NCBI GenBank assembly: GCA_964394325.1
Contig: CAYMVT010000001.1
Span: forward strand, 1-29,136
Length of the DNA stretch: 29,136 bases
From: an uncultured Candidatus Peribacteria bacterium
Lineage (GTDB): Bacteria; Patescibacteriota; Gracilibacteria; Absconditabacterales; Absconditicoccaceae
Direction of reading: 5' to 3'
In this document: positions 1 through 29,136 of the stretch, in pieces
Layout of the letters: every line of letters starts with the position of its first letter
How positions within the stretch are numbered: position 1 is the stretch's first letter
Position numbers and translations under genes: made by a program
The notes under the pieces: model-generated
Database searches by the model: none
What the model was told of the DNA's origin: nothing
Seen by the model: the letters and a program-made list of their open reading frames with translations, nothing else

Positions 1-6
1 AAAAAA

Positions 7-80
7 AGGCACCGGCCGGATTCGAACCGGCGAACCAAGGCTTTGCAGGCCTGTGCATTAGACCACTCTGCCACGGTGCC
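7..80 (-). tRNA. tRNA-Cys (GCA)
   Basis: The reverse complement folds as a cloverleaf: GGCACCG/CGGTGCC acceptor stem, CT-GCA-AA anticodon loop, GCCGG-TTCGAAT-CCGGC T-arm, and U73 discriminator (the Cys identity element). No CCA is encoded. Confidence 0.97.
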
Positions 81-134
81 AGATTGTCCCGTATAAAACA
101 GGACAAAAACAGTATATAAAAGAATGAATATTTA

Positions 135-3959
<3,825 letters not shown>

Positions 3960-4072
3960 TAGTAGTATTAAATGTTAGATTTTAAATTAATTCTTAATAT
4001 CTGGTAATTCAAAGTTTAAAATTATACAAAGTAGTTTATCTTTTAGTAAAGCTAAAAATTCAAAACTAATAA

Positions 4073-7618
<3,546 letters not shown>

Positions 7619-7651
7619 GTTTGTTAAGTTAATATTAAATTTATAAATAAC

Positions 7652-7684
7652 ACAAAAACAACCCTAAACTAAAAGGGTGTTTTA
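7652..7684 (-). terminator. Possible intrinsic terminator/attenuator between rpmH and rpoB
   Basis: On the minus strand, AACACCCT-tttagttt-AGGGT(T)GTT forms a hairpin followed by a T-run. Confidence 0.4.
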
Positions 7685-7763
7685 GTAACAATATATTATT
7701 AGTGCAAATATGTTGAACAAAAAAATAATAGCATATTTTCGTGCCTTATTAAAAAACAAAAAA

Positions 7764-7919
7764 TTATTGCTTTGAAACTGTTAGTTTATGTCTACCTTTT
7801 GATCTCCTGTTTTTTATAACATTCCTTCATGTCCTAGTAGACATTCTACTCAAAAATCAATGTAATCTTTTTCTCTTCAACCACTTATATTTTCTAACTC
7901 TGTTTAATTTTGAAGCCAT
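7764..7919 (-). CDS. rpmH: 50S ribosomal protein L34 (51 aa)
   Basis: [51 protein letters not shown] matches the L34 pattern KRKRxHGFxxRMxTxxGRxVxxxRRxKGRxxLTV. Two of its three Gly are TGA. Confidence 0.93.
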
Positions 7920-7955
7920 ATTCCAAAAATTAATTTCTAAAAACCCACAAAAAAA

Positions 7956-8153
7956 CTACTTTATATAAACAATCAAACCAAGCTCTCTAGCTCTTGAAAT
8001 AGCTTTACGTATTTTTTTTTGCTGCCTTACAGTATTTCAAGTAAACCTCCTAGGTTTTATATCTCCAAATCTTGTAATATATTTTCACAAAAGACTTGTA
8101 GATTTCCAATTAATCAAATACTCATTTTCCTTATTAAAATAAGCTTTACTCAT
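7956..8153 (-). CDS. rpsR: 30S ribosomal protein S18 (65 aa, Zn-free form)
   Basis: INWKS..LLGKYITRFGDIKPRRFTG....QQKKIRKAISRARELGLI. It follows rpsF-ssb, the usual position. Confidence 0.93.
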
Positions 8154-8186
8154 TTTACAAATATCAAATTTAAAATGTAAATTCTA

Positions 8187-8612
8187 CTACTCTACTTGTT
8201 GTTCATCCTCACTTGATTGTCAATCTCAATCTGATTCTGATTGATCATCTTGCTGTCCAGTTGTTCTCTTTGGAGTTAAAATCAACAAATCATTCATTAC
8301 AACCTCAGTAATAATTCTTGGTTTTTCTTCTCATTCAATTTCAACCTTTCTATTGTGAAGATAACCTCTCAAATAAACCTTTTTTCATTTTCATAAAATA
8401 TTTTGGACTCTCTCTGCCATTTTTCACCAAGCTGCAATCTTATGATACTGAACTTCTTCTCTTTGTTCTCCATCTTTTGTCCTCCAAACTCTTCTTGTTC
8501 ATAAATTAAAAATTGCTAACTGTTGTCAGTTGTTAGCTTCCTTAACAATTGGATCATTTCCAACCCATCATATCATTATAACTTCATTAACACTTCTCAT
8601 TCATCCAGCCAT
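8187..8612 (-). CDS. ssb: Single-stranded DNA-binding protein (141 aa)
   Basis: SVNEVIMIGWVGNDP, W..KDGEQREEVQYHKIAAWGK, KGKKVYLRGYLHNR and TEVV match the SSB OB-fold. It lies between rpsF and rpsR. Confidence 0.93.
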
Positions 8613-8660
8613 TTTATAATACAATTTAAATATATAAATATTTAGATTTTTCAAACTAAG

Positions 8661-9053
8661 TTATTTTTGGACAGAGTCCAGTTCCTTAAATGCTTTTTCA
8701 TTTTCTTGTTTTTTCCTTTCTTCTTCAGATTCTTCAAACATTTTGTTCACTTCATGATATTTGAGATACTTTTCTTCAGGTCTCAATTTGTAAACAAAGA
8801 ATCTTAATATTTTCTTTTTTAATCTAAGTTTTTGATTCAAATCACTTACCAAAGAAGGATCTGATTCAAAATAGATTGACAAAAAGTAAGCAGTATCATA
8901 TCATTTAATTGTATAAACAAGATCCAACATTCATATTTCATCTTTTTCTGCAATAGTTTTTCAAAGCATTTCCTCTATTTCACCTATAAATTTTTGAGTA
9001 TCTTCTTTTTTCATTTTTGGATCTATCAAAACAACTAACTCATATCTATTCAT
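8661..9053 (-). CDS. rpsF: 30S ribosomal protein S6 (130 aa)
   Basis: MNRYELVVLIDP..., GMLDLVYTIKGYDTAYF, ILRFFVYK. First gene of the rpsF-ssb-rpsR block. Confidence 0.9.
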
Positions 9054-9191
9054 AATAAATCATCACTTAAAGTATTTAAATTGTAGTATTTTTTAGTTTT
9101 TACTTTGCAAAATATAGATTTTGATATTTTTAGGAAACAATTGAGCAAAAATTCAACAAAGTTAAATTTCAACTCTATTCTTGATTTTTGA

Positions 9192-9992
9192 TTATATACT
9201 ATATCTCCTAGATTTTTCAAAAACAAATCAATCAGGTAAAATGTCTTTAACTTTTTTTGAATCATCTCTTATATAAGGCTGCTCAAATAATACATTTTCA
9301 GCAAAATACTTGGATAGCTTTCATTGAATAATACTATCTATCACATTTTCAGGTTTTCAAGATTCTTTAAGCTCTTCTCTATACTTATCTTTTAGCTTGT
9401 TAATAATATCATCTGGAATATCTTCAGTATTTATATAATCTGGATTCATAGCTGCTATCTGCAAGGCAAGTTCTTTGGCAGATTCCTGGAAATCTCATCC
9501 AGAATAATAAACTATAGCAATAACTTTGTCTCAAGGGTGAGTATACACAAAACAATTACCTTTGTCAACAAAAACATCCAATAACTTTATATTTTCTCAA
9601 ATTTTTCATATATATTCTTTCAATAAAGGATTGATATTATTTTCCAAAACATCAGAACCAATATCTTCAATTGATTCTGCAAAATCTAAATTTTCAAACA
9701 GTACTTTTAACAATTCCTCAGCCAAATTATGAAATTCTTGGCTCTTACCAACAAAATCAGTCTCACAAGCAAGTTTAATTCAAACATTTTTTCAATCTTT
9801 ACTAATAACTTTAACAATTCATTGATTAGTTTCTCTGTCAGCTTTCTTAGCTGCTTTCATTGCACCTTTTTCTTTTAGATACTCATAAGCCTTATCTAAA
9901 TCTCATTTAGAGTTTTCTAACGCCTCTTGACAATCCTTGAAAGGTGCTTTTGTTTGATCTCTAAGTTTCTTCAATAATTTTAGGTCAGCCAT
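9192..9992 (-). CDS. tsf: Translation elongation factor Ts (266 aa)
   Basis: LKKLRDQTKAPFKDCQEALENSKGDLDKAYEYLKEKG..KAAKKADRET, LACETDFVGK, IGENIK, LALQIAAMNP, LFEQPYIRDDSKKV. Confidence 0.96.
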
Positions 9993-10129
9993 TAGAATTA
10001 AATTAAATTTTAAAGTAATAAAGAACTGCAATGTAAATATTTTAATCTTTATTAATATTCCCTATTTTTCTCCTTAATTTTATGATTTAAATAGCATCTT
10101 TAATATTTTTTAAGCATAAACTAAATCCG

Positions 10130-10546
10130 CTATTTTTGCTCTTCATCAGAAGTTACATCAAAGATATCAACTATCCATCATCATATTCAGTAAAAAAATG
10201 GAAGCACAATTTTATCAGATTTGATAGTATAAAATCATTCATATGCTTGTTTTACAAAAAAGACAAATATTCAAAGCATCACAAACAAAATAATTATAGG
10301 TACAACCCTCAAATATGGTACAAACACCATAAAAGCACTAACAACTATAAGCATAATAAATACTGCCCACCATCACAAAGCCTGTTTCATATGATATTGT
10401 TCATATTTTCAAAGTTTTTTATTATTTATTCATATTATTATTCAAAGCAAAAAATACATCAAAACAGCTTTTTTTCTTTCAACAGAAGAAGGAACATAAT
10501 CTTCACTAATAAGACCTTCTATTTCTACATCTTTTTTTTTTGACAT
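10130..10546 (-). CDS. Small membrane protein, DUF4870/Tic20-like (138 aa)
   Basis: Open frame under table 25 with about 3 hydrophobic segments. The sequence LMYFLLGIII...YHMKQALGWWAVF...LPFF resembles the DUF4870 H-x-K-Q-A pattern. The family call is from recall. Confidence 0.6.
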
Positions 10547-10554
10547 AATTAATT

Positions 10555-11214
10555 TTACTTTAAGATATATTCCATAATAGACTTCAAGCTTCTATAAGAA
10601 TTAACATTAGAAACAATCAAATTTTCATCGCTCCAGTATCTATCAAAATCAGTAGAAGATATGACAATATTATCAACTCATGCCTTTTCTGCCTCATCAA
10701 CAAAATTAGAAAGAAAAACACCATCTACAATTATAACTAGACTAGGTTTTTGCTTAAGATTCCTAACTCACCCATAAATAAGCTTAAGTTTCATAAGCTT
10801 TCTTTTTTTAGATAACTTTTCTTTCTTGGTCAAAGACGCAAACTCGCTAGATTCCATAAAAGAAGAAAGATCAACCATAGAATCTATTCTTCATTTCAAA
10901 GTATCAAAATTAGTAAGCACTCCTGCTGGAACTTTATAATTCATATAATGAATTCATTGTCACTCACACAATTGACTTATCTCATCTCTCAAAACTCACT
11001 TTTCAGATATAACTAATATATCTCATCATTCATTTTTCATATTTTGAACTTTCTGTTTTGCAGATTCAAGCTGATTTACAATAAATTCAGGATTTATCAA
11101 AACCATTCAATCAACAACATCCGCCCAATACTTACTAGTTTTTGGATGAGCAAACTTTTTTAATGTTCAAACATACATCTTATCTGATAAAACAGCATCA
11201 GTTGTAATTCCCAT
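10555..11214 (-). CDS. rpsB: 30S ribosomal protein S2, divergent (219 aa)
   Basis: HPKT, ILVISEK, YMNYKVPAGVLTNFDT and LTKKEK...KLKLIYGGVRNLKQKPSLVIIVD align to S2. It lies upstream of tsf. Confidence 0.88.
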
Positions 11215-11242
11215 ACATATTTAGTTTTAAATGTGTAAATAA

Positions 11243-11626
11243 CTATTTCAAAGTAATTGTAGCTCAAGCTTCTTCAAGCTTAGCTTTTATTTCTTCTCAT
11301 TCTTCTGGTTTTGCTCACTCCTTCACAATAGTAGGAGTTTTTTCTACAATCTCCTTAGCTTCCTTCAAACCTAATCATAAAACTTCTTTGATAACTTTAA
11401 TTACTGATATTTTTTGCTGACCAATTTCTGTCAACTCTACATTAATAGTATCAGAAGATCATTCTCATTGTCACTCACCTCAAGCAGCTCCTCCTCATCA
11501 TACAGCTACTGCAGCTGCAGATACACCAAATTCTTCCTCCAAAGCTTTCACAACTTCATTAAGCTCACTAACACTTAACTCTTTCAAAAGATCTATTATT
11601 TTTTGTCAATTTTCTGATATAGCCAT
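11243..11626 (-). CDS. rplL: 50S ribosomal protein L7/L12 (127 aa)
   Basis: [22 protein letters not shown] hinge, [33 protein letters not shown]. Confidence 0.97.
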
Positions 11627-11672
11627 TTTGTTATTTTAATTAATTAGTTAAATAAATATTCAAAAACAGTTT

Positions 11673-12176
11673 TTATTTTTTGCTGATTTGATCAACAGCA
11701 ACCACAAATGAGTGTACAGGGTATTTGATCAAGAAGGCAAATTTTCAAATCAACTCATCCTTTGATGGTAAATTAGCAATCTCCTGAACGTAAGATGCAT
11801 CTTTCCATTCACAGTCAAACCAACCTCACAAATAATCCAAACTACAATTTTTCTTTTCTTTCTTCCAATTAGAAATGGATTTAGCAATTCACTTCAAAGG
11901 AGAAAAATCATCCTCACCAAAGAACAAAGCAATCACGGAACCATCTAAACTATCATGACTAACCTCATCAAGTCAACCATTTGAAGCTGTGAATAAAAAT
12001 ATTCTCTTTTTTATTACACAAAGCTTTCAGCCATTATTATAAACATAAGTTCTAAGATCATTTATTTCATTTACTGATATTCAATACTGCTTCAATAAAA
12101 CAATATTTTTGTATGATTTAATATCAGTTTCATAGTTTTTTACAAGCTCTTCTTTTTGCTTCCTTGTCAAAGCCAT
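11673..12176 (-). CDS. rplJ: 50S ribosomal protein L10 (167 aa)
   Basis: MALTRKQKEELV, INDLR, GKLCVIKKR and IANLPSKDELIGK match L10. It lies directly upstream of rplL. Confidence 0.93.
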
Positions 12177-12199
12177 TGTTTTACAAAAGTTTTAAACTA

Positions 12200-12332
12200 T
12201 AAAAAAAGACTCCCTTTATTCAAAGGCAGTTGATAAAGAAAACTTATATTAAAGTACAAATAATCTTTTCAACCACCTAGGTAGGATTTATTTTGCCTTA
12301 TAACCACAGACAAAACCCACTGTCTTTAGTAG
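12200..12332 (-). promoter_or_regulatory. L10 (rplJ) leader RNA with terminator/antiterminator
   Basis: Carries AAAGACAGUGGG...UAAAUCCUACCUAGG, matching the L10-leader core (GUGGG pairs with CCUAC). Downstream is the hairpin ACUG-CCUUU-gaau-AAAGG-GAGU followed by U7. GGUGGUUGA can pair with UCAACUGCC, which overlaps the terminator arm. Confidence 0.72.
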
Positions 12333-12343
12333 TATTATTAATT

Positions 12344-12371
12344 TTATAATGATTTAAAAACAAAAATCAAG
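12344..12371 (-). promoter_or_regulatory. Candidate sigma70-type promoter for rplJL
   Basis: TTGATT-N16-TATAAA (or N18-TAAAAT) just upstream of the L10 leader. The AT-rich background lowers specificity. Confidence 0.35.
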
Positions 12372-12401
12372 CAAAAATGGATTATTTTTTGGAAAATTAT
12401 A

Positions 12402-13754
12402 CTAATTAGCACTTCTTTCTCTAAATTCAATTAATATTGGGCATCATATAAATCAAAAATTTTTTCTCAAAGTGTTTATTATTCGTTTTTTAAAAGCAAA
12501 ATTTGCTCGATCCTTTTTGTTTATAAACACAAAAAACTTTGGTGGAGCAGATTGGACTTGAGTCATATAATATATCTTACAAATTTTATTTTTGGTAAAT
12601 TTTGGAGGATTTTCGATTAAAGCTCTATTTATTGTTGTATTCAATTTTCATGTATTAATTTTTTTGTTGAAATGTCATTGTATATCCTCTGCAAACTTTA
12701 ATAATTTATCTAGATTATAGCCACTGGAAGCTGAAATCTGTATTATCGGGACATGACTTATAAATGACAATAATTGTGTTATTTGTTTCATTTTCATAAG
12801 CAACTCTTTCTTTTCCAAAAGATCAGACTTATTTAAAGCTATTATCATAGGCACATTTAATTTTTCTATTTTTGAAATAATTGTTTTATCGTTATGAGTA
12901 ATTCAATTATATACATCAATCAATATTATTGCTACAGGATTTTTGTATTGTATAAGCTTTTCAGTCTTGTTCATAGCAATCTTTTCAAGTCATTTTGTTT
13001 TTGATCTCTTTTTGATTCCTGCTGTATCATACAACACAAATTCAGTTCATCAAAATTCTACATTTGCTTTTATATAATCCAGAGTTGTTCCAGCAGTTTC
13101 TTTCACAGTAGAAACCTCATCTTGTGCAAACTTATTTATCAAGGTAGATTTTCATGTATTTGGAGCTCACACAAAAATAACAGACAAATAATCACCTTCT
13201 TTTTCATTGATAGGCGAAAAGTTATTTTTGATTATATATTTTTGGATAAAATCCTTCAGCTTATCTATTCATTGATCATTGATTGCGCTTACTGGAATGA
13301 GATTATCAAATCATAAACTATAAAAATCTGACACATGCTGCAAGACATCTCCAGAATCATTAGACTTTTTTCTGTTTTTAATATTTCTTGAATGTACTTT
13401 TCAATCAAGTTTATTTACAACAAGAACTGTCTTGTCTTTTTTTCATTCCTTAATTATCATTTCCTTGATCTGTTGATCTTTGGATGTAAGTCATTTTTTG
13501 GCATCCAAAACAAAAATGAGCAAATCACTTTTTTTTATTATTTGCTTTATATATTCAACTTCTTGCTGAAAATCTTCCAATCAAGGACTATCATACAACT
13601 CGGCCAAAAAGTCTTCTTTAGGAAAAAATTTTTCACTTAGTATCTGTCTTGTTGTTCAAGGCATTTCAGTGATTATAGCTCTATGAGATCAAATCAGCTT
13701 ATTAAATATTGTTGATTTACCAGCATTTATATTTCATATTATTCATACCTTCAT
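12402..13754 (-). CDS. der: Ribosome biogenesis double GTPase Der/EngA (450 aa)
   Basis: Two G-domains (GNINAGKST...GTTR...DSPG...NK.D and GAPNTGKST...GTTLD...DTAG...NKSD) followed by a KH-like C-terminus (YYMTQVQSAPPKFFVF...LRKNFGFIGCPI). Confidence 0.95.
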
Positions 13755-13848
13755 CTAAGCTTTTGTAAAAAAATAAATTTTTCTTTATATTTACTTTAGG
13801 AGTCAATCTAATTATTAAAAACTTGGAAATGAGAATTTTTGGCAAATA

Positions 13849-14490
13849 CTATTTTATAGCAATACTTTGGGAGAGCTTACTTCATATATCTTTTATCTTC
13901 GGGTCTCAACTGTATACAACTCACACTCAATTATTTTTTGTTTGAATTATGTCTATCAATTCAGACAAATCTTTGATTTCGGAAAAATTGCTTTTGGCCT
14001 TTTTGTTCAAAAATCAAATCATCTGAGAAAATTCCTGCTGAATTACATATATTTTGGAATAATCTTCTCCAAGCTCTGATTTTATATCAGTAAAAACTAT
14101 CATATTAGGATCTAAATTTTTAAGAAAATATTGACTCTCTCCAGATTGATCAATTCATCATTGCAAAAAAACATACTCTGGGAAGCTGATCAAACTTTTT
14201 AAAAAAACAGCCCATGATTTTAAATAAACCCCAAATCGTTTCCAAGGGCTTCAATAAACTGTATTTAAGTTTAAAAAATCCAATAATACACCAAAATAGG
14301 TATTATAAGGCTGCCAAGCATCTCTTGTATTTAAGTTGTTTTTTATAGCCAAATCTTTAAGTTTTTCTCTAACTATTGCCTTTTCCCCTATTCATACAAC
14401 CAAAACAATATAAGGTTTTTTTACCAATATAATAAACTTTGTCAAACACTTCAAATGCAGATACATAAAATACTTAAAAACTTTTTTCAT
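13849..14490 (-). CDS. Truncated, degenerate Mur-ligase (MurF-like) central-domain protein (213 aa)
   Basis: KKPYIVLVVGIGEKA, YNTYFGVLLDFL and FPEYVFLQGGIDQSGESQYFLKNLDPNMIVFTDI parallel the CPR MurF pattern KPKIIxITGSxGKT / NxxIGVPL / PxxLVLExGxDxPGD..L....PDIxVITNI. The P-loop is degenerate and there is no C-terminal domain. Confidence 0.55.
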
Positions 14491-14515
14491 AACCTATTTT
14501 TTATTAATATAATCA

Positions 14516-14735
14516 GGAGTCTGCTTTTAAAACCCATAATTTACATATATTTGTACAGTGCAAGCAACCTCCAAAAAAACTAAAGCATTGTAAACAAAAT
14601 ACATTTAAAGAACTCGCCCTGTGGAATATTAAAATGTTCTTCACCAAATTCCACAAGGTAAGAACTTTTCCTTTAAATTAAATTAGAGAGAAATTTTGAT
14701 GCTTTTTAAACACTCTCTAATTTAATTTAATTTAA
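14516..14735 (-). repeat. Structured intergenic element, copy 1 (homologous to 17184-17349)
   Basis: Contains an 18-bp perfect inverted repeat (14673-14690 / 14713-14730), an 11-bp helix (14617-14627 / 14648-14658) and a 3' hairpin (14562-14572 / 14516-14526). A 28-mer is 24/28 identical to copy 2. Confidence 0.75.
14527..14604 (-). CDS. Putative small peptide, 25 aa (MYFVYNALVFLEVACTVQIYVNYGF)
   Basis: ATG..TAA frame inside element copy 1. It is homologous to the 29-aa ORF in copy 2 and starts in the same TTCTTTAA-ATG context. There is no evidence of translation. Confidence 0.3.
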   Translation of the reverse strand: MYFVYNALVFLEVACTVQIYVNYGF

Positions 14736-14745
14736 CACCTCAACC

Positions 14746-14773
14746 TCATAATAAATATTTAACAAAAAATAGC
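14746..14773 (-). promoter_or_regulatory. Candidate promoter upstream of element copy 1
   Basis: TTGCTA-N16-TATTAT about 15 nt upstream of the first hairpin. Confidence 0.35.
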
Positions 14774-14791
14774 AAGCAAAAACAAGAGCTA

Positions 14792-15745
14792 TTAAATTCC
14801 TTCGTATCACCAATATTTAATCAAATCAATATCTCTTTTGATTAATCAGTTAGTATGCAATAGATCGTTTATTTTTTTTACTTGAGATTTATATTTTTTC
14901 TTTAGTTTCAAAATGTCTTTTTCTCAAAGTTTCGGAGCTTTTTGAGGCGAAGTAGCAAGATTAAAAATAATTTCTCCTGCCTTTTGCCTTATAGACCAAG
15001 GAATTGTTTTTTTGGCCAAAAATTTAATTTTATTGTTATAAAAAATACGATAAAATGTAGGATACTTCATATAAGATCTAGGATTTGATTTTTTATATTG
15101 CAACTCTATATGTTTTATACCAAGAAAATCAAAAATCTCATTCATTATCTCTTGGTTGTTTTTTTTGAAATCTTCATACAAAAAAACTTTTATATGTTCT
15201 TTTGGGAAAAATTTCAAAAACCTTTTTAAATGCTCTTCAAACTTTATAAATTCAGAATAAAAAAGTAAAGAAGGATTTACACATGTAGATGGAATTTCTT
15301 TTCGCTTTCTTCTTTGATGCTCACTTTCAATAGCACTCAAAAAATCTGTTTTATTTTCTATTAGTTTCTTTGTCAATTGTCAATGCCAACTCTGCAAAAA
15401 ATCCAAAGGCTCTCTAATACCAAACAAAATTTTTGAATCAGGATTAAATTTGTATATATTATAAGCTGCCGTCTTGCTGTATACATAGTTTGTACTTCAT
15501 TCTCAAATTATTTTTGAATTTCAAGATTTTTCAAAAAGCTTCAAATATTCTGATTCATTTCTTATAGAACTTATATCATATACCTTACCATGAAATCTAT
15601 CACTTTCATCTTGCAAATCTGTACTAAAATAATGAGGCTCTTTTGGGTAAGACAAAAAAACATCAGGATGTTGATTTAAGTAATCATGTATAATAGTAGT
15701 TCAACATTTGGGTTCTCAAACTATGAAAAAATTAGGAATGTTCAT
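14792..15745 (-). CDS. PAPS-dependent sulfotransferase (317 aa)
   Basis: MNIPNFFIVGEPKCGTT (5'-PSB motif), LNQHPDVFLS.PKEPHYF, KILFGIREP..FLQSWH (3'-PB-like), YEDFKKN.QEIMNEIFDFLG. Confidence 0.9.
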
Positions 15746-15775
15746 GGAATCAAAAGCTATCTTACAATTAATAAA

Positions 15776-17122
15776 TTATTTTTTGCTATTTTTTTTTGAT
15801 TGCAAAGACTTGTAATTTTTGTGCACAAAAAAATAAACAAGCCCAAAAATGGTCATACTTGGATACACTACCATCCTATCTACAAAACCGTGTAAAACCA
15901 TTCATTCTATACTAAGTCAAACCATCCCCAAAGACATAGCCAACAAAAGCCAAGGCCAAAAATCTTTTCTTTGTTTTTTATCAAATTTATAAAAATAGTA
16001 ATAAAAACCAATCAAACATAAAAACAAATAAATAACAAACCAAAAAATAAATCAGACAATTCAATATTGAACCAAGATCAACAAAAATTGATTTTCTGGA
16101 TTAAATTCTATTCAATCTCATCGATGTGATACAGGTCATACATACCCTGCCTGAGATCACAACACAGGAGCTTGAGTAAACATCTGCCAAGATTCTTGAA
16201 CTTTTTGGAAATGTCATGTATCAGACCACTGTCTTTGGACTACTTGGTCATATCCCACATACACAAAAACAGAAAAAACAAGCAATATAGGCAAAACTAA
16301 ATATACTAACTTTTTCCTAATATTTCTACCATATTCCAAAAGCAAAATAACCAACAATTGGAAAAACCAAGCTCACCATGCAGCTCTTGAAAAAGTACTA
16401 ATTATACTAAAAACATAAAGCACCCACCAAAGCCATGTTTTTGATACAGCTCTTCTTCTCAAAAATAAAACATAAAACATAGGAAAGAAAAACACCAAAA
16501 AAAATCAATAATTAATAGGTCTTTCAAAAAGAACTTGATTACGAGGAAAACCCTGATTTTGTTGTGTATAATAAACTGCTGGAGGAGCCTTTCATACTTC
16601 TCATTCAAATATCTTGTTATCATAACCCAAAGGTCATAATGCTCAAGGCTTTACCATTATTAACATATACCAAAAAAAGGCTATTACCAGCAAAACTTTG
16701 ATAGTCTTTCAAAAAAAGAAAAGTATATTTTCTATTTGCTGATCTTCCAAAAAATTTCATAAATGATAAAAAAGGAAAAAAATCACAAATCACAAAAAGT
16801 CATACCTAAAAGCCATCACATAATCAGACAAACTTGTTCATAGAACAAAGAAATTTATAATAAAAGTCAGTACAACTCATGTAATAAATGTTAGCTCCAA
16901 AAAAAGTATAATTTTGTCTTTTACTATATCTTGTAAATACAATTTAAACTGATAAGCTAAGAAAAAAGCAAGCAAAAGAATTAATATCTCCTTCCAAAGT
17001 CGCAAAATAGTAAATTCCAGTCAGACACCAAAAGTTATAAATGTTTGTAAAAAAAAATGAAAAATCATACCAACCAAAAAAACTTTAGCCCAAAACGAAA
17101 CTGAGAAAAAAACCTTTTGCAT
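15776..17122 (-). CDS. O-antigen ligase / Wzy_C-like polytopic membrane protein (448 aa)
   Basis: Many transmembrane segments, with STFSRAAW, SDTGH...W...QAPVLG.....G and PENQFLLILVQYGIVG. These match the T.SR..W, P.LG.G.G and HN..L..L.E.G.VG patterns, with E in place of the usual His. Confidence 0.78.
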
Positions 17123-17183
17123 TATAATTTATAATATTTTAAGTAAATTTTTTAATAATTTGGTTTAAATTTTTGACACTTTT

Positions 17184-17349
17184 TTAAATAGAGGCCACTT
17201 AAAAAGTGGTAAATTTGGCCTCTAATTTAATCAAAAGAAAAAGATCCATATTCTTTAAATGCAGTTATTTATTGCATTTTCGTTTTTCTTAGAGACTGCT
17301 TGCACTTTACAAGAATATGGAAATGAATACTTTTCAAGCAGTCTCTAAA
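17184..17349 (+). repeat. Structured intergenic element, copy 2 (inverted relative to copy 1)
   Basis: Contains a TAGAGG(CCA).../(TGG)CCTCTA hairpin with inner CCACTT-aaa-AAGTGG, a 14-bp perfect inverted repeat (17289-17302 / 17335-17348) and a crossing helix (17245-17263 / 17301-17321). It aligns to copy 1 over about 160 nt. Confidence 0.75.
17259..17348 (+). CDS. Putative small peptide, 29 aa (MQLFIAFSFFLETACTLQEYGNEYFSSSL)
   Basis: ATG..TAA frame inside element copy 2. FLETACTLQEYGN aligns with FLEVACTVQIYVN of copy 1. Confidence 0.3.
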   Translation: MQLFIAFSFFLETACTLQEYGNEYFSSSL

Positions 17350-17404
17350 TAAACTCTGTTTATATATTTATTTTCTTTATATCTTTTTTGAAGAATTTTT
17401 CAAT

Positions 17405-17550
17405 AAAAAAACCAAGGGGTCGTGGTACTTATTATCTCTACCCCCTATCTACAAAGTGGATGGCTCGATTCTGACAAGTCAGAATATACCGGCCTCCTTT
17501 ATTATAGTTGATGTGGAGGAGATAAAGATAAGCTCACCAACCCCTTAGGA
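17405..17550 (-). ncRNA. Rod-shaped ~145-nt ncRNA, 6S RNA candidate
   Basis: GC-richer than its surroundings. The ends pair into a long closing stem (AAGGGGU..UGGU..CUUAU..UAUCUC with the 3' end), then a central unpaired region, then an apical stem AUUCUGA-CUUG-UCAGAAU. G-U pairs favour the minus strand. It has an upstream TTGAAA-N16-TATTAT and a downstream U7. Confidence 0.55.
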
Positions 17551-17557
17551 TATTTTC

Positions 17558-17585
17558 ATAATATGAATTTAAAAAAAATTTTCAA
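17558..17585 (-). promoter_or_regulatory. Candidate promoter of the rod-shaped ncRNA
   Basis: TTGAAA (17580-17585), N16, then TATTAT (17558-17563). The -10 ends about 8 nt before the start of the RNA helix. Confidence 0.45.
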
Positions 17586-17657
17586 GACAAAATATTTTAT
17601 TATACAGTTTGATATTTCTGTAAAACCTTGAAAAATAAGTTTTTGATATTTTTTATT

Positions 17658-20600
17658 TTAAAAAAATCAGTCTACTCTAAAAGGGATAGAATATCTATAC
17701 AAAAGTTCTCCATCTTGATCGTAAAGTCAAGCTCTTATATGATCACCAACAACTATATCTCATTCATAATCAGCATAATGACATGGACAAGACATACAAT
17801 TAATAGCAGAGATTCAAGCTTGTTGTTGTATAAACTGTGGAGGGAGTATTTCATCGTCTTGATCATCTTCATCGTCTTCATCAATATCATCCTTTTCATT
17901 AACCACAACCTGAATGCTGTTTTGTAGCACAGCTCATTCTTGTAAATAGATTGTCTGAACAACATTAAAACTTCATGAATTATTATAAGCATGTTTTTTT
18001 TCTATTTCATCTATTTCAAGTTGAGTTCAATCTCACATATCCCATTCTACATTTTCTATTTGTTCTTGAGTAAATCAAGTAATATCTGTATAAAAACTTA
18101 TTTCCTGATCTATTATAGGTTGTGCTTCATTTACAGACAATTCAGATCAATATCAATCCTGCTGATCATCATCAACAACTGATATATTAACTTGACTTTC
18201 TCAGACAGTTTCTCAATTTTCATCATATCAAACTGCTTTTACAGTATAATTTCAAATTTCTGTTAATTCAAAATTTAATTCATCATCTGGTCATAACTGA
18301 TGTTCATCTCAATTAATCTCCCATACAACATGATCAACATCTCACTGATAATCTACAGTACAGTTAAATTCCTGTGGTGTAAAACCACTTAGAGGGTCAC
18401 ATTTCGCCTGCAAACTAATCCCTATAGCATCCTCATCGTCTTCATCGTCTTCTGTATCAAACATATCCGAACATGCATCTCCTATACCATCTCAAGTACT
18501 ATCAATTTGATCAGGATTATCATGAAATGGACAATTATCATAGTCATCATTATCAGAAGCTAAATTGTGTTGCTCTTGAAGTCTTGATAAATCCAAGTTC
18601 TCCTCATTATAAACACACTCACCATCCTCAACTATTTCATGAGTTATCAATCACAAAAGATTTTTATTACCATCCCCAGATATATCTGAATCACAAATAT
18701 CAGGAATTCAGTTTCAATTCATATCACATTGAAATTCTTCTGAAAGCTCATCAGGAGGTTTTGCACATATATTTTCACCAAATACATTGATTGTCAAACT
18801 GGCTGTAAGAACTCAAGAACCATCATTTTTGTAAACATACACCTTTATAGTATAATCTCAACTTGAATTATAAACATGTGTCATAGACAAATTAGATTGC
18901 CAATCTTGATAATGTTCCTCAATAGTTCAATCTCCAAAATTCCATTTTATTTTACTAATTTTTTCACTAGCAAGATTTTCTAAGTTGGCCTGAAAATTAA
19001 AATTAGTTCAAACTTCAGCGGATAGTTTATCTGCATCCAAATCAAGACTTGGCAAAGAAGATCAATCCTGAATTACATTGATTGTAACAACATCTCTTAG
19101 CAAAGTTCAGTCATCAAGATTGATTTGTTGAATAACTTGATAAGTTCAATAAGAATCAAAAGCATAAGAAGGTGATAATTGATCCAAACTAAAACTATTC
19201 CCATCTCACATATTCCAGTAAATAGATGATATATCATCTTCAGTAAATCAACTAATATTTGTATCAAAATTTATTTGTTGTCAAACCATGGGTTGTAGTT
19301 CATCTACGCTTAATTCAGATCAATATCAATCCTGCTGATCATCATCAACAACTGATATATTAACTTGACTTTCTCAGACAGTTTCTCAATTTTCATCATA
19401 TCAAACTGCTTTTACAGTATAATTTCAAATTTCTGTTAATTCAAAATTTAATCCATCATCTGGTCATAACTGATGTTCATCTCAATCAACCTCCCATACA
19501 ACATAATCAACATCTCACTGATAATCTACAGTACAGTTAAATTCCTGTGGTGTAGAACCACTTAGAGGGTCACATTTCGCCTGCAAACTAACTCACTCCT
19601 GTCAAGATCAAACATTAATCATCAAACTAGCACTAACAGTTTCTCAATTCGGTTTTTCTCAAGTGGCTACAACTGTATAAATACCTTCTGAAGTATAAAC
19701 ATTACTTGGAGAGTGTCACACTCAATAAGTTCAATCTCCAAAATTCCACTGAATATTTTGTATATCTCCTACAATTTCAGCAGAAAAATTTACATATAGA
19801 TCTGCTATACCGCTAGTTTTATCAGCTGATATATCAAATCAAAATTCTTCAAATTCTTCGCAAACACTAGCATCTTGATCAGGATTATAATGTAATGGAC
19901 AAACATCTTCTCACTCTCCCCATAAAGTTGGATCAATATTTCATTGGTCATCAACCAATCAAACTGGATTTTCGTATCAATCCCCAGATATGTCTGAATC
20001 ACAAACATCTCCCACTCCATCACCATCCATATCTGATTGATTAGGATTGTAATGATAAGGACAATTATCCAGATGATTTTTGACTCAGTCTCAACTATAA
20101 TCCAAGTCAAAATCACAATCAACTATATCAAAAGTTCTACTTGAAAATTTAATCAAATCTTGTCAGGAAATAAAGTCATCCATTTGAAGTTCAGATATTT
20201 CATCATTGGAAAATATACCAAAATCATCAAGAACATTCATTTCTGCCACAGGCCACTGTCATTGAGGAATATCTGGATAAGCACTAAATCAACAATCAAA
20301 AAGATTAAAAGTACAATATTTCATATAAGTTGAAAATTTTTCATAAGAATTAGGACTACAACCAATACTTCAACACCTATCATATTCTTCATTTATATTT
20401 TGAAGATCATTAACATTTAAGTATTGATACTCAAAACTGTCTTCTTCCAAAGAATCCAACCATCACTTTACTTCTTGCCAGTTTACATCATATTCTTGAT
20501 AAACATTTTGTCTTGTAATATTAAAAATAGCTTGTATAAATTCTGAATATGTTGTATTATTCGCTCAGCAAAACTTACCAGGACACCAAGGTGAGGTATC

Positions 20601-20993
20601 TGCTGGGTATCAATTTATATAATCCTGATATCAAGCATAAGCCACACACCAGTACTGCTCCTGTCATCAATGCTTAGTATTATTATAAATAATATCTTCA
20701 AAATTTTTATCAGGTTTTGATTGAAACTCAACAAACCATTCAGAATCTAAAGTGTCCTTCCAATGGGGTGATGGTATAGAACAGTCATGACAATTAACAA
20801 AATTTAGAATTTGAGCTAGTTCATAACGACTAACAGTTTCTTTTTCAAATATTTCTTGATAAGAAAATCACACATTTTCAAGATTTTTTACAAAATCATC
20901 ATTACTATTTTCAGAAAAAGATATTCACAAAAAAGAAAACAGCAAAAAAATTAAAAAAAATATTTTGAAAGGTTTTTTTAGTATATTTTGCAT
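17658..20993 (-). CDS. Secreted acidic surface protein: signal peptide, SLH-like Cys-containing N-domain, thrombospondin type-3 Ca-binding repeats, multiple PKD domains (1111 aa)
   Basis: Signal peptide MQNILKKPFKIFFLIFLLFSFLGISFS; YWCVAYAG..DYINGYP (SLH-like); DNCP.HYNP.Q.D.DGDGVGDVCD (TSP3, two clusters); W.FGDG...Y...G.Y.V (PKD, several copies); C-terminal CMSCPC. Confidence 0.85.
18139..18418. repeat. 280-bp direct repeat, copy A (intragenic)
   Basis: Nearly identical to 19312-19591; I counted about 5 substitutions by eye. Confidence 0.95.
19312..19591. repeat. 280-bp direct repeat, copy B (intragenic)
   Basis: Nearly identical to 18139-18418. Encodes SLQAKCDPLSG.TPQEFNC...VDDDQQDGYGSEL. 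Confidence 0.95.
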
Positions 20994-21156
20994 ATTTTTA
21001 TTTTTTATTTTTAAAATCGTAAGTGATAATTATTAGAAAGCCCAAGTTATATATAAGATCCAGCAAAAAAGTCTTTTGTTAAAGTTAATTTGCATTTTTG
21101 ATGTTTTTTAGGTTTGAATTAATTATAAACATTAATTTGCTTTTGTCCATATTTTT

Positions 21157-22008
21157 TTAAGGATTTTTGTGTTTATGACTTCAAATATATATAACCAACA
21201 TACCTAGAATTATAAATAAAAACATAAAATACTGAGTACTAGTAAGTCCATATATATAAGATAAAAACACATCATCTCTCAAAAATTCCATAAAGAACCT
21301 TATGATTCAATACAAGATTAAAAACAACCCCAATACAACTCAGGGTCTATATATTCAATACAATATTTTTTTGAAAAATACTAACATCAAAACTATAAAT
21401 AAAAACAATCACTCCCAAAAGCTTTGCAAAATGTTTGTATTTATTCTTAATTTATCATCAACATTTTCATAAACATAAAGCAAATTTACAGATTTAAAAA
21501 AATCCTTTAACCCTCAAGATAGATAAAAACTTTTAATCTGTTCCAAAGGTTTGCCATATAATTCTTGATTTAAAAAATTTCAAATTCTAACAAGCATTAT
21601 ACCAAAAGGCACTATCAAAACAATTAAATCTCACAGTACGAATAAATCCTTCAATGAAAGTTTGTATTTTTTTTTGATATACAATGTAGCAAGAAATAAT
21701 CATATAGCTCATCATACAAGAGCCATTCATCACTCCCATATATAAAAAACATTTAAAGGATTTTGTATAAAAAAAGCCAAATCATAAAAAAGAACATATC
21801 AAAGTCTCCCTCACACTATCACACCCAAAACTGCAAACAAAACAAAATCATCAAGTCAAGTGGTTAGTAGTTTTTTTATATTTGGAAAATTATTCAACAA
21901 AACAGTTTTTCACAAATAATACAAAAATACATATCCAAAAACAAAAGATATAAGATAAAATATTCAATACCAATAAACACTAAATCCAAATATTTCAAAG
22001 GCAGGCAT
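21157..22008 (-). CDS. lgt: Prolipoprotein diacylglyceryl transferase (283 aa), atypical
   Basis: VYWYGIFY, GVIVGGRLGYVLFY, YIWEGGM, RIGNFLNQELYG, YG..RFFMEFLR and the terminal QY motif match Lgt. Confidence 0.9.
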
Positions 22009-22035
22009 TTTATAAAAATTGATGTTAAATAAAAA

Positions 22036-23616
22036 TTAAACTACTCTCCTAATTTCATCAAGTGTTGTATATCATTGCAAAAGTTTGATATATGCATCAT
22101 CTTTTAATTTTAAGTATCAGTTTTGTCTAGCCTGAGACAGTAAAGATATTTGAGAAACTCATGAAAGAATACTATTCTTAATATCATCGTTAATCTCAAA
22201 AGTCTCTACCGCAGCTATCCTTCAAGAAAATCCATCAGCTCAACATTCTTCACATCCAGCAGGAATAGGTATATTTCAGTCAAAATTGATCTGGACATCT
22301 TTACTTATACTTTTGATTGACTTCAGATTTGATTTAATATCTTCTGCTTCAGCAACAGTTGCTTTTTTGTTTTGTTTACAGTCATGAAGTTTTCTTAACA
22401 ATCTTTGTCAAATGATTAAATTCAATGCAGGAGCAAGCATATAAGGTTTGACTCACATACTCAAAAGTCTAGATACAGCCTCAATAGAACTATTGGTATG
22501 TAAAGTAGATATTACCAAGTGTCATGTCAATGCAGCATTTATAGCAATTTCTGCAGTTTCAAGTGTTCTTATCTCTCATACCATTATCACTTCTGGATCT
22601 TGTCTTAGAACGGTTTTTAATCAATCTTCATAATTATATCAATTCTTAGGTGAAATTTGACTCTGTTGTATCCCTGGCAACTCATATTCTACAGGATCTT
22701 CTAAAGTTATTATTTTTTTACCAGGATCATTCAAATAATTTAGCATAGAATACAAAGTAGTAGTCTTACCAGATCAAGTAGGACCTGTGACAAGAATCAT
22801 TCACTGATTTGTTTTAAGATTTCTACTCAATATACTCAAAGATTCTCACATAAATCAAATTTCTGAAAATCACATTATCGACTTTCCAGAATCCAAAAAT
22901 CTCATAACAATACTTTCTCATCTCAGTCAAGGCATAAAACTTACCCTTACATCAATTTTTTGGGTCTTGAGGTCATCTTGATAACTCAAAAAATCAAATC
23001 TACCATCTTGTGGAACTTTGGAAATATTTACTCTTACTCAGGACATAAATTTAAGTTTTACTAAATATTTCTGAAAATGTTGTAAATCAAATACAAGTAG
23101 TGTCTTCAAAACTCAATCTCTTCTGACACGAAGCACCACTCAAGTTTCTTCAGGCTGAAAATGCAAGTCCGATGCTCATGATTGAAAAGCTAGCCTAATT
23201 ATTTCAGTAATAAACTCCTGTTCAGTATAATTTTGTCTGTTATCGTAAATTTTTTTGATCATATCCAATGCAAACTTTCATTTTACTGTTTTTTTGTACT
23301 TTATAGATTCTGCTTCTTTTTCTTCTTTTTTGAAAAGTTCTTCGTACCAATTAATAGCATAATCAAATCACATTTTATCAGTATAATAAAAATCACATTT
23401 GTATCACTTGGTGGAAATTCTATCTATTATCTGATTGAGAATTCAAGGATAATTATTAGTAGTTAGTACACACAAATAGTTTCATTGTCAGTCAAAAACT
23501 ACTGCCTCAGATTTTTTTGCAATATCATAAGAAAGTATCTTTACTTTTTCAAAATCTGGACTCAAAGATTTTATATCTGATAAATCTAATATTTTGTTTT
23601 TGATTTGATTTTTCAT
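22036..23616 (-). CDS. Type IV pilus / type II secretion assembly ATPase, PilB/GspE family (526 aa)
   Basis: [29 protein letters not shown]...[10 protein letters not shown], Walker [49 protein letters not shown] and a tetracysteine-like segment. Confidence 0.95.
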
Positions 23617-23634
23617 TTATTGTTTTTATTTTGT

Positions 23635-25218
23635 CTAGATTAAATCATCGTATGTATATGTATTAAAAACATATTTACCGCTTGTAGAATCTTTTTCTTT
23701 TATTTGTATTAGTGTCTCTTCAGGGACCATTCATGCTTTTGCAATTCTGATAAAATCCTGCTGATCAGAAACAAATTCTTTAGTAGATTTTCACTTTCCT
23801 GCAGGAATAAATATTCTGCACAATCAACGATTAGTAAGATATTCTTGAAGAATTTTTTCAGCACAAACATCTTCACAATCAGAAAAAGGGAAGTAATTAT
23901 ATTCATGCAATAAGTTTTTTATTACTCTTTTGGCATATGGCAAAGATACGTATCACTGCATTCTTATAACTGACTCCAAAATGTTTAATCATTCTTTTAT
24001 AGGATGTGCATTATATCAAGATTCATTTTTATTATCCACTAAAACTATCTGAAATTCAATTGATTGGGTTAGATCATCTCCCATTTTTGCCGGTCAGATT
24101 AACTTCATATCTTTGTATCACTTTCAACTAGTTTCTTTTCTTGAAGGTCATTTTTGAATAAAACTATCCATGAACTCTACAAAATCTTCGGTAAAAACAT
24201 GCTTATTTTCCCTGTAATATTTAAAATCAAAGACTTCTTTATCTTTAAAAACAATGTTTAAAGTATCTGCACCAAACAATGTATGAAAAACATGTTCCAA
24301 TAGATGAACTGCATCTTTTCAGTTTTTAACCTCTGCTTTAAATCATGCCAAATCCATTATAGATTTCATATTGTTATATTCATATTGAGAGAGCATTTTT
24401 AATAATACACTTTCTTCAGTTTTTGGTCTTCATATAAGGTCAAATTCTATTGGTTTATGTCAATTATATCATTTTGGAGATGTTTTGAATTTTTTAATAC
24501 AAAAATCATTATAAGAAACATTTTTTGCTTCCTTATTTTCAGTATTATTATCTAATGTTTTGAAATATTTTTCACACTGAAAGTTGTCTCCTATATATTC
24601 AAAATGTTCGTTGGATGCAGAAAAAAAATAATTATTTATTCTATCATAATCTTGTTTGGCTTTTTCAAGTTGTCATGAACTTCTTATCAGATACAATATG
24701 GAAATTATTTTCAGTAAATTACATGTTATTTGTTTATAAGGAGGTTTTTTATTATTTAATTTACCAGTTTTTCATTTTACAAATTTATATAAAGATTCAA
24801 AATCATTAAACATTATCTCTTCTTCCTTGTCTTTTTGAAAAAAAGATTTAGGGACTGTTCTATAAAAGACTCTTTGATATATATCAATTGCATCGTTAAA
24901 ATATTGTGCTATTAGTTTATATCACTCAGCTGAAATTTCATAATTTCCTTTGTCTCTTATATTTTCTTCTCAAACAATATTTGCTATAAAATGAAAAACT
25001 TCTTCCTTGTCAAACATCTGCATATTAAAAAAATCTATTATACTTATACCCTTTTGTTCCTTAATATGTTTATAACTAACTTCATTAAAGAAATTTTCAA
25101 TTAACATTTTAACAGTTAAATTATCAACACTTTTTTTCTTAGAGTAGTCAAGTTGTAAGAAATTATCAGCTTCTCAATGAACCTCTAACTCTTTAGTAGA
25201 TTTTTTTTTGCTTTTCAT
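23635..25218 (-). CDS. TIGR04552/TIGR04562-like protein with a RelA/SpoT-type nucleotidyltransferase domain (527 aa)
   Basis: One frame under table 25. GRPKTEESVLLKML (RxKxxxSxxxK), IMDLAGFK, SGKGYKD and IEFQIV....NESGYNAH follow the order of the RSH synthetase motifs. The helical N-terminal half resembles TIGR04552 proteins as I recall them. Confidence 0.65.
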
Positions 25219-25253
25219 AACAAATGAATAAAAAAATAAAAGGCATCTCTTTT

Positions 25254-25282
25254 ATTATATTCATTTAAACAAAATTTGTCAA
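25254..25282 (-). promoter_or_regulatory. Consensus sigma70 promoter for the nucleotidyltransferase-pilB-lgt operon
   Basis: Exact TTGACA (25277-25282), N17, TATAAT (25254-25259), ending 35 nt upstream of the ATG at 25218. Confidence 0.8.
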
Positions 25283-25312
25283 ATTATAATAGACAAAACA
25301 AATCGTAATTTT

Positions 25313-26437
25313 CTAATTTGATATATATACAGCAACATTATCTCAAACATCTTGGAAAAGCTTTTTTGCAAAATAACCAGGTAGTCTTATACATCACCTG
25401 GACCTATCACTACCGTCAGTATAGCCTGCATGTATAAAGTAAGGAAAATGACCAGGTCAATTTCAAATAATATCTAACTGTATAGAATAAGGCATTGGAA
25501 AATTGTCATATTTATAAGATACTTTCTGTGCTTGTTTGTATCAAGTAGTACGAAACAATCAATTAGGTGTATTATTCCCTTGTATTCATAGAGAAGAATA
25601 GGATGTCATTTGCAATACTCATCTATCATAATATCATAATATTCAGTTCCCCTGTCCATCTCTTTGTATTACAATAATTTCATCATCAGCTAATTCTTCA
25701 GACTTAATGTCGTTATTTTGACTGATATAATCTTCCAAATTATAATGGAAATACTTTAAAAGCTCTGGTAATATATCTTTTACATATATTTTTTGAGGAA
25801 GCTGATTTATCTGTGTATGCTCATTTATATTCAAGCCATCTTGATAACTAAAGTGCCTTTTATAGTTATTATATCAAAAATAGTATCATATATTCTTATT
25901 TATATCATTGTAATTACTTATAATAGAATCTTTTAATCTGGAAGTATTTATATGTTGAACTCAAATTTCTCATTCATAAATCTTATTCTCAAGATCTCAT
26001 ACAAATGGTTCTTGTATAGATACTTCGGATGTTTTTTTATCTTCTACTTCTTCATGTTTTTCTTTATCAGGAACGTCATCATCTAAAAAAGACTTATCAA
26101 CTGTCAATTTAATTTTTTCTCATAAGAATAATTCTTTTTTAAGTCTTCCAAAGCTCATATCATTAGATATATAGTAAGATTTATCATCGTCTCGTTCCAA
26201 CATAGTAGAAACTCTTCAATCAATTTCAATATATATATAATTAGTTCACAAGTAAGTTGAAAGATATTTATCTATAAAATCTGATGAATTATAACCACTC
26301 AAAACTTCTAGTATTTTCTTATCATTTTGATTTACAAAACTATCCAATATGTCTATTGTATCCGCACTAGCAGGAGAATTTATTCAAACAGTTAAAAATA
26401 ACATACTACTACAAAGCATACTATTTTTCTTATTCAT
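25313..26437 (-). CDS. Exported L,D-transpeptidase family (YkuD) protein (374 aa)
   Basis: N-terminal signal peptide, then C-terminal MPYSIQL...YFIHAG......SRGCIRLP...AKKLF with the catalytic His and Cys. The Gly of the SxGC motif is TGA. Confidence 0.85.
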
Positions 26438-26474
26438 AAAATTTTTCAAATATTAAATTATAAAGGTAACTATA

Positions 26475-26504
26475 AGTATATAATCAAAAAATTAAATAAG
26501 TCAA
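26475..26504 (-). promoter_or_regulatory. Candidate promoter for the L,D-transpeptidase gene
   Basis: TTGACT (26499-26504), N18, TATACT (26475-26480); alternatively N16-TATATA. Confidence 0.5.
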
Positions 26505-26516
26505 CATTTTAACCAA

Positions 26517-29136
26517 CTAAAAATATTCTTGCAATAAATCAACAGAAAGATTGGTTATTCAGTCATTATAATTGTGTTCTTGTGATAAATAATCTTGAAC
26601 ATGAGAAAGTGTAACATTCCCAAAATATCCTGTAGCTGAAACTCAATCAGTCCAATATCATTGAGAAATTAGATAGTTTTGAAGATTTTCTACATCATCT
26701 CATGAAACTCATACTGAAAGATTTCTTTGGTAATTAAAAGTTGCTTCATCAGTAGTTTCCTCTATTGTTTCTTCTTCAATTTCTATAATTTCCATCTGAT
26801 AATAATATACAAAATCATTAATCATGGCTCTTGCATGACTTCTTGATATTTCATTTCTTTCTATATTGAAGACTACTACAGACCAGATAAACTCATTATA
26901 AACTTGTACATACTCATCTAATTCATCTTCAGTTATTTGATTGGTGTTGTATAGTTCAATAATTTTATCAAAAATCATATCTTGCAGTAAAGATATTATT
27001 TGATTTAAGTTTTTATCTCTTGCTTGATAGACTGTTTTGTTAATTTTAGGAATATCAACTTCTTTGATATAAGATGAAATAAGTTCCTTTGCCTGTTGTT
27101 TGTGTTTTTCATAGTCTTGATAATAATCCAATGCTTGCTGAGCTAGCACAGGGTCTCTTTGCTGTCTATAATCCAAGACTTTTTCAAAAGTTTTTCTAAA
27201 GTTATCAAAAAGTTCTTCTTTTATCCAAAAAAGATTATCACTTACCAAAGATCTATTTTCTATATATTCAACCTCTCTTTCAAATATATCAGAAACTTGA
27301 TTCATAGCTGGTTGAAGATTTTGTGGAGCTCTATTTGTTAAGCTTTCTCTAACTCATTGACTAGTCTGTCATCTTCTAACAACTCTTCATTGCTCATCAG
27401 CTTCAATTGTTTCTTCGTATTCATCATCAATTTCTTCTATATAATAAATTTTTTCTTCTTCATCGTCTATATCCTCATCATGATCTTCTTCATCTACATC
27501 TTCTGGGTCACAAAATTGCCCCAATTGAGAATGTCTACAGCTAGCTCCATCTACTCTTTGCCATATATAATCTCACATATGTTTTTCACATACCATTTGA
27601 TGCTCTCTGCAAATAGGTGTTCAGCCTCAACCACCTCATCATCACGGAGAAGGAGTTGTAGCTTCATCTTTTTCTTCAAAATTAGCTACAACTACAACAT
27701 CCTTACCTGGCATATCGAAATTTGCTTCCATCGCACTTTCTACATTATTTATCTCATCCAAATCATCACTTGTCCATTTTTCAAACTGATAGTCTTGATC
27801 CCAATCACCTGCTTGAAGTTCTACCACTTTTCAAACTTCATAACTTCCAGCACCTGTCAAAGTAGCATTCACATCTTGTGGGTTTTGTTCTAATATAACC
27901 TCAAATTTTTTTGTTTCAAAATTAGCTGTTATGCTTATATCTTCTCAGGGCATATCAAAATTACAACTTTTTCATTTTCATTCACAAATATCTCCATCCC
28001 ATCAATCAAAATCTGACATTTTACCCTCTTCAGCTTGCAGCTTTATTTTTGTATCAAAAATCATACCAAAACTTTCAGAATCAGTAATTTCATCTTCATT
28101 ATCATTCCAAGTTAAATTTATCTTTCAGTTCCCAGAAACATCAAGCTCCAAGTCATATTCATTACTAAAAGAATGAGACCACAATTTTGTCTCATTATCA
28201 GCAAAGTCTTCTCACATTATATACAAAGTTTTCTTATCCTGTATTGTTATTGTTTTTTCTGAATCAGTATAGTTTAGCACACTTCATTCATCTTTTAAAT
28301 CAGACTTATTATCAAGTCAATAACCATAATAAATTCTACCTTCTTCCGTTAAAGAAACATCTATATCAATACTATCTTCAAATTCTGTGTCTCATCAGTC
28401 ATCAAGATTTATATTCAAAATAGGAGCAACCCTATCAGAAGTTCTCAAAAAAGAAGTTTGTTCAAAGTATATGTCTCAATCATCATAATTACTTTGTTTA
28501 ATACTTGGACGAGCATCTCCAGCCAAAGCATTCTCTAGTTCAAAATCAACAAAATCTCATTCTCAATTTGCTCAACTAAGAGCTGTAATTGGTTGATTAT
28601 CACCTCATAATCTAATAGTATATTCATTTTTATCAACTTTATCCAAATCAAATCAAGCAGAAAAATTGACTCTAATATGAGTAACACTCCCATCTCAATC
28701 AAAATCCTTAGTTTTTGCAGAACTTATAGATATATTCTCTGTTCATTGATAACGAACAGACTGTCTTGATTCTCCGTCCAAAAACAATCTAAATATATTT
28801 GTACCAACTTGAGTATTTTCATAATCAAGTATCAACTCAAACTCACAAGGAGTATTAGTATTTTTAGCTGACAAAGTAAAATTAGTATGTATTCATTTGT
28901 TAATATTTACTTGTTCACATCCTTGTTTTTTTTTACTTGATCAAATAGGAGCTCAAGTAGGAGATGTTATTTGTATGTCCTTATCATCTCAAGTAAATAC
29001 AACTACTGTCCTAATATTTATTATTTCTCCCAAAGACACTGTTCAAATATTATTAGAATACTCTGACTTACTTTCTCATCATTTTTTACCAAGTATATCA
29101 GATCAAATTAATTCTCAATAAACTGTAGAGAAACTA
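26517..29136 (-). CDS. Large acidic cell-surface protein (5'-truncated, >870 aa) with two divergent InlB-B-type repeats, a poly-Gly linker, a helical region and a C-terminal peptidoglycan-binding domain
   Basis: The frame is open from the window edge to TAG at 26517. It contains two ...W.......NFDMPG.D....ANFE repeats, PSP-G8-TPIC, a D/E-rich tract, and RNLSVGVSGDDVENLQNYL..QGY.....ATGYFGNVT (PG_binding_1-like). Confidence 0.82.

Follow-up and report, generated by a model that had tools for sequence, protein, structure and literature searches.

The window, the whole 29,136-nt stretch of DNA analysed here, comes from an uncultured Candidatus Peribacteria bacterium with a genome of ~1 Mb and genetic code 25, in which TGA encodes glycine. 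Two of its cell-surface genes, for a sulfotransferase and a Wzy-like protein, lie between two inverted copies of a structured repeat. The copies can be aligned over their full length; the 24/28 core and the shared blocks quoted in a sequence-only reading of the same DNA were recovered, and the limits given there were approximately right. We refine them to positions 14514–14719 on the minus strand (copy 1) and 17189–17347 on the plus strand (copy 2). Both copies fold better than shuffled sequence, with z-scores of -3.6 and -5.4, respectively.

Copy 2 is the canonical 159-nt form of one of two subfamilies, here termed A (nhmmer E 2e-44; 172 bits with covariance model R1). Its 5' hairpin (17189–17224, plus strand; TAGAGGCC ... 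GGCCTCTA) has a 5' arm and loop similar to an IS5-type terminal repeat, and the final 20 nt of its 3' hairpin (17290–17347, plus strand; TAGAGACTGCTTG ... CAAGCAGTCTCTA) are the conserved right terminal repeat of the family. The sequence TA-AA-TA stands on both sides of the element, at 17185–17190, where the final TA supplies the element's first two bases, and at 17346–17351 (both plus strand); copy 2 therefore bears its own intact duplication.

Copy 1 is a long form of subfamily A, matched by nhmmer at 14517–14722 (E 2e-21). Its 5' TAGAG was located, and its 3' end is degenerate, reading ...GCAGACTCC where ...CTCTA is expected. On the minus strand, the 5' hairpin (14684–14719) pairs the left terminal repeat, TAGAGAG..., with an internal CTCTCTA foot. 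Its stem reaches into the flank: a repeat search and folding place 18-nt perfect arms at 14673–14690 and 14713–14730. The 3' hairpin (14516–14572, minus strand), defined by alignment and folding, pairs an internal left-end-like arm with the right terminal repeat. The extra length of copy 1 is due to an optional hairpin module of ~50–60 nt (14608–14670, minus strand; stem CCTTGTGGAAT / ATTCCACAGGG). This module occurs at the same position in 17 copies of the repeat and recurs at least 9 times outside it; it is an independent repeated unit, not a peculiarity of the copy 1 locus.

The well-conserved 3' ends of both copies point outward around the two cell-surface genes, as they might in a composite transposon carrying those genes as cargo. 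We regard such a transposon as highly improbable: copy 2, flanked by its own intact TA-AA-TA, was inserted alone, copy 1 has a degenerate outer end, and a matching duplication outside the pair was not found. Furthermore, with ~95 copies of the repeat on 116 contigs, chance alone puts most gene pairs near copies.

A dispersed family with terminal repeats and target duplications

What had been described as a two-copy element belongs to a large family: nhmmer returns 111 matches in the genome, which merge into ~95 elements. Together they total 14.2 kb, or 1.5% of the 0.94-Mb genome and nearly a tenth of its non-coding space. All but 1 of the matches (110/111) are intergenic. Contig ends hold 20 elements, and we attribute the fragmentation of the assembly to this repeat. 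The 48 complete elements measure 151–337 nt, with a main size class of 156–167 nt and longer modular forms of ~205 nt and 228–337 nt. In the family alignment the boundaries are sharp and common to all, and two subfamilies are apparent; elements begin with TAGWG... and finish with ...CAGCAGRCWCTA, and sister copies reach 98% identity.

These boundaries are imperfect terminal inverted repeats (5' TAGWGnnCACTKAAAAA, 3' TTTTTMAGCAGRCWCTA); the 5' sequence TAGTGTGCACTGAAAAA matches the reverse-complemented 3' end TAGTGTCTGCTGAAAAA at 14 of 17 positions. Both flanks carry a direct repeat of the form TA-NN-TA, within which the true duplication is 2, 4, or 6 bp wide. In 26 of 40 copies the two ends have the same NN, compared with 10.5 expected (permutation, p<1e-4). 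Among near-identical sister copies the NN differs at both ends jointly, from which it follows that these bases derive from the target.

An A-to-T switch in the feet (TAGAG/CTCTA versus TAGTG/CACTA) affects all 4 feet of a copy together. Such a concerted switch would be expected if the feet are versions of 1 end recognised by a protein, or simply from descent in 2 subfamilies; it would not be demanded by an RNA fold alone.

Coding potential can be weighed against the same alignment. From a shared TTTAAATG, an in-frame ATG opens a frame of 25–29 codons in each of the two window copies, with some residues in common, as in a small-protein gene or the type I toxin-like mRNA that had been put forward as a candidate. 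Across the family this ATG is kept in just 1 of 21 aligned canonical copies, and indels break the frame, leaving it unconserved. In addition, ~95 intergenic copies with transposon ends are unlike a toxin locus, and we give a peptide-coding function next to no credence.

Insertion sequences with matching ends

The 3'-terminal 20-mer of the family also serves IS5-family insertion sequences (ISs) in other phyla as their terminal inverted repeat. It is matched 92 times in contigs of many phyla, with several matches per genome, and ISs of cyanobacteria, Bacteroidota, Ignavibacteria, and spirochaetes have ends almost the same as those of the family. In the matched contigs the 20-mer also bounds miniature elements (MITEs) of 200–400 nt and mini-hairpin elements of 37–38 nt, and the elements that carry it show matching NN, for example CT, AG, GT, and TG. 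An IS of Geminocystis (L138:1353-3016), 1664 bp long, has terminal repeats starting TAGGGT, flanks TACC|TAG...CTA|CCTA, and a transposase that scores 392 bits with NCBIfam model NF033578. In Microcystis, an element annotated as ISMae6-family (L160:270-1955) has flanks TAAT|TAG...CTA|ATTA and a length of 1686 bp, equal to the published length of ISMae6 (PMC2779907). On 2 further contigs (L107 and L143), a transposase gene lies immediately within such ends.

The right end of the ISMae6-like ISs, GACTTTTTCAGCAAACCCTA, is identical to that of our element, GACTTTTTCAGCAGACACTA, at 17 of 20 positions; their left end starts TAGGGTTTGCTGAA, compared with TAGTGTGCACTGAA here, and both have the same TA-NN-TA repeat on both flanks. 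Unlike these ISs, the present element is a tenth of their size and without a transposase gene, and each of its ends forms a hairpin with an inverted copy of the end that lies inside the element.

The repeat is very probably a non-autonomous DNA transposon, a MITE, that is derived from or was mobilised in trans by an ISMae6-type DDE transposase of the IS5 family. It has the features by which MITEs are known: it is short, dispersed in many copies, and devoid of a conserved frame, it has terminal inverted repeats and a target-site duplication, and it shares its ends with an autonomous IS. The type of element is ordinary, yet the family is dense and hitherto undescribed. The moving enzyme would be a transposase with DUF772 and DDE_Tnp_1_2 domains (NF033578). 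Sister copies of up to 98% identity suggest that it was active in the lineage until recently; it may since have been lost, be unassembled, or be provided from elsewhere.

HMM and tblastn searches found neither an NF033578-type transposase nor a remnant of one in this assembly, which is 97% complete, and none was found in the complete genome of a relative, G014. The enzyme is therefore inferred from other phyla; and with no DUF772 + DDE transposase found in the genome, the MITE is a derivative and not an autonomous member of the ISMae6 group. Two other partners were considered and rejected. The IS4-family IS of the genome (C64/C46/C73) has unrelated ends, CACTAsTGTCCCA, and as to a serine recombinase, no Resolvase domain was found in the genome.

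Among relatives, the family is confined almost entirely to this genome. With 2 or fewer mismatches allowed, the 20-mer is present 56 times here, compared with 0–2 times per genome in 300 genomes of the same class. In 61 genomes of the taxonomic family, covariance model R1 finds only this genome and decayed copies in G014, and BLAST of the element against 40 relatives gave no real match. Eighteen gene pairs kept in synteny with G014 are separated by a median of 264 nt here and 94.5 nt there; the intergenic gaps of G014, which belongs to another genus and is too distant for aligning an exact target, are shorter by a median of 176 nt. Database searches further afield, namely a metagenome scan with a flanking protein, a search of JGI metagenome contigs with the internal core of the element, and an exact-protein search with a flanking gene, returned no match or record.

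The sequence-only reading had also offered a mobile repeat of REP or MITE type that moves as a single-stranded DNA hairpin. Mobility is upheld by the above; movement by a HUH/TnpA-REP enzyme is not, as the ends match IS5-family DDE terminal repeats and carry a target-site duplication. A REP/BIME-like or IS200/IS605-derived palindrome would be moved as single-stranded DNA by 1 of the 2 HUH Y1 (RAYT-like) transposases that this bacterium possesses. The element has a hairpin at each end, 2 Y1_Tnp proteins with the HUH motif are encoded, and the flank beside the 5' hairpin is prone to pairing with bases inside the element, which loosely recalls IS608, where recognition is by a guide sequence. Nevertheless, the 2 Y1 genes do not adjoin copies of the repeat: both are flanked by different, unrelated GC-rich palindromes (GCGCCCGGGCGC and CAAGGCCGGCCTTG). 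The elements show a direct target duplication, which HUH elements are not known to make, and have ends that agree base for base with the DDE IS5-family terminal repeats. Movement by a Y1 enzyme is thus very improbable.

Hairpins, orientation, and target coupling

The compensatory differences noted earlier between the 2 window copies are real and are sustained in both hairpins over 21 canonical copies. Paired cells amount to 95.7%, compared with 82.7% in shuffles, and 52 cells are altered on both sides, compared with 21; none of 500 shuffles matches the observed value. Their origin lies in the build of the element. Each end is a palindrome, hence the hairpins seen at first reading: the 5' hairpin joins the left terminal repeat to a right-foot copy inside the element, and the 3' hairpin joins an internal second left-end sequence to the right terminal repeat. 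In the alignment of canonical copies, no conserved pairing was found in the central region.

The inference, drawn from G-U wobbles, that selection acts on 1 strand does not survive across the family. Of 21 copies, just 12 are more stable in the sense fold than in the antisense fold (Wilcoxon p 0.48), and G-U pairs and A-C mismatches number 7 and 4 once 1 inherited G-U pair is left out. Since both hairpins are made of transposon-end sequence and their folding has no strand asymmetry, the covariation does not require the new class of non-coding RNA that had been proposed. The sequence-only reading recognised no named RNA family, and Rfam indeed contains no match: in gathering-threshold and E-value searches, the 2 window copies and 7 others scored at best 14–25 bits, below gathering thresholds of 37–100 bits.

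A plain MITE model leaves 2 features unpredicted: a sense bias and a complementarity between target NN and internal NN. Relative to co-directional flanking genes, 31 elements are sense and 10 antisense (p 0.0015), and the 3' end of sense copies often lies 23–50 nt upstream of the next start codon. The duplicated target NN is complementary to an internal NN ~35 nt inside the element in 43 of 58 copies, compared with 17.8 expected (AT/AT 18, TT/AA 16, TA/TA 8), so that the 5' hairpin extends 3 bp into the flank.

These observations could indicate that the repeat, of MITE origin or not, works, from the start or by later adoption, as a structured RNA or as a signal at the transcript level and is kept by the host. 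It might, for instance, serve as an outward promoter, or its hairpin might stabilise the message upstream or bring it to an end. The sense bias, the spacing from start codons, the good conservation of the hairpins, and the lengthening of the 5' hairpin by flank bases beyond chance are all in favor of this reading. Against these stand the equal folding energies of the 2 strands, the lack of a G-U excess apart from the inherited pair, the missing Rfam family and central pairing, and the decay of copies in G014. Moreover, extension of the 5' hairpin is independent of the orientation of the 5' gene (24/32 versus 17/24), and a consensus scan found promoter- and terminator-like sites at the level of shuffled sequence. 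We consider a host-kept RNA or signal improbable.

For the MITE, the coupling can be read in 2 ways: an IS5-type MITE may choose its targets aided by base pairing of its own hairpin, or copies whose flank fails to lengthen the hairpin may be selectively lost, for example by re-excision. We offer this tentatively and regard it as unlikely. We know of neither hairpin-aided targeting nor such selective loss among DDE elements of the IS5-type family.

Several implications follow. A candidate new structured RNA is struck off, its covarying hairpins being transposon ends. Transposon bursts are possible in reduced, symbiont-type genomes; non-coding elements freely cross the boundaries between genetic codes, and IS-like ends are shared across phyla while the genome shows no matching transposase. 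The sense bias and the target/hairpin coupling provide concrete hypotheses for future work on this organism.

Comparison with known repeat families

Pneumococcal BOX and neisserial Correia elements are co-transcribed with their neighbours. Like the present MITE, they are modular, with optional internal hairpin units and strong hairpins, and lie between genes (compare Table 1 of PMC3184786); they have no sequence similarity to it. REP/BIME sequences with their RAYT proteins are likewise numerous extragenic palindromes, and RAYT-like proteins are encoded here. REPs are 20–40 nt long and mostly carry a GTAG or CGTC tag (PMC3733652). Unlike REPs, which are without target duplication, the present units are ~160 nt long and AT-rich, start from a TAGWG foot, and are flanked by a direct repeat.

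Other bacterial MITEs with IS5-family ends include the MaeMITEs of Microcystis, Nezha of Anabaena/Nostoc, ATR of Neisseria, and BrickBuilt/MITEPgRS of Porphyromonas. These too are short, non-coding, multi-copy, and intergenic, with terminal inverted repeats like those of a full IS; direct repeats flank them, and they are predicted to fold stably (PMC2779907, PMC3184786, PMC4596501). Their internal sequence is unrelated, and these papers describe for them neither a layout with two hairpins nor a link between target NN and internal NN. The host, with a ~1-Mb genome and code 25, also differs from theirs. At the ends, the resemblance extends to sequence: the IS5-family ends of ISPg4 (GAGACTGTTGCA) and ISNme1 (GAGACCTTTGCAAAA) (PMC2779907, PMC3184786, PMC4596501) are similar to that of subfamily A (GAGACTGCTTG).

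Two window copies of a dispersed family

Copies 1 and 2, the two inverted stretches of the window, align over their full length (alignment A1); their refined limits are 14514-14719 (minus strand) and 17189-17347 (plus strand). All the shared blocks quoted in the sequence-only reading are present, including the core with 24 of 28 identical positions, and each copy folds more stably than its dinucleotide shuffles (z of -3.6 for copy 1 and -5.4 for copy 2). The earlier observation of two homologous, structured copies is thus right within its scope. The element is not confined to two copies: both belong to a dispersed family, which is very probably a family of MITEs with IS5/ISMae6-type ends that expanded in this lineage.

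Used as a query against the organism's own assembly (940 kb, 116 contigs), copy 2 yields dozens of matches, and two rounds of nhmmer return 111 hits that merge into about 95 elements totalling 14.2 kb, a lower bound, as the assembly breaks at these repeats. Almost all hits (110/111) are intergenic; both ends are present in 48 elements, and 20 sit no more than 120 nt from a contig end. Complete copies fall into 3 size classes: 156-167 nt, about 205 nt (these carry a module also present in copy 1), and 228-337 nt, with a further insert in the 3' hairpin loop. The family is old yet was recently active, because pairwise identity among 21 canonical copies spans 54-98%, with a median of 73%.

The module of copy 1 occupies 14608-14670 (minus strand) and is an extra hairpin, about 50-60 nt long, that has an 11-bp stem of its own. 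Its unit is a hairpin of about 50 nt, CCCTGTGGAAT...ATTCCACAGGG, repeated within 17 elements and at 9 or more sites outside the MITEs, and a reading of the insert as an RNA switch fails on this repetition. Four outside sites (C54:4586, C26:12694, C64:3525, and C29:5957, by contig) share further conserved repeat context, and thus represent a second repeat family in the genome.

Copy 1 has a hypothetical gene on one side and a sulfotransferase gene on the other; the neighbours of copy 2 are a Wzy_C (O-antigen ligase-like) gene and a 6S RNA-like gene. The notion that the inverted copies bracket a gene cassette is unsupported, as copy 2 shows an intact duplication of its own and copy 1 is degenerate at its outer end. 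The gene directly downstream of copy 2 (17405-17554, minus strand) matches Rfam RF00013 over the whole length of the model with 44.2 bits (gathering threshold 46.4; E 6.6e-7), and is probably the organism's 6S RNA, escaping the curated threshold. A tRNA-Cys (GCA) lies at 7-80 (minus strand, 64 bits). The genome, with a G+C content of 27.6%, uses code 25, since long reading frames appear only when TGA is read through, and TGA makes up 4.45% of codons in long frames, where it is the main glycine codon. Direct evidence comes from the Der/EngA GTPase gene (12402-13754, minus strand), whose P-loop and DxxG glycines are TGA codons.

Paired ends and transcript readings

The first five bases of every element are TAGAG in subfamily A and TAGTG in subfamily B; the last five are CTCTA or CACTA. 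The 5' hairpin is formed by the first 8-10 nt and an internal foot, the 3' hairpin by an internal TAGWGnCTGCTKG and the terminal CAGCAGRCWCTA. RNAalifold predicts only these 5' and 3' helices, with no conserved pairing between them. The proposal that differences between copies preserve pairing holds across the 21 copies: 95.7% of cells are paired versus 82.7% in shuffles, and 52 cells are changed on both sides versus 21.3. None of 500 shuffles reaches the observed value, and slid controls collapse. Much of this covariation is accounted for by the A/B switch, which alters the four feet of a copy jointly; feet of both types are mixed in a few recombinant copies.

No Rfam family matches the element, in agreement with the earlier reading, which did not recognise it as a named RNA family. 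A small open reading frame, as in the suggested type I toxin-like mRNA, is contradicted by the aligned copies, where the ATG of the shared frame is found in 1 of 21. Wobble pairs had been taken as a sign of selection on one strand; the two strands fold equally stably (sense more stable in 12 of 21 copies, p 0.48), and the seeming excess of G-U comes down to a single inherited pair, without which there are 7 G-U versus 4 A-C. Consensus promoter and terminator sites occur in the elements at shuffle level. Between co-directional genes, 31 elements are in sense and 10 in antisense orientation (p 0.0015), and the 3' end lies 23-50 nt upstream of the next start codon in 15 of the 31 sense copies. 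This sense bias suggests selection through transcription, without showing function.

Target sites and syntenic gaps

Each element reads TA-NN-TAG at its left border and CTA-NN-TA at its right, where NN is a variable dinucleotide. Of 40 complete copies, 26 have the same NN left and right, versus 10.5 by permutation (p<1e-4). Among sister copies that are 95-98% identical, NN differs at both ends jointly and the internal sequence is unchanged; NN is therefore target-derived. In 43 of 58 copies, versus 17.8 expected (p<1e-4), the left NN is also complementary to the two bases that come after the internal foot in the 5' hairpin, which lengthens this hairpin by about 3 bp into the flank. The commonest combinations of left NN and internal dinucleotide are AT/AT (18), TT/AA (16), and TA/TA (8), with Fisher p of 5.5e-6 to 8e-8. 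No analogous coupling is found at the 3' hairpin, where the two bases preceding the 5' foot are TT in almost every copy and AA, their complement, is the right NN in only 4 of 40; nor is NN coupling linked to the direction of the upstream gene. In the youngest clades, internal bases are constant and flanks vary, yet are biased to the matching dinucleotide. Either target choice or copy retention depends on pairing between flank and internal bases. Several elements abut head to tail with one common TA-NN-TA (C31 about 7390-7405, C14 about 17068-17075, and C33 about 7215), as expected if every insertion restores a favourable target at its borders; new insertions seem to prefer such restored sites at the edge of a copy already present.

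BLAST of the element in 40 relatives gives nothing real, and the internal core is absent from JGI metagenome contigs. With at most 2 mismatches allowed, the 3' 20-mer GACTTTTTMAGCAGRCWCTA is present 56 times in this genome, against 0-2 times per genome, near control level, in 300 genomes of the class. A covariance model built from the 21 copies, a check proposed earlier for the two window copies, recovers the family in its own assembly; among 60 other genomes of the host's family it gives only six weak matches, all in G014, a complete 1.13-Mb genome from another genus. These include C1:828720-828885, 605498-605649, and 1112739-1112919, seen by the covariance model only (E 1e-7 to 7e-4); when aligned, the G014 matches are clearly homologous to the MITE, if decayed. 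When the genes flanking every element were mapped onto the whole of G014, both neighbours were adjacent there for 18 elements, in genera too distant to align the exact target. Here the gap has a median of 264 nt, versus 94.5 nt in G014 (median difference 176 nt), and for 15 of the 18 pairs G014 has the shorter gap, a pattern that fits insertion in the lineage of the window's organism.

Candidate enzymes and IS5-type ends

The assembly holds no NF033578 transposase or fragment of one, so we infer the mobilising enzyme rather than observe it; the fragmented assembly could hide the gene. G014 likewise has no matching transposase, and a serine recombinase is absent from the genome. An IS4-family IS (end of C64, C46:1-1134, and C73:449-580; DUF4372 and DDE_Tnp_1, NF033592 265 bits) has at least 2 copies and breaks the assembly; as a partner it is rejected, its ends CACTAsTGTCCCA being unrelated to those of the MITE. 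Of the functions proposed from sequence alone, a mobile repeat stands, as a MITE with IS5/ISMae6-type ends; a single-stranded DNA hairpin moved by an HUH enzyme is not supported. The two HUH Y1 transposases of RAYT type (Y1_Tnp; C13:1371-1892, plus strand, and C7 about 11240-11700, minus strand; NF047646 62 bits, below the cut-off of 80) are rejected as partners of the element, being flanked by GC-rich palindromes of their own: GCGCCCGGGCGC, which occurs 4 times in the genome, and CAAGGCCGGCCTTG, which occurs 6 times. In this genome of 27.6% G+C, these palindromes form small REP-like families.

Scanned against one genome per species, GACTTTTTMAGCAGRCWCTA finds 92 matching stretches in many phyla, several within single genomes (an Ignavibacteria MAG, Geminocystis, Trichodesmium, Treponema, and Bacteroidales). 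There too the 20-mer precedes NN-TA, and it terminates MITEs of 200-400 nt with an inverted copy opposite and matching NN such as CT, AG, GT, and TG. Elements of 37-38 nt that consist of a hairpin alone end in the 20-mer as well. In stretches L134 and L089 (a Treponema MAG and others), such elements consist of two ISMae6-type terminal repeats alone with TA-NN-TA flanks, with NN matching in L134 and not in the L089 copies; they look like minimal hairpin MITEs.

Transposase genes accompany the same ends elsewhere. In stretch L107, the C-terminal half of an IS5-family transposase stops 27 nt short of the 20-mer terminus. An NF033578 search of genomes carrying the 20-mer gave a complete element of 1664 bp (L138:1353-3016), whose ends both start TAGGGT, with flanks TACC|TAG...CTA|CCTA and a 471-aa frame with DUF772 and DDE_Tnp_1_2 (NF033578 392 bits); of its relatives annotated on plasmids, the nearest is labelled "IS5-like element ISMae6 family transposase." Because its ends match those of IS5/ISMae6 elements, the window element is a MITE with ISMae6-type ends. 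ISMae6 belongs to the IS5 family, with a published length of 1686 bp and 8 copies in M. aeruginosa NIES-843 (PMC2779907). The plasmid relative of the L138 element, at L160:270-1955 and flanked by TAAT|TAG...CTA|ATTA, has exactly this length, 1686 bp, and the ends of ISPg4 and ISNme1, also of the IS5 family (PMC4596501), show the same GAGAC...TTGCA style.

Follow-up and report, generated by a model that had tools for sequence, protein, structure and literature searches.

6S RNA is a widespread bacterial RNA that mimics an open promoter and restrains RNA polymerase. In its longer representatives, such as those of E. coli and B. subtilis, the upstream arm of the molecule carries a -35-like region. 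Shorter forms have been described as well. With ~160 nt, the 6S RNA of Aquifex aeolicus is cited as belonging to the shortest 6S RNAs known, and a length below 150 nt was taken by one study as a reason to exclude 6S candidates (PMC9130861); the ~148-nt RNA described here would fall just under this limit. Truncated derivatives of the B. subtilis 6S-1 RNA, reduced to the central bubble plus a short arm on either side, retain binding, templating of short product RNAs (pRNAs) and release in vitro, with an affinity that is lowered about 10-fold. Because these truncated RNAs complete the 6S cycle in vitro (PMC8876501), a compact natural 6S RNA is plausible. We found no literature linking 6S RNA with CPR or Patescibacteria. 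The locus analyzed here, from an ultra-small bacterium of this group, very probably encodes the one 6S RNA (ssrS) of the organism; the gene is compact, with ~148 nt, has a sigma-70-type promoter of its own and ends in a U-tract.

The window and its host genome

The window, i.e., the whole stretch of 29,136 nt that was analyzed, belongs to an assembly of 0.94 Mb in 116 contigs and is AT-rich, with a G+C content of ~29%. Long open frames are seen in it only when TGA is read as a sense codon. TGA accounts for 5.2% of the codons in eight long frames of the window and stands at the invariant P-loop glycines of the Der/EngA GTPase (Table 1), and GGN codons are depleted in the window (0.05% for GGC and 0.22% for GGG); the genome therefore reads TGA as glycine (table 25). 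This is the code of Gracilibacteria and Absconditabacteria. All runs found in a search of sequencing data were DNA runs, from metagenomes of soda lakes and salt lakes, with no RNA run listed; the window, and with it the RNA locus, is present in those from soda lakes.

At gathering thresholds, the sole Rfam match of the window is a tRNA gene (64 bits), whose G+C content of 64% stands out against the 29% background and whose anticodon loop, read from the alignment as CUGCAAA, gives the anticodon GCA (Cys). The upstream neighbor of the RNA gene encodes a surface protein with PKD and TSP3 domains. This gene contains a direct repeat of 300 nt with 88% identity and several shorter repeats besides, and is an internally duplicated domain array.

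Table 1. Positions of the RNA gene, its parts and other features of the window (window coordinates).
Feature	Position	Strand	Basis or remark
Compact RNA gene, very probably 6S RNA (ssrS), ~148 nt	17405-17554	(-)	RF00013 match and own covariance models
-35 hexamer TTGAAA, context GTCTTGAAAA	17585-17580	(-)	sigma-70-type consensus scan
-10 hexamer TATTAT	17563-17558	(-)	sigma-70-type consensus scan
RNA body	17554-17406/5	(-)	
5' strand of closing (downstream) arm	17548-17515	(-)	closing stem 17548-17529, internal loop 17528-17523, P2 17522-17515; pairs with 17445-17412
5' strand of central bubble, 17 nt, ACAUCAACUAUAAUAAA	17514-17498	(-)	
Apical (upstream) arm, 14 modelled pairs and internal loop	17497-17458	(-)	CUUG loop 17478-17475
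CC, last two residues of apical arm before ACYUUG	17459-17458	(-)	
3' strand of central bubble, 12 nt, ACUUUGUAGAUA	17457-17446	(-)	opens with ACYUUG
3' strand of closing arm	17445-17412	(-)	P2 17445-17437, internal loop 17436-17432, closing stem 17431-17412
U7 tract directly after closing stem	17411-17405	(-)	probable transcription end
PKD-domain protein gene, 1111 aa	17658-20993		upstream neighbor of the RNA
Direct repeat in PKD-domain protein gene	18030-18329 and 19203-19502		300 nt
Putative MITE copy	~17183-17349		between U-tract and Wzy_C gene
Inverted partner of one MITE hairpin	14662-14725		64 nt, 70% complementary
Wzy_C (O-antigen-ligase-like) gene	15776-17122		other side of the RNA unit, beyond putative MITE
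Der/EngA GTPase gene	12402-13754	(-)	TGA at P-loop glycines
tRNA gene	7-80	(-)	Rfam match

A rod-shaped RNA with its own promoter

The original prediction, made from the letters alone, had proposed a standalone, rod-shaped RNA of ~145 nt, with a TTGAAA-N16-TATTAT promoter and a U7 end. Such an RNA is encoded on the minus strand of the window, with a length of ~148 nt rather than 145, and both the promoter and the U7 tract are present. The two hexamers agree with the sigma-70-type consensus at 10 of 12 positions and are separated by a 16-nt spacer; going only by spacing, transcription would start at an A around 17553-17551. The genome also encodes an RpoD-like sigma factor, whose score of 276 bits lies below the 354-bit cut-off of TIGR02393.

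The fold of the window's copy is more stable than expected by chance: a 156-nt stretch has a minimum free energy (MFE) of -55.6 kcal/mol, versus -36.1 +/- 3.9 kcal/mol for 200 shuffled sequences (z -5.07), none of which folds as well as the RNA. The comparative model derived below is an unbranched rod of 40 pairs without any branch point. As foreseen, the window's copy has in this model a closing stem of about 25 bp with bulges (25 pairs for closing stem and P2 together), a central unpaired region, here a bubble of 17 and 12 nt, and an apical stem capped by CUUG. The MFE fold of the window's copy closes part of this bubble through a 6-bp CUAUAA/UUGUAG pairing.

A full-length match to the 6S family

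The locus was searched with the Rfam 6S and SRP models at relaxed thresholds, as had been suggested along with the prediction. The 6S model RF00013 matches at 44.2 bits (E 1.2e-7) over model positions 1-187, i.e., from end to end, a score 2.2 bits short of Rfam's gathering score (46.4 bits); the next best Rfam families at the locus have E values above 0.1. In the RF00013 alignment, ~33 nt of the consensus distal apical arm are absent from the window's RNA. In the same alignment, the counterpart of the consensus CCCACCU is the ACYUUG stretch together with the CC that precedes it, at a high posterior probability.

Orthologues located by BLAST, or by a covariance model built in this analysis, were scored with the same Rfam model. 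Eight of them lie above 46.4 bits, namely three BLAST homologues (51.1, 46.8, and 46.6 bits) and five other loci (49.0, 48.9, 53.1, 50.9, and 46.8 bits), and thirteen further loci give full-length, sub-threshold matches of 31-44 bits at exactly the same coordinates. Among the loci tested, 21 have a 6S match, and their scores range without a gap from 31 to 53 bits. This continuum ties the window's RNA to the curated 6S family. It is also clear that the curated RF00013 model under-detects the compact form: most of these RNAs fall just under its threshold, with 8 of the 21 matched loci passing, and standard annotation omits them for this reason. There is nothing unusual about the kind of gene; it was simply overlooked by standard annotation in an ultra-small bacterium that reads TGA as glycine. 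Extending the RF00013 seed with these sequences would mend this annotation gap.

One could argue instead for a conserved small RNA that resembles 6S in its rod shape only, and that has a function other than polymerase sequestration. Several features would fit such a view, i.e., the position of the window's copy and of most orthologues under the Rfam threshold, the short length of the RNA and the truncation of its upstream arm. Against it, the 6S match spans the whole model and agrees in sequence at the conserved bubble motif, the scores run without a break up to the eight orthologues that pass the curated threshold, and the structure is unbranched. We therefore regard this other function as improbable, and a 6S RNA as the better account of the locus.

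An SRP RNA of the 4.5S type is hardly credible. With E<=10 as the limit, the locus has no match to any SRP model, compared with 1.2e-7 for 6S, the apical loop is variable in relatives rather than a GNRA loop, and the AGCA and GGAA motifs of SRP domain IV are lacking, just as the original prediction had noted. What could be cited in its favor is that no RF00169 match is found in the organism's own genome or in four relatives, and that two crude motif-plus-fold scans of the whole genome found no SRP candidate. The RF00169 result in these five genomes carries little weight, because the same genome search also missed the 6S RNA with RF00013; limited sensitivity of the search, and not divergence or loss of the SRP RNA, may explain why no match was seen.

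Conservation and covariation among relatives

A BLAST search of 60 related genomes with a 206-nt unit found clear homologues in six other genera (68-80% identity), and two partial ones. When sequences from nine genera were aligned with MAFFT, without any structural model, the RNAalifold consensus contained 40 pairs, 20 of which show compensatory changes. When a covariance model built from this alignment (R1) was run on 141 genomes of the family, 99 of them, representing 35 of 43 genera, each gave exactly one full-length match; the RNA measures 143-155 nt across the family. The window's copy scores 156.2 bits with R1 and 146.4 bits with a broader model made from 32 sequences (R2), and is the single match in its whole genome. 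R1 gives 19.1 bits to the opposite strand, versus the 156.2 bits above, and this low score, along with the many invariant U-G pairs, identifies the minus strand as the coding one. Of 151 genomes sampled across the class, 65 have a single copy according to R2; by family, this corresponds to 14/14 in the organism's own and to 15/15, 10/15, and 10/13 in three others. Weaker R2 matches of ~140-165 nt occur in 10 genomes belonging to other classes of the phylum.

The pairs of the model are well supported by these relatives. In alignments of 30-32 sequences, 90.8-91.5% of cells form standard pairs, a share that drops to 39-51% if the 3' partners are displaced by 1-3 columns, and compensatory changes are seen in 31-33 of the 40 pairs (31 with the R1 set of 30 sequences); none of 500 shuffles reached any of the covariation measures. 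The alignment of R1 matches is fitted to the model and leans towards it, and the independent MAFFT result agrees with it. Covariation extends to both arms. Compensatory changes affect 18 of the 25 pairs of the closing stem and P2 (30 sequences). In the apical arm, each of the 7 distal pairs covaries, as do 4 of the 6 that adjoin the bubble. The sequence of the apical loop is itself variable (CUUG, UCCUG, CUAG, UUCG, and others), with no conserved GNRA. Together with the full-length RF00013 match and the eight orthologues above threshold, this covariation supports the identity as a compact 6S RNA that had been proposed.

The central bubble behaves differently from the arms. No covariation is found between its strands in the 30-32 sequences, and the one pair modelled there forms in just 47-59% of them; the bubble is taken to be unpaired for this reason, although the window's copy can form the 6-bp pairing mentioned above. 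Likewise, a 3-bp CUU/GGG helix proposed by RNAalifold in the 3' bubble strand shows no compensatory changes, and when 29 orthologues were refolded with a block on the putative pRNA-binding stretch, neither a bubble-collapse helix nor a 3'-bubble hairpin was shared by the family. Among 30 orthologues, the 5' strand of the bubble measures 11-17 nt and the 3' strand 10-16 nt. The 5' strand contains a moderately conserved AUCA. Of all unpaired stretches in the RNA, the ACYUUG of the 3' strand is conserved best, with its C present in 29 of the 30 sequences, and its Y and U in all 30.

An independent gene in a variable neighborhood

The signals that border the RNA are conserved along with it. In about three-quarters of 37 orthologous loci, a -35 element of the TTGAAA, TTGCAA, or TTGAAT type is followed 16-18 nt later by TATAnn, just upstream of the RNA, and almost all of these 37 loci have a run of T behind the closing stem. 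The genes nearby are more variable. The atpB gene lies directly downstream in 11 of 64 orthologous loci, with its start ~40-100 nt away, and a small gene for an RNHCP-domain zinc-ribbon protein (PF12647, 82 bits in one case) occupies this position in 15 of the 64. The latter is a second recurrent synteny besides atpB. At one orthologous locus, the U-tract of the 6S RNA is immediately followed by a run of N, which makes the neighbor unreadable. In the window, the RNA is followed by a putative MITE copy and then by the Wzy_C gene. Since the promoter and the U-tract are conserved while the neighbors vary, the RNA is an independent gene.

These observations also bear on the possibility of a cis-acting element, whether a terminator forming the 3' end of the PKD-domain gene that lies upstream, or a leader serving the atp operon. 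The short distance to atpB in 11 of the 64 loci and the U-tract directly after the closing stem are what such an element would predict. Its probability is nonetheless very low: the RNA has its own conserved promoter and matches the 6S family, its neighbors differ between loci (the RNHCP-domain gene in 15 of them, Wzy_C in the window), and the organism's own atpB, located on a different contig behind a separate promoter, is not accompanied by the RNA. This atpB gene lies on contig 43 (region 6935-7910), 244 nt from the contig end. Its promoter reads TCTTGAAT-N17-TATAAT, with an extended -35 context, GTCTTGAA, that is identical to that of the 6S promoter; neither a 6S remnant nor a MITE was found in the region upstream of it.

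The putative MITE lies 56 nt past the 3' end of the RNA, which points towards it, in agreement with the convergence on a second copy of a repeated element that had been noticed originally. It consists of two hairpins with AGAG...CUCU ends, one of which has an inverted partner elsewhere in the window (Table 1). Its proximity might suggest that the RNA is itself a part or an end of this MITE, or of some other mobile element. This is about as implausible as an SRP RNA. The RNA has exactly one match in its genome, and one per genome in relatives, where it is kept next to other genes; in addition, BLAST of the 206-nt unit against the organism's own genome returned just short, AT-rich chance matches elsewhere. 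The copy number in particular excludes a mobile element. For the original prediction, a match to another family, a mobile-element end, or a lack of conservation would have spoken against 6S; the locus showed no match to another family and no mobile-element end, and the RNA is conserved in relatives. The putative MITE occupies the place that atpB has in close relatives, and may mark a rearrangement that parted the 6S gene from atpB.

A possible mode of action

Transcription of the RNA, its binding to polymerase, pRNA synthesis, and a physiological role can be proposed by analogy with E. coli 6S and B. subtilis 6S-1. As in these RNAs, the rod with its 17/12-nt bubble would mimic an open promoter and lodge in the active-site cleft of the housekeeping holoenzyme, and this binding would hold the polymerase back as growth slows. 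Once nucleotides return, the polymerase would copy the 5' strand of the bubble and then that of P2 into a short pRNA, and this copying would unzip P2 and free the enzyme. By the same analogy, the 5' bubble strand would be the start of the pRNA template in the window's RNA; a pRNA started opposite U44 would read 5'-AUGUGGAGGAGA.

The shortening of the RNA is confined to its apical, upstream arm, the downstream arm being of normal length, and the shortened upstream arm may not contain a full -35 mimic. A more ambitious reading is that this is a natural, minimal 6S RNA, which has given up the distal, -35-mimicking part of its upstream arm and relies mainly on the bubble and the downstream arm to capture polymerase. 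In that case, nature would have arrived at an equivalent of the truncated 6S-1 constructs and fixed it throughout a class of TGA-recoded, ultra-small bacteria, with an extension to other Patescibacteria. We propose this tentatively, as a reading that has a real chance of being right but that we would not yet favor. If true, these RNAs would be among the shortest natural 6S classes, and even episymbionts with genomes below 1 Mb would keep global control of their polymerase.

The identification of a compact 6S RNA does not change what is known of how 6S RNAs work, and has implications mostly for the bacteria that carry it. 6S RNA is a global regulator of transcription, and its conservation as a single copy in Patescibacteria that have genomes of less than 1 Mb and read TGA as glycine suggests that growth-phase control of polymerase has been kept in these reduced and probably host-dependent bacteria. 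In many relatives, the 6S gene abuts the ATP synthase operon, an arrangement that could couple the two. The naturally shortened upstream arm additionally offers a ready means to test what amount of RNA is required for the 6S mechanism.

Comparison with known systems

Among known structured RNAs that bind polymerase, the Ms1 RNA of Actinobacteria shares a central bubble with the window's RNA. Ms1 is, however, ~300 nt long, with additional hairpins at its ends, and its binding partner is the core polymerase instead of the holoenzyme (PMC9130861), and neither this size nor these hairpins are seen here. An assignment to Ms1 was rejected, as the window's RNA is a single rod of ~148 nt without additional 5' or 3' hairpins.

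The truncated B. subtilis 6S-1 RNAs (PMC8876501) have a layout that this natural RNA seemingly approaches. They are laboratory constructs, with the ~10-fold loss of affinity mentioned above; here, in contrast, the shortening affects just the upstream arm and leaves the downstream one at full length. The 6S RNA of A. aeolicus (~160 nt; PMC9130861) offers a natural parallel, being likewise a shortened 6S RNA of a small, condensed genome. The RNA described here is shorter still, with 143-155 nt across its family, and belongs to an unrelated lineage.

The closest counterparts are the 6S/SsrS RNAs themselves (RF00013), as exemplified by E. coli 6S and B. subtilis 6S-1. The window's RNA differs from these by its length (~148 nt versus 184-203 nt), the ~33 nt of distal apical arm that are gone corresponding to the -35-like region. 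It differs as well by its host, a Patescibacteria lineage recoded to read TGA as glycine, and by its surroundings, with no ygfA-type synteny and, in relatives, a frequent location directly upstream of atpB or of the RNHCP-domain gene. What it shares with them is the overall design, that is, an unbranched rod with a closing arm of ~25 bp, a central bubble of ~16/12 nt and an apical arm, a 3'-strand motif that aligns to the consensus CCCACCU, and a single gene per genome transcribed, as its signals suggest, from a promoter of its own.

Follow-up and report, generated by a model that had tools for sequence, protein, structure and literature searches.

Enzymes with the RSH fold are not confined to (p)ppGpp, as they also carry out (pp)pApp synthesis and tRNA pyrophosphorylation. 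RSH-like proteins of the TIGR04552 and TIGR04562 models occur in Myxococcota, in Bdellovibrio-type and in other bacteria; they are uncharacterised, and we know of no member with a known product. A TIGR04552-type gene, MXAN_4858, adjoins the gliding G1 cluster (bioRxiv 10.64898/2026.08.28.747804), and a gene of the same type was mutated during experimental evolution of Bdellovibrio sp. NC01 (PMC9888234). As toxSAS enzymes show, acceptors of RSH-fold pyrophosphorylation are not limited to GDP/GTP; in FaRel2, residue D90, the equivalent of the Mg-binding Asp, is required for activity and the equivalent of the acceptor-stacking Tyr is essential too (bioRxiv 10.1101/2021.04.30.441581).

Here, we analyze a 29,136-nt stretch of DNA, referred to as the window, from contig CAYMVT010000001.1 (GCA_964394325.1) of an uncultured Candidatus Peribacteria bacterium of the Absconditicoccaceae. 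The initial annotation had placed in it a divergent RelA/SpoT-like nucleotidyltransferase at the head of an operon with pilB and lgt. We find that this protein, P0001, very probably carries an RSH synthetase fold, in which the residues that hold and transfer the pyrophosphate of ATP appear conserved and the acceptor site appears rebuilt, and that its pairing with a PilB-like ATPase is shared by the members of one clade.

Results

Gene call and genetic code

The reading frame of P0001 is open only when TGA is translated as a residue (table 25), and reading the locus with table 11 yields nothing but fragments, so that code 25 is required. The assignment of TGA to glycine is supported because a TGA codon occupies the Walker-A glycine (G281 of GPTGSGKT) of the neighboring ATPase; TGA codons of P0001 also align to glycine positions of the orthologue in Vampirococcus lugosii. 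The UniRef name of that orthologue, “Restriction endonuclease”, is backed by no search performed here, with no nuclease family matched among 43 family members, and is corrected. Features of the locus are compiled in Table 1.

Table 1 Features of the P0001 locus, in window positions
Feature	Position	Strand	Remarks
Sigma-70-type promoter, TTGACA-17 nt-TATAAT	25254..25282	-	Predicted; TTGACA 25282-25277, TATAAT 25259-25254
RSH-like protein gene (P0001), 527 aa	23635..25218	-	Code 25, 20 TGA=Gly codons
N-terminal all-helical domain, residues ~18-200	24619..25167	-	Model secondary structure; no Pfam match
RSH-type synthetase (pyrophosphokinase) core, residues ~183-420	23959..24672	-	Predicted; ~45-residue insertion at 316-365
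ATP phosphate-binding motif R264-x-K266-x3-S270-x3-K274	24397..24429	-	Read directly; RSH synthetase motif
Mg-binding Asp strand D289-L-A-G292-F-K294	24337..24354	-	Lys in place of RSH Arg
G367-Y368-K-D370 in place of GYxSxH	24109..24120	-	Y368 is the candidate acceptor-stacking Tyr
E388-F-Q390, equivalent to EVQIRT and its catalytic Glu	24049..24057	-	E388 invariant
C-terminal alpha/beta domain, residues ~425-527	23638..23946	-	Winged-helix-like, then second beta hairpin; weak assignment
PilB/GspE-family ATPase gene, 526 aa, orphan paralogue	22036..23616	-	T2SSE 4.8e-104
lgt, prolipoprotein diacylglyceryl transferase, 283 aa	21157..22008	-	PF01790 9.5e-50; TIGR00544 154.1 bits vs cut-off 118.9

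Fold and domain layout of P0001

The AlphaFold model of P0001 (pLDDT 84.2, pTM 0.88) divides the protein into three parts, namely a helical domain at the N-terminus, an RSH synthetase core and, at the C-terminus, a small alpha/beta domain. The model contains the nucleotidyltransferase fold that had been proposed, and RSH enzymes make up all of the 45 best Foldseek matches in the PDB, RelSeq and SAS1 reaching probabilities of 0.97-0.99. VIA alignments, at 16-21% identity over residues 181-407, gave Z-scores of 8.7 for RelA, 8.5 for RelSeq (model residues 183-400 against chain residues 210-337) and 8.3 for SAS1, compared with 5.8 for pol lambda as the next fold class, values near 8 being the upper edge of the range reachable by unrelated models. 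What supports the fold assignment is thus the agreement among these matches, together with the motifs described below, and on this basis P0001 very probably carries an RSH fold. Its core resembles that of long RSHs (RelSeq 1vj7, M. tuberculosis Rel 5xnx, B. subtilis Rel 6yxa and 8acu, E. coli RelA 5kpv) and that of the small alarmone synthetases RelQ/SAS1 (5ded, 5dec) and RelP/SAS2 (6ewz, 6fgx) alike, Z-scores for both groups together ranging from 6.7 to 8.7 over ~125-170 residues.

Structural neighbors in AFDB and ESM-Atlas are long RSHs and proteins labeled as “RelA/SpoT domain-containing” or TIGR04552. Matches of the latter two kinds span P0001 residues ~31-450, and the helical N-domain hence travels with the nucleotidyltransferase core. 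Pfam identified neither HD nor HD_4 in P0001, its N-terminal 250 residues hold no His-Asp pair, and structural alignments with Rel are confined to the synthetase part; a hidden HD hydrolase in the N-domain was rejected on these grounds, in line with the absence of a hydrolase domain noted at the outset. TGS and ACT/RRM domains were likewise not detected by Pfam. Unlike long RSHs, P0001 is thus devoid of HD, TGS and ACT; its synthetase core is flanked instead by a helical domain on the N-terminal side and a winged-helix-like one on the C-terminal side. Modeled alone (pLDDT 88.8), the C-terminal domain best matches the winged-helix domains of JetA/MukF (Z 7.0-7.2), followed by cullin WHB, ORC and SelB (Z 5-6), where Z-scores of 5-7.2 lie in the chance range for small domains and Foldseek returned nothing below E 0.1. 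A TGS/beta-grasp assignment for its beta-beta-alpha-beta-beta unit was unsupported, as the weak matches are winged-helix domains.

Synthetase motifs and catalytic potential

P0001 has in common with RSH synthetases the RxKxxxSxxxK motif, the Mg-binding Asp and Glu-x-Gln, and it has an aromatic residue as a candidate counterpart on the acceptor strand; it differs from them by K294, by GYKD, by the missing Arg/Thr of EVQIRT and by the ~45-residue insertion. All three motifs listed in the initial annotation (GRPKxxxSxxxK, D-x-x-G and E-F-Q) were located in the 527-aa translation, as were both replacements it had pointed at, Lys for Arg in DxxGxR and GYKD for GYxSxH. The GRPK stretch corresponds to G263-K266 (24421-24432), followed by S270 and K274, and in a search of the PDB with the A1 family profile RxKxxxSxxxK fell on the GRPK...K segment of both RelSeq and M. 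tuberculosis Rel. Lysine at position 294 is common to P0001, P0006, P0008, P0009 and P0010, with R, E or Q in other relatives. At the acceptor strand P0001 reads GYKDMK, where the Ser and His of GYxSxH are replaced; the Y368 column is aromatic in most relatives, with Asp and Lys next in most. Strand order in the model and the structurally aligned range indicate that Y368 would be the counterpart of the RSH stacking Tyr. Further downstream, EFQIVL aligns with EVQIRT, such that Val/Leu take the place of Arg/Thr, and an N-x-N398-E motif follows E388. Six residues (R264, K266, K274, D289, E388 and N398) do not vary among 43 relatives. Judged by sequence, the motif set of P0001 exceeds chance expectation.

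Profile scores are low throughout. PF04607 (RelA_SpoT) is the sole Pfam match of P0001, with 15.1 bits and E 0.029 for residues 263-311 against profile positions 1-47 of 113, below the 27-bit gathering cut-off, and P0001 is absent from the matches listed in a six-frame PF04607 scan of the genome. The A1 family profile retrieved RSH chains only from the PDB (best 1vj7, E 0.026), and a single-sequence phmmer search of P0001 against the PDB gave no match. At sequence level, all RSH matches of P0001 fall under curated thresholds.

The exchange of Arg for Lys at position 294, along with the loss of Ser/His and Arg/Thr, could mean altered or lost activity. Both the replaced canonical residues (K294, GYKD, EFQIVL) and the sub-threshold score with every curated model would be compatible with an RSH-fold protein that has lost catalysis and binds nucleotides as an adaptor or scaffold, for instance for the PilB-like ATPase. 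We consider this very unlikely, because the six invariant residues include three ATP-binding basic residues and two metal/catalytic acids, a pattern that a pseudoenzyme evolving so fast would not be expected to retain. As the ATP-holding (R264, K266, K274), Mg2+ (D289) and catalytic (E388) residues are invariant and Y368 is aromatic, P0001 is probably a catalytically active enzyme, and we somewhat favor a pyrophosphokinase chemistry. Identity and chemistry taken jointly, with the link to the ATPase set aside, appear fairly probable. In this reaction, ATP would donate its beta,gamma-pyrophosphate, and the 3'-OH of either a purine nucleotide or an RNA end would receive it. With GYKD standing in for GYxSxH and neither Arg nor Thr behind EFQ, the acceptor pocket is rebuilt. 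The non-ppGpp product suggested in the initial annotation is possible.

Family, distribution and evolution

TIGR04552/TIGR04562 proteins show the same layout as P0001, with a helical N-domain preceding a divergent RSH core; P0001 is longer by the added C-terminal domain, and few members of its family come from outside TGA=Gly lineages. The proposed kinship with TIGR04552 and TIGR04562 holds at a remote level only: the two models (curated cut-offs 125 and 140 bits, respectively) are weakly matched by 9/43 relatives (best 1.7e-10), whereas P0001 itself has no match to either at E<=1, nor does its locus in a whole-genome scan at E<=10. PF04607 is matched by 8/43 relatives (best 9.3e-7). Membership of P0001 in TIGR04552 or TIGR04562 was therefore rejected, and by these profile matches its family is remote kin of both. 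This family and the TIGR04552/TIGR04562 proteins are both found in predatory bacteria, and the papers cited above offer the lead that both may lie near surface-motility genes.

As far as the sequences tell, P0001 belongs to a small family that evolves fast and hardly occurs outside bacteria reading TGA as Gly (Absconditabacteria/Gracilibacteria). Orthologues at 31-42% identity were identified in three other genomes, and a P0001-like gene in 5/36 other genomes of the GTDB family searched, plus one marginal match elsewhere; terminal branches of the family tree measure ~1 change per site. Hints of a signaling role are that two distant family members adjoin histidine kinases, that NUDIX hydrolases are found fused to remote relatives by structure, and that another PilB paralogue of this genome bears a GAF sensor. 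The same genome encodes a canonical bifunctional Rel as a separate 747-aa protein with HD, TGS and ACT/RRM domains. P0001 is thus an extra RSH, and contig C3 bears a second candidate RSH-like ORF.

A remodeled acceptor site within an RSH fold is also a property of the toxSAS enzymes CapRel (7ztb, 9erv), FaRel2 and Tas1 (6ox6). P0001 might by analogy be a conflict or defense effector of the toxSAS/CapRel type, that is, a self-inhibited toxin pyrophosphorylating tRNA 3' ends or draining ATP as (pp)pApp, with the C-terminal domain as sensor or autoinhibitor and the adjacency of the ATPase being incidental. Its patchy spread and fast evolution, in both identity (31-42% compared with 63-74% for the ATPase) and branch length, would be in agreement with such a role, as would the presence of CapRel (Z 6.1) and Tas1 (Z 5.4) among the structural matches and the extra C-terminal domain, weakly assigned to the winged-helix fold that often binds nucleic acids. 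However, toxSAS enzymes are the weaker structural matches (Z 5.4-6.1), with housekeeping Rel, RelA and SAS at 8.3-8.7, and P0001 has no pseudo-ZFD, no PADLOC match, no antitoxin gene and no conserved small partner gene adjoining. Its consensus promoter, housekeeping-like neighborhood and conserved pairing with a core gene, as well as its length of 527 aa and a helical N-domain typical of non-toxin TIGR04552-like proteins, further argue against a toxin, which we regard as unlikely.

Transcription unit and neighboring ATPase

The perfect TTGACA-17-TATAAT promoter described in the initial annotation was read in the 94-bp spacer after a YkuD-type gene, with the -10 box ending 35 nt ahead of the ATG. 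It is the sole perfect (12/12) copy in the window, with 0.04 expected and 4/100 shuffles containing one; we treat it as a predicted promoter, a consensus match alone being no proof of use. The previously reported gaps of 18 bp between the P0001 and PilB-like genes and of 27 bp on to lgt were confirmed by measurement, and no terminator-like sites were found between the three genes. Promoter, short gaps and the uninterrupted gene string support the proposed operon, in which the P0001 gene is probably the first to be transcribed from the consensus promoter, ahead of the orphan ATPase gene and lgt. Rfam, scanned for a leader riboswitch or another RNA element, yielded only a tRNA-Cys at 7-80. A search for transcripts turned up only DNA runs covering the region, from soda- and salt-lake metagenomes.

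The neighbor annotated as pilB belongs to the T2SSE/PilB-GspE family, but it scores below the equivalog cut-offs of TIGR02538 PilB (404 bits vs 675.65) and GspE (397.7 vs 630.25) and is not the pilC-adjacent paralogue; it moreover has a 133-residue N-terminal extension. Three PilB-like ATPases are encoded in the genome, namely this 526-aa protein, a 442-aa protein adjoining pilC (contig C25) and a 769-aa GAF fusion (contig C22), and pilC genes are located on contigs C25 and C74, with none beside the 526-aa ATPase. Since the latter is one of three paralogues and another one adjoins pilC, the suggested coupling to type IV pilus function is an inference.

Orthologues of the 526-aa ATPase are present in 41/41 genomes of the GTDB family. 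With the RSH-like gene in 5/36 other genomes, the motor does not need the RSH-like gene. In the window, in V. lugosii, in genome G020 and in A. praedator, the ATPase orthologue lies immediately downstream of the RSH-like gene, at gaps of 1-25 bp, and these four genomes form one clade (99/98 support). The adjacency maps, by this tree, to a single evolutionary event on one branch. The outer flanking genes differ in each of the four genomes, and in one member of the sister clade the RSH-like gene is followed, 3.6 kb downstream, by the ATPase orthologue. Searching upstream of the ATPase orthologue in 18 usable of 20 further family genomes revealed no cryptic RSH-like homologue (no family-profile match at E<=10); among the genes located there are those for an ABC-F ATPase, PheT, a sigma-70 factor, a P-type ATPase and unknowns, one of which was also negative by hhalign. 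Wider contig and metagenome locus scans returned only loci already found, plus one 3.2-kb contig without the ATPase. The conserved linkage anticipated for pilB therefore stands for four genomes of one clade and fails in 18 other family genomes, and lgt, although present in the gene string of the window, adjoins the pair in no related locus.

P0001 might be a real enzyme of general nucleotide signaling that has nothing to do with pili, with its position next to the ATPase and lgt reflecting inherited gene order without function, a reading that is compatible with the RSH identity and concerns the link only. The single branch to which the adjacency maps, the unrelated genes upstream of the ATPase orthologue in 18 other family genomes, the restriction of the lgt adjacency to the window and the neighbors of distant homologues (two-component genes, Mur ligases, MutL and others) all point in this direction. 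On the other hand, the pair has outlived the change of both flanks in four genomes, with proteins down to 31% identity, and the sister-clade member keeps the ATPase orthologue nearby. We consider mere inherited order a serious possibility that falls short of an even balance, and a real functional link between P0001 and the ATPase possible but doubtful.

Discussion

The analysis points to P0001 as a catalytically intact-looking but rebuilt RSH in genome-reduced epibiotic predators with few regulators. Retention of the tight pair, despite reshuffled flanks, in a clade to which two epibiotic predators, V. lugosii and A. praedator, belong suggests that P0001 may modulate the motor or be co-regulated with it. 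Going further, one may speculate that in vampire-type Absconditabacteria P0001 makes a non-(p)ppGpp signal or pyrophosphorylates a macromolecular 3' end, and that the product switches a dedicated PilB-like motor for prey attachment or DNA uptake. This would constitute a private second-messenger circuit, apart from the canonical Rel and parallel to the c-di-GMP/GAF inputs of other PilB ATPases; we regard this full scenario as improbable.

Without a link to the ATPase, P0001 would be one more member of a large, unstudied TIGR04552-like branch of RSH proteins. Should the PilB-like motor next to it be a target of its product, P0001 would offer a testable handle on the control of attachment or DNA uptake, and the same RSH-like/ATPase pair is borne by Ca. 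Absconditicoccus praedator, which is reportedly cultivable with its prey.

Recoding and layout of the locus

Translated with table 11, the region of P0001, the RSH (RelA/SpoT homologue)-like protein, yields short ORFs only, and all large genes of the window, read with table 25 (TGA=Gly), lie on the minus strand. A reading of TGA as Gly rather than Trp fits the data, since a TGA falls on the Walker-A glycine G281 of the neighboring ATPase and TGA codons of P0001 align to Gly in the Vampirococcus lugosii orthologue. The database copy of P0001 (P0005) is mistranslated, with Trp in place of the TGA-coded residues. Most P0001 relatives are likewise Trp-rich and Gly-poor, a composition that marks TGA=Gly genomes translated under an incorrect code.

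The TTGACA-17-TATAAT promoter proposed in the initial annotation is the sole perfect match in the window (0.04 expected), and the stated intergenic gaps of 18 bp (P0001 to ATPase) and 27 bp (ATPase to lgt) are both correct. No terminator-like site was found between these three genes. A promoter-like site, TGGACA-16-TATAAT, directly follows lgt; the gene that it drives is probably the following one, for a 1111-aa PKD-domain protein, and the three-gene string would end there. Two cell-surface genes typical of the lineage lie upstream of P0001. One encodes a YkuD-type L,D-transpeptidase with an extended N-terminal part of unknown type; the product of the other exceeds 870 aa and contains an InlB B-repeat plus a peptidoglycan-binding domain.

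Coordinates of features in the window and at related loci
Feature	Location	Coordinates	Strand	Remarks
P0001 ORF	window	23635-25218	-	527 aa, 20 TGA codons, table 25
GRPK motif of P0001	window	24421-24432		
TTGACA-17-TATAAT promoter	window	25282-25254		
Orphan ATPase	window	22036-23616	-	526 aa
lgt	window	21157-22008	-	
Promoter-like site after lgt	window	21122-21149	-	
PKD-domain protein	window	17658-20993		
YkuD-type protein	window	25313-26449	-	
InlB B-repeat protein	window	26517-29135	-	
Canonical Rel	contig C13, L014	358-2601	-	747 aa
Candidate RSH-like ORF	contig C3, L015	1066-2298	-	410 aa, code 25
7TM_transglut protein	L015	2337-3269		
GAF-T2SSE ATPase	contig C22, L041	4277-6586	-	769 aa
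V. lugosii orthologue	L001	1120-2583		GCA_018420025.1
Locus of the more distant homologue, first interval	G011, L012	5488-7479		
Locus of the more distant homologue, second interval	G011, L012	11409-12377		

Family and fold of P0001

The observations first made on P0001 were all confirmed, each at its given position: GRPK runs on to S270 and K274, D289-x-x-G292 is followed by K294 instead of Arg, GYKD occupies residues 367-370 and E388-F-Q390 is present. No hydrolase domain was found, and the additional domains of long RSHs are missing. The sole Pfam match is PF04607 (15.1 bits, below the cut-off of 27), and neither NCBIfam models, including those of the uncharacterised RSH-like families TIGR04552 and TIGR04562, nor PADLOC models matched. 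Compared with the RSH superfamily, P0001 falls short of the curated cut-offs for PF04607 and TIGR04552/62.

Searched exhaustively with phmmer, 1.84 billion representatives yielded just 52 relatives, five of them below 1e-30; named members are from Candidatus Gracilibacteria, Ca. Absconditicoccus praedator and Ca. Vampirococcus lugosii, and the region was found in soda- and salt-lake metagenomes. In an alignment of 43 relatives, R264, K266, K274, D289, E388 and N398 are invariant, the first five corresponding to the ATP-binding basic residues, metal-binding Asp and catalytic Glu of RSH synthetases. PF04607 is matched by 8 of these 43 members and TIGR04562/04552 by 9, and the family profile retrieved RSH chains only from the PDB (best RelSeq, E 0.026). 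The V. lugosii orthologue bears the UniRef name "Restriction endonuclease", and the species paper counted five restriction endonuclease genes (PMC8080830). Neither this orthologue nor any of the 43 relatives matched a nuclease family, which makes the name look mistaken.

The AlphaFold model of P0001, built with the relatives' alignment, is confident (pLDDT 84.2, pTM 0.88), and its best 45 Foldseek matches in the PDB are all RSH enzymes. VIA-align Z scores were 8.7 for RelA, 8.5 for RelSeq (model residues 183-400 on chain residues 210-337), 8.3 for SAS1, 6.1 for CapRel and 5.8 for DNA polymerase lambda. Neighbors in AFDB and ESM-Atlas either lack a name or are annotated as "RelA/SpoT domain-containing" or TIGR04552 proteins, some with a NUDIX hydrolase fusion; these alignments cover residues ~31 to 450, and the helical N-domain therefore belongs to the shared architecture. 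The C-terminal 128 residues, folded alone (pLDDT 88.8), gave weak, winged-helix-like matches (Z up to 7.2), which do not support a TGS-like domain. We assign P0001 to the RSH superfamily, with the uncharacterised TIGR04552-like branch as its closest kin. The literature treats this branch in passing only (bioRxiv 10.64898/2026.08.28.747804; PMC9888234): in Myxococcus, MXAN_4858 adjoins the G1 gliding cluster, and its fitness pattern is T4P-like (bioRxiv 10.64898/2026.08.28.747804), and evolved Bdellovibrio carried a mutation in a TIGR04552 gene (PMC9888234).

Linkage to the downstream ATPase

The downstream gene, initially termed pilB, encodes a T2SSE ATPase (4.8e-104) that does not reach the equivalog cut-offs of PilB or GspE. 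It is an orphan among five T2SSE ATPases in the genome, the others being a 442-aa protein beside pilC, a GAF fusion and two shorter matches taken to be PilT-like. In the GAF fusion, the third PilB-like ATPase, an N-terminal GAF domain precedes the ATPase, which suggests small-ligand control of one pilus-motor paralogue.

Orthologues of the orphan ATPase occur in 41/41 family genomes; among 60 related genomes searched, the RSH-like gene was found in 5 of the 36 that share the GTDB family, and elsewhere as a single marginal match. Four genomes, those of the window, V. lugosii, G020 and A. praedator, carry this gene directly upstream of the ATPase orthologue, 1-25 bp away, and together they make up one clade (support 99/98). 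The remaining neighbors vary (YkuD and lgt in the window; NusA, GatB and AspRS in G020; an integrase in A. praedator; others in V. lugosii), and lgt adjoins the gene pair in the window only. In a sister-clade member the ATPase orthologue (54% identity) lies 3.6 kb downstream, and G011, G036 and G030 carry the two genes on separate contigs. Genes upstream of the ATPase orthologue in 18 further genomes are unrelated and gave no family-profile match. The non-conservation of the pilB linkage that the initial annotation had named as refuting its interpretation was thus found by half: the linkage is kept within one clade, but absent outside it. That interpretation is supported in part, namely for an RSH fold without hydrolase. 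Synteny makes the link between RSH-like gene and ATPase a candidate.

Distant homologues adjoin histidine kinases (two loci), Mur ligases, MutL or SecDF. The G011 homologue comes after a histidine kinase and response regulator pair; ~2 kb downstream, a protein-kinase-like domain is fused to a lipoprotein signal peptidase (Peptidase_A8), another lipoprotein-pathway gene near a family member, like lgt in the window, which may be chance.

Proposed activity and other canonical or candidate RSH proteins

Known RSH acceptors are GDP/GTP, adenine nucleotides or tRNA ends, and the acceptor pocket of P0001 is rebuilt. With fold, motif conservation and gene order observed, we infer that P0001 works like an RSH synthetase. 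It would bind ATP via R264, K266 and K274 and Mg2+ via D289 and E388. Y368 would stack the acceptor, whose 3'-OH would receive the pyrophosphate; in FaRel2 the counterparts of this Tyr and of the Asp are indispensable (bioRxiv 10.1101/2021.04.30.441581). The family is patchily distributed and evolves fast, with terminal branches of ~one change per site; patchiness and speed fit the less probable alternative that P0001 is a toxSAS/CapRel-type conflict effector. A role in nucleotide signaling fits the NUDIX fusions in distant relatives and the histidine-kinase neighbors.

Beside P0001, the genome encodes one canonical RSH protein and one candidate. The 410-aa ORF on contig C3 contains an exact RxKxxxSxxxK followed by DxxG, scores 15.1 bits with PF04607 (six-frame scan) and matches the family profile weakly (hhalign, E 0.031); this ORF may encode a second RSH-like protein, diverged even further than P0001. 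A 7TM_transglut membrane protein adjoins it. A canonical Rel is encoded on contig C13; it combines HD_4, RelA_SpoT (122.5 bits), TGS and ACT domains, and its HD motif is intact. This makes P0001 an extra RSH rather than the alarmone synthetase of the cell, and the presence of a bifunctional Rel in a 0.94-Mb genome indicates that classical (p)ppGpp metabolism is retained.
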